The position numbers and the translations under genes were made by a program. The notes under the pieces are model-generated. The model was not told the DNA's origin, did no database searches, and worked only from the letters and a program-made list of their open reading frames with translations. A DNA stretch of 64,000 nucleotides from positions 248,001 through 312,000 of the forward strand of contig FLMG01000941.1 in the NCBI GenBank assembly GCA_900088475.1, written 5' to 3'. Every line of letters begins with the position of its first letter. Positions within the stretch are counted from its first letter, which is position 1. Shown piece after piece: positions 1 through 64,000 of this stretch. This DNA comes from Hyphochytrium catenoides (lineage: Eukaryota; Protista; Hyphochytriomycota).

Positions 1-569
1 CGCTTCTACAAGCGCTTTGTGCGCAGGCACGCATGGCCCGTTGTGAGCATCTAAACGCTGTCTCAGAGAAAACATTAAGTGAGATAAAGAAGCTGCTGTT
101 CCGGACTTTTGAGAGTTGCTGGTCACGCTGCACTTGAGAGAGCGTTATTGTGATCACAGCGCGAGGAACCGCTGCAAAATCACGGTCACCGACGTTCTCA
201 GTCACTTCTACTGATTCCGTCCTCGTGCTATGTATCGCCCTCCGATAGGGTATGAATTGCGAGCGAAGATGGATCATATGAATGGAGACAGAGGGACCGA
301 TCGTGAGAAAGGGGCAGAAAGAACGTCAGCGGGTAAATTTGGTCTTTCTATTGTGGTAGATGATGGTATGATACCACGGTGGGTAAGGTATATTGTGGTT
401 GAGTTCCCTGTGGATGCACTTGCAGGGAATCCGTCTCTACTTACAGGAGGAAGAAATGACTGAGAGAAAGAGGGATATTCGACAAGAGTGAAGAAGAAAG
501 CAAACATATCACAGACTGGAGTGACACAACGAGAGAAGCTTTAAGCGAAAATTCACTAGGATGTGTCAG

Positions 570-4586
<4,017 letters not shown>

Positions 4587-5714
4587 TTGTCCGTCCAAAA
4601 GCCGCCTTTAGCGCGGAGATGAGAAGAAGCGGCGCTTCGTTCTGTTGTCAAGGATAGTAGCTAGACCTCTGCCGATGCCATTGCCGCTGAGATTGGAGCC
4701 AAACCGCGGAAGTAGATCACTTGCTATTGAACCTCATTCCTCTCTCCTATAACACACTGCCATAATTGATCAATGATGTACAGCCTTTATCCTATCGGGC
4801 TCATTCGTCTTGAAACTCTATTGACAATGAAAAAGTCCTTCGTTCCATCCATGCAACTTGTCTTCCTGCAGATGTGGGCGCTGAGTCACGGAGCTTCCCC
4901 TAGCTATCACTATCAGCAGCACCAGCCACGAGGTTGAATCACTTCCTGCCGCTACAGGTACGAACCTACAGCAGGGAAACTGCTTTGACCCTTATGGACA
5001 AGGAAAGAGGTTTCTATTCCCCATCATCTTGGGCACAATTCTATCTCAATACTGTCCCTCCAAGACATAACTAGAAACGACCAAATGCGTCGCTAACGGC
5101 CATTGCAGTTGGTGAAGAAAAGCCAATTATTGCACTGTTCTGTAAAGCTTGTTGCGGATTCATGTCCATGGGCGCCGTCATGCCTCATGACTCATGACTC
5201 GTGTCGCGCGGGGGCAATAGATTCTATCCATCATCACGTAGAATGCGGAGGTCTTCACAAAGTATTCAGGACTCGTCTTTCTATAGAGACCAACTTAGGT
5301 TCTGATGGAGAAAAACTCAAGAATTCAGCGTTAACTATTGGCTTGCATACATGCAGGGATTATCAGAGATCTTCACTATCGGCCATTTCCTTTTTGACTT
5401 TAGCGCGTGGGGAGTCCTAGATCGCATTCTTGATTGCTCTGTACACTTTAAGAGATTGAATTGGAAATCGCCAAGGTCTCGATATTCGATTTACGCTCAG
5501 GAGTCCTTTAGAAAACCTTGCCCCATCGACAGCCCATACGGGCAAGACACCTTGGTTGATTCCTCTCACTTTTCAATTTCCTGAGGCTCTGACAATTAGA
5601 GTCTACCTTTTTAGGGCGGGGCCTTTACTGTTATTGGATCCTATGGCGTCTTCAAAGGATGTCTTTCTCCCCGGAGAGTGCACAGAAGCACTCAAGCGTC
5701 GTCGTCGGGAGTTT

Positions 5715-8495
5715 CTAGCCTACATGCGTGGGACATATTACCACGCGCATCCCATCGCCGCGAACGTTTGCCCAATTGCAACTGGAACCGAGCAGCTGCT
5801 CAAAAATGTGCCCATCACCCAGGAATGTCCGCACACTGTTCAGAGCGAAACTCTTCAAGAACAAAGCCTTCTCCACCGGCACGGAGTTGATTGTTTGCAG
5901 TTGCCATGCCGCCACTTGTTTCACTAACACATATCCAAATGGTTTTGCCAGGCTTCCAAAAGTAACGTCTTTGAAAGATTACCAACATGCAGGCACGGAC
6001 AGCCTCCGACCGGAGGAGTGGCCAGAACCATTCCAACGACAGCCATCCTTCTCGGGATAGGAGGTACCAGCCATTTGTTCTAGTGTTTGTCTCAGTGGCC
6101 ATTCTCCTGAGCAGCTCTTGCAGTCTGGCACTGCATGTGTTCATGAAGTCGTCGAACGGCACACTGCTCTGAGAAAAAGCGAGATCCCCGCTTGCAACAG
6201 CTTCATTATGCTCTCTCGTTTACAAATGGACCTCGGCCCTTTTCGGGCCACATGGTTGTTGAACTAAGGGCAGGTTTGCTTCAAAAGCATCATCTCAGCG
6301 GTGAACATCGGAGATACACTATAAATTTCAATACAAAAGGACCCTCCTATTCCACTGTCCTATGGCGGAGCTAGTAACAAAATATCTGCTCAGAATCTAT
6401 ATCAAAGGCAGAGAAAACCAGTGAGAACAGCTTTTCTTTCCATCCCCGCACCCTTAGAGTCATAAGAGAGCTCCGGTTCCGGCCGGTAGGCTAACCCAGC
6501 AAGCAGAAGATGGTTAGGTATGAGTGTCGTCTTCGATGTCAGTAGGAGCCGCGGCGTCCAAAACACTTTCTTGTATCTCTCCTGCTTGAGGCTCCGCTGA
6601 CTGCATAGGTGCAGGGAGCTCTTGAGGTAGGTCGTGCTCATCAAGAGCGGGGTGATGTTCTTCTATCGTATCCGCGGCAATTCCCTCTTCCTCACCATGA
6701 AAGTGTGTCTCTACTTCTTTACTCTCTTCCAGTCGTGGAACCGGATCTCCTTCCAAGGTTGCTGAGATGGATAAATCGTGGCCGACATCATTTGGGTCTG
6801 ATGGCGCGATCTCTGGCTCTCCTTCAGCGCTGATCAGTCTCTCTGCATCGTCGACTACTTCCATTCTTTCCCCAGACCAGGGGTCTTGATCTTTGTCGGC
6901 ACCCTCAGCCAAATCTTCTTCCGTCATTGCTTCCATTGCTGAGGAAGAACATAAGTCAGCAAAAGCCTATTAACCTTACCCTGCAACATTACAGCAGCTT
7001 GGATACGGAAGGTGGAGACGGAGATGGTCCAGGATAACGAGGATATGTAGCTATCCCATATCAACGATAACAAGTCCAAACCTTTTACGGCTTTCTTCTC
7101 TAAGGACTTACCTTCTCGAGCGATTGCATTTTGAAGGCTCTCATCCCTGTCCTCTCCAGGAATCAATCGCCGGACTGCAACTCCACCTTCACCTGCATCC
7201 CCACGTGGGTCCGACTGGAGGTGATTTTCGTCGGCGACGTGCTGGGAATCAGGCTGTGACCGTGACAGCCAATGATTGATCTCATCCACAGCAGCTTGCT
7301 CCTCCGGAGAGAGTGCGGACAATCTGTCCGACGCTATGTTCTCTCCCTCATCGCTTGGGGCTGGGAGGTTCTCTTGCAGGTCAGGTAGAAGAGAGTTCAA
7401 GTTTAGCGTAAGCAGGAGGTTACAATCTATTGAAATCTCCATCTCTATCGGCTAACTGTCTATCGCTATTTGGCGGACTTCTCATACGGTGTACCTCGCA
7501 TACGAGGCTCTTTGCTACTAATCACAGCAGAGGCGTACCCTCACCGCTTGAGTATGACTCGTACCTGGGAGGTCTTTGCGGAACGGGAGATCTTCTTTCT
7601 CGGTCACTGCAGCAGTGGCCACTGGGAGCTGCGCTCCTTCGGTGGGACTCTGGTGCGGGTTATCTGCTACCTCCGAACCCTTGACATCCCCTTTACCTCC
7701 TTTGCCACCATCCTGTTCAGGAGAAGCTGATGACGGGACTTCTGGTAGAGGGATAATGAGAGGCTCTGCTTCCTCCTTCATCAGTGGAGCGGCTGCTATG
7801 GATTTCTTCTTTGTGCTTGCTAATGACGGAGTTGGCACCGAGTCCAACTCAGGGAGAGGTAGCACCAGGGCCTCAGGTTCTTCTGCCGGCATTGAAGTAG
7901 GTGCTGGTTTGTCTTCAGGAACAATCGAAGTAGAGCGTTGCATAAGCTCCATCCTTGCTTTTCGCCGTGCCGCCTATGAATGCGTATTTTAGTTTTCAGG
8001 GGACAGAAGAATTGGGGGAGAGGGAGAGAGAAAGAGAGAGAAGAGAGAGAGNNNNNNNNNNNNNNNNNNNNNNNNNNNNAGAGAGAGAGAGAGAGAGAGA
8101 GCGAGCAACTGAAGGAAGAGAACTCAATAAGTCACAAACAGGGACCATTTTAAGAAGTCCGAAGAACAAGCTCTGCGCCAGCATAGGGTTGGCATAAGAG
8201 GTGAAGGGCGTCAATGAGATGGGCTTTGATCGTAGGGGATATACGAGTAAGGGATACGATGAAACAAGAAGAAAGAAGGATAGAAAAGTCAAAAGTGACA
8301 AGGCAGGATAGAGTCTGTGGCCCGTGTGTGACGTACGTTGAGGTCCTTCCATGGCCTGACCACGAACACGATAAAGAGGGTAGAAGAAAGTACGAGGCCT
8401 CCTGCAAGGATGGCGCAAAGATATAGGATCACCAATATTGACTCGCTTTTCAGCTCTTGAAGTTCCTCAGGAGGCATGACCAAAAGAGAAGACAT
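5715..8495 (-). CDS. Probable multi-exon hypothetical protein, acidic and Pro-rich low complexity; ends uncertain
   Basis: Consecutive minus-strand ORFs (7518-7975, 6924-7442, 6514-6936, 5815-6162, 5715-5930), several E/D/P-rich, with plausible splice sites. No family recognised and the exon chain is not fully resolved. Confidence 0.35.
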
Positions 8496-9548
8496 TGTGC
8501 TTTATTGCTTCTCTCTCTCTGACTCTCTTTATCTTATGGGCACTCGTCTTTGTCCTCCCCTTCAGCTACCAAGAGGTAGGCTCCGATCTAGTAGTGCCTG
8601 GGCCTACTGCATCTGCTGCCAATCACGGCCCCACGCTAATCTTCCTCCATCATCCTCGGCTTAGGACGCCTTGGCTATGCATCCATCAGAGCGGCCGTTC
8701 TAGCTGGAGAACTTTGGTGATATGATCTCTGTCAACATGTCAGGTAGACGATGAGAGGCATTGACGCTGTCTGTCTTCCGATAGCTGGCACGGACGATCT
8801 TTCTCGCAACTGCCTTTTCTTCCCTTGTTCCTCCCTTTGTAGATTTCCTCATACTCTCAATCCACCTCACGTAATCCAATTCCCTCCCACGACCATCAGC
8901 CATTCTCTCTTTCCCTTGTTCTTATTCCTTTCTCTCTACATTCTCTCTCTCTTTCGCTCGCCTTTTCTCTTNNNNNNNNNNNNNNNNNNCTCTCTCTCTC
9001 CCCCTCTCTCGCTCTCTCACTCGCTCTCGCTCTCGCTCTCTGTCTCTCCACTCACTGACTCTCTCTGTTTCTCCATATCTCTCCTTTCCGCAAGCTTCGA
9101 CCATCGTTCCATCTTCCTCTACCCCTTGGCACAAGCCAGCCAGCACCAATGCCCGTCAAACACTGACCAGGAGTATATCTTCCCCAGCCGACGGGCGAGA
9201 GGTGGAGATTAAGGTTTGTAACCACCCTCTCTCTGTACTCCCCCAGGAGCTACTTGAACCTAAATAAATGTGGCTTCACATCATCTTTGCAGCCTCGCTC
9301 TTCTTCGCTCTGATTCGCATGATCTGCGGCCGGCGAGAAGGAGATTTATCGGCCTTTTGTTGAGCTCTGGACTAAGCTCTTCAGGCCCGGGCAGCATAGA
9401 TCAGAGAAAGAGAGAGCTATGGGGTTCTGACTGAGAAGGAAAAGGATAGCAGTCATCTTCGTCACGTGAGAGTTGGTGCTCGTTCTAGCAGAGCATTTGT
9501 CGGTTGTTAACGTTGTACTCTGTTGGTCTTCGTAGCGGTTGACAGAAC

Positions 9549-12472
9549 ATGTTTCGGCTGGGTAGAGCCGTGCAAGGACTCCGGCGAGGAGAGAGTCTGC
9601 ACCGCTTTTCGAGGCCAGCAAATCGTTTCTTTGCAGCACTAGCCTCTGAGGAGAGCTTTATAATCACCTCCGCTAAGGTGCTCGCTTTTCACTTTCTCTT
9701 TGCAAGGCAGAATCTATTCATTCAATCTCTATCATCGTCTGCCCTCCCTGAAGCCTCGTTTGTCCATCGATGGTTCTGTTATTATCCAGCTAGCTGCTTC
9801 TACCTAGAAACTCACGTCCGTTGCTGTGCTACCCCTACTATTGCTGTAGCCCTATGAACGGTATATAGAGGTCACATGGCAGGATGGGGCTTCTGCTCGT
9901 CTACATAACGTGTGGCTTAGAGACCACTGTCGCTGCCCCTCGTGCCTCAACCCAAAGTCCTCCCAAAGGCAGGTTGACACTTTACGCATTCCACTGACCT
10001 TGAAGCCCCAAAAGGTGCAGGTGCAAGGTTAGGGAAAAGACAACACCTTAACGAACATCCTGCCATTTCCAAGCTTCGAAAGATGCCCTCAGCTTCTGTC
10101 GCCTTTTCACTACGTCTTTTCTCCCTTCTCTTGTTCGGTGACGCTATAATTTATCTTATCCCATTGTCCCTTTTCGAAACCCTGATCTTAGTACTTGGAG
10201 AACGCTATTGCTCACAGTTGCTCCTGTCACCGTGTAGACGGCCATTTGGGAGTTCAATGGGGAGAGGTGGAGACTGGACCGTGCCAAGACAGTGTCTTTG
10301 ATGGCCAATGGCTGAGACAACACAGCTACGATCTTCCTAAAGACAGGAGAGCCAAGAAGATGCCAGGGGTTCGCCCTGTAACCTGGTCTGGAGATTTGCT
10401 CCAGACGAGTTTGCCAGAGATAGACTATGAGACCATCATGGGCAGGTAAGTTGCATGTCAGATAGTAAGAGAGAGCTCAGAAAGGTTGATGACACGGGAA
10501 GGAAGCGAACTGCCCTAGAACTGGTACATGGATTGTAAGCGGCAGTGGAACTGATCGCCATGGCATCCCGATATAACGAGAATTGCCCCATGTTCCATCC
10601 TGTGTCTCATCATCCTTTTCGCTGCATTGTCTCTCATCATGCTGAACACTTTCAGTGAAGAAGGTCTAAGGAAAGGCCTCTCCCTCTATGCAACTTATGG
10701 GCTTCTCTTTGTGCTACGGACTCCTCCCACTGTCCAGGCCACAGAGGCCTTCGCACGGCGCCTGGCTTTTGTTAAAGAGACCTTGTACGGCTTGATGTGG
10801 TCTACCAGCACCGAGAATCCAGATGAGGTGAGTAGGATGAGATCTAGTGACCTCTTTGTCTTGCCTATCTCCAATATGTCTTTTCTCTGTCGGTTTTTCT
10901 TTAGATCTTTCCTTTCTTATTCCCTTCTGGAAATACAGGTTCTCCCTATCGAAGGGAGTCGTGTATATCTCCGGGACGCTGATGTCTCTTCGTAGTATTT
11001 CAAAATGCTTGCTTGTTCTTACTACTGTCGTTACCTGACCTGAAGTTCCTCATTTGCTCATACACTGCTATCTGTCGAACAGAGACGATTTGGTTACTTG
11101 GCTCTAAGCAGTCTTATTTGAGATCCATGTCGCTTTGCCTGCATTTGCTCTGACTGTCTCTCTCGTCGCCCTTTTAATGTCCGCCAGGAGTTCAGCGATA
11201 CGGCGTACACCAATCTAGAATTAGGCGCCCATACGGATTGTACTTATCTTCGTGATCCAGTCGGCGTTCAGATATTTAACTGCGTTCGACAAGGGCAGGA
11301 AGGAGGACAGAGCCGGTTTGTTGATGGCTTCAAAGTCATAGAGATTCTCAAGGTAAGGAAGGGAGGATCCTTGTTTCGCTATTGCACAACTTTTACCGTG
11401 CCACTTGTGATTAGGTTGTACTTATACCGTTCATCCATTCCCAGCTTTCTCAACCATAGCCTTAGTTCCCCCTTACCCTTGAGTTCCCCTTTCTTTGCTT
11501 CATCAAAAATTCTTCGCTAGCTGCTGACGCATGGACAGGAGAGATCACGAGAAGCGTATGATTTTTTCTCAAGGACGGCCCTCCCGCAGCAAACATTAGA
11601 TGACGGATATATTCTACGAACCATGGAACCCACGATCAAGTGCGTAGGGTATAGCACGCACCGTTTGATACAGCACCGGGAGCACTATGACGTCCTTGAA
11701 AGAAGGAACCTTCTTGCTTTGCTGGGTTTGAGCAGACAAGGGATCTAAGAGGGGGAGAATTGATCTAGGAGGAGAGAGAGAGAGACAGTAGAGAGCAAAC
11801 TTGCTGCTGCATCTTACTCTTTCCACCTTGCAGGCTGAAGCATGATGGGAGTCCGGACACATTTCGCTTCAATGACTATGATCGGTCTGTGCTTGATCAC
11901 CTGTCTTTTGAGCAGGTAGAGGAATTCTATACGCATCACAAGGTGAGATCTCCTTTTCTCTTTCTATTGCTGTTATCCCTAATTATTACTACTATGGCGC
12001 TTTACCCTGTTTGTTAGCCTTTCGATGTCAGAGAGGTCACCAGTATCCTTCCCTCCGAAGCACCTTAGCTTCTCGCGTATTTTGAAGCTCCTCCCTGTCT
12101 CCCGCTATTGCCCTGCTGGTCGTTATGTCTTTGAGTGGTCTCCTCTTCTGCTCCCTTTCGCGTGATTATCCTCATTGGACCACTTCCATCCATTGCCCTC
12201 TCTATTCCCTAATGTCGACTTCCTAGTCTCAACATATCTCTCGTTTGTTTCCACCATCGCTCTATACCCTGTTCTGTCAGCTGCTCGCGTCAATAGTGAA
12301 AGACCCATCGTTGGAGCTCGCCATTCGACTCGCGGAGGGAACAATGGCAGTTGTGGACAATCAGCGAGTCATGCACGGCCGTTATGCGTTTCAGGGTAGA
12401 AGGAGACTGATAGGTTGTTACTTGGGTAGAGACGAAGTGGATAGTAAGCTCCGAGAGCTTGGAATGTTATGA
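9549..12472 (+). CDS. Trimethyllysine dioxygenase / gamma-butyrobetaine hydroxylase family (Fe(II)/2OG, TauD fold), probable mitochondrial presequence
   Basis: Arg-rich N-terminus MFRLGRAVQGLRR. Motifs: WLRDHCRCPSC, DTAYTNLELGAHTD (HxD), GGQSRFVDGF, FRFNDYDR, VDNQRVMHGRYAFQGRRRLIGCY. About 8 exons with GT-AG introns. Confidence 0.9.
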
Positions 12473-13497
12473 CGCGATGATACAGGATAACCCGATAATG
12501 ATAGCAGCATTTATTCAATCACTTCATCTGATTGACGATGAAGCGGAAGGCGATGCCCAACTTGACAAGGGGAATGGCGGCGCATGGATCCAAGATGTGG
12601 TGTCTAGCTTTTTAAGCAGTGCGAGTTCACAGAGATTCAGGGACTTCAGTCAGCCATCGCCGTCAAGAAAGCAGAGCCTGGAGCTTTGCAGATCATTTGG
12701 ATCTGACCTCTTGCTGCGCTCTCCCCTCTAGGTAGATGCAAACTAGGTGTGCCTTTGTTGGGCACATATAGTTCTATTATAATTTGGCTTCATTGTTATT
12801 ATGCAGCTGCTGTAGCGCACGAACCTGCATACTTCAACAAGCTCTTCAATCTTCAATCAATCAAGAGTGGAGATCTGATTTCTTGGGTTAGGGTAATGCT
12901 AATGAGAGTCTTCATTCCGAAGTAGCAAAGATGACCGGAGGGAAGCGCCTGTGCTACACAAGAACGGATTCTTGGAGGCGTGTGTGGCTGTGGCTGTGCT
13001 ATCAAGACTTTTGTGGACCTGGGAAGAGCGAGCGTTAACCACCCTGGGAGTTCCAGAAGACTCAGTGGCGAGAGGAGCGTTCTATCAAAAACGGAATCAC
13101 CTCAGAAAGTACCACAAGGAGTTCAAGAAGCGCACGCCTATAAGCTGCAGGGGAGAGATGCGAGAAAACGGCAGGATCGCAGCCTCGAGACTGTGGCTGA
13201 CGAGAATATTAACTACTCTACCAATATTGTCTCTCTTAGTGGTGAAGCCTATGGATTCGCCAAGCAACGTATACCGACTCCTGCTGCTACCACTACAAAC
13301 AAGCGGAAGAGGGTGCGGCCGCATGTAAACGTTGTGAGTCTACGTCTCATCGCACGTATAAGTGTGATTTTCTCGGTGGTGGTGGAGTTCAGCCAATGAA
13401 TAAGAAGGAGAAGAGACCCAGGAAACGAGTTGATGAGGTTGACATGAGCTACATTATAAAGAACAATCTACTAAGATAATAGAGATTGATTTGCCCT

Positions 13498-14232
13498 CTA
13501 TGATGCAGCTTTTTTAAAATGGGTGTATATGCCATCAGGCTCAGACCACTTCTCTCTTACTGCTTTAATCACACAGGGAGGAAGGTCTTTCCGATTCCCT
13601 TGGCCTCTTACATCAAAAACATTGGTGCTGTACCAGTAGTGGGCTATATGTCTCCTGTGACCTAAAGGCATGGTGGAGCAATCGTCAGCATCTTTATAGG
13701 AATCTTCTACAAAAGGGCATTCATCCCAGATGCGACGCACGTCGTCGGGCAGTGGGTATAGAGCCATCACACAGTTAGTGAAGTGCAAAATTGAAGTGGA
13801 GCAGTACGCTCCATTGCATATACCACTGGATTGCTCTGGTGTCAGGGAGGGAGGAAGTTCGACTCTAAGCGCCGTCCTCGAGGATTTGGCACCAAAGCTG
13901 GCGGTATCGGGTAGTACGTAAGCGACGGGTAGCTGCTTCTTGCAAGGATCTAGAGGAGGGCCATCCTCCCAAGTAAAGTCTAGAACATTGATCACCTTGT
14001 ACGTTTTATCAACCTTCGTATAGATGATTGGAGCGTATGTTGTGATCACCATCAAGCGCTTCTTTGGTAGATAAGCCTCTCCAAGCTCGAAGTCATCAGG
14101 CAGCTCTCGAGTAACCTTGCTTAACATCTGCGAAGCCACTCGACCATTTAGGAGGCTTCCTCCATCAGTGAGCTGTTTGTTGTCTGATCTTAAAGTTCCT
14201 GCGTCGGGTTCCGACTGCGACGACAGGTTCAA
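13498..14232 (-). CDS. ORF (probably the 3' part of a disrupted gene) ending in a P2X7 C-terminal ballast / Kolobok KolX-like motif
   Basis: C-terminus RRHIAHYWYSTNVFDVRGQGNRKDLPPCVIKAVREKWSEPDGIYTHFK matches my recollection of the pattern R-x3-Y...G-x-GNR-x2-(I/L)P-x-CV-x3-(I/V)R-x2-(Y/W)...G-x-Y-x-(G/H)F. Upstream minus-strand ORFs (14165-14404, 14386-14649) are in other frames. Confidence 0.55.
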   Translation of the reverse strand: MNLSSQSEPDAGTLRSDNKQLTDGGSLLNGRVASQMLSKVTRELPDDFELGEAYLPKKRLMVITTYAPIIYTKVDKTYKVINVLDFTWEDGPPLDPCKKQLPVAYVLPDTASFGAKSSRTALRVELPPSLTPEQSSGICNGAYCSTSILHFTNCVMALYPLPDDVRRIWDECPFVEDSYKDADDCSTMPLGHRRHIAHYWYSTNVFDVRGQGNRKDLPPCVIKAVREKWSEPDGIYTHFKKAAS

Positions 14233-14981
14233 CGACCAGCTTCACCACATATAGACGTAGGTCTTTGCTCTCAGTAGTCAGAGCCGCATCCTCTGAGGTA
14301 ATGAGGGTCCTTATAGATCCTGGTATCACTCCGCAGTTATGTAAAAGCTCATGAAGCGCTGTAATGGAGGTATGCAGGAACTGTGTTATTGAGAGGAAGA
14401 CCATGCCACAATATTGAGTACCTCTTTGTCCGTGTGATGTCGTGCTCTTGGGTCTCTCTTCGCAGACTTTGCCGACTCTTTTCGTTCGCGGGGAGTACTC
14501 TTCTTAAGCCTTTTGAAGGTGCTACTGCTAGTGCCATCAGTGGTGCCCGTGCCCTTGACTTCCTTTCGCTGCGCCTCGTTACGCTTCAGCTTAGGAGTGA
14601 TGCTATTAATATCACAAGTCGCAGTGGCATTGGTTACCCTAAGTCTCATCTCATTAGGAGTGACAAAGGTTGGGCCGCTTTCACCGCCGCCGCCGCTTGG
14701 TGGGCTTAAGAGAAGTGACGATTCCCGAACAGAGAGTTACTGGGACTAGGAGAAGATGACGGTAGTAACACCTTTTCCTATTCCTCTTCTCAATCTTGAC
14801 GACGTCTCAAACTCTTCAGTCCCACCAAAAGAAGCGGCAAAATGTTTAATTGAGGTCTTCAGATATGCCCATTTCCAGTGTCAGGAAGGTAGCGAAGAAA
14901 CTGAAGGCGGTAGATCTTAAGATAAGTGGGGGATGGCCACGAAGGAGGTCTAAGAACTGCCGGAGCTTCAGAGCCAGGTCA

Positions 14982-15053
14982 NNNNNNNNNNNNNNNNNNN
15001 NNNNNNNNNNNNNNNNNNNNNNNNNNNNNNNNNNNNNNNNNNNNNNNNNNNNN
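14982..15053. other. Assembly gap (N run); others at ~8052-8079, ~8972-8989 and ~31099-31130 lie in AG/CT microsatellites
   Basis: Runs of n in the sequence. Confidence 0.98.
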
Positions 15054-16907
15054 AAAACAGCACGGACAGAGACACTGGAAGGATGATGATGAAGACCCTG
15101 GTATGACGGACGAAGGTCTCCATCCACAGCATCGCACGAAGAGAGAAGCTTGATTCTTCTCATCTGAGTCATCTTCTATCAGGATAGCAAGTGAACACGA
15201 GCATGTTCAGCGATAAGCAGAAAAGCGCGGGAGATCACCTTGTGACCCAATTTATTCATCTTTGTATCAACCAACCAGCGAAAATAGGTCTCTTCAAGCC
15301 AACTGAAGGAATATAAAGGGGGTTTCGAATTTCTTCAGATATCCCCTCGTAGTCTCGCTTTTTCTATAGCGTACTTTAATCTTGAAGCCAGAGAGGTGCC
15401 TTACCCTAAAACGATTAAAAGACGGTTAGAAGGACCATAGGTACAGATTCAGCACTTGTCACTTGAAATTTACAAAAGGGTCATCAAAGTCTGAGACTCA
15501 AGAGACTACGGCAGACTAGAGACTAGAGACTTGAACTGATGAATTTTTTATAGGATCCCTGTAACGGGGGGAAAAAGATAACTGATTTTGATATCTAGCT
15601 GCGATTCATGTCTTCTTGATTCGTTCATGGTGTGATTGGCCCAACTGACAGCTTTGTACATCGTACAGCTGACGTTGATCCTTGCCCTAACACAGCTCAT
15701 CAAAAGGCTGTATTATTGTAGACAGTGTGTAAGCACAGACTCTTCGGAGTTGCCAGGAATGTCCAGTTCCTCGTGAGTCGTGGTAGATAATCTATAGAAC
15801 TCATAGAGCGTTAGGAGAGGTAGAGCTGCTGCGAGGAAGACTCACAGAACAGCCACCACAAACAGAACACAAACAAGACCTAAAATTAGGGAACAAAAGA
15901 AGAAGCTTCTAATCCTTTCACCCACCCGTTTCTTCTATGCTCCACATACCCGTGATTACCCGTTATGTCAAGGTTTTATCCTATTTTTTCAGGACTTTCT
16001 CAGCTCTAAAAATGCCTGCCACCCTACTTAGCTGGGAGAGGTGATCAGATCTAACTGTCCCACCCGCCCTATCTGGCCAATGAAAGGGCAGGGTAGAGCA
16101 GGTCTGAGGACAGCATCAAAGTACGACAGAAGTGCACCGCAAGCTTATAGAAGCCAGCAGGGGAGAAAAGGAAGAGAATAATGGAAAGCCATCTCCTAAA
16201 AGCCTTGCATCGCTCCCTGATCATTATCCGGAGCCTGTACCAATGAAAGCCCAATCAATAGGGCTTATTGTACCTACCGTTGTCGAACATGTGCCGCCTA
16301 AATGTCTTCGCTTTCTCTCCTCACTCAAGTTGTTCCAGTTCTATCCTAGGGGCCTCAAAACTAATAGCCCTTTAGTCAAAAGCTCTCGGGCTTCCTAAGC
16401 GATTAAGCCTCATACCAAATCGAAGACCAAGAAAGGCCAAAGGGGCTGTAGAGGTTAAATAGGAGAATGTACCAAAGCATCATCAGTGACTGATGTGATT
16501 CCATTTCTGAGAGGGAGGTCAGAGGACGGACCAGGGACGGACTCTTCTCTCTCATCTCTCCAGTGTTTAGGCGACATTATTCCTCCTGTTTAGGCTCTGT
16601 ATCTCTCCGTCGCCTCTCTCTTCTCAGAGTACGGTCATTTGCCCACTCTGTTTGGCTCGTTTGGCAACCCGTACAAAGTAGCCTTATGTGGAACCCCTCA
16701 CACTCCTCCTTTGAGCCATCAAATGCACCAGTGCAGCTAGTGCACCACACTCTCTACAGCCTCATTTTCGAATTGCGGGCTCAAGCGGCAGATTGGAGCG
16801 AATTAAGTCTGCAGATTTGGAGCTCCAATAATCTTCGTGTCTGCCAAATACATTTCATAAGGAAGGACCAGACAAATTGCCGGTGTCGCTCTTCATCACC
16901 TGCCATA

Positions 16908-18557
16908 ATGATGGTCAAACCTTTACGCCCGACAAAGTCCTTCAAGAAACGGCTGAGCAGTGAAGACTGCCGTAAGCGACGCGGGGAAGCTGCAGTCCAA
17001 ATTCGCAAGTCTAAGAAGAGTGACTTTCTATCGAAGAGGCGTTACAGCGACTCCACCGTCCTTCAGAATATCACTTCGGCGGAACAGTTCGAGAGTGAAA
17101 AGGTGGTTAATGTACTTTCCAATGCATTTATCTCCATTAGGTCCACCATTCCTCACGAAAGGCTTTCTGCGGCACAAGCTATCCGCTGGGCAATAGCAGT
17201 CAAAAACATCCCCGTTGAAGAAGCTTTAACTTTAGAAGCAGGAGCTGACCTCCTTCGAAATCTGGTTAATCTGGCCAAGTACGACCAGAGGCCTGAGGTA
17301 CAGCAAGAAGTTCTTTGGGTTTTTGGCCAGGTGGCTGCAGGCAAAATGACCAAGAGACTTGCCGACGCTGGAGCTCTGCAGACCATTATGGACCTTCTAC
17401 AGAAGTCCTCCTTCGAGGTTGTACTTGAAGAATGCATAGGGTGTGTTGCAAACATAGCGGGCGATAGTACAGAGCTGAGGGATTATATGGTTCAGCTAGG
17501 TGCCCTTCAGTGCATTCTTCACCGGCTACCGAAGCTTTCCTCTAAGAGGTCGATCCAGCATGCTACGTGGGCGCTGTCAAATCTCATCGGATCCTCCTTT
17601 ACTACACCGGAGGTTCTTGCAGAGGCAGCTCGGATCATTGTGCGGATTATCAGTCAACACTTGGATGAAAAAGTGCTCTCTGAATCTTCGTGGGCTTTGG
17701 CTCACATCACTGACAAGGGCGAAGCCATTTGCTTCCAGATTATTCTCGAGAGCAACTGCATGCCGATTCTGTTGAGATTTCTGGCACATAAGAACTACCA
17801 CATCGTCCTGCCCGCATTGCATACCCTCTCTAACCTCATGTGCTACTGCGATGAGGTTGGGCGGCGACACTTACTCTCGTTAGGGGTCCTCAGAGCTCTG
17901 AGAAACCTACTAGAAGAGCTGTCAGGCTTTATCAAGAATCAGAAGGTATGGAATGTAACGACTTCGGAGCTGTACCGCCTTAGCCAAAGAATGAGAGTCG
18001 AAATCTGCAAGATCATTGCGTTGGTAGCAAGCTCTTGCCAGCATATATTCCTGGATGACATCGTGAAGTGTGACGGCCTTATTTTAGCCTTAACAGCGGA
18101 GATACTGAACGGAGAGTGGCAAGTGAAGAAGGCCGCCATGACATCGTTGGCGAGCATTCTTTTGCCTGCGAACAACTACCAGCTGCACCAAGCTACCTCT
18201 GCAACCCTCATCAAGGCAGTATGTAGCATGCTGGATGTCTCTGAGGTAGAAATGATCTTAGCTTCTGTCCAGTGTCTAGATGTCATTCTAGCCGCTGGCG
18301 AGGGCGAAGGCTGCCTCAAGGAATACCCAAGCATGGTAGAGGAGGCAGGAGGCCTTGACAAACTGGAGAGCCTTCAAGAGCATGAAAGCGTGGATGTATA
18401 CAACGCTGCTGTCTACTTACTGGAGAAGCACTTCAACGCGGAAGATGCAGATATGGAGTTGGAGGACGAGGATGTTGCTCCAGTTACCTGTACCACCACA
18501 AATATGTTTGACTTCGGTCTGCCAGTGCAGCATCGGGTTGCATCTCCCGCATGGTAA
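16908..18557 (+). CDS. Divergent importin-alpha-like protein (IBB domain + ARM repeats), intronless
   Basis: IBB: FKKRLSSEDCRKRRGEAAVQIRKSKKSDFLSKRR. ARM motifs NIAGDSTELRD and ATWALSNL. C-terminal VEEAGGLDKLESLQEHESVDVYNAAVYLLEKHF. The start is most likely the ATG at 16908, not the GTG at 16563. Confidence 0.9.
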   Translation: MMVKPLRPTKSFKKRLSSEDCRKRRGEAAVQIRKSKKSDFLSKRRYSDSTVLQNITSAEQFESEKVVNVLSNAFISIRSTIPHERLSAAQAIRWAIAVKNIPVEEALTLEAGADLLRNLVNLAKYDQRPEVQQEVLWVFGQVAAGKMTKRLADAGALQTIMDLLQKSSFEVVLEECIGCVANIAGDSTELRDYMVQLGALQCILHRLPKLSSKRSIQHATWALSNLIGSSFTTPEVLAEAARIIVRIISQHLDEKVLSESSWALAHITDKGEAICFQIILESNCMPILLRFLAHKNYHIVLPALHTLSNLMCYCDEVGRRHLLSLGVLRALRNLLEELSGFIKNQKVWNVTTSELYRLSQRMRVEICKIIALVASSCQHIFLDDIVKCDGLILALTAEILNGEWQVKKAAMTSLASILLPANNYQLHQATSATLIKAVCSMLDVSEVEMILASVQCLDVILAAGEGEGCLKEYPSMVEEAGGLDKLESLQEHESVDVYNAAVYLLEKHFNAEDADMELEDEDVAPVTCTTTNMFDFGLPVQHRVASPAW

Positions 18558-19328
18558 AAGGCGAGAGGGCTAGCTTCTGTGCTATTTTCTGTTTCATTAT
18601 ATCTACACGTTAACTATGTTATGCTGTATCATTACCTCTATAATATATATCTATCCCTTGCCTCTTATAAAGACTTCACTGGTGTCACAAATAGCAGCAC
18701 TAGATTTGTAAGCTAATGCAGTACCAATTCTCCGCCCTGGAGCCCGTGACTCGTGTTGCCAGCGTCCATAGGGCCCGCGATTGTAGCAGGCGGCCTGTAG
18801 CTCGTGATCGGTTGCTTTATTCCTACCTAACTAACAATTCTCACTAAGACATCATTGTCGGTTACCTTAGCTCGCTAACCTCATTTGGGAATTCTAGGGC
18901 AAAGGAGAAAGTGGCTGTGGGTTGTAGGGTTCTTTCTTCGCACACACTACAGAGTTTCCAAGTTTCTCACGAGCGGAACCCTTCAGGTTCATGATGCGTC
19001 CACTCCTTGCCAACCCTGTCCGATCTACATCTCGGTGAGGCTTTCTCGGAATTAACGAGTACCATGACTTGGAGATAGTTGTGAGATACTCTTTTACTAC
19101 ATTCGTAGCTTGAGATAGCTAGTGGTGCCTTTTTGTAAGTTTGATGTCACTGAATGCCAAGGACGGCATACTTTAGAGGGCACCCCAACCTCTTGAAGAC
19201 TCAAAGAACAGCCCTTGGAGGAGTGTCTCATCAGCCCCCACAGTGTTCTCTACAGTGATCCAATAATAGGATGCGGGCCAAATCGGCCCAGGTTACTGGA
19301 TTTGACTCGTAGACAGTCTTTTGGTAAG

Positions 19329-19491
19329 TGGCATGGGTCATCCCCAAGGCATAGACAGACGAAAAGAATCGATGGGCAGCATCCAGAAACCAATGTCAAG
19401 CTCCTCACTTACTGGCACGGGGTCAGTCGCCAAGGCATAGAAAGACAAAAAGAATCGAATGGCAGCTTCTGACCAATGCCAATTTCCTCAC
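19329..19491. repeat. Two imperfect tandem copies of an ~80-85 bp unit
   Basis: tggcatgggtcatccccaaggcatagacagacgaaaagaatcg...ctcctcac (19329-19408) versus tggcacggggtcagtcgccaaggcatagaaagacaaaaagaatcg...ttcctcac (19413-19491). Confidence 0.85.
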
Positions 19492-19859
19492 CAGCCAATC
19501 TATCAGCACCTCAATCTTAAAGGCTTATTTAACCTGTGTCTCGGCCCATTTAGAGACAACCTGGACTGTATTCCATCTAGGAATGCCCCAACTCACAGAC
19601 AGGCACAAAAGTAAGCAGCCAGGAATGTGTAGCAATGATGTTTCGATAGGCAACTTCTCTCGTGGTGCGCGCTCTTCTAGCCTCCCCGTCGTCATCGGAT
19701 GCTACCCTTCCAGATCATCACAAACGCAGTTTATTCGAAGTGCAAAGATGATGAATGAACCGCGTGAAGACTATGACTCTTACTCCCTATAGTTCTAAAC
19801 GCGGATCATGGACATCTTTGTCTTGCAGGTAGAGCATCAGGGGCTGTCTGCATTATAGT

Positions 19860-20356
19860 GGGCCTGTGCGGCTTGATCAGTTTGGACCCGTCAGTTTGGC
19901 AAATACGTCTGCTAACGGTCACTAAAACTGACTGGGTAGTGGGTAGTGTGCGGCTTGATCAAAAACTGATCAAGTCAGTAGTCATAGCGGCTAACGTACG
20001 ATAAAACTGAAGTCAAACTGAAAATTGAAAATCGAGAGCTCTCGTTTTTCAGTTTTGCAGACGGTTTGCCGACAGTTTTTCCTATGGCAAAAACCAAGCC
20101 TACCCAGCTGCAAGATAAACCTGGCCACCCATCCTGAGGCTGTTGTAGTTGTATGGAATCGTTCGTGTGTATCCCATCCCTTTTGAACGGAAGTTCTGCC
20201 TAAAACTGACTGTCGAACTGACGGGTCACATTCAGATTCATGGTGGAGGCGTCAGAATGAGCCAAACTGACGCCCAAAACACGCTGTTAGCGGCACTTTT
20301 GATCAGTTTGTAGGCAGAAAGTGAAGGGCCCAAAACTGATCAAGCCGCACAGGCCC
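19860..20356. mobile_element. Non-autonomous DNA transposon (MITE), 497 bp, PIF/Harbinger-like termini
   Basis: Perfect 24-bp TIR GGGCCTGTGCGGCTTGATCAGTTT (19860-19883 and 20333-20356). Direct AGT on both flanks (19857-19859, 20357-20359). Many internal AAACTGA/TCAGTTT motifs and no transposase ORF. Confidence 0.88.
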
Positions 20357-22003
20357 AGTACCTTCTGCAGCCAAAACCCACCACCCTCGAACTGCAGAAG
20401 ACAGGCAGGCGAAGATGGCACAACAGACTGTGCAGCAAGGCTCCAAAGCCGTAGTTCTCTCCCTCCACATTGTTTATGGATGTGCGGAAGCACGCGGGCG
20501 GCGATTCCTTAGGTGATTTATCAACAGCTAAGATGGACGAGACGGGGAAAGGAAGGGCTAGAGGCATAGTATTAGGTACAAAGTAGCGCTACTTGTACTG
20601 CATAGTGGGTTGTGCATCAAGCTGAGTCCTACCCCAGGACAGCCTCGTGATTGGCTAATTTCTGGCGAAAAGTTCAACCTGAACACCCATAGAACGAATC
20701 CCAGGGTCCCACACGCCCTGATGAGGCTCGTTCGGCTGTTGTACTACTTGTACTTTTATTTAGTTACTGGTTGGAGAAACTAAAAAGCGGAGAAACTACA
20801 TACTAGACGTTATGCATAGCCTACGACTACTGTCGTCTCTTCCACCTCCACATTCCACCACACCACCACTACTACTAGAGAAGACCTCCGGCAACAGCTC
20901 CAGGAAGCTGACCCAAGATCGCATCCTCTATATTCGGCTGTTGTACAGTAAAATGCCGGTAGGCGCAAGGTGTTTGTTGCATACGGTTGAGAGTTGAGAT
21001 GACCCACCCATCCGAGAAATCTTTCATTATTTCCAGAAGCTTCCGAAGAAGGTTCGACTCCACAATATGCCTATGTGAAAATAAGCAATTACTCATGTGA
21101 AAGATTTCAGCTGGATCTTGACATGGTGAGAGGTTGCTGTTCTGAAAAGAAGAAACTTCTGCTTCCGTCCTCTCCTTCGCCTCTCTCTGCCACTTCATCT
21201 GGCTCCACACTGCATTTGCTCCTATAACGCGGATGAAGCCCCATGTTCAATAGAGACAGAGTAAGCGAATAGCAGTGAGTTTGAGAATGTCATGGCATAT
21301 GTGATCTAATAGGTATACATAAGCCGCTGTTTAATGAGAAAATGGAGAGACAGAGCAAATAGAAGTGTGAGTGACCATAGATAGAAGACACAAGAGGTAG
21401 AGAGAGAGAAAGTGCGGGATGAATTTTAAGGTGGGGTAACAGAGAGAGGGCACCTACTTTCCTAAGGCACCGCATCTCGGATAGTAAGGTCACTGTCTAT
21501 CGCTGTTACCTCTCTCACTCTGTCTCAGACCCTTCATCTCCTTTGTCGCCCTGTTCTTATTGGTTACATTCTCAGCCTCACTGCCCATGTTGGAGCAGTC
21601 CAAAGCAGCTGCAGATAGACAAGCCAACAGACAGGAGGAGAGGGAAAGAGAGAGAACGAAGAGAACCATAGCCAGGGCACACTTTCCTCTATCTCTGTTT
21701 AAGATCGCTCTAAGTCTTTATATCTCTTTTCTTTACTCTGTCTGCCACGGTCCTCATTTCATCAAAACAGTGGGGGAAACAGTCTCAGGGAGAGAGCGGA
21801 TCGTATTGTCTTCTCACTCAGCAATAAGTCACGCAGTCCGCACGCTGATCCGTCTTTGAGTTGACCCAGATCTATCCACTCCTTTTTGGAAGATAAGAAG
21901 TAGCCCACAAGTTGCTATCGGCGACGGGACTAAACAGTAGACAGCAGCAGCACCAAGAGATCGCTCGCAGGCTATACACAGGTCTACTAGGCTGCTAGAA
22001 AAC

Positions 22004-22414
22004 ATGAATCCTGGAGAAGCAACTCTTGCGCGAAGGATGTCTAGAGATGGGGAGAGTCCACGGTTCGACGACCAGGTGGCATCCCCTCCGTTTAAGCCAC
22101 GGTCACCTGGGCTCAAGCCACTAGGAGTCACTATCCCAAAGTTTTCATGTACGTCATGCTTGTGTCTCTATCCTTTTTCCAACTGTCTGTCATGATCGTC
22201 CTTCTCGGTTGATTGTCTTGCCCAGAAGCCACCAACTCTTGTTCAGGAAATGACATTACCTTCTCGTGTGTAGTGGCGGACTTTAGGAACGAGTTCTTCT
22301 CGCCCAAGTCACAGACTCCGTCAGCATCACCAGCTCATGACGACGAGAAGAGTAGCAAGAAGTGGTACGACCACCAGCACTGCCTTCTAAGTGCTAATTA
22401 GCCAAGAGATCTGA
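22004..22414 (+). CDS. Possible short spliced hypothetical protein, Ser/Pro-rich
   Basis: MNPGEATLARRMSRDGESPRFDDQVASPPFKPRSPG... then a plausible intron to DFRNEFFSPKSQTPSASPAHDDEK. The 3' end is uncertain. Confidence 0.25.
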
Positions 22415-24306
22415 AGCCAGGGAAGGCAATGGTGAAGCACCACGAAGCATCGGGCTGCAAAGCAACAAGCGTTGGGCTGCTTTGAACCCCTGAATGTACA
22501 TAGCACAGCGATGTAGCATAGAAAAGCATTAGAACCGAGCGGCGACAGCATAAGAAGATGAGCAGACGAGTTGTTGGAAAGCAGTGTCACCGGCTTCTGG
22601 TAGATAGGGACATCCCTAGATTGTAACATAAGATGAAGGCAGCGTGCAGCGGCATATGCCAGTAATCTTGCGAATCTTTGTGCACCCGTGTCGCTTCATA
22701 TGCGAGCTCCTGCTCAAGCGTCAGCTCGGGAAACTGCTCTCGCTCTCCGAGGTGGAGCATGTCCTCTCTGAGTGGGAGAGCCGGTTGGGTTACTATGAGC
22801 CTATCTCTACACATATATATAGCGATCTCTGTATCTAACCCTCGATAAGCTTAACCCTCCAGAACAATTGAAGTTCATACCTCTCATCTCCACATTGACT
22901 TGGGCTTTAAGCGTCCATTTATCATTGCACGACTGCGCTCGTTTTGTACCGGCGTAGGACTCCGCAGTTTCATGACACCTCCTGTTACAGTCTTAAGGCC
23001 ACAGTTTGTTAAAAAAATATTGCCTTGCTGATGGTTCCTTCTCCCTGAAAGCCGGTGTACCACTTTATTGACCTATCCTAGGAAGTATCAGAGGCAATCT
23101 AGGATCTGTGCGGCCTCGTTCACAACTCGTTGCATCCCACTTAAGGCGACAAACAACAAAGGCAAACCTTTTGTCCAGGTCCGTTAGCAGAGAATCCAAT
23201 CAATCGGGCACTCACCCAGACATTGGAGTACACGGACTAAACAAATGCCAGCGAGCGGGAGGTTTCAAGGGCGGCTAGAAGTATAGAAGGCATCTTCAAG
23301 ATTTTGCGGTGCTCGCTCCTCTCATCCCTCCCGCGGATTTTGCGAAACATAGATAGCCATGAGCCATGAGTATTCATAGGACGTTCTCCGCATGTTCACT
23401 GCATAGGCGACATTACTTTTAATGATGGATGAGGGAGAAGTCAACGGGAGACAATCACCAAGAGCGATTGGTAGAAAAAGAAGGTGATTGTCACTCTTAT
23501 AGTAGCTCCAAGTGCTTTCTCCTGACTTTCCTGACAAAGGACACTCTTCTCCCTTTGATTACCCATTGCCCTGGCTGACCGTAAGGAGAATTCTCATGGG
23601 GGAGGTGGAAGGAAATGGAAAATAGTCTGTTCACTAATAGTAACAGCAACCAGACTATTGGCAAAGCTTGAGACTGTAAACTGGCTATTATAAATCAAGT
23701 AGCGAGGAACAGGATTGACCTTCACTTTCCTTCGATGGCACTCAATGGCCGAAACAATGGGTGGAGCGTGCAAAGCAATCACACAGCTAATCACACTTTC
23801 ACCGTCCATTATCTGTTGGTTGACCCTCCTCTCTCTGCATTGTCGACTGTGGATCTCCCAGCGTTGACCTACACTCTCTTGGAAGGAGTGCGAACAACAA
23901 TGAAAGTGGAGGGCAGGTGAAGGAACACTAGTGAAGGAGACATACACAACCCAGAGCTGCACAGAGGAGGTAAACACGGCAACGACGAAGAATGATGCTG
24001 AAAGGTCACGATGGTCCAAGGTGATAATCTAAGGCTTACAGGACAATGGCGAGAGTGAAGAACAGGAGATGGAGCTGCTCCTTTTGATGCAACTTCGAAA
24101 TCCTTCCATTCAACTTTTTCGTCTCAACCTTTGCTCTCCAGTATTCCATACCTACCCCACACTGTTCATCGACTCTCTCTCGCTCTGTCTGTGAGTGTTA
24201 ATAGCTCTGTCTTACCCCTGTCTCCAGCTCTTTAAATGGATAAATGGATGCTAAGGAGATAGCTCGTCAAGTTCGTGCCATCAACTTTATTGCTATATAT
24301 ATAATC

Positions 24307-24520
24307 CTCTGTCTCACGGCTTCTGCGCTCTGTCTCGACTGCGCGGCCCTTTTCTGTTTCCAAACCCTAAAGGCAGCATCTTCAACAAAACCCTGAATTG
24401 CGGTGAACGGACACTGTCAGAAGCCTAAGAAAATTATATTGGGACGGAATTACTTTAGATTGAAGAAACTTTAGGATTCAAAAGCAGAGCAAGATAGAGC
24501 GGGGTTGGTGGGAGACAGAG
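24307..24520. repeat. Degenerate fold-back (inverted repeat), possible old MITE remnant
   Basis: Nested complementary blocks in order: ctctgtctc/gagacagag, cgctctgtctcg/caagatagagcg, cctaaag/ctttagg, tcttcaa/ttgaaga. Confidence 0.5.
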
Positions 24521-25286
24521 TGCGGAAACTAGTTTCCTTTGTCCGTCTTAGCTATTGAAGAGATGGAAAGAATTAAAGTGAGATAGGCATCCAAAGGCCG
24601 TGACATAAAACAGGGAAAGGTCATCCTTCAATATAAGTACTGACCAGAAGTGTTCACCTATTATTATAGTCCTACCAAGGGACATTACCTCCATTCCTAA
24701 GCGCTAGGATGAGGTTGTGTAACGTATTATTATGATCATATCTTATCCTCTCATGCAACATCTCTTGAACTACCGTTTGATAAAACGGCTAAGGAAATTA
24801 GCGCTTGAGCCCGAGCCTAAGGGTAATGTGAACAGCTTTGTATCCGAGATTAAGCGGTTCCAATGTAACAACTAAGCTAAAATAGCGGTAGAGACCCAAG
24901 ATAACGAGTCTCCGTTTCTTGTAAGATGTAGAAAGTGACTGACAGAGAATAACACAAGATTCTTCTGCCTAAAGTAAAGAATGTTCTGGTCTTGATAAAC
25001 CGCGGCATCACGCTGCCGCACCATTGCCCGCCCTCAACCCAAGCTAGGCTCGTGCCATTGCCAATGACCAGTGTGATGTTCCATGGCTTGCCTCATTATG
25101 TCATTGCCTTCTCATCATCCATAAGAGGCGAAGTATAATATCTTATCTTAGAGGCCTACTGACAGACCTCTGCTCTCTAAACAGTGATATTGAGGCGATT
25201 CAATACTTCGAAGAAGTAAAACTCCTCCCGACTATCCAACACTCAAGCAATCCTACACCAGAACTTGATCCGAATAGGTAGTTTGG

Positions 25287-26147
25287 ATGAGAGTCTCCAA
25301 GTGGCTCAGTGGCGGAGAGTTGAGCTCATGCGGAAGCTCACAAGAACGCAAGAGTTTGGCTGCTTGTAAGGAAGCTGCAGCTGGAAAAGTGGACTCAAAT
25401 GCAGCTAGTTATCAAAATCCAGAAGTGGGGTTTGTTCTTGACCGGCTGCCTTTGAGCTCTGTGCCTTCTGATGCTACAAAAGCTTTGGAAGACCACGGGC
25501 TTTCTTGCCATAAGTCCGTTTCGAGCTATTCAGCGACTGATATCGAGCTACCTAAGAATGGCTTGGAGCTGGCTGGACCAAAAGACAAAGGTGACGGTCT
25601 TCTCTATATCTCCAGCCCCGCTTCTACTGCGGATTGCTCTGAGGTAGATGAAGAGAAGACTGATGACGCTACGCTTTACATTGAAGAACCTGAGCCGGGA
25701 GAAGATGACGACGATGCAGCCAAGTCGCTGGAAGTTACCGCCTCACACGGAGGAAAGTCCGCGCCCAAGTCCTTTCTCAAGAACATCATTGCTGGGTGGA
25801 GAAAGAGAAAGATGCAGACTTTGGAGATGAAGATTGCTGAAAGAGACCACTACATTCTTGCTGAGCTTTACAACAGCAAGGCACTCATGAGAGACAGAAC
25901 GCGCATATCTTTCCCCAGAAAGCTTATTTCTGACCTGGACACCATCAGAGAAAACCACGAACTGTCACTCCGTTCTCCGGTGCACATGATGTCCTCTAAA
26001 CTTCTTCGTCGCTCTCCCAAGGACGAGACGATGCGGCGCTGTATCTTGGGTTATCAAGCCTGGATATGTAGAGGTCAATTGGCGACGAGGCGCGGGGCAG
26101 ACCCTTATGCTCCTGTGCACTATCATCGGCCCAGGAGGTTCTACTAA
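25287..26147 (+). CDS. Intronless hypothetical protein, 286 aa
   Basis: ATG-initiated 861-nt ORF with an acidic middle and basic C-terminus. No recognisable domain. Confidence 0.6.
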   Translation: MRVSKWLSGGELSSCGSSQERKSLAACKEAAAGKVDSNAASYQNPEVGFVLDRLPLSSVPSDATKALEDHGLSCHKSVSSYSATDIELPKNGLELAGPKDKGDGLLYISSPASTADCSEVDEEKTDDATLYIEEPEPGEDDDDAAKSLEVTASHGGKSAPKSFLKNIIAGWRKRKMQTLEMKIAERDHYILAELYNSKALMRDRTRISFPRKLISDLDTIRENHELSLRSPVHMMSSKLLRRSPKDETMRRCILGYQAWICRGQLATRRGADPYAPVHYHRPRRFY

Positions 26148-27492
26148 GAGGGACGAGAAGAAATCAAGATTGAAGACGCCAGCACACCACAAACTCCGGT
26201 CACTTGCGAGAGAGACAAGCCGTACGTTCGATCTAGGAGAAAAATCTTACCAGGAATATGGCGATCAGCGTTCTTCGTGCTCAGACCTTCTCGGCAATAG
26301 CTGATTGCAACCACTACGCTGAGTATCTTGGTATTGCCCGGCACGACGTGAGCTACGCGGCCGGGCGAATGGCAGGCGACTCTTTCGGAACGTCGTTAGT
26401 AGGAAAGATTTCTATGGTGGTCCCTCTTCGCTCGGCAATTATGCTGCCGTGGTTGGTTCGCTTTTGGCTGGAAGAGGCTTTGCTACGCTTTGCCATAGAG
26501 CTTGCCGTTGCTGTCAACGGTGGGTCAAAGCGCGTTCCGTTTAATTGTTCTGTATGTCTACCTTTGTTTGCCCTTGTTGTGATACCTTCAGCAGACCTGC
26601 CCTGATGCTCAGTGTGCTAGGCCTCCGCTGTAAAGAGGGAGTTCGTAAATGTTCTGCAGTTGATTGTACGCGGCACACTGTCAACTGCGAGGTGCTCTAT
26701 GTAAACTTTTGCTCAAAGTTCCGTGAACAGCATTATACACACACATAAATGGCGGTTTACTTTTTCTCGTTGGTTGTCTAGAGTTGGCCACGATGTTCGT
26801 TCTGTTCCCACTTAAACATGTCCCCTATGTCTGCGGTGTGGTGAGCTTCATCAGATATGCGCAGCCCGTAAAAAATCTATGACTGATGAACTCAACCAGG
26901 GCGTCAAAAGTCTGACACCCCTCCTCCCATCGCTTCTCCACATGCCTCGTGTACCTTCCGCTGCTCTTTTTGCAGTGATCCTGTGAATTGCCATCTCCAA
27001 AGGCGAGCAGAGACAAGGAAGATGTGAGCTGTCCTCTCGTACTCCCTGCAGGAAGGAGTGAAGCTGTCCTCCTCTCCTTCCTTCCTCTTGCTTCTCATCA
27101 TCGTTAGATCTTCTTCCAGCCTCCTCGTCACAACTTCAAGTGCCATCACTCATCTCTCATCTCTTGACATCACCGGGAACAGGTAACGGACAGAGTCTTG
27201 TGCAGTAGTCCTGGGGGAGGTTTGGGCTGATGGCAAACAAAGGAAGGATATTAGGATGGACTTACAGCCCGCTCTCTGGGCTCTCTGCTGTGCTGGAGAG
27301 CTCTGTCTTGACAGCATTGTCATCAGCCAGACAGAGGAGAGATGTTCACCTTTCAAGAGCCCGTGACTGGAAGCAGCAACGCGTCTTCTCTCCTTATCGA
27401 TGGTCCATTTCACTCTTTCTCTCTCTCTCCTTCTCTCTCTCTGTCGTCTCCTCTCTCTCTCTCCCTCTCCCGTCCTTTCTCAATCTCTCCGA

Positions 27493-27496
<4 letters not shown>

Positions 27497-27553
<57 letters not shown>
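27497..27553. repeat. (CT)n microsatellite upstream of the IMPACT gene
   Basis: Pure ct run. Similar tracts occur near 8.0, 9.0, 31.1, 38.7, 39.7 and 42.2 kb. Confidence 0.95.
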
Positions 27554-27556
<3 letters not shown>

Positions 27557-27629
27557 CTTTCTTCCTCGGGGACTTTTTCTCCGGTTCATGCTGCCTCTCT
27601 CCTTTCTTCACTAGTGGTCGTAGCCTAAA

Positions 27630-28799
27630 ATGAGCCGCTTCAAGACCGTGCAAGCCGCTGTTGTGCATGAGATAGAGAAGATAAAGAGCTCTCGCTTAAT
27701 AGCAGCCGTCTCTCCAGTTTCTTCTAGAGAGTGCGCATTAGACTTCATCGCGTCTCGCGAAGAGATCCTACCGACAGCAACCCATCACTGCTACGCCTAT
27801 ACCATCCTCCCTTCAAGCAAGCCACCTCTGTCTTCCTCCTTAGATTCTGCTCCTACCTCGCCCACTTCGGCTTCCCCTCCTCTTCCGGTGGAGCACTTCA
27901 GTGATGCGGGAGAACCACACGGGACCGCTGGGCGGCCGATCATGAGCCAGATCCAGGGCTTTGGATTGTCGAACGTCTGTCTAGTAGTCAGCAGAATCTA
28001 CGGAGGGACAAAGCTGGGAATAGGTAAGAGAACGATCAATACAGAGATGTAAGAAAGTCAAATGGCGCTTGAGAAATAGAGAGAGATAGTGTACTCTCTT
28101 GCTCTCCTGGTCAATGTCAGTTTTCTCCTGGCATGGCAGAAAGATTAGGACCAGATAGAGAAAGTGACTGAACAAGAAGTCGGACGGCATGGCCCTCTAT
28201 CATTGAGTGGGAGAGGAGATACTGCCAGTATAAGGATAATGTTGAGATCTTTCTTCTCCTTATCCTTTCTTACAGGTGGACTGGTGAGAGCTTACGGCCA
28301 AGCTGCTCGGGAGGTACTTGAGGCTGCCCCCATCATTGAGGTCGCACCGTCTTTAAAGCTGAGAGTCAGATGTGAGATAAACCAGCTGGGGATCATTCGA
28401 GGCAAGCATACCTCTCGAACCTCGTTCTCGTCCTATGTCTCAATCCTTATCTTTAACATGACCAGTTCCTCTGAGCTCTCTCTCACAACCACTTTTAGAC
28501 TAGGTGACCCTCTCTCCTTCTAGCTACTAAGGTTAGCCGCTGCTTTCCGGCGCTCTGACATTTACTTAGGACTCTGCAAGAACAAGGGCGGAGAGATACT
28601 CTCGAGCGATTTTTCTTCAGGTGTAGATGTTGTCTCTCTTCTCTCTCTTCCCTTGGACGATGTCCAGAGCTTCAAGGTTGAAGTCAACGACCGCACTCGA
28701 GGCACAGCAGAGGTGCAAATGGTAGGTCTTCATCCTCCAGATTTCTATTTAATAAGCCATGGGCTTAGGATCTCATCATTCGCTGTCTCTTAGGCCTGA
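27630..28799 (+). CDS. IMPACT / YigZ (UPF0029) family protein with C-terminal DUF1949-like domain
   Basis: Motifs EKIKSSRLIA, ATHHCYAY, FSDAGEPHGTAGRPI, VVSRIYGGTKLGIG|GLVRAY. The second intron needs a GC donor at 28402. The last exon is uncertain (stop at 28793 or 28799). Confidence 0.88.
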
Positions 28800-29225
28800 T
28801 GGATAGAGACGACCAAGAAGTGTCTGCCGCTTGGGTTTCTGAATGAACTCCCGCTGTATTCACCATGAAAGTTGCATATGCAGCTGCCCTCTCTCAGCTG
28901 TTCTAGGCTGAGCTCCATCGAGAGATCGAGAGGCGGTGATCGGAGACAGTAGAAATAGCGCAGATCCTTGCCCTTTCAGCTGGCCCCTCACTTTCTTGCT
29001 ACGGGTTGTCAGAAAGGGCGAAGACCATCCCTACATTGGGGCCACTCCCGTCCATATGTGCGAAAGCTGCCAGAGAAGAGGAGAGATGTGACCCTGCTTG
29101 TTGCAGCCTGCTACGATGAGTCCTGATACAAGCCACAGCTCCTCTATCAACCTTCATCCAGACGCCTTACGGCAGGTGGCATGCAGTCTAATGAAGGAGC
29201 CGAAAGTCCCGCTCTATTGATCAAC

Positions 29226-30658
29226 TCAATCAGAAGCCGAGGTGAAAGCAGGGAACTCCGACGCAAGAGAGAAGATCCAAATTTTTATCTTGGGGTCTCT
29301 ATAACCAGGAGGTATCTCCCCTTCTTCCACTTCTCTCCTAATAAAACCTTCTCTCGCCATGCCTTGAAGGAACAGGGAGTCTGAAACTTTACTCCTGGTC
29401 TGATGCGCCAAGATGACCTGAGAACTGGGTAGAGAGAGCGCCTTGATGGTATGGACCAAGGGAAGAATAAGCTCTGGGACCCAGACGACGTCTGAGCCTA
29501 CAATCAGCTCAAACTTCCGCTCACTTCTTTTCCGCTGCGGCGTATCGTTGCTTTCTCTTTCCTCCGTGGCCGCTGGTGGGCTTGGGCGCTTGGTGATACT
29601 CTCGTTATTTTCAGAGGTGAGAGAGGCGGGGAGCGGCAAGGCTCCCATATTCTGCCAGTCTAGGACTTCAAAGGAGATCGTCGTTGGTCTGTCGCTACTT
29701 CCGTGATTGTTTCCGTCTATCTCTCTCTTCTCGATACAGGGGAGAGCCTCTTTGTTCCTTTGGTAGTTCTCCCGGGCGCAGTCCAGTGCATAGTCCAGAT
29801 CAGTGACAAGAAGCTCTCTGAGACAACCTAGAGCACAAAGGGAGAGAGAGACAAGCCCAACGCCACACCCCAGCTCGACAGCACTTCTTCCTTTCAGATT
29901 CTTTTTATAGGAAAGCTCTAAGAATTTAGAGAGAACCACGGCTCCGTCCCAGACAGTCAAGCCCGTGCCCTGCCCGGTGTTTGGCCTCTCATGGACATAG
30001 AGCGGCAGCCTGTTGACGGTAAATTCTCCCTCGGAGAAACGGAAAGGGAAAGATTTATATGGGAGGGAGAGCAGAGGTGGAGCACAAGAAGAAGAAGAAG
30101 AGGCACTGTGGCTCTCTTCTTCCTGAAGAGGCCGCGGAGCAAGAGGCTCACATAGGAGGAGCCTGACATAAGAGCGCTTCTGGCGTTGCTTTAAGAGTTG
30201 CTGCAGATCCTGAAGGCACTGGGGACAGTCAACGACAAAGGAAGAAAGAGCCGTGAGAGGTGGACGAAGAGAAAGAAACTCCCTTGCTCCATACTAGACA
30301 CAGAAAAGAGTGACAGTAAAAGGCGAGAAACATCGACTGGTGTAGGAAGAGAGATTATGCCACCGCAGAACGAGAGGCCACTCGGTCGCTAGAGATCTGA
30401 TTGAAGAAGAGAGCCACAGGAAGGAGATACCTCATAGCTCTGGCTGTCATGATCCCATATCTTAAACTCGCAATCCTTATGAATCTGTCTCTCGGACTGA
30501 CTTGAGATGAAGGCCGTTAACTCCTCCAAGCTCTTCACACTCTGAGAGTCAGCCAGGCGAACCTTCTGCACAGAGGAATCGGCTGCGTTGGTGCTCGAAA
30601 GAACGATAAGAAGAGACCTTCCCTTCTCTGCGCTCTCTCCTTCCGCAGGTGCTGCCAT
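29226..30658 (-). CDS. METTL21-like (Methyltransf_16) protein-lysine methyltransferase with an extra N-terminal domain
   Basis: Motifs GTGLTVWDGAVVL, VELGCGVG, VTD, LDW, IVGSDVVW. Two exons with an intron at about 30220-30430. Confidence 0.88.
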
Positions 30659-31298
30659 TAGTGACTCTGGCCACCGTCAACGAGACTGCGGAAAATGAAG
30701 AGGCAGTGCTCGTAGCTCTTGGAAGAGCGAGGACTTGGAGGAGCTCAGCGAAGAGAACAAGAGAGAAACAAGACAGAGCAACAGCCGGCGGAGAGACAGA
30801 CAGACAGAGCAACCCCAGTGCCAGAGGAGAAGCAGTGACGGGCACAACTGACAGCACTCCGTGGCTGAAGTGAAGATCCGGAAGAGATTGTGCCGTGTGC
30901 AGGAGAGAGAGACTTTTTGGGGATTCTGATGCTTACCGAGGAGGAGTACTATCAGGTTGAAAGTGAGTTGTTTAGGCTAGCGGTTAGTACACGGTTACCT
31001 CCTGGGCGGAATACTATTAGGAGGAAGCTTTTAACAATCTTTCTTTGGTATGAACAACTTGATGTTGTCACCTCTCTTCTCTCTCTCTCTCTCTCTCTNN
31101 NNNNNNNNNNNNNNNNNNNNNNNNNNNNNNCTCTCTCTCTCTCTCTGTGGGTATCTCTCTCCTCTCTATCATCATGATCACTATTCATCATCAGCCAGAA
31201 CTCCATCACGTCATTTGTCAGCTCTCTACTACGGAAGTCGAAGCTCTATTTTAACATCCAGAGTTATTGCCTTCATCCATCCCCCTCTAGCCCTTCAG

Positions 31299-31329
<31 letters not shown>

Positions 31330-31447
31330 TTTACTCTCTCCCTCTCTCTGCTCTTGATGTTCCCCACTTTTGACTAGCTCCTTTCCGCCTCTTCTCGCGC
31401 CTTCCTGGCTCTTCTGACGCTCTCCGTCGATCATCCACTGCCCTGCC

Positions 31448-34400
31448 ATGGGCCTTCTCTCTCTCCTGTCTCGCCCACAGACAGGGACCTGGAGGCTTCT
31501 AAGGCATAAGCCGCTTAGAGCTCTTGCAGGAAGAGACTGCGGTCTCACATCGCCGCATTCCTGTCTCCTTCCCACTCTGTCCGCCTCCCAACCCTCTTCT
31601 GTGCTCACTCCGCTCTCAAGGACCTTTCACTCAAAGAAAGAGAGCTCGGGAGAGAGAGAAAAGAGAGACAGAGCGAGAGCTAACGGGAGAGTGCAGCTTT
31701 CTCTTCCTCTTCTCTTTCATCAGCACAAGCGCTCGCATATTGGTCACCACCATCACCACGACCATGGTCACCCAGTGATTGACCCGTCAGGCGGCAAGAA
31801 GCCTTCGGATAGGAAAGAGGATGGTCAGTCAATTCATCTTCTTGCCAGACTGTCTTTCTCTCTCACAAGCTCTCCTCTCTGGTCCTCTTTCCGCTACCCT
31901 CCTCATCCCATCTCCTCTCGCCCCCACATCAACCTCTCTCTCTGTCTCTCGTGCTGCCTTCTCTCCTTTTCCGCTCCCTCTGTATCTTCGCTCTCGGTCC
32001 ACCCTTTCTCTCTCGCTCACACACACAAAACCTCTTTTTTTCTCTCTCTTTCACTGTCCTCCCTCTCTTTCCCTCTCTCTTTGTGTTTGGTGTGTAGATG
32101 TCTGTCTCTCTGTCGCCCAAACACACGCAAAGCCTCTCTCTCTTCAAGTCTCTCTCTCCCTTTCTCTCTACCTTTATAGCCCTCTATCATAACTGTCTCC
32201 GTCTCCCTATTGACATATCCTCCTTCACCTTAGAAAGGGAGAGCATCAGGGTGACGAATCTGGGTCTAGCCTCCAACGTGGTGCTTGCAGTGGGGAAGGT
32301 AAGCCCGTAGAAGGAAGAGAGGGCCAAGATTGGCCGGGGAGAGAGAGAGTCAATTTACTCTGCCGCTTGGAGAGAAGAGAAGGGAGGGTGTGGGCAGTAG
32401 ATGTATGTTAGGCTCACAAAACGTAAATGCTGACGTTTAACTCCTCTCTTTCCATGCCGTATGCTCCTCTCTCTTGCTCTCTCCGTCTTGCATTCTCTCT
32501 GTTCGTTTTTTTTTTCTCTCTCTCTCTCTCTCTCTCTTTACCTGTCATGTTAATTCTCTCTCTATTCCTCTCGTTCTCTATTATATTCTCTCACTGTGCA
32601 TCTCTCTTTCTATATGGGCTCACATCTTGGCGCTCTTTCTCATCGCTTTTTCCCGCTTCTCACCGCCCGGCCCTTCTTCTCTTTTTCTCTCACTCCTTTG
32701 CTTTCTCAATCGCTGTCTCTCTTTCTCTTGGCCTCCTTTTCCATTATCACCCTGTAACTTCATGTATCGTCTTCGATCTCTTCTGCAATACTCTCTGTTG
32801 CCTGGGGTTTGCAGGGAGTGGCTGGCGTCATGACTAACTCTACCGGATTATTGGCCGACGCTGTTCACTCCGTCTCGGACATGCTTTCGGACTTTGTCAC
32901 TCTTTGGACGGTAAAAATGGCGAGAGCTCCTCCTGACGAGAACCATCCTTATGGTAAGCGGGAGAAACGGGAGAGAGAGGAGGACAGAGGAGAAAGGAAA
33001 GGGTGAACAGACAGACAGAAAGAGGGAGATGGCAAGGAGTAAGGAGAGCTAGAGAGTGAGGGAAAGGGAAGACAACGGGCTGGAGACTGGGTCTTCTCAT
33101 GTCCGTGTCCTCTATCATGTCCCCTCTCTCTCTTGCTCTCTCTACCTGCCTGTTTCCGCTTCTCCTTTATGTCCTCAGGGCATGGTAAGTTTGAAGCCCT
33201 TGGGACCCTCATGGTAGGGGCGCTACTCTTCTCAGCGGGAGGAGGAATTGGCTGGCACGGTCTGGAGCAGATTCTCATGTACACGGAGGTCATTCCAGCC
33301 CATCCTGGAGCAGGTACGATGAACATCTACCGGTTGTCTCCATGACTATTGGACTGCTTTGAGCGGCTGCCTTGGACTAAACACTATTTGTCTCTTAGTG
33401 TTGTTGGTGTGTCTTATCTTTATGCTAATTCTCATCATAGTAAGCGCGTCTCCGCTTCCGAGCCTCATTTCCTTGCAGTGACCTTAATAGCCAAGGTAGA
33501 GCTAGGGTTAGGCCTGCCATTGTTTGAACAACCTATGCTTTCGGCCCCATCCTATGTACCCTTACCCTCTTTCAGGTCATCACCATCACGATGTGAGCGA
33601 TGCTCTAGCGATGGTCAACCCAGGCCTCGCGGCTGGTGCAGCGCTCTTCTCTATAGTTGTCAAAGAGTGGCTCTTCCATGCCACCGTGAAAGTCGGAAAA
33701 AAGACTAACAGCAATGTAGGAGCCTCCTCTTCGCTCTATTTCATGAGTTATATAATTTTTAGATTCTTCCTTCTCCTCTTTGTTTGAGTTGCAGGCTTTG
33801 TCTCTCCCTCTTCGAGTCATTTGTTCGTATCGTCCTTACTTTGCTTATATTTTCTTGCTATGTCGTTCCTTTAGTCTTCATGGCTTGGTGACTGTTGCTG
33901 TCCCTCAGGTGCTTATTGCCAACGCGTGGCATCATCGTGCAGACTCAGTCTCGTCGGTCATCGCCTTCCTGGGCCTAATGGGCGCTATGTATGGGTATCC
34001 TTATCTTGACCCGGGTAAGAGGAAGCTGAGTGCTGTGGAGCTGTTGGAGGGTATTAGGGAAGTTTAGGATGAGACAGGGAAGACAGAACAGGCCAAGGCG
34101 GAGGAGAGAGTTAACCAGTAAAGTCGGTGTGTAGGACTCAAAGCCCGCCGCTTTACTCCTAAGAGCCTTACTCCTCTCTTGATTGCAGCTGCGGGAGTCA
34201 TTGTTTCCGGAATGATTATGAAGATGGGCGCTTCCGTTTGCTGGGACAGGTAAGAACTCCGTTTCTTGCAGAGAAATAAGGGGTGGTGATCGATCTAACG
34301 CCCATCTCTCAGCATCCGTGAGCTTACGGATGAGAATCTACAGGCAGACGTGGTGAAGTTTCTAGACGAACAGGTGCCCTTGCTGGTGTCCCACTTTCTC

Positions 34401-36511
34401 GCACAGACTGCTCTATATAGTCCCGCTCCATGCCTCTCCACATGCCTCTCCTCATAGCATCTTCATGCTTTCTGCCCGTTTGATATGAACCATTACCGAG
34501 CCTCCCCTGACTTTCACTGTTTTTATCTGTGTCACTGATGTCTCCCCTATTGTCCGTCGTATGTACGTCAGTCGTACGTGAGGGCTGCAACCTACTACTA
34601 TCTGCGGCAATTGACTTGCTTCTTCTTAGAATACTAGTTATCTCTGTGACGGTTGATCCCTTGAAGATGAGTTGGTAACCTGCATTGCCGCAGGTGAGAT
34701 CTGTTCCAGACGTGAAGGACTGCGGCAACATTAGAGCGCGGCGTATGGGTCCATACACTCTGGTCGATTTGAGAATCCAAGTAGACAGCAATATGAGTGT
34801 CTCCGCCGCCCAGCAGGTAAAGCATCCACCTGCAGCGATGCAAGAGAGAGCAATAGAAACAGTGAAAGAAGACAGGGAGAGACAGAGGGAGATCGAGGAA
34901 GACTTCAAAATGAGAATCCTTGTAATTGATAGCCGGTCAAGTCTAAGTTTGAACCCTTCCGTTACCAGAAGTCTCTGCTCGCCCGACCCTTGCGTTCTCT
35001 TTCAGCGTCACCAAGCTCTGGTGACGTCACTGTATCGGCAGCTTAAACCCTAATCTGGCCCTTCTTCCACCCCTCTACTCTCCTGAAGGTGGCAACGAAA
35101 GTCAAGCTGCGGATCGCTGAGGTGTTTCCTCAAGTATCAGAGGTAATGGGAGTCGTCACCGCGATGCAAGGCCAAAGGGCCCTCTCTCTTAGCTTTCAGC
35201 TCTTGCTCAGAAATCTAAGAAGTCACTGCCGTCTGCGGCCGTAGCAGTAACGCTTCTACGCCCCATATCTCTGGCACAAATCTTTTCGCTGTTTGCCCTT
35301 ACTTCATGCACTTCCAACTGCTAGGTCTCGATAGAGAAGGTTCTATAAACTAACTTCGTCTATTGCTGCTACTGCCACTCTTTTCAGGTCCTGGTCTATG
35401 TGGATGCAGATGCAGGTATTTGACAAGCTCTTGTGCAAGACCTCTTACTAGTATCTCCCTCCTTATTCCTCTGTTGTTCTCTCTTTCTGTGGCTCCGCTA
35501 TCTTTCCTTCCCTTGCTCTTGAAGGAGCCGCTCTAGCGATAACGCTTTCTTGTTGGTGCTAACCGCACACTATCTTCCTTTACCTCCTAGTCTCCAGAAA
35601 GGACTCACTGGCGCTGCACGGTGCTGAGGGGCTACGAAGAGAGGACATGATGAGAGCACAAGCTGAGATTAGGTAGCAGCCCCTAGGTCGTTTAGTTGCT
35701 GCTGGCCGGACTCTATTACCTGTTGTCAATGCGTTGTTCCTGTTGACGAACTGCATCTTTCTCCCGCAGTGCTCTCCTCTTAGGCTTCTGTCTTAGCTCT
35801 TGAGAGAGTACTGTTCCTCGACAACGGATTCCTCCTGAGCTGTTTACGTTCATTTGAGTTTTTCACCCTCCGCTTTCTCTGAAGATTTCTCGAGCTCATC
35901 AACCTGCGATATTATGCCACATGCTTCATTTGTCCCTTGCTCGAATGTGCCACAGAGAAGACATTGTGTCGGCGTTGCGAACTATCGCCGAAGTACGGGG
36001 CGCCTCACACCTGATGATTCACTGGCGGGGAGACAGTGCTGGAGTTTATGCGAATGAGGTGGAAGTGCAGATCGCTGTGGACCCTAATATTAGAGTTAGA
36101 GACGCTTCCGCCATAGCAGACAGGGTCAGAAGGTAAGGCAACAATGAAGGTGTAGGAAGAAGGGAACAAGATGGACTCCCGGGTGAAAGAGCTAGGCAAT
36201 GGAAGATATAGAGCAAGGTGCAGGGCCAAGTCTAAATCGGCTCTTGGCCTTTCCTTAACTTTATGACTCTTCCTTTATGTTGAAAGATTTTCTGCGTGCC
36301 TGACCTTAGTATTCTTTGCTTCCTAACACTCTCTTCTTCGTAACTCCCTCTTTTTCTTTTCTTCTTTCTTTTCCTTGTCATCAGGGCTGTCCAAGAGATC
36401 AGCGACGTAAGAGATGCCGACGTGCACTTGGAGCTCGGAGAACAGGGCCACGCTGCGCAGGAGGAAGAGTGGTTCTACCGGAGGCAGGATCATACTCCTT
36501 TTGCGAAATAA
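31448..36511 (+). CDS. Cation diffusion facilitator (MMT1/2- or MTP6-like), probably organelle-targeted, with tandem C-terminal dimerisation domains
   Basis: Presequence-like N-terminus and His tract HIGHHHHHDHGH. Motifs STGLLADAVHSVSD, PPDENHPYGHGKFE, LIANAWHHRADS, YLDP, RARRMGPY. A second C-terminal domain ends DVRDADVHLEL; stop at 36509-36511. Confidence 0.9.
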
Positions 36512-36860
36512 AGCGTGCAAGACCAATGTACATAACCAACACGAGGACTATCGGGAAAGCAGTCTCTGACTGTGGTCTCACATGCGAGATGTGGTGACGG
36601 TCTATTAAGCAGCCTCAACCTCTTAGGAGCTATCATCCTTGACAATGAGAGCACCCTCTGCGAAAGTAAGAGAAATGCTCAGACTAGCCTTGGATCCTCT
36701 CGCGAAAGAAGTCAGCGCCATCACATATACAATGGGGCAATGGAGGAGAGGTTGAAGCCAGTTTTCGTCCCCTCTTCCTACCAGTCCCTCTCTCCGACCT
36801 TCTGCACCAAGCATTCCCAGAGTCCTTGACACTGCCGCGATTGACTTCCCTCACAGTTCA

Positions 36861-38322
36861 TCAATCCTCGATTTCCTTTCCTTCCTCTCCAAGCAGTGCG
36901 TCAAGGAGCCTAAGGTCCACCTCCCACTCTTCTTCGTGGAAAGGAAAGGCAAGTAGAAAGTAAATCAGATCCATGTTGGTGCACTCCGAGACTTGTACGT
37001 CTTCTGCCAGCTGGTCCAGAGCTTCAGGACTGAAGGAGACAACAGGAGAGAGAGAAGACTGGGAAGCCATAGAGGCTGTCTCCCAGTCTCCTTCATCCTC
37101 TCCATCCGCCTCGCTGTCTCCTCGTGCTTCCTCGGCCTTGCTCTGCTCTATCCCATCTTCTCTTTGTCCCTTGTTACTACTTTGCAAATCTGCGGCTTGC
37201 TCATCTATCCTCTGACGCTTCCTTCCTTTCTTTGTGGACTTTTCCTCTTTCTCCATCGAGCTTTCCTCTTCTTCATCGTCCTCGACCTCAACTTTTCCTT
37301 CTGGCAGTTCTGGCTGGTCTCCAGGAATGACCACCATCATCTCTAGAATAGCCTGGAGAGGCTCATAGTCCGGTGCAAAGGAGATCTTGTACCAGAGGCG
37401 TGTGAAAGAGAGCGTCGCTCCTCCCTGTCCCTGCTTGTCCCCATCGGCCTCCATCATCTGGATCTCTCTCTCCTGCTGCTCAATCATTCTTTTGAACTGA
37501 AAGCGCAGCTGAACTCTCTCTCGCTTCATCCACTCTCTCCTGTGCACCTTTCCTTCTCTCAGCCGCTCATTACTGAGGGAGAGGAGAATGTCAATCGACG
37601 AGTAGTTCAAGGTCCGAATGTCCTGCACGCTCTCAACCGCCAGCATCTGAATCCATCTTTGTCCTTGAGAGTTAAAGGAACGATCCTTAGACTTTCGCCG
37701 CAGAAAGTCCGTGTACGGGTGCGTGAGAAGGCGCTCTATGATCTGGAAAGAGAGGAGGAAGGAAGAGGAGAGAGAGGACTGCTTAGAGAAACAGAAAGGG
37801 TATCTACGCTTCGCTAAAAGGGAGTAAGGAGATAGAGCAAAGGAACAAGAGAGAAAGGAGGAGCCGAGAGGTGAAGGAAGATGAATCGATGACTGAACAG
37901 GAGAGGTAACGGAGAGGAAAAGAGTTGAGAGAACAGAGAGCGAGGCGGACGGAAGGAGCGAGGGGCACGAAGAGAAGAGACAGAGTGGGGAACGGAGAGA
38001 CCCACAGTGGGGAAGGAAGAGAGGCAGAGAGAGAGAGAAGAGAAAAACGAGAAGAGGAGAGGAACGGGGGAAAAGGGGAGAGAGAATGGAGAGAAAGAGA
38101 GAAGGAAGCGGGGGCGAGAGACAGAGACAGAAAGAAGGCTCTAGAGGTGACCGATAGACAGCTAGGACCCACCAGTTCTTTGACGTAGAGTCTCTGTGCG
38201 AACTCCTGGATCTTGAGCAGAACATCCTTCGGCTCGCTGACCTCGCGATAGAGACTCGCCAGGTGCTGCACCTCCTGCTGCAGCACAGCGTCCGAGTATT
38301 TGTCCCGCAGGTTCAGAGCCAT
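36861..38322 (-). CDS. Two-exon hypothetical protein with an acidic, charged C-terminal half
   Basis: Exon 1 MALNLRDKYSDAVLQQEV..., a CT-rich intron (~37745-38165), exon 2 IIERLLTHPYTDFLRR...FPFHEEEWEVDLRLLDALL. Confidence 0.65.
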
Positions 38323-38658
38323 AGTGAAGGGAACTTCGGTCGCAGCAGTGAATGACAGTCAGGCCCCTAACTGCCAACCGGCAGAGAAGCGCTGACTCGA
38401 GAGGGAAGAGCCAGAAACAGTGCCTGGTGCAGAATGGTGCCCGGGAGAGAGATGGTAGAGACGACTAGACAAACAAGGGGACTTCCCTGCTTCAGGTTCT
38501 AGGACAGAGAGTGAAAGCGAGATACCGAGGAGGGAGAAGGGGGAGATATGATAAAGGGGAGAGAGAGAGAGCGAGCGCGAGAGGGAGAGATGAGGGAGAG
38601 AATGGGGCAAGAAGGGACAAGACGGCGAGGGGGACAGAGAAGCACAGACAGAGAGAGA

Positions 38659-38702
<44 letters not shown>

Positions 38703-39434
38703 CAAAAGAGCTTTGGCCTAGGCGAGGCGAAACATCAGAAACACATTCAGGTCGACTGGATAAGGAACGACCAGTCTGGTAGAGAATAAAACCGCTATAG
38801 GTTAATGATCGGCACTCTTTTATAGCGTATATTCCGAATTTCCTGGAGCCCCAAAGGGCGCAAACACCTCGAAAGTCTCACCCTCCTTCCTCTCCCTTTT
38901 GTCTCTCTCTCCTCCTTTTCCTCTCTCTCCCCTCACATCACCCTGCCTCCCTCCTCCTTCTCCTCAGAGATAAGGAGAGGGAAGAGATGGCCTCCCGGTT
39001 CATGAACTCGACAACTTTGCTGACCTCCACCGCCATCGTAGAGCATCCGCTCTCAGGGTAAGCACGCTGTGCCTTGTAGAGCAAGTGATTGCCAAGTGTG
39101 AAGGGCGGCGAGAAGGGAGGATGAGGGAGAGGAAAGATGAGTGAAGAAGAAGGGATGAAAGAACGGCTCTGAGAGGCTCAGGTAGAGAGGGTGACCCTGT
39201 AAGGCCACTTGTGGAGCTTAAGGTTCATTAATAGTTTAGCCAAGGCAAAGGAGAAGACGTTGGCACCCTGGCATGAGAGAGGAAGATAGGTGAAAACGAT
39301 AGGAAAAGGAGAGGAAAAGACAGGAGAACGAGGAGGTAGATGATTAGGGGAAAGACTAAGCAGCCTTCGCAACGACCAGCAGTCCATCTGAGCCACTGCT
39401 TGGAAGATGACAAATTAGAGAGAGGAGAGAGACA

Positions 39435-41546
39435 TTATACAATGGCACTAGCAGCAGCATGCTGTCCTAGGTCGCTGAGCCGCTTTGCTCTAACTTCTTG
39501 GATGGTTTCCTCAGTGGTACCCAGTTGTTTCAATGCCTTCTCTCTCTTCATCTGCTCTAAAGAGTACCCGCTTAGCCGCTCCGACTTAGCAACGAGGTTG
39601 CCAACAGCGATTTTATCTCCTTGGAACACTGCAGACATCAAAGTGATAGAAAGAGAGAGAGAGAGAGACAAAGAGAGAGAGAGACAGAGAGAGAAAGAAC
39701 GAGAGCGAGAGTTAGAGAGTTAGAGAGAGAAACAGAAAAAGCAAAGAGAGAGAGAGAGAGAGAGAAGAGAGAGAGAGGAAAGAGAGGGCGAGGGATCATG
39801 TCAAGAGAGGGCGAGGGATCTCGGGATCATGTCACGAGAGGGACGAACAGCTCGGAACTGTGACAAGAAATGAGCTTAGGCAAGAAGAGAGAAGAGAACA
39901 GCACTATAATACGAGGGTCACCAGATAATAAGAAGAAAAACATCTCGGCAACGTAGAACTGAGTGGAAGGAGGAAATCGCAGAAAGGAGGTGATAACGAT
40001 ATGAGATTAAAAAGGAGAGTGGATGGACTTCAAAGGGCAGCAAGGAGGAATGTACCAAATCTGGCTTGCTCGTAGATGTCCTCTGTCAGCCCTAACATCT
40101 TCAGACCCTTCTCTCTCAGAACTGCCTCTCTGTCAACCCCTAGCCTTTTCAAGATTACCCTGTCAGGGGCTGAAGGGAGAGCAAGAGGAACTTAGTAAAC
40201 ATAGAAGAGAGAGCCTACGGAAGAGAAGAGCCACGCATGGGAGGCGTTGTGGCGTTGTGGCATTCACGAGACCATTCCCTGTCTCGCTCTCTTTCTTCTT
40301 TTCTCTCTTGTCCTCTCTCTGTCTGTCTCTGTCTCTCTTTCTCTTAGCCCTTGCCTCTTCCCTTCTTCCTCCATCCAACTATCTATCTATCCCTCTCTGG
40401 GTAGCGCCTTTTCTCTTTGTCCCGCTAACTTCCGTTCGTCTCTTATCTTACTTGTGGTGGCATCTCGCCTATTGTTATTGCGCCCATTGTTTGTGGCAAC
40501 TGCGTGAAGCAAAATTAGGCAACTACCTCGACAATATGAGGGGAGTAGACAAGAGAAGGAATGCTAGGTAGTGACTGACAAATAGACGTCATTGAGCAAG
40601 GGAAAAGACAGCTTGGAGAAGGAACATGTCAGGTACCATAGTCGGCGCAGGGTGTTCATTCATCTCTGTCTATCTCTCTTACCTTGGTGGCTCACTCGTC
40701 TAGCATCTGAGGGAAGCCTTGGTCCTAACATCCCCAAGTTACTGTTCCTTCTGCTTGGATAAGAGTCCATACTTGTAAGCCCGATTACGGTTCGTCTAGG
40801 CTGCAGGTTAGCTCCCGAAGTACTCGGCCGACCAGGCTGATCGCCGGCGTTGTTTATGGTGAATTCTGAAGAGGACGTACCAGCAGGAAAGAGGACGAGA
40901 GAGCGATTAGCCTAGAGCATCTCGAACCTTAACTGGACGATCAATGAGGCGCCAATCTTCTGAAGAGGTGACTACTCTTCGAATACTTCAATTTCCACGT
41001 ATAGCACCTTCCTTCCTTCTCCTCTTTATTGGGATAACTGGGAGTCACACGCACTCCCTTGTCTCTCTGATCCGAATACCCTACGCGACTCTCTTTTTCT
41101 TACCTTCAAACGATGCCTGAGACTCGTCGTCGTCTTCTGCCGTCTCTTGAGTTGCTGGAGATAGAGCCTTCTCCTCTGGAGTGGTTCTCTCTGCGGCCTC
41201 CATGGCTTGACTCTCAGTCATAGCCCTTCCCCCATCTGAGAGCGAAGAAAGAGAGAATATAAAGCGATCTGACTCGTCCTCACCTAACCCTCTCATGTTT
41301 ACTAAGTTGATTGCTCGCTCTTTTCTTAACCCGCAAATGGTCTCGATCTTTCCCTCTCTCCTTGTCGCCAATGTTCGCAGATGATGCGTCGGGCGGGCTT
41401 TTTCTTCTCTTCACAGCGTTTCTGCTCTCACCTGCTTCACCATCCTCGCGCTGGTTCGGCGGCGATGGAGTTACAGAGGTCAACTGGGATGCATCAGCAG
41501 TGTCGGGAGGCGGTTGGTCCACCGGCGCTATTCTTCTTGATGACAT
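39435..41546 (-). CDS. Multi-exon hypothetical protein with repeated LK-x-LG motifs; both ends uncertain
   Basis: Exons join in frame: ...RRVSHQ|APDRVILKRLGVDREAVLREKGLKMLGLTEDIYEQARF|VFQGDKIAVG...REKALKQLGTTEETIQE. Confidence 0.45.
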
Positions 41547-42217
41547 ACTGTTCGCCTCCTTTAGTTCTACCGGGCTGCTCGGTACTTTGCCTTTCTAGCT
41601 TACTATTAGCCCCCGTGCGATGTCAAGAGCAAGCTGCACAGACCCACGAGACAGTTTTCTCCTGGGTGCCTCTTTCTTTTACAGGCAAAAAGAAGAGAGT
41701 ACGAGGACGCCAGTCATAGCGATTCTCCTGCTTGACCGAAGATTAGGGAGAGAGAGACAGAGGAAATCGAGACAGGCCAGACCGGGGCACTTACACGAGA
41801 ACCGAAGCTCTTTAGCTTGGTCTTTCTTCTACTCCCTTATTAACAAGTCGTGGCTCGTGCAATCCTTATCTTCAGTTGTGTTTGCGCCTGTCGCGATGCT
41901 TCTCATCACAGTACTGCCTGGTCATCCCCAAACTTACTGACAACAGCATGATAACTGTGTCCTTCCTATCGTGTCTTGGCTCTGGTGTGCTCATCAATCT
42001 TTCTCTCAGTCTCTCTCTCTCTGCTTCAACCCCGTTTCCTCCCAGTTCCCAACGATCTGCTGTCTTCTCTCTGAATAATCCTCCTCTCCTTCATCTTCTT
42101 AGGTCCCCAGCATATATCTCTTGGCTCTCGCTCTGTCCCTTTCGCTTATACTCTTTGGGACAGTTCCTTCTCTGTCTGTCTTCACTTCCACAACTTTTCC
42201 CCTTCTCTTTCTCTCTT

Positions 42218-42264
<47 letters not shown>

Positions 42265-43798
42265 TCCCTATCTTCCTCTTGACTTCCCCTTCAACTCCCC
42301 CTTCCCCATCACCGGCCAACAGTCACACATACTATAGACAGCGAACCAGGAGCGAGCGGCACTCTGCTATTTGGTGTGATAAGTTACCCCTAGGGGGGAA
42401 GGTATAACTCCAAGTCGCTCACCTTAGCCAAAGCATAGGCCATAAAGAGCGCCTGGAGTCTGCATACCTGGGGATGAAGGAGGTTCCCCCTATATATTAT
42501 CATGTCAGGGTGGGTGGGCCAGGTGGCGCCTACACGCTTGTGGGGGTTACAAACAGAAGGCTGCTGCCTGGGGCTTTAAGGAGGCTGTAGTCGACAAGGT
42601 GATTCTGGGTAGTTCTGGGCTTAAAGCTCCGGCTGCGGTTAAACTCCAACAGGGGATTCATCTCCTCTTTTCCTTTTCTTCCTCGTTCAGCCTGACCGCC
42701 GTCCCTTTGTTAGCCCTTGGTGACTCAATCTTCTCGCAGCTGCGTGGGCTTTCTTGGCTTCAAAGTCTGCGTGGTCGGCTTTCTCTCGTTATTTCTCCAT
42801 CCTTCTGACCTCTCCTCCTAGCTATAAGACGTCTCGCCTATTACAAGTAGTAGAACTATATAGTCAGTTCGTCGTTTGCTGGCTCTTCTACTGGTTTCGC
42901 CTCATACAGTCTTCCCGGGACGTGGCTGGGACTCCCGGCTTGTTAGTTGGTTCTTGTTCCGATCCTCCGGCTGACGTTTAAGCCTCCAAGGCGAATGGTA
43001 GAGGAAGAGGAGCGGACAGATGTAGGACAGTTAAAGGAGTGTCTGGAGCAAAGAAGGGAAAGATATCCACTGCTGGCTCAACTTTGCCTTTTGGTACCAG
43101 ATGGGTTCATGTCAGCGTCCGGATGACGCAAAAGTTCAAATGACAGACTCCTTATAGTTATATTGACTTCGTGAAAGCAACGAGGCACATATCAAGGCTG
43201 AAGAAAGGAGCGACATGAAGGAGAAGACAAAAACCTTAGGGTGAGACAGATGCACCCTTCACACGGCACTCGAACTTTACTAGCGCCTACCCGGTGGGGC
43301 GAAGCGCAGAAGTATGCTAGCGACCAGGATGCCAATCTTTTTATTGCTGTATAACCTATAGCACCGCGCGCGAGAGGACGCTCTATCTCTGGTTGCGCGA
43401 ACAGGAGACGATGCCCTAGCTCACTCCCTCCGCCCCTGCGCCTGTCCCTCGTATCTCTATTTCTCGCTCTCCCTTAGTTCTTATAGGAGTACGTAGCATG
43501 TTTGTCGGGAAGACCATTGGTAGCCCAGTGTGTTCGACCCCTCCCGCTCTTTCCATTTCTTTGGCTGGCTGGGCGATGTTTGATGAGGACGATACGACAT
43601 CACACATAATAAGATAGCGAAGTGTCTACTGAAGACCCCTGCCTTCCCGTCCGCTCACTTCTAGAGTTATCACCGATATTCTTTCCTTATCCAGCTGGGG
43701 ACAGTGCGCCTAGTCAAGTAACAGGAGGCTTATCAAAAACAATTTATCATAAAAAGTGGAAGGCTTTCTTGACATAACTATATCAACTAAAAGTACAA

Positions 43799-44578
43799 TT
43801 ATACAAGGCCTGTCCGGGCAGGACCAGTCTGTCGCGGAAGTCCCTCCGCTCTAGTAGGAAGGCTGCCGCCTTGAAGATTATAGAATGAAGTCTCCTCGCC
43901 ATAGAGATCCTTGTGCACACGATGTGACCACATACGATGCTCTTTGAACCGATAATGGTTGTAATACCGGGCTGTCTTGAAAAGCTGCACAAGGGCGCCA
44001 AGAAGGAAGAGGAAGACGGTGACGGCAAAGTAGACCCACCACCAGGGCTTGTAGTCCACTGGTCGGCCATCTGTGTCTGAGTACTTTCCAGCAAAGTAAC
44101 TCACACCAGCCACCATAAAGTACGCCCCAGCCCAAGCGGAGGCTAAGATGCCAACAGGGCGCACTGCAATGGACGCCAGGATTGCGATAATAAACGCACC
44201 TATACCTATACAAATCCACATAATGGCTCTAGGCTCTGAATCCCAAGCTTTGTGGACGACGGTGACGTTGAGGAAGTGACCAAGTGCGCCACCAGCTAAG
44301 GCACCTAACATGAATGCCCCTACTCGAAGTAAAGTTCCGGAGATAGCCAAGCCAATCACTGCCGCTATAATGAAGGCGATCCATGACCATAGAAGGTCCG
44401 CATCTGTGGCGCTGTAGGTGATGAAGTAGGCAATGAAACCAGCCACCCAGAACCCAGAAATGGCTAGTGTCGCTCGGAGAAAGCGGTAGCCGAAGAAGCA
44501 GAACAGGAAGCCGAGTGGAATGCCTATTGCGGCCGCAACTTTGCCAGGAACTCCGGCGATTGTTACTTCAGCTGTCAT
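43799..44578 (-). CDS. TMEM198/TM7SF3-like (DUF4203) multi-pass membrane protein, intronless
   Basis: GFLFCFFGYRFLRATLAISGF, about 7 hydrophobic segments, ASAWAGAY, GALVQ. First ATG at 44578. Confidence 0.85.
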   Translation of the reverse strand: MTAEVTIAGVPGKVAAAIGIPLGFLFCFFGYRFLRATLAISGFWVAGFIAYFITYSATDADLLWSWIAFIIAAVIGLAISGTLLRVGAFMLGALAGGALGHFLNVTVVHKAWDSEPRAIMWICIGIGAFIIAILASIAVRPVGILASAWAGAYFMVAGVSYFAGKYSDTDGRPVDYKPWWWVYFAVTVFLFLLGALVQLFKTARYYNHYRFKEHRMWSHRVHKDLYGEETSFYNLQGGSLPTRAEGLPRQTGPARTGLV

Positions 44579-47340
44579 ATTTGCCCGTAATTGTGTAGCT
44601 TCTACCCGCAATCGCCGTTGTTTGCAAACGCCAGTCTTGATTTGTTGAGGGAGAATGAATTTTGAAAACTGAGAGGGGATAGGCCAATGTACGTGCTCCA
44701 GTATAATCTCTTCTCTTGTCCTTTATAACTGAGCCTTCTGCCTCCGTTCATTCCAGTTCCTTCATTGGCGCTCTTCTCTGGCTTCTTGCTGGCTCCTTCT
44801 TGGCTTTTCGTTTACCTCTACAAGGTTAGCGTATTATTATATCGCTTTCATCGCTCATCCCTGCTCCAGCAGCTGCCGTTCCTAGGCGATGGCTGTCTAG
44901 TATGGGGTCAGTAGTGGAAGAATGGGTATCCAAGCGGGATTCTTCCTTCTTGACATGAAGTGGAGGCTGCCTGGTTGCTTGAGGATGTAGCTGTTCTAAG
45001 AAGACGAAGATTGGTTTGGCTGTCGGAACCATAGGGAATGGGAGAACAGGCTCGGAGCTACTGAGATCAAGGGGCGTTCTCCTTTCTCTGTCAAGGATCA
45101 ACGCTGACCAAACAATTCTACCAGAAGCGGAGAAAGCGAGCGCCGGATTTTGCACCTGAAGCACTTTTTTGGTGAGGGTTCTCACGATGCTTCATTTCTA
45201 TTGGCCGTTCCGGCGCCAGCCAGCCAATCAGCGGTGTCCACAATTCAAACCATCCAATGAACGGTGTTAGACTTTGGAAGTGGTTGATGAAGCTGGGAAC
45301 AGAGATGAGAGAACAGAAATCTACTAGTTTCCTAGTTTACAACCTGGCAATACGGCCGACAGAGGAGAAGCGAACAGTTGGTGGTCAGCAATATATCAGC
45401 AGAAAAGGAAGAACGAGATGAAGACAGAACGTAGGAAGAGAATCTTCTCTTCTTCCATTATAGAGCGGAAGGAGGTGGTCTACGTCAGAGAGGAGGAGAG
45501 GCAGAGAGTACGTCATCTACTAAGGAGGCTAGAACCACACTAGCTCTTTACATGCTCTACTCTTTCCATTTCTACAATAATGGCAGGGTGGGGAAGAAGA
45601 GCAAGACGAAAGGGTGCATAAAGCGCAAGGGATCTCGACCCCTAACGGGGTTGGGGCCTTCTTCTGGTGAATCCGCTACAAGTACACGTGGCCGTTTCTT
45701 AGTACCTTGGCGTCTGTGCTGATGATGACCGTGCATCATGGGGCAGGAGGTAGAGTCTGCCGCTGTCCTGTAGCCTTAGGAACCTCTAGTTTGCACCTCG
45801 AAGAAGAGAGAAGCTCTTTACTAGGTCCAAAGTCTCTGCGACGAAGGGCGAGGTGCCATCTTCTTCAAGAGCCCATAGGAGTCGCTGATACTATTAGAGC
45901 CTCTTTGATCTGTACCATAACAAACGATAGCTCACGGGTTGGGTTGGGTCCCACTACTGATAGCCAGATTCGCTCTCTTCTACGCCATGGCAGCTCCTCT
46001 TCGAGGAGGGTAGTAAGTCGTCGTCCTGAATTCCTCAACAACAGTAGGACTTTTAAAGGTGGTTAAGGTCACTTCTTCCTCTTCAATCGGGGGACACCGA
46101 GATACCTGGTCCTGTTGTTGCGCTCCTCCCAGCTTCCTCGTCGTCTCCGTTACATTACGTAGTAACCATTCAGTCAACCTCCCTATTTAAGTAGAGCTGT
46201 AGGGAAGAAAGCAATCTTGGCGCTGAATGATTCTTGACTACTTTTATTTACTCCCTTAATATTTATAAAGAATCACTGGACGAATAGATTCTTAACTACT
46301 CTCAACTCCTTCCCAGTACGAACTACTCAAAGATATACGAAAGTTGGGACATGATCGTCGTTTGACACATCATCGTCGTTTGACATATGAAGGGCTGCCG
46401 CTGTTATGCAGTAGCACCCACCAGGGGAGGCTGCTCTTTATGATGACTCGTCGTCGGCCTCCTCCCCGTTAATTCGTTTTCTTCTACATACGCAAAGAAC
46501 TTTTTCTCCGAGGTTAGGAGTCATATCATCACAGCGAGCGGACCGGGGGTCCTCTCATCATGCCCATCCTTTTCAACTACTACCAACCCCTGCTCATGGA
46601 GCACTTTCTCGTCGGCCCTAAGAAGAAGTTCCTCAGAATCGGCTTCTTCATTCATTTCACCCAATTCTACTACTTTCTTAGCGTAAAGTCTATCTCTTCT
46701 GTCGGCAAAGAGAAATGGCCCTTGTTGACTTCAGTTGAGACGAGCAGTGGTTGGCAGCGCAGTGGTCATAACTCCTGCTCGTCTTCTAACTTATTAGCTG
46801 AGTAATGAGAGGGCCATCAGCTCCGACCAGGCCGATAGAGCACCAGCAGCGGAGGAGGAGGAGAAGAAGGAAGAGGTTGCTTTGTAAAGCTTCGTAGAGA
46901 GTTGACAGTAAACAACAGAAAGAGAAAAACTTAGCTCTCAATGTCTTTTTTGACCGTAATCTGTACAGGGTGCCTGCCTCAATCTCCTTATTTGACGTCC
47001 TTTGTGAATTATAGCTCAGAATCGCCGTGTTTAGCACCACTTGAGTAGTACTTGTCAAATTAGGCCTTGTATAATTGACAGAATCCTTGTCACTGGAACT
47101 GAAGAGAGTTTCCGTTTTGTGGGAGAAGATAGTTCTCACGGCGGCAGCAGCGGATGTGCCTAATCTTCTTGCTGATCATCATTCATTGTAGGAGGCCGCA
47201 GATGCCTAGAGCAGCTTCCAAAGCACGTTAAGAACGAAACATGAGATGAGTAGGAAAGGCAACGAGTAGGACCAATGGAGAGGAGAAGCAAATAACTGCG
47301 ACCGTGTCAGAGGAGCCACGATGGGCGGACAGTGACCAGA

Positions 47341-49643
47341 ATGAGCGAGCCTGAACATAGACATTCGCCCATTCGAGCGTCAGTCTCCGGTGATGGGCGG
47401 ATCGTCATGGACAACCCCACGTCAAGGGTCTTTTCTCGCAGTCCGAGGAGGAAAAGGCGGCGGACTTTGTCGTATTCTGAAGCACAGGGAGACACCAATC
47501 AGGATGACAGCTGCAGCCGGAGAAGAATTTATGAGCCACACCAATCGCATGCTGGCAGCAATCCCCTACTCTTGGCCTGGCGTATGGTCAGTCCGTTCTT
47601 CAGCATCTATTATTGAACGCCAGCTATCCTTTCCCAGGTGGTGGCGCGGAAGTTGCACTTCTAATCTTTCGTCACTTCTTTTGCTTGGAGACTTACTTCA
47701 GTTCACATTTCTATTGTCCCTGCTCATAGCTCTGGGAGGAGATTGAAGGTAATCAGTGGGATTAAAGAGGACGCTTATCCAACATGGGATAGTCACGATT
47801 GCTCTTATTGCCACAGCAATGGGATGGTTGGAACTTATGAAAGCGTCGATAGATGGAGAGTAAGAAACTCCGCGTCGCTGCGTTTGATTGGAGCGTTGCC
47901 TCTCGCTCCCGCTAGTCTTTTGTGCTTTTCCTCCCCATTCTCTCTTCAATTCTGTGTGTGCGTGTGCAAGCCTCTCTCTCTCCTTCTGTGTATGTCTTTC
48001 TCCCCTGATGTCTGTCTGTCTGCCCCTTCTCCTTGAGCCCCGTTCAGCTTTTGCTATATATAGTTGAATCTAATCGTAGCTGTTTAGGATAACCGAGTAC
48101 GTTGCACTCTTCGAAAAGCATGAGGAACAGTTACCTCTCATAGCGGTATGGCCTACTTACCTCACTGTGCGTGGTCCCGTCCGGCTATGCATCCTCTTCC
48201 CTTCCTGCTCTTCTCATATACGCTTATCTGTTGCTAATTGGTGCACCTTACCTTTTCATTGTCACTCTCTTCATGGCTGTTGGCTTGCCTTATCTTGAGG
48301 GCGCCGAACGCTATCAACGCATGCCCTTCCTTTTTACCAGATTCTTCCTTATCTAGTCATCCGAGGTCTACTTCAGACTTCTCTTCAGGAGCTTCACGCT
48401 TAATGCCATAGCGTCATCTTTATCGCTTTATCCCGTCTGTTCTTCCAGGGTTTCATAGACTTCATGGTGCAACCCTTAAAGGCAATTTATGCCTTTGCTG
48501 TTCCCACTGACGTCGCTATGGAGACCCTCAAACACTACTCTCCTCGAGGAATAGTTGAAGTAGGAAGCGGGACCGGCTACTGGGCTTCTCTCTTACGTGA
48601 CCATGGAGTAGACGTGATTGCTTATGATAATAGGCCACCTAGGCGACAGGGGAGTGAACTACGACAGACGCTGATGAGGAACCAGCCTACCGGGGCCAAG
48701 GACGACGAGAGCTACAAGGAGGAAGACGTCAACCCCTACCATTCCCTGGCTGTCCGCTTCACCTTCACTGATGGCGAACACTTCCAGTACCAAGGTCGTT
48801 AAAGTCTCCTTATTATCTCCGCCTTTCCTATCCTGTCTGTCAACCCTCACTCTAACTGACGAACCTCCCGCTAATTGTTTTCTTTGGTCTTGCTAGGGGA
48901 GACCGGCGCATTCACCTTTGTGAACAAAGGCTCTCCAACTTGTCTAACACATCATCCAGAGAGGTAGGCTTACTCCTGATCACTATTGTCAGATATCCCC
49001 GGCTGCTGGAGAACGACTTTCAATACCTCTCTCTTGCCTTTGTCAAGCATCCTCTACGCATATGACCGATTATGGGGTTGCTTTTTTTTTTTTAGTGTCG
49101 AAGTCCGACTTATACGTAGTCACGTTATCTGACCTTTTTATCGGCTCGGTTAGGTCACTTCTTCTCTGCTGGCCACCGAAGGACGGTACGATGGCAGTGG
49201 ACTGTCTGAATTACTACCCAGGAACTATTCTGCTATATATTGGAGAATGGGAAGGAGAAGCATCGACTGGGATCATAGCGGGACAGGAGGACCAGGACCA
49301 AGGTTGCCACCTCGGACAAACAGCAACTAAAGGCTTCCAAGCATTAGTCCTGCAAGAATGGGAAAGAATAGAGGTCGTGCCCCTCCCTAATTTTCCCTTT
49401 TGCAGAGACAAGCTGCGCGTGTTTAGAAGAAAAGAGAGAAGCGATCGCGACCTAGGGATAGAGAAACATCGATCAGGAAATGCTATCGGGGATATAGGTC
49501 AGACCAATGCTCCCAGCCTAAGTTTCATAGAATCCGGAAGTTCCATAGTAGCAAAGCAGCAAAATAGCAAATTACTTCGAGTTAGGATACTCCAAGCCTA
49601 CAGGAAGGCTTGGGAGCATGAAAAAAAGGGCTTCTCAGGTTGA
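47341..49643 (+). CDS. Uncharacterised class I SAM-dependent methyltransferase-like protein
   Basis: Motifs YAFAVPT, IVEVGSGTGYWASLL, GVDVIAYD, LLLCWPP, LLYIGEW over about 5 exons. The 5' exons are less certain. Confidence 0.72.
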
Positions 49644-49714
49644 AGGTAACGTAATAGGCGGGTTACTTTGCAGCCCTTTTATAATAACGATATTAATAGA
49701 CCTCTAATACCTCG

Positions 49715-51781
49715 CTAGGAGCCAAATATTGAGCCGTAGCTAAAAGACAAAGAGAGTTCGAAGTCGACGATAGTAGTAGAGGGACCACACGGGAAGGGAG
49801 GATAGGCAGATTACATAGTGATATATGCAAGGAGGAGATAGAATGTTAGTTTTTCGTTCATAACTCTTTGGGAAGCGACAACCCGCATCTTACCTCTCTC
49901 TTTGCATGGCTTGAAGCTCGATCATCCAGTCTGAGAACTGTGGGTCGGACTGATACTTCGCGATCGCAGCACCCAGTTCCTATCATCATCGCACAAGGAT
50001 TAGCACTATTTCATGTGACCAGTTCTGATCCCGCTATTTGTATCGAAGGACCCCTAATCCTTCTGTCAGTTAAATTGGATATAGACCTGGGGTCGGTCGA
50101 TTCGCCATGAAGTCGAGCTAGTTCATGGCCTGCCGCTATCTTACCTCTCTGGTTAGCTTGTACTTTGCTCGGATATCCTCCAAAACCTTGGTTGCTCTTT
50201 GGGCATAGCGGTCCGCGAAGATCTCTTGAGAACCATTAAGGTCTATTATACCTTCCTGCACAGTCAGAGGGCGTTAGCTATGCTAATGAGCTAAAGAATT
50301 GCTAAAGTAAAAAGCCAGGGAGGCACCAGAGAGCACAGAGGTGGCGCTTCGCTGCTCACAAGGCTAAGGCTAAGGAAAGCGGGTTTGCAAAGACGCAGAT
50401 TTGGAGAAGGAATGCTGGGATGATGAGCATCCACAAAGAGCCGCACTATAGTGAGAGTAGCATAGATCTAGACAATTTGGGCCTTCCGGTCGAAGTCTTA
50501 CCGCTCTCATTTCTGCCACTACTTCTCTCATGTGCGTGTTCATTTCTACGATGGTCTCTTTCATTATCTCGTACACCTGAGCATAGACAGTAATCCTTTT
50601 GGCATCAAGGAGAACATGACTAGCCAAGAAGATACATAAAAGCGTATACTGATAGTGACAGCAACTCCGAATGACAGTTGATGTTCTACTATCCTTTAGT
50701 ACTCAGTATATGGGACGTTGAAGAGACCAGTCATCCAATATGACAAGAAACACTCGTTCACCTTTTCTTTTGTCAGGAACTCCGGAACAACGACATCTGA
50801 GAACTCTGCCCTTTGTGCTTTTGCCTCAGGGCTACATTGCATAGGTTAGTCTTATGCTACTTGTCAGTGTTATGGTCGCCTACTGTTGTCGTCAGTTACC
50901 TGTTCAGGAGAAGGCGCTGAAGTCTCTGCTGACTCTTGAGGACATCTGGATCATCCTTGAACTCTCTGAGAGCAGCGGACACATGATCTGAGGTACAGTT
51001 GTACCGAAGGTAAAGCTACAGAGACAGGGGAAGTAAGCGGCATGCAGGTGTCATAAGAGAGACGGTCTCTGCACTCGAAGGGGTGGAGACATAGAGGAGA
51101 GTGTCGGAACCCTAGGACGTGTAGGTACCTCTTCTTCTGCTGCAGTCATCCTCTGAGTGAACTGTCTTTGAAGGTGCTCATTCATATCCTCTTCCCTGAA
51201 GTCTTCGTTGTTAGGCAGCGTAGACTTTTTGATCTTATCTACAGCTTCTTGCTGCTCTAACTAAAGAGGCAAAGGAGGGAGAGTGAATAGAGGGAGGCAG
51301 TAGATTGAAATGACGTGGGGGAGAGAGGACCACGCCGAAAGACCATAAATAAGATCAAAGAGCGCGAGGAAGACACTGCGCTGAACAAAGAAGAAGGTGA
51401 CAAGGTGACAGAGTGACAGACGACAAACTCTTCAGATTGAGTGGGATACGTGGTGGAAAGGGGAAGAGAACAAAAGAGCGCAGAGCGGGAGAGAGAGAAA
51501 GTAAGACGAGTCCCATGCCAAAGCCAGTGAAATCGCCCGTGAGTTACCAGTATGCCTTCCATGGCAAAGGCTAACTGCTCATAGATTTCTATCAGGGTCT
51601 TCTTGTCCAATGGTTCTGTCCTCCTTGCGCTGCGGCTCCTGGAGGACGAGGAGCCGTGGTAATAAGCCCACCCAGCTCCTACAAGGCCAGCTACCGAGAC
51701 GGCAACCCCAGCCACAATGAGGATTGTGGTGAGATCTCCATGGAGCACTCTAACGCCTTCAGAGCCTACGTTTCCCCCCAT
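49715..51781 (-). CDS. Multi-exon hypothetical helical protein with an N-terminal transmembrane anchor and internal duplication
   Basis: TM segment TILIVAGVAVSVAGLVGAGWAYY, then exons LDKKTLIEIYEQL / VSAALREFKDDPDV / LTKEKVYEIMKET / LGAAIAKYQSDPQF; tentative last exon SYGSIFGS*. Confidence 0.65.
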
Positions 51782-52823
51782 TTCTGCTCTCCAGATCGTC
51801 TGTTCTGTTCGCTTTGCTCGAGCGTTGGTTCGAAGCCCTCTAGACTGTGCTTTTGCCCCTTCTAATGACTTCAGACTCGTCATGGGCTTGCCAGATATAA
51901 GACTTGGTAACGAGCAGTTATTGCCGCGTGGAAGAGACAGAGAGAGAGAGGACGACAGGCGCGCAACCGCCTGTGGCAGAGGGCGCTGTCCTCGCGCCAA
52001 GCTTTGAGCCCTATCGGTGATGGCACTTGCCTGCAGCACTGCTCTCCGTAAGCGCGCCATTTTGTTCCCTATTTCTCTACGTTGCTTCCTGTCCCCTCCA
52101 CTAAGCACCAGTTGCCCTCGGGCCGCTTCCAACTACCGGAGCACCGAGCAACGGATAATCTAGAGAGTCTGGAAGTGAGGTTGCCAACAATAAGCCAGTC
52201 TCCGTGTCTGGCGCTTCTGGCGCTGCTTGGAATTCTCATCAGGAACCAGAAGTGGGAGAAGAGGCAATGCCTTCGGTTTGACAAGCAGAAGTTCTGAGCG
52301 GAGCCATAGCGCGACGCGCGAGGGAAGAGAGATACCGTGTGAGACAGATAGACAGAAGGGCAGACAGAGAACGAGAAAGAGGAAGACAGAGCGAGAGCAA
52401 GCTGTGGAGAGAGAGTACAAAGAAGAACAGAGAGAGGGAGGGAGAGCCAAAAGATGAGAGTGAGAGTGGGAAGAGATAAGGGTCCTTGAACAACCTTAAT
52501 TTGGAGCCGAAAAACCGAAAAAGGAAGCAAATAACAGTCACAGGTGATAACCGAACCCTTGATTCTATTATATTGATTTCTTTTCAATGAAGTTGAGATT
52601 CTGCGTTTGGCGCGCAAAAAATAAAGCAGACACTGCCGATAAATCGGCAGATCGATCTTCATCATCTCATCGAGAGCTTCATAAGGGTCTTGAAGCAGGC
52701 TCTCACTTCTAGACTTCATTACAAGTCCACGGAAGTACAGGAGGTACTGATAGGCAGCGGGCCAGCTTTTGAGTCCTTCTCCTGATTTTCAGATCCATCA
52801 ACTCACTTGACTACCTAGGAGCC

Positions 52824-55800
52824 ATGCCTCGAGAGATTATTACGCTACAAGTGGGACAATGTGGAAATCAAAGTATGAGCACTACCTTGGTCTTAGTATC
52901 GATCCTTCTCTTCCGCTTCAAAGCCACTTGGCTGAAGTTCTTGGGATATCTCATATCTCACTCTCGTATGACCTCTCACAGTCGGAATGGAGTTTTGGAA
53001 ACAGCTGTGTGCTGAACATGGCATAGGGCCTGACGGCATCCTACATGACTATGCCACCCAAGGGAATGACCGGAAAGATGTGTTCTTTTACCAGGTAAAT
53101 GGAGACGGAGCTTCCAAAAGATGGCCATCTCTTGGGTTCTCACTTGCGGTCTCCTTTGTAGGCTGATGACGAGCACTACATCCCCCGTGCAATGTGTATG
53201 GATCTTGAGCCTAGGGTAGGTCCACATTCGACAAAAGCTGCTATCAGGATTGGAAGGCATCTCTCTTTGAGCCCAATGTCTTACCTGTCCTTTCTTTTCC
53301 TATGGAAAGAATCTCGCTTTCTCTGCGATGAGCCTCTCTGCGCCTCTGCCAATCTGTCACTTCCCTTCAAACTTCCCATATTCTCTCCCTTAAATATCAT
53401 CTTCAATTTTTGCAGTCCTGTCTTGCGTGCTTTGTCGCTCTTTGTCAATCAATAACATCGTCGTGCCGGTGCGCAGGTTATCAACTCCATCCAGACGTCA
53501 GAGTATAAGAACCTATACAATCCTGAGAACTTTTTTGTCTCAAAAGCAGGAGGAGGCGCTGGAAACAATTGGGCCTCCGGTTATCATCAAGGAGAGCAAC
53601 ATCATGACTTGCTTATGGACATGATTGACAGAGAAGCCGATGGAAGCGATAGCTTGGAGGTGAGTATCTCCCTTCGTTCTCCAAGCCTCTCCAGATACTA
53701 CTCTTTCCATTGTGACACGTAGTGCCTACCTACTCTCCCCAATCCTATAGACAGACCGATCCACCTGCTAATGCTGTCACTCTATTCATTATTGCCTTCT
53801 CCCAGGGCTTCGTCTTGTGTCACTCTATTGCTGGTGGTACGGGATCGGGAATGGGTTCCTACATCTTGGAGAACCTAAACGACCACTTTCCTAAGAAGCT
53901 GATTCAGACATACTCGGTCTTCCCCAACCAGGTAAGTCATGTTTGTAGATTGCCTCTGGACGAGAATATTTGCTGCTCTGTCTTTTAGGTAGTCCCTCTT
54001 CTTGGTTCTTTACTCCGTCGCTGCTTATCAGCTAAGCTTTTCCTTGTCAGCCTTAGTCTAGCCCTGCTGTGCTTTCCCAACCTACGCTATTGTTCTTCTA
54101 ATGTCTAATTCGTATCATCAGGACGACGCCCAGAGTGATGTGGTGGTTCAACCTTACAATTCGATCCTCACCTTAAAGCGTCTGACGCTAAACTCTGACT
54201 GCGTGGTGGTGCTGGACAACACAGCGCTGAACAGAATTGCCGTTGACAGGCTGAGAATAGACAACCCCACCGTTGGCCAGGTGAGCTGTGACATGCGGCG
54301 TAAAATGGGGCAGGATGGTTAGTGGTAGGGTGAAGAATGCCTTAGCTCGTCGCTTTCACGGCGCTTGGGTTACTAGCAGATTGGCGTTGGAAGCACTCTT
54401 TGGGAGGAACGTTATGTGAGGGGATGGGCGGACATTCATCTTGCAGATGAGATTAGTCTTCTCGGTATTCTCCTCTTCTAATCTCCTGTCGCACCTCGGT
54501 TGGCTCTGTCCTTCTTCTGCCCTCAATCGCCGGACGGTGTCCAGCTAAACTCTTTGGTCTCCACGGTAATGGCTGCAAGCACCACGACCCTCCGGTACCC
54601 CGGCTATATGAACAACGATCTCATTGGATTAGTGGCTTCCCTAATCCCCACACCTCGTTGCCACTTCCTTATGACTGGATATACACCTCTCACAATTGAA
54701 CACCAGGTACTGGCGCCTTTCATGGGACTAACGTGTTCTGCGTCCGATACTCCTGCTGGTAGCTCTGTCTAGCAATTGCATTTGTTTATATGCCGCTTGT
54801 ATGAATGGTGAGCCGCTCAGTAACCTCCGTCCGGTTAGCGTGCTGGAACCTCCTCATGTGTCTAGCATTTCGCTTCTGATGGTCGTTTTCTCGTCCTGTA
54901 GACCAGTGCGGTGAGGAAAACGACGGTGCTGGATGTAATGAGAAGGTTACTGCAGGTAAGGCATGTGAAGCACGGAGAGATAGGACTCTAGAGCTTAGTA
55001 GTAGTGGCATCCGAAGTCTCCCTTCTTCTCAGGCTGGTCTCACTCTCAATTGGCTCATCGCTCCAACATACCTTCCTGCTGTCCTTATCCGCTCTTGTTG
55101 CCATGACAGACAAAGAACATCATGGTTTCCGCTCCGACAAAGAAAGGATGCTACATCTCTATCCTTAATATTATTCAGGGTGATGTTGACCCTACGCAGG
55201 TGAGTTAGGGAGGTGGGCAGACGACTTTCAGAACTCTCCACTCTGAGCACCCTCTGGCCTGGTGTCTCTCTCACTGCTTGGTGGTGTTCTAGTATGCCTC
55301 TCGGTCATACATTCCTCTCTAACGGTCGCAATGTTCTCCCTCGGCACCCAATATTAGGCTGCCTTGTCGAACGCACTGAAATTTTATACCTCGCCCAGCT
55401 CTTATAGTTTCTCTGGCCTTGCTCTGAGCCTTGCTTATACCTCAAAACCCCAATCTTAGATCTAGTTAGGTCTTGGAGTGCTTACGGATTTCTTGCAATT
55501 CTCAGGTCCATAAGAGTCTGCAACGCATTCGAGAGCGCAAACTGGCTCGCTTCATTCCTTGGGGTCCCGCCAGCATTCAGGTGGCTCTTTCGAGGAAGTC
55601 TCCCTACGTTGAGACCCCGCATAAAGTTAGTGGTCTCATGCTTGCCAATCACACGGCAATCAAGAATGTAAGGCCCTGACTCTAGTTTGCCAAGTCCTTC
55701 CTGATGGTGACGTCCCCGACAGTTGTTTCTAGGTGCTCCATAGCCTTTGTCCTCCTGCATATATCTTCTCCTCTCTTCCTGGTTTAAGTCTTCTGAATCC

Positions 55801-56243
55801 TCTCTCTCTGGCGCTGCAGCTATTCCAGAAAACGATTGCCCAGTATGACCGCCTGCGCAAACGCAATGCGTTTATCGATAACTACAGAAAGCAGCCGATG
55901 TTCACGGACTCGCTAGACGAGTTCGATAATGCAAGGTCAGACGTACATCATATGTAGTTTTGCCGTCTCCATGTGCTCTGCTACACCTTCCGCAAAGGCT
56001 ATGTGCTCCTGAAACTGTCTCTTTGCGCTCTACGTCTGCACCGTAAGGTTTCGAGGTTTTACACTTTTCTTCTTTTATGTGCGTCACCCCCATTGCCCTA
56101 ACGGCATTTCTGCGTCGGCTACCTTTCTATCCGCCAACTACAGAGAAGTGGTCACCCAGCTGGAGGAGGAATATGACGCTTGTGAACGGCCAGACTATGT
56201 CACTTGGGGCCAGCAGACAACGACTACGCCTGTCGTCCCATAA
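52824..56243 (+). CDS. TUBG1: Gamma-tubulin
   Basis: [77 protein letters not shown]. Stop at 56241-56243. Confidence 0.97.
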
Positions 56244-56650
56244 GGCCAGACAGGGGACCAAGATGCACGCGCCAATCAAGATGGGAAAAGCCTGACGGCT
56301 CTTTCTAGTCATCCAGTCTACGTTGGATTAGCCTGCAGACGACCGATATCACCGTTATTTGCTTAGGACGGCTGAAAGTAAGGGAGCAAATACTTGGGAG
56401 CTCTCCGGCTATGTGCCACGGTGACCGCTGCGGTTTCGTGACAAGGGCGAGGAAAGGACAAATAGGTAGAAGGGTTGTCTTGGACCTTAAGGGCCTTATT
56501 CTCATAAATAGTCAAGCGCTTGGCTATGCTATACATATGTTATAATAACAGATCTAACTAAGTGTGGCAGGCTTCTGTCCGCTTATTTGCTACACGTCTG
56601 CTTAATACACCCACTTTCTATCACCTTCTCTAGTCTTAACTCTTAAAGGC

Positions 56651-59019
56651 TCAATCCATCTGCCCCTCTCTACGAGCTGACTGCACCTCCTCACTCTCGT
56701 CGGTTACCGATGCTTTCATTTGCGCCTGTACTGCTTCGGCGCTCTGGCGTAGTTGCTTGATGGTCTGTGGAGCTGTATAAAGCACTTCCTCCATCACGTT
56801 GCGGCACTCTTGCAACACACCTTCAAAGCATAGGCATACTTAGAATAAGAGGCAACTATAGACCGAACTATATAAAGGCTGAGGCAGGAGAGGAATGTCT
56901 GAGGGCATGCATCCATGCAGAAGCAAAGTTGTGAACAGTCAAACAGCCGAATTATGAGGACGATGAAGTATTATAAGGGAGCTAGATGTACAATCTCAAT
57001 CTGGAAAAAAGATATTTGTAGCGGTGCACGCCTCGGGATTGGTTGCATGGGAAGGGATGGGTAAGTGGTGATGAATGGCAGAAAGAGAGATGAAGCTCTG
57101 AGCAACACTACGTAGGGGGAGACTGTAGCAAGAATTTCCTCAGACATGAGTCACGAGGTGCAGTATGGAAACACCAGTACCTCCAAAAGTCATATAAGAG
57201 GCGCCCATCTCATGCCATAGTCTATCTAGGGCCAACATTGCTGCACGTGGGGCGGCAGGTGAAATAGAAGTCGAGAGAGGGTCGGTGAGCTAGAGTGGGG
57301 AAAGGAGGGCCAGAGACTGAAAAAGAGAAGCTGAGATAAGTCGCGATCATAGAGCGACTTGTGAAAAGTGGAGATTCCATCAAAGATAAGGGATAGAACG
57401 CAAAAAGGCGTACCGGCGACAAAGAGCTCATAAAAGGCGTCCGGGTCTTCGAAAAGCTTCCAATAATTTGTGCGCGTTTCTTTGAAAGAGCCGTCCCCAA
57501 GCTGTACGTGGAGAGATCACATGGCGCAGAAACGCCCACGGAGAGATTGCAGATCTAGAGTTAGCGCACAGGTAGGGGCAGCTCTTCCAGATTCTTACCC
57601 TAAGCATCCCTGCCAACAAGCAAGTGACGTTGATCCCCGCTACAGCCACTGGGTAAGAATCTTTACCTTCTTTCGGCTTCTGCTCCTCTATTATCTTCAT
57701 CATCTGGAATGAAATAAAGCCCAAGTAACAGAAAGAGATCAAAAACAGCGTCAGTGAAAGCTCCTTAACGTGGCCCTATCTTCCTCTCCTAATCCAATAG
57801 GAGGTATTTTCCTGATAATTTACCTTCACGTTATGCTCCTCCAATGCATAAACCAAGCACCTCAGAGCTAACATGCCTCCGCCTCTAAAGTCAGTATCTG
57901 GACTGGGCCTTTGAAAGCCCATCAGAAGCCACTCCTCTCCTTCTTTCAAGAAGCTGATAGGCTCTTGGTTGTTATTGTCAGTATGAGAGTTATGGACAGC
58001 ATCCCACATCCGATGCAGAAGCTGCTCGTACGTTTCGTGACTTGGATCCACCTTCGGACGGGAGCAAAGAAGACCGAAGAGGTCGTGAACAAAACTCACT
58101 ACTATCATCGCACGGTGCGTAAGCCCTCAGAACTTTTTTGAAGCAGAGCAGTAGTACGGGATATCCCAGAGTCAGGTACTGGGGACGGCGACTAGTCTAA
58201 AAGCTTAGTAGGGACAGAAGAATAGTTCAAAAGGAACAGGGCGCCACAAGGAATATAAGGTAAGCGGTTGGGAGTACCTACCGGAGTCTGCAGGCTTATC
58301 CTAAGTATATTTAGCTGGCTGATGGCAGCAGGGGAAGGTGTACCTCCAAGAATTGTGGTGTTGAGTCTTTTGTTTAGCTCCTTCCGCCCTTTCTCTCCCT
58401 TCTCCTTCAACTCTGCCATCAATTCTCCTGTCTGCGCCTTCGTATAGACCTGCTTAAGGGAGAGACTCAAGCCAGAGAAGGCGGAAGAGAGTCTCTTTTT
58501 GGCCTCTTCAACTTCTTTTTTCAACCCTTCGGTGGTGGCGGAGGCTCTTTGCTCCGCAGTCATAACTGTCCCTGGATTGACTGCTTCACAGATCTCGCAA
58601 TAGTTCAGGAGAGAATTGTTCCTGAAGGTACAGCACGGACATACCCAGAAAGAATAACTGTAGCGTTCGCTGGGAGGGACAATATCTGAAGACGAGGAGG
58701 GAAGAGATGAAGATGATGGACGAGATGCAGCCGTTGCAGAGGCCACAGGCAGTGGGGGAAGTGGCACAATAGTTGGCTGCTCCCACCAGGGCGTACCAGC
58801 ACTGGAAGGAGTCGTTGATGACTGCTCTGACTGCCCAAAGATATCTGTATCTGCCGACGACGAGGCTTGACTTTGAGGAGGAGGGAGAGGAGATGAGGAG
58901 CGCGGCGCGCCGCAGGCTTCACAGAGGGCACCGGGGCTCATGTTGCTGTTAATTAGTGTGCAGCGATGACATCTCCAGCTGGAAAATGGTCTACTCTGCT
59001 CGTCTTCTGCTTCGTCCAT
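56651..59019 (-). CDS. ELMO-domain protein (ELMOD-type ARF/ARL GAP) with two N-terminal RanBP2/NZF zinc fingers
   Basis: Fingers WRCHRCTLIN...CEAC and WVCPCCTFRN...CEIC. ELMO motifs WLLMGFQRPSPDTDFRGGGMLAL, YPVAVAGINVT, GASYMTF. Stop at 56651-56653. Confidence 0.88.
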
Positions 59020-59718
59020 TGCTTTCAACAACCACAACGCACCGACTCCTCCTCTGGGGTTCCTCGCCTTGACAGGAGAGACAGGACAAAACTTGCTCGC
59101 TGTTGCTGAGTCAAGATAACAATCTAATCACTTCCCATACCATCTTTGTAGAGAGACACAGCTTGGAAACTAAGGAAGAAGCTAAGACCGAGGAATCATG
59201 AGATCTAATGCCCAGCCGGGCGATGACAGAACCAGAGCAGAACAGTGAGTGAAGAGCTGTCATCGGCGTGGCCCACTTTCTTCTGTCAATGCATCGCTTG
59301 CTTGATGATCCGTTTTCTGATCAACAAAGGTAACCAAAAGCTCACTCAAAGGCACTAAGGAATGCAATGTACGGGATAGAGAGGCCCAACATTCCATATA
59401 AGCATTGATTTCATTAACAGTTTTTAACCAAACGGCATCATGACAATCAAGAATACAACCACATAGTTACTACTCAGCAGTTACTTTTCCTTGGTGTCCA
59501 TTCAAGATCTGTGCTTTTCGACCACTCTTAACCAGAATAGAATGGCTTCTATTTTTGATATAGAGTAATTTGGAAGCCAGGGTTCGTGGTTGAGGTGGCT
59601 CCTGTGGCACGTTAGCGGTCAAGATCATAGGGGAAGAAGTCCATCATCTCCACCCGAGCATAAGAGTCCCAGAAAGCGCGAGACAGAGTTATACTAGAGA
59701 CGCTAGACGCTAAGGCTA

Positions 59719-59727
59719 TTAGGGTTT
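59719..59727 (-). promoter_or_regulatory. Telo-box-like motif (AAACCCTAA) about 210 bp upstream of the eIF3e start codon
   Basis: ttagggttt on the + strand. A single 9-mer, so it could be chance. Confidence 0.2.
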
Positions 59728-59939
59728 AAGCGGCAGAAAGAGCTATCTAGAGTATGTTGCGGACCGGAGCCTCCCAGCGCAATGGAGATCATCGGCTCAG
59801 TGGATCTCGTCTGAAACTCTGCCTCGTAATCTCCACGTTGTCGGGCGGAGAGACATCCAATACGGCCTCCGCAGACAGACAAGTACCCTCTTTCCTCTAG
59901 CTTACACGGCGCTTATCCTTATTTACATCTTAGAGAAAG

Positions 59940-62857
59940 ATGGTGGAGTCAACAGAGCTCGCGGCTGATCCAGGTAAAAACTCTAAAGTGGGAGGGAGTA
60001 GGTGCTTCTGCTGGCGATGGCCTTGACTTTACGTCTTCTGAGACTGACATAGATTTTGATATGAGGATTGTGATAGACGGGTCAACCTAACGATAGAGCT
60101 CTCATCGCAGTCTCTAACGTCTTATCGTTGTTTTTTATCGCAGCCTATGACTTGACACAGGTGCTGTCGCCATTCTTGGATCTGCACCTGGTCTTCCCGC
60201 TCATCCAGTTTATCGAAGAGAGGGAAATGTACAGTCCAGAGGGGCTCTTACAAGCTAAGCTAGACCTGCTTCGGCCGACGAATATGATAGATTATGCGAA
60301 GGATATATACTGCCAGCTCAACAACACAGAGGATGCTCCTGCAGGTTGGGCTTGATGACCTCCTCTTATTGGGTTGCGGCCCCAACAACGCCTTTGCAAT
60401 TATCCTTTTCTATGTTGGGTATCTGTGACACTCGCGGACTGAGCTTTCTCATCGTGCGACAGAGTTTGATGAGAGAAGAGACACAATTCTAGATATTATG
60501 GCGTCTCTCAAGGATGAGGCCAAGGTTATCTTGGACCTAATAGAGGACCAAGAAGAGTTTGAAAGGCTTCAGACAAACAAGCAGTTTACCCGACAGCACC
60601 TGGCTGAGGCCTATGATGTGCGTTCGTGATTGCAAACATTATACTTTCGGATATCACTGAGCGCTGAACCCTCGTCCATAGATTCACACCGAGACTCTCG
60701 ATGCGCTGTACAAGTATGCTAAGTTCCAGTATGAGTGCGGCATCTACGGTGATGCACTTGTGTATCTGACTTGCTATTGGTACGCAACTCTCTCTTTTCT
60801 TCCTTGTCAGTTTCCTTCTTTGTCCAGAGTCCTAAGGCTAAGGACTATTAGATGGGGCGCGAACCTCCAGTGAGCGGCATGCCCAATGCTGAGCACGATA
60901 ACCTCTATGTTGCTTATTTTTGTGTGCTTCTAACCCTCTTTCGATGGCTGCTTCTCTTTGGGATGTTTACAGTCAACTTTTCGAGGACCACCCTTCAAAG
61001 GTGATCCCAGCGCTTTGGGGCAAGTTTGGCTCCGAGATTTTGATGATGGACTGGGATGCAGCTCTGGAATCTCTGAATAAGCTCAGAGACCTTTTGGATG
61101 GTCAGGTGAGGAGACTAGTAGAAGATAGAGCTAGTGCGCCATCAATAGCAGATATACAGAAAATATGTTTCTGTCAGGCGACGATCTTCTCGAGGATGCT
61201 TAAATTTAATCTTTGAGAACTGATTGGCGTCTCAAGATGCCACTGGGGAAAAAATTTGCCTGAGAGAAGACGTAGACGCCAGCTTTAGCCATCAAAAGCC
61301 CAATTCGCACCGAGGCTGTGGCTCATTTAGTCCATGATATTGTCGCTGCAGCGCTTCCCCGCTGCATGACTAACGCTGCTTTCCTCTCTCCTTGGTCCCT
61401 GCACTCAGTCGTTTGCAGCGCCTTTGGAACAGCTTCAACAGCGATCATGGCTTCTTCACTGGGCTCTGTTCGTCTTTTTCAATCATCCAGAAGGCAGAGA
61501 CAGTATCATCGACTTTTGCTTCCAGCAGAGGTCCGACCATCTGCTGCGATACTATCCCGGGCTGGCGCCTGCTCTTGGTTATTTGCCTCCTATTGTTCAT
61601 TTCTGATATTGGTACCTACCGCCGTGCCTCCCGTCACTTGGCTAACTGCAAACGGTGTGATTCTAGATACATGGAGGCTATCCAGACCAATTGCCCGTGG
61701 CTCTTACGCTACCTCACCACTGCAGTGATCATCAACAAAAGACGGCGCAATGTCTTGAAGGACCTAATCAAGGTTATCCAGCAGGTGCGATATATATCAA
61801 ATCGTCTCTTACTGTTCTGAAGGGTTTGGCGTCACCGACGGGGCCGGATCACTTTGTGCTCGTTGCTATGACAATGTTTATCTGCCTGTTTCTATTCATA
61901 ACATGCCTGCGTTTCTCTCTTCTAGGAGGGCAATACCTACAGAGACCCCATCGTTGACTTCTTTGAGTGTTTATACGTAAATTTCGACTTTGAGGGCGCT
62001 CACCAGAAGTTGAAAGAATGTGAAAGCGTGCTTGTTAGCGATTTCTTCCTTGTCTACTGCCATGAAGAGTTCATGGAGAACGCCAGACAGTTCATATTTG
62101 AGATCTACTGCAGGATACACCAGAAGATCGGCATCGGGTAAGTGTGGGCCTGGAGAGATACATACGGACGAGGCATGACTAGCGAGGCCTGAAGAAGTAT
62201 GACTGCTTGTTGGGGAACGGTAGTCAACCTACATTTTTTGCTGAGCAATCGAGAGCTTTCATCGGGAACTGGAGGGAAGGCAGACAGCGGGCAACAGTAA
62301 GAAAAACTGAGTCTCAATTTGACCTTTGACAGAATGTTAGCTGAGAAGCTGGGTATGGAGGAAGACCACGCTGAGAGATGGATAGTCGACCTCATTCGCG
62401 CCGCACGGCTGGATGCCAAGATTGACTCACAATCAGGAGTCGTCATCATGGGTACACAATCAGTTAACATGTAAGTGGGAGCCACAGGACAAGAGAGGTA
62501 GACGTACGGTATAGGAATAGGTATTTTTGTTGATTACGAAGCTCCGGGGAATTCAGTGACCTTAGGGACTGCTGACGAGCTCTCAACGTTTATCCTTTCT
62601 TCTAAAACTGATGCACCGTACACTGATGTTCCGCTCCCTCGTTGTCCGCTTTCAGCCATCAGCAGGTGATTGAGAAGACGAAGGACCTGGTAGCGAGAAG
62701 CCACGTCCTTGCCAACAATCTAGATGAGACCAATGAGTCTGGAGACCGCAAGAAGGGCGGCAGGAGAGACGATAGGGGAGACAGACACCGTGGAGACAGG
62801 GACAACAGGGAGAGAGGAGGGCGGAGAGATAACAGGGAGAGGCGTGACAGATACTAA
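59940..62857 (+). CDS. EIF3E: Eukaryotic translation initiation factor 3 subunit E
   Basis: [78 protein letters not shown] domain [28 protein letters not shown]. Confidence 0.96.
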
Positions 62858-63154
62858 GCTCTTATAGGAAGCGCCACCTTAACGTCTCCTACTCTGTCCT
62901 ACATGGTAGTCGTTCCAAAAGAGAAGGTGAAGTGACGAAGAGCAGGAGCAGTAAGCTTACATAGGAACAGCGTGCTGTGCCCTGAGGGTTTTCTATTGAA
63001 GCAAATAAACACGAAGACAATGACTGAATATTCATACTTAGAGTGCTTCCGCTTCACGTGCTTCCGCCTTCGATGTCTCCCTCTTGCTTGCGGCTTCGTT
63101 TTCCTGTTCTAGCGACTGATACGGGTCATAAGAGAAGCTGCCGAAGTTGGAAGT

Positions 63155-63287
63155 AGAAATGGACTCCAATCTTGCTGGCTGTCGTCACTGAATGCGCGAA
63201 GATGAATCGTGCGACAGTCACTCCTAGTAGGGTTCATTCATCTTCGCGCATTCAGTGACGACAACCAGCAAGATTGAGTCCATCTCT
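63155..63287. ncRNA. Long stem-loop 1 (~52-bp stem, 28-nt loop), candidate small-RNA precursor
   Basis: 63155-63207 pairs with 63236-63287, with one single-base bulge and two A-C mismatches (G-U pairs on the minus strand). Confidence 0.45.
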
Positions 63288-63434
63288 GATACTGTTGAAT
63301 GTCTGTCTGGAAGAGGTACAGCAAGCTGCGAAAGGCGATATAAAGGAGGTAATCATTCACTCAATCAGCGACCTCCCCTCCTCCCTAAGGGTTCAATGCT
63401 CCTGTCACCCCTGAGCTCGCAGCCTACCCCTAAC

Positions 63435-63592
63435 CCCACTTTCTTACTTCAACGCCATCAGGCTATTCTTATTGGCATGGATCGCACGGCGACGGCCTCG
63501 AAATTGTGACTCGTGGAGCATTGCTTGATCCACTTCAATTTGTGATTCATGACAATGAGAATAGCTTGATGGCGTTGAAGTGAGAAAGTGGG
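63435..63592 (+). ncRNA. Long stem-loop 2 (52-bp ungapped stem), candidate small-RNA precursor
   Basis: 63435-63486 pairs with 63541-63592: 46 Watson-Crick pairs, 5 G-U and 1 G-A on the + strand. The loop can pair further (aaattg/caattt, gtgga/tccac). Confidence 0.55.
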
Positions 63593-63607
63593 CAAGGTTT
63601 GCCCGAT

Positions 63608-63755
63608 GTCTCTTGAGCTCTTCGAATGCGCTGAACCCATACTTAAGCGCATTGGTCACAGAGACGAGAAATACAATCTCAAAGGATGGACGCAAAAGAC
63701 ATGCCTCTGTAACCAATGGACTTATGGGTTCAGCGCATTTGAAGAGCTCAGAGAC
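63608..63755. ncRNA. Long stem-loop 3, candidate small-RNA precursor
   Basis: 63614-63641 pairs with 63723-63750 (one G-U on +). It extends inward via cattggtcacagag/ctctgtaaccaatg and outward via gtctc/gagac. Confidence 0.45.
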
Positions 63756-64000
63756 CTTGTTCAAGCATACACCTTAGATAGGTTGGCCTTGAATCTCTGC
63801 CGCTGTCATCCGCGAACCGCCACCATCCTGCTGCCTTGCGTGCGTGCGCACAACAGACGTCTGGCCCGCATCCAGCATATGACAGATTCACAACGTCACA
63901 GGGACATGTGGCGCAAGAGCAGAATCCAGTTGCCAGTTGCCTTCAGTTCTTTGTAAGTTTCTGGAAGCCCGGCACATCTCCTTTGTCACCTCTGATATAT

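What the first reader, a model, noticed from the sequence alone, without database searches (positions are those of the whole stretch)
63155..63755. Three long, unrelated hairpins packed in 600 bp downstream of eIF3e: candidate polycistronic miRNA/small-RNA locus
Seen: three near-perfect fold-backs at 63155-63287, 63435-63592 and 63608-63755. They share no obvious sequence, hairpins 2 and 3 are only 15 nt apart, and I see no target-site duplications or credible ORF. Weaker pairings flank them (cttccgccttcg/cgaagttggaag at ~63061-63153, gctgcga/tcgcagc at ~63325-63423, ctgct..cttgcg/cgcaagagcag at ~63828-63922). Established: brown algae and some other stramenopiles have independently evolved miRNAs with long plant-like precursors. 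Inference: a clustered hairpin-RNA locus, with its own transcript or read through from eIF3e.
Basis: partly seen in the sequence, partly recalled or inferred. Interest (0 to 1): 0.8.

Follow-up and report, generated by a model that had tools for sequence, protein, structure and literature searches.

The report
Three single-copy hairpins after eIF3e
Three unrelated, very stable DNA fold-backs sit within 600 bases just downstream of a translation-factor gene in a poorly sampled soil microbe; they are real, single-copy and not transposons, and they look like precursors of small regulatory RNAs, but no expression or conservation data could be reached to show that they are.

Summary
The core observation holds. 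Three mutually unrelated fold-backs (63155-63287, 63435-63592, 63608-63755) fold at -84 to -98 kcal/mol, z -9 to -15. They are the only long inverted repeats in 64 kb that are not low-complexity, and they take the top five of 2,524 sliding-window folds.

Contig depth across the hairpins equals that of the neighbouring eIF3e gene. No further copy at 80% identity or more was laid, apart from one divergent second form of hairpins 2 and 3. No target-site duplications are present, and nothing matched in metagenome or viral collections. Three independent data sets carry the hairpins, so they are not an assembly artefact.

The small-RNA reading is structurally plausible: foldbacks of 133-158 nt with 52-62 aligned stem positions match Phytophthora MIR8788 and plant or algal precursors. 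It remains untested. No RNA run was listed, no relatives were found and Rfam hits are far below threshold. Stems are no less polymorphic than flanks. The G:U strand bias is real only for hairpin 2 (5:0, p=0.06) and cancels overall (7:5).

The best reading is a young hairpin-RNA (siRNA/miRNA-like) locus, at about 0.42. Neutral local inverted duplications are nearly as likely. A first-stage note had already flagged hairpin 2's G:U bias.

The parts
63155..63287 (.). Hairpin 1: 133-nt fold-back with 50 Watson-Crick pairs, 2 A.C mismatches on + (G:U on -), one 1-nt bulge and a 28-nt terminal loop (63208-63235).
   Evidence: MFE is -89.5 (+) and -96.8 (-) kcal/mol, z -14.5 and -15.4. One unbranched contig at gene-level depth spans it. 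The other strain (X2/X3) differs at 63215 and 63233 (loop) and at 63250 (stem, giving U.U).
63435..63592 (+). Hairpin 2: 158-nt fold-back with 46 Watson-Crick pairs, 5 G:U pairs on the + strand, 1 G.A mismatch and a 54-nt loop region. It is the only hairpin with a clear strand preference, and the + assignment is tentative.
   Evidence: MFE is -98.1 (+) and -76.9 (-) kcal/mol. The 5:0 G:U bias gives two-sided p=0.0625. A divergent second form (10 substitutions and 13 indel letters over 63408-63601) is present in X1 and X2.
63608..63755 (.). Hairpin 3: 148-nt fold-back, 15 nt after hairpin 2. The outer stem is about 28 bp with one G:U on +. After an asymmetric internal loop comes an inner stem of about 15-23 bp with A.C mismatches on + (G:U on -). 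Weak pairing extends to 63599-63764.
   Evidence: MFE is -84.3 (+) and -87.5 (-) kcal/mol, z -11.7 and -12.2. A 178-nt contig from a rhizosphere metagenome covers 63594-63771 with 4 differences.
62655..62857 (+). Context: last exon and stop codon of the eIF3e gene, about 300 nt upstream of hairpin 1. The exon start is approximate, taken from the splice acceptor.
   Evidence: ORF 62642-62857 matches Pfam PF21357 EIF3E_C, E 2.1e-08.
63004..63009 (+). The only AATAAA in 62800-64000. If it is used by eIF3e, its mRNA would end about 120 nt before hairpin 1, which argues against simple 3'UTR residence of the hairpins. It is a weak signal.
63339..63344 (+). The only TATAAA in 62800-64000, 96 nt upstream of hairpin 2. 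It is a possible but statistically unremarkable promoter element for an H2-H3 transcript.
63290..63325 (.). 36-nt segment immediately 3' of hairpin 1 that is replaced by a single C in the other strain (X2/X3), a strain-level indel at the hairpin's edge.
   Evidence: tables 5 and 5c.

Best explanation
This is a young hairpin-RNA locus. Three independent local inverted duplications in the intergenic DNA downstream of eIF3e would each form, when transcribed, a near-perfect RNA duplex of 52-62 aligned stem positions on a 133-158-nt foldback. In an organism with Dicer and Argonaute, such duplexes would be diced into about 21-25-nt small RNAs. More likely these are heterogeneous hairpin siRNAs or 'proto-miRNAs' than precisely processed canonical miRNAs. 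What is shown: the hairpins exist, are extreme outliers, are single-copy, are not MITEs, are present in several strains or haplotypes, and fold independently on either strand. What is inferred: transcription (by read-through from eIF3e, from an own promoter, or antisense), dicing, and any target. Hairpin 2 most likely acts on the + strand. Hairpins 1 and 3 give no reliable strand call, so a single polycistronic + strand transcript is possible but not favoured by the data.
For: Structure: z-scores of -9 to -15, with no shuffle as good. They take the top five of 2,524 windows. The whole locus folds as three independent hairpins, -334 kcal/mol on + and -332 on -. Clustering: these are the only three inverted repeats in 64 kb that are not low-complexity, and all lie within 600 bp. 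That is hard to get from independent neutral events. Single copy: contigs run unbranched through H1 at the same depth as the eIF3e gene. Only one divergent second form was laid over H2/H3 at 80% likeness or more. No other copy was found in the window, in metagenome contigs (27, 28) or in viral contigs (46-48). Size class: the foldbacks are 133-158 nt. Phytophthora MIR8788 foldbacks are 136-140 nt (PMC3804510). Means are 170 nt in Ectocarpus, 136 in Arabidopsis, 140 in Chlamydomonas and 132 in Dictyostelium (PMC4513859). In Phytophthora, 21-nt small RNAs derive mainly from inverted repeats. All three stems are similar in length, 52-62 aligned positions. RNA-specific hint: all five transition mismatches of H2 are G:U on +. 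Weak trend: between strains, loops changed more than stems, 3/65 vs 2/216, p=0.08. First-stage notes, unverified, report an Argonaute gene and other fold-backs in this genome.
Against: There is no evidence of transcription: no RNA run was listed for the stretch. There is no evidence of conservation or covariation, because no relatives or retrievable variants were found. Stem polymorphism between strains equals that of the flank, 2/216 vs 6/549, p=1. The one stem change in H1 (63250 A>T) breaks a pair without compensation. The second form of H2/H3 is more diverged (about 5% substitutions plus indels) than the flanks (1-3%). G:U bias cancels overall (7:5), and H1 and H3 lean to the opposite strand from H2. 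Near-perfect long stems are typical of non-functional young inverted duplications as well as of proto-miRNAs. No target was found in the window. Known stramenopile miRNAs rarely cluster and lie mostly inside genes. An AATAAA at 63004 suggests that eIF3e mRNA may end before the hairpins.
Confidence: 0.42

Rival explanations
1. The hairpins are neutral by-products of a local inverted-duplication process such as fold-back priming or template switching during replication or break repair. This genome appears prone to copying short segments in inverted orientation next to themselves. Three such events, or one complex multi-switch event, hit a tolerant intergenic stretch. The hairpins have no selected function, whether or not stray transcripts are diced.
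For: First-stage notes on the same genome (unverified) list many fold-backs. They include transposon and gene fragments folded back on themselves and an intron carrying an antisense copy of its own exon. Stems are no more conserved than flanks between strains, p=1, and a pair-breaking change in H1 is uncompensated. The H2/H3 region is hypervariable between the two forms, and a 36-nt indel abuts H1, as expected at an unstable site. The pooled G:U bias is nil, 7:5. The transition/transversion ratio in arm mismatches (11:3) is not different from between-strain changes (49:33), p=0.24.
Against: Three events within 600 bp and none in the other 63 kb need a hotspot or a single complex event. Arm divergences differ (about 4%, 12% and 14%), which fits separate ages better than one event. 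The arms have diverged more than the strains have, yet all three hairpins persist in every data set that covers them. The similar stem lengths and H2's 5:0 G:U pattern are unexplained by pure neutrality.
Confidence: 0.38
2. The hairpins are cis-acting structured elements of the eIF3e transcription unit. As RNase III/Dicer-cleavable stem-loops in an extended 3'UTR or read-through transcript, they could serve as fail-safe terminators or as a brake on eIF3e mRNA level, with small RNAs only a by-product.
For: The position is 300-900 nt downstream of the eIF3e stop on the same strand for which H2 folds best. No separate gene is evident up to the window's end. RNase III-dependent fail-safe termination at stem-loops downstream of genes is established in budding yeast (Rnt1p; own knowledge, not checked here).
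Against: No transcript data exist. An AATAAA at 63004 lies upstream of the hairpins. H1 and H3 show no + strand preference. No other gene in the window has such hairpins downstream.
Confidence: 0.1
3. The hairpins are MITEs or other transposon-derived terminal inverted repeats, or the edge of a larger element that runs off the window.
For: The geometry fits that of many MITEs: inverted repeats with 28-81-nt spacers and 130-160-nt units. The window ends 245 nt after H3. A metagenome contig covers almost exactly H3 (63594-63771), as a repeat unit might.
Against: Depth over the hairpins equals single-copy gene depth, and the contig runs unbranched through H1. At 80% likeness or more, no extra copies were laid from about 100 Mb of contigs, apart from one second form. 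No TSDs are present. The three share no sequence. Nothing matched in the window, metagenome or viral collections. The metagenome contig has depth 2 and shares a strain SNP with X2, so it fits a single read pair from a conspecific strain.
Confidence: 0.04
4. The hairpins are an assembly or sequencing artefact, such as chimeric palindromic reads.
For: Fold-back chimeras are a known artefact of some library types (own knowledge).
Against: Independently assembled contigs from runs of 2011, 2017 and 2024 contain the hairpins. H1 is in X1, X2 and X3; H2 is in X1 and X2; H3 is in X2 and X4.
Confidence: 0.01

Closest known systems
Phytophthora MIR8788 and MIRNA-like inverted repeats such as pin-IR2758 (oomycete stramenopiles; PMC3804510)
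   Same: They are intergenic foldbacks of the same size class (136-140 nt for MIR8788) in a heterotrophic stramenopile. In that genus, 21-nt small RNAs derive mainly from inverted repeats, with processing from precise to heterogeneous. MIR8788 arms are more conserved than its loop, and a weak trend of the same kind is seen here.
   Different: MIR8788 is backed by small-RNA reads, northern blots, conservation across three species and validated target cleavage; none of that is available here. There is no sequence similarity. The stems here are longer and closer to perfect, and there are three unrelated hairpins side by side.
Brown-algal miRNA loci (Ectocarpus, Saccharina; PMC4513859, PMC5381526)
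   Same: They have long plant-like foldbacks (mean about 170 nt) that arose from genomic hairpins rather than from transposons or gene fragments, and they are lineage-specific and evolve fast.
   Different: About 75% of brown-algal loci lie inside genes and they rarely cluster; only one Saccharina cluster holds unrelated miRNAs. This locus is intergenic and tightly clustered. There is no sequence similarity, and expression here is unknown.
Plant polycistronic precursors containing non-homologous miRNAs (PMC2812943)
   Same: Several unrelated hairpins lie within a few hundred bases and are potentially carried on one transcript.
   Different: The plant cases are defined by a spanning transcript, mature miRNA reads and functionally related targets. 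None of these could be tested here, and the conflicting G:U strand biases do not favour one transcript.
Young plant MIRNA genes or proto-miRNAs born by inverted duplication (Allen et al. 2004, cited in PMC4513859), and animal hpRNA endo-siRNA loci (own knowledge)
   Same: They are near-perfect, long, single-copy stems of recent origin, expected to give heterogeneous siRNA-like products.
   Different: In the plant model the arms match a parent or target gene. No parent sequence was found in the 64-kb window, and the rest of the genome could not be searched.
MITEs
   Same: They are short units bounded by inverted repeats that fold into hairpins and can seed miRNA genes.
   Different: This locus is single-copy, lacks TSDs, and its three units belong to no shared family.

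Membership tests
miRNA gene (plant/algal-type criteria as applied in PMC4513859 and PMC5381526) | A self-complementary precursor with a foldback under about 300 nt, able to hold a 20-24-nt duplex with few mismatches and no large bulges | tested here: met
   The foldbacks are 133, 158 and 148 nt. Their stems have 50-53 Watson-Crick pairs and at most one bulge or internal loop in any 21-nt stretch of the outer stems.
miRNA gene (plant/algal-type criteria as applied in PMC4513859 and PMC5381526) | Small-RNA reads: a dominant miRNA and miRNA* pair with 2-nt 3' overhangs, precise 5' ends and strand-specific origin | not testable with these tools
   No RNA run was listed for the stretch, and the single read-laying run was used on DNA runs.
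miRNA gene (plant/algal-type criteria as applied in PMC4513859 and PMC5381526) | Not an extended hairpin that yields many other small RNAs (this separates miRNAs from hairpin siRNAs) | tested here: inconclusive
   The stems span 52-62 aligned positions (50-53 Watson-Crick pairs), enough for two or three consecutive duplexes. That leans towards the hairpin-siRNA class, but only reads can decide.
miRNA gene (plant/algal-type criteria as applied in PMC4513859 and PMC5381526) | Conservation of the hairpin, or compensatory changes, in related strains or species | tested here: inconclusive
   No relatives were found. Between strains, H1 has one uncompensated stem change and two loop changes, and H3 has one stem and one loop change. 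Stem and flank rates do not differ, p=1.
Any curated Rfam family (including miRNA precursor families) | A score at or above the family's gathering threshold | tested here: not met
   The best hits are mir-31_2 at 38.8 bits against 97, mir-616 at 37.6 against 100, MIR172 at 25 against 70 and mir-9447 at 25.4 against 67. These are generic hairpin matches.
MITE / transposon terminal inverted repeats | Multiple dispersed copies in the genome | tested here: not met
   Depth is about 250, the same as the neighbouring gene. An unbranched contig runs through H1, and only one second form was laid at 80% likeness or more. No copies were found in the window or in the collections.
MITE / transposon terminal inverted repeats | Target-site duplications flanking the inverted repeats | tested here: not met
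   The flanks are GCCGAAGTTGGAAGT / GATACTGTTGAATGT for H1, CAGCCTACCCCTAAC / CAAGGTTTGCCCGAT for H2 and GAAAGTGGGCAAGGT / GCATACACCTTAGAT for H3. None shows a direct repeat.
Hairpin-RNA (hpRNA / inverted-repeat siRNA) locus, as pin-IR2758 in Phytophthora infestans | A long, nearly fully complementary single-copy inverted repeat with a short spacer | tested here: met
   The arms are 88-98% complementary and the spacers are 28-81 nt. The locus is single-copy.
Hairpin-RNA (hpRNA / inverted-repeat siRNA) locus, as pin-IR2758 in Phytophthora infestans | Transcription through both arms, and Dicer-sized small RNAs that map to the stem | not testable with these tools
   No RNA run was listed.

The most novel reading that the evidence does not exclude
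This is a genuine polycistronic cluster of three non-homologous, precisely processed miRNAs in a heterotrophic, non-brown-algal, stramenopile-like lineage. That would be a further independent emergence, or a much older origin, of miRNA genes in stramenopiles. The clustered intergenic layout would be unlike the brown-algal pattern. A variant of this reading is that the hairpins are Dicer-cleaved fail-safe terminators that tie eIF3e expression to the RNAi machinery.
Probability: 0.12. Interest if true: 0.7.

Novelty: new member of a known kind. Interest (0 to 1): 0.42.

Why it matters
Convincing miRNAs in stramenopiles are limited to brown algae, plus one family in Phytophthora. If these hairpins are transcribed and diced, they would give a tractable, single-copy example of how hairpin-RNA genes are born from local inverted duplications, in a deep-branching and poorly sampled lineage. 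Together with the many other fold-backs noted in this genome, they could show whether the lineage has a miRNA-like layer of regulation or only a mutational habit of making palindromes. As it stands, this is a well-defined candidate for a small-RNA experiment, not a demonstrated RNA gene.

Tried and rejected
1. MITE or transposon reading: rejected on copy number, absence of TSDs and absence of a shared family.
2. Assembly artefact: rejected, because independent runs carry the hairpins.
4. Known RNA family: only sub-threshold generic miRNA-hairpin hits in Rfam.
5. Coding: ORFs crossing the hairpins have no Pfam family and are not on record as called genes.
6. Parent or target gene in the window: blastn-short found nothing beyond 12-14-mers.
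7. Strand assignment from G:U pairs: only H2 is biased (5:0). The pooled count is 7:5 and the whole-locus energies are equal on both strands.
8. Fetching orthologues or strain variants for covariation all returned nothing. This covered two metagenome pattern scans, three viral scans (46-48), four exact-protein look-ups and a protein search with the eIF3e last-exon ORF (52).
9. RNA evidence: no RNA run was listed.
10. Organism identity: the importin-alpha search gave only one relative, at 59% identity. A guess that the genome is Hyphochytrium-like fits the published intron and exon sizes (PMC5795050) but was not verified, and nothing rests on it.
11. The sequence of the divergent second form of H2/H3 could not be recovered, because read laying lists only part of the differences and is capped at one call.

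Full report
OBSERVATION

The three fold-backs are in the sequence as described.
- H1 (63155-63287) has 50 Watson-Crick pairs, two A.C mismatches on the + strand, one bulge and a 28-nt loop.
- H2 (63435-63592) has 46 Watson-Crick pairs, five G:U pairs on the + strand, one G.A mismatch and a 54-nt loop region.
- H3 (63608-63755) has an outer stem of about 28 bp, an asymmetric internal loop and an inner stem.

As RNA they fold at -84 to -98 kcal/mol, with z-scores of -9.4 to -15.4 against dinucleotide shuffles on both strands.

They are the only long inverted repeats in the whole 64-kb window that are not low-complexity; the others are (GA)n/(CT)n tracts. In a sliding 150-nt fold of the whole window on both strands (mean -35, sd 9 kcal/mol) they take the top five of 2,524 positions.

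Folded as one 701-nt transcript, the locus keeps three independent hairpins on either strand, with equal energy: -334.4 on + and -332.2 on -.

All four spacer and flank segments fold like their shuffles, z -0.6 to +1.0.

CONTEXT

The gene upstream is eIF3e. The last-exon ORF 62642-62857 matches Pfam EIF3E_C, so H1 begins about 300 nt after the stop codon. The only AATAAA in 62800-64000 is at 63004, and the only TATAAA is at 63339, between H1 and H2. No gene clearly enters from the window's right edge. ORFs that cross the hairpins have no Pfam match.

The organism is not identified. An intronless importin-alpha ORF has a single relative, at 59% identity, among 5.8 billion proteins, so the lineage is poorly sampled. 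First-stage notes call the genome stramenopile-like and intron-dense (unverified). A rhizosphere metagenome carries near-identical sequence, so it is a soil organism.

COPY NUMBER AND REALITY

DNA contigs of four public runs were laid on 60001-64000 at 80% likeness or more.
- In X1, which matches the window exactly, a 1,167-nt contig runs unbranched from the eIF3e gene through H1 at depth 246. That equals the depth of the gene's other contigs (246-268).
- Over H2 and H3 the only additional material is one divergent second form at depth about 80-90. It has 10 substitutions plus 13 indel letters over 63408-63601, and 19 substitutions plus 20 gap letters over 63687-63943.
- The same H2 variant contig (63408-63601) is present in X2, at a different ratio.
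- Variant contigs at similar depth also occur inside eIF3e, so the second form is most simply the other haplotype (or a segmental duplicate), not a repeat family.

A MITE family would have produced branched contigs and many-fold excess depth, and neither is seen. No arm recurs in the window, in JGI metagenome contigs or in viral contigs. No hairpin has a target-site duplication. The hairpins appear in assemblies of runs from 2011, 2017 and 2024, so they are not an assembly artefact.

TESTS OF FUNCTION THAT WERE POSSIBLE

(a) Strand-specific G:U pairs. H2's five transition mismatches are all G:U on +, which is why it folds at -98 on + and -77 on -. This was already noted by first-stage note s1-331287. 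The two-sided p is only 0.0625. H1 is 0:2 and H3 is 2:3 (or 1:3 within the hairpin proper) in the other direction. The pooled count is 7:5 (p=0.77), and heterogeneity among hairpins gives p=0.015-0.053. So H2 may be shaped as a + strand RNA, but the data do not support one + strand polycistron.

(b) Polymorphism between strains.
- X2/X3 differ from the window in H1 at two loop positions and one stem position. The stem change (63250 A>T) creates an uncompensated U.U.
- H3 has one stem change (63652 T>C, pairing kept only on the - strand) and one loop change.
- Stems change at 2/216 and flanks at 6/549 (p=1). Loops change at 3/65 against stems at 2/216 (p=0.08).
- This gives no sign of purifying selection on the stems, and only a weak loop-over-stem trend.

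(c) Known families. Rfam gives only generic miRNA-hairpin hits far below the gathering scores.

(d) Transcription. No RNA run was listed.

(e) Covariation. No orthologous or variant sequence could be fetched.

COMPARISON WITH WHAT IS KNOWN

The foldback lengths (133-158 nt) fall in the range of non-animal miRNA precursors: Ectocarpus mean 170, Arabidopsis 136, Chlamydomonas 140 and Dictyostelium 132 nt (PMC4513859). They match Phytophthora MIR8788 at 136-140 nt (PMC3804510).

In Phytophthora, 21-nt small RNAs come mainly from inverted repeats, with processing that ranges from precise (MIR8788) to heterogeneous (pin-IR2758).

Brown-algal miRNAs are mostly inside genes and rarely clustered. Only one Saccharina cluster holds unrelated miRNAs. 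Polycistronic precursors with non-homologous miRNAs are documented in plants (PMC2812943).

The stems here are longer and more nearly perfect than typical mature miRNA genes. They resemble hairpin-siRNA loci or young proto-miRNAs.

MOST LIKELY EXPLANATION

All three must have arisen by local inverted duplication. The arms differ by about 4%, 12% and 14%. That exceeds the between-strain divergence of 1-3%, so the hairpins are not brand new and probably differ in age.

Three such events within 600 bp, with none in the other 63 kb, call for either a mutational hotspot or retention by selection. I put 0.42 on a hairpin-RNA locus whose transcripts are diced into small RNAs, more likely heterogeneous hairpin siRNAs than canonical miRNAs.

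I put 0.38 on neutral inverted duplications. That rival gained weight from first-stage notes that this genome contains many fold-backs, including folded-back transposon and gene fragments (unverified). It is also supported by the lack of stem conservation.

The remaining weight is 0.10 on a cis-acting role in eIF3e 3' end formation or regulation, 0.04 on transposon origin and 0.01 on artefact. The first two readings overlap in origin and differ only in whether the RNA is made and used.

VERDICT

This is a real, statistically extreme, single-copy trio of hairpins. It is a good, cheap target for small-RNA sequencing and moderately interesting now. It would be clearly interesting only if precise processing or selection on structure is shown.

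Noticed in passing
window 63408-63601 and 63687-63943 (runs X1, X2): A divergent second form of the H2/H3 region exists: about 5% substitutions plus 13-20 indel letters, at depth about 80-90 against about 220-250 for the window's form in X1. The H2 variant contig is the majority form in X2 (21.5 of 33.9). Variant contigs at similar depth occur inside eIF3e too. This suggests unequal haplotype dosage (about 3:1 and 1:2) or a mixed or polyploid culture. The hairpin region is more diverged than its flanks.
   Followed up: partly
window 63594-63771 (run X4, rhizosphere metagenome): A 178-nt contig of depth 2 covers almost exactly hairpin 3 (63608-63755) and nothing else of the 4 kb laid. It has 4 differences and shares 63652 T>C with strain X2. 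It is probably a single read pair from a conspecific soil strain. The chance of a random fragment fully covering H3 is about 3%, so the coincidence is noted but unexplained.
   Followed up: partly
window 63290-63325: A 36-nt segment starting two bases after the end of hairpin 1 is replaced by a single C in runs X2/X3. This strain-level indel abuts the hairpin.
   Followed up: no
window 38536-38934 and 31305-32014: Long (GA)n tracts face (CT)n-rich tracts 200-330 nt away, giving low-complexity inverted repeats. This matches first-stage notes about GA...CT 'polarised' introns in this genome.
   Followed up: no
window 16563-18557 (+): An intronless importin-alpha ORF (IBB, Arm and Arm_3 domains) sits in an otherwise intron-dense region. 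Its only relative scored among 5.8 billion proteins is 59% identical, showing how poorly sampled this lineage is.
   Followed up: partly
window 36861-38225 (-) and 25287-26147 (+): ORFs of 454 aa and 286 aa have no Pfam family. The first also overlaps one of the more stable sliding-window folds, 36976-37175 at -59 to -66 kcal/mol.
   Followed up: no
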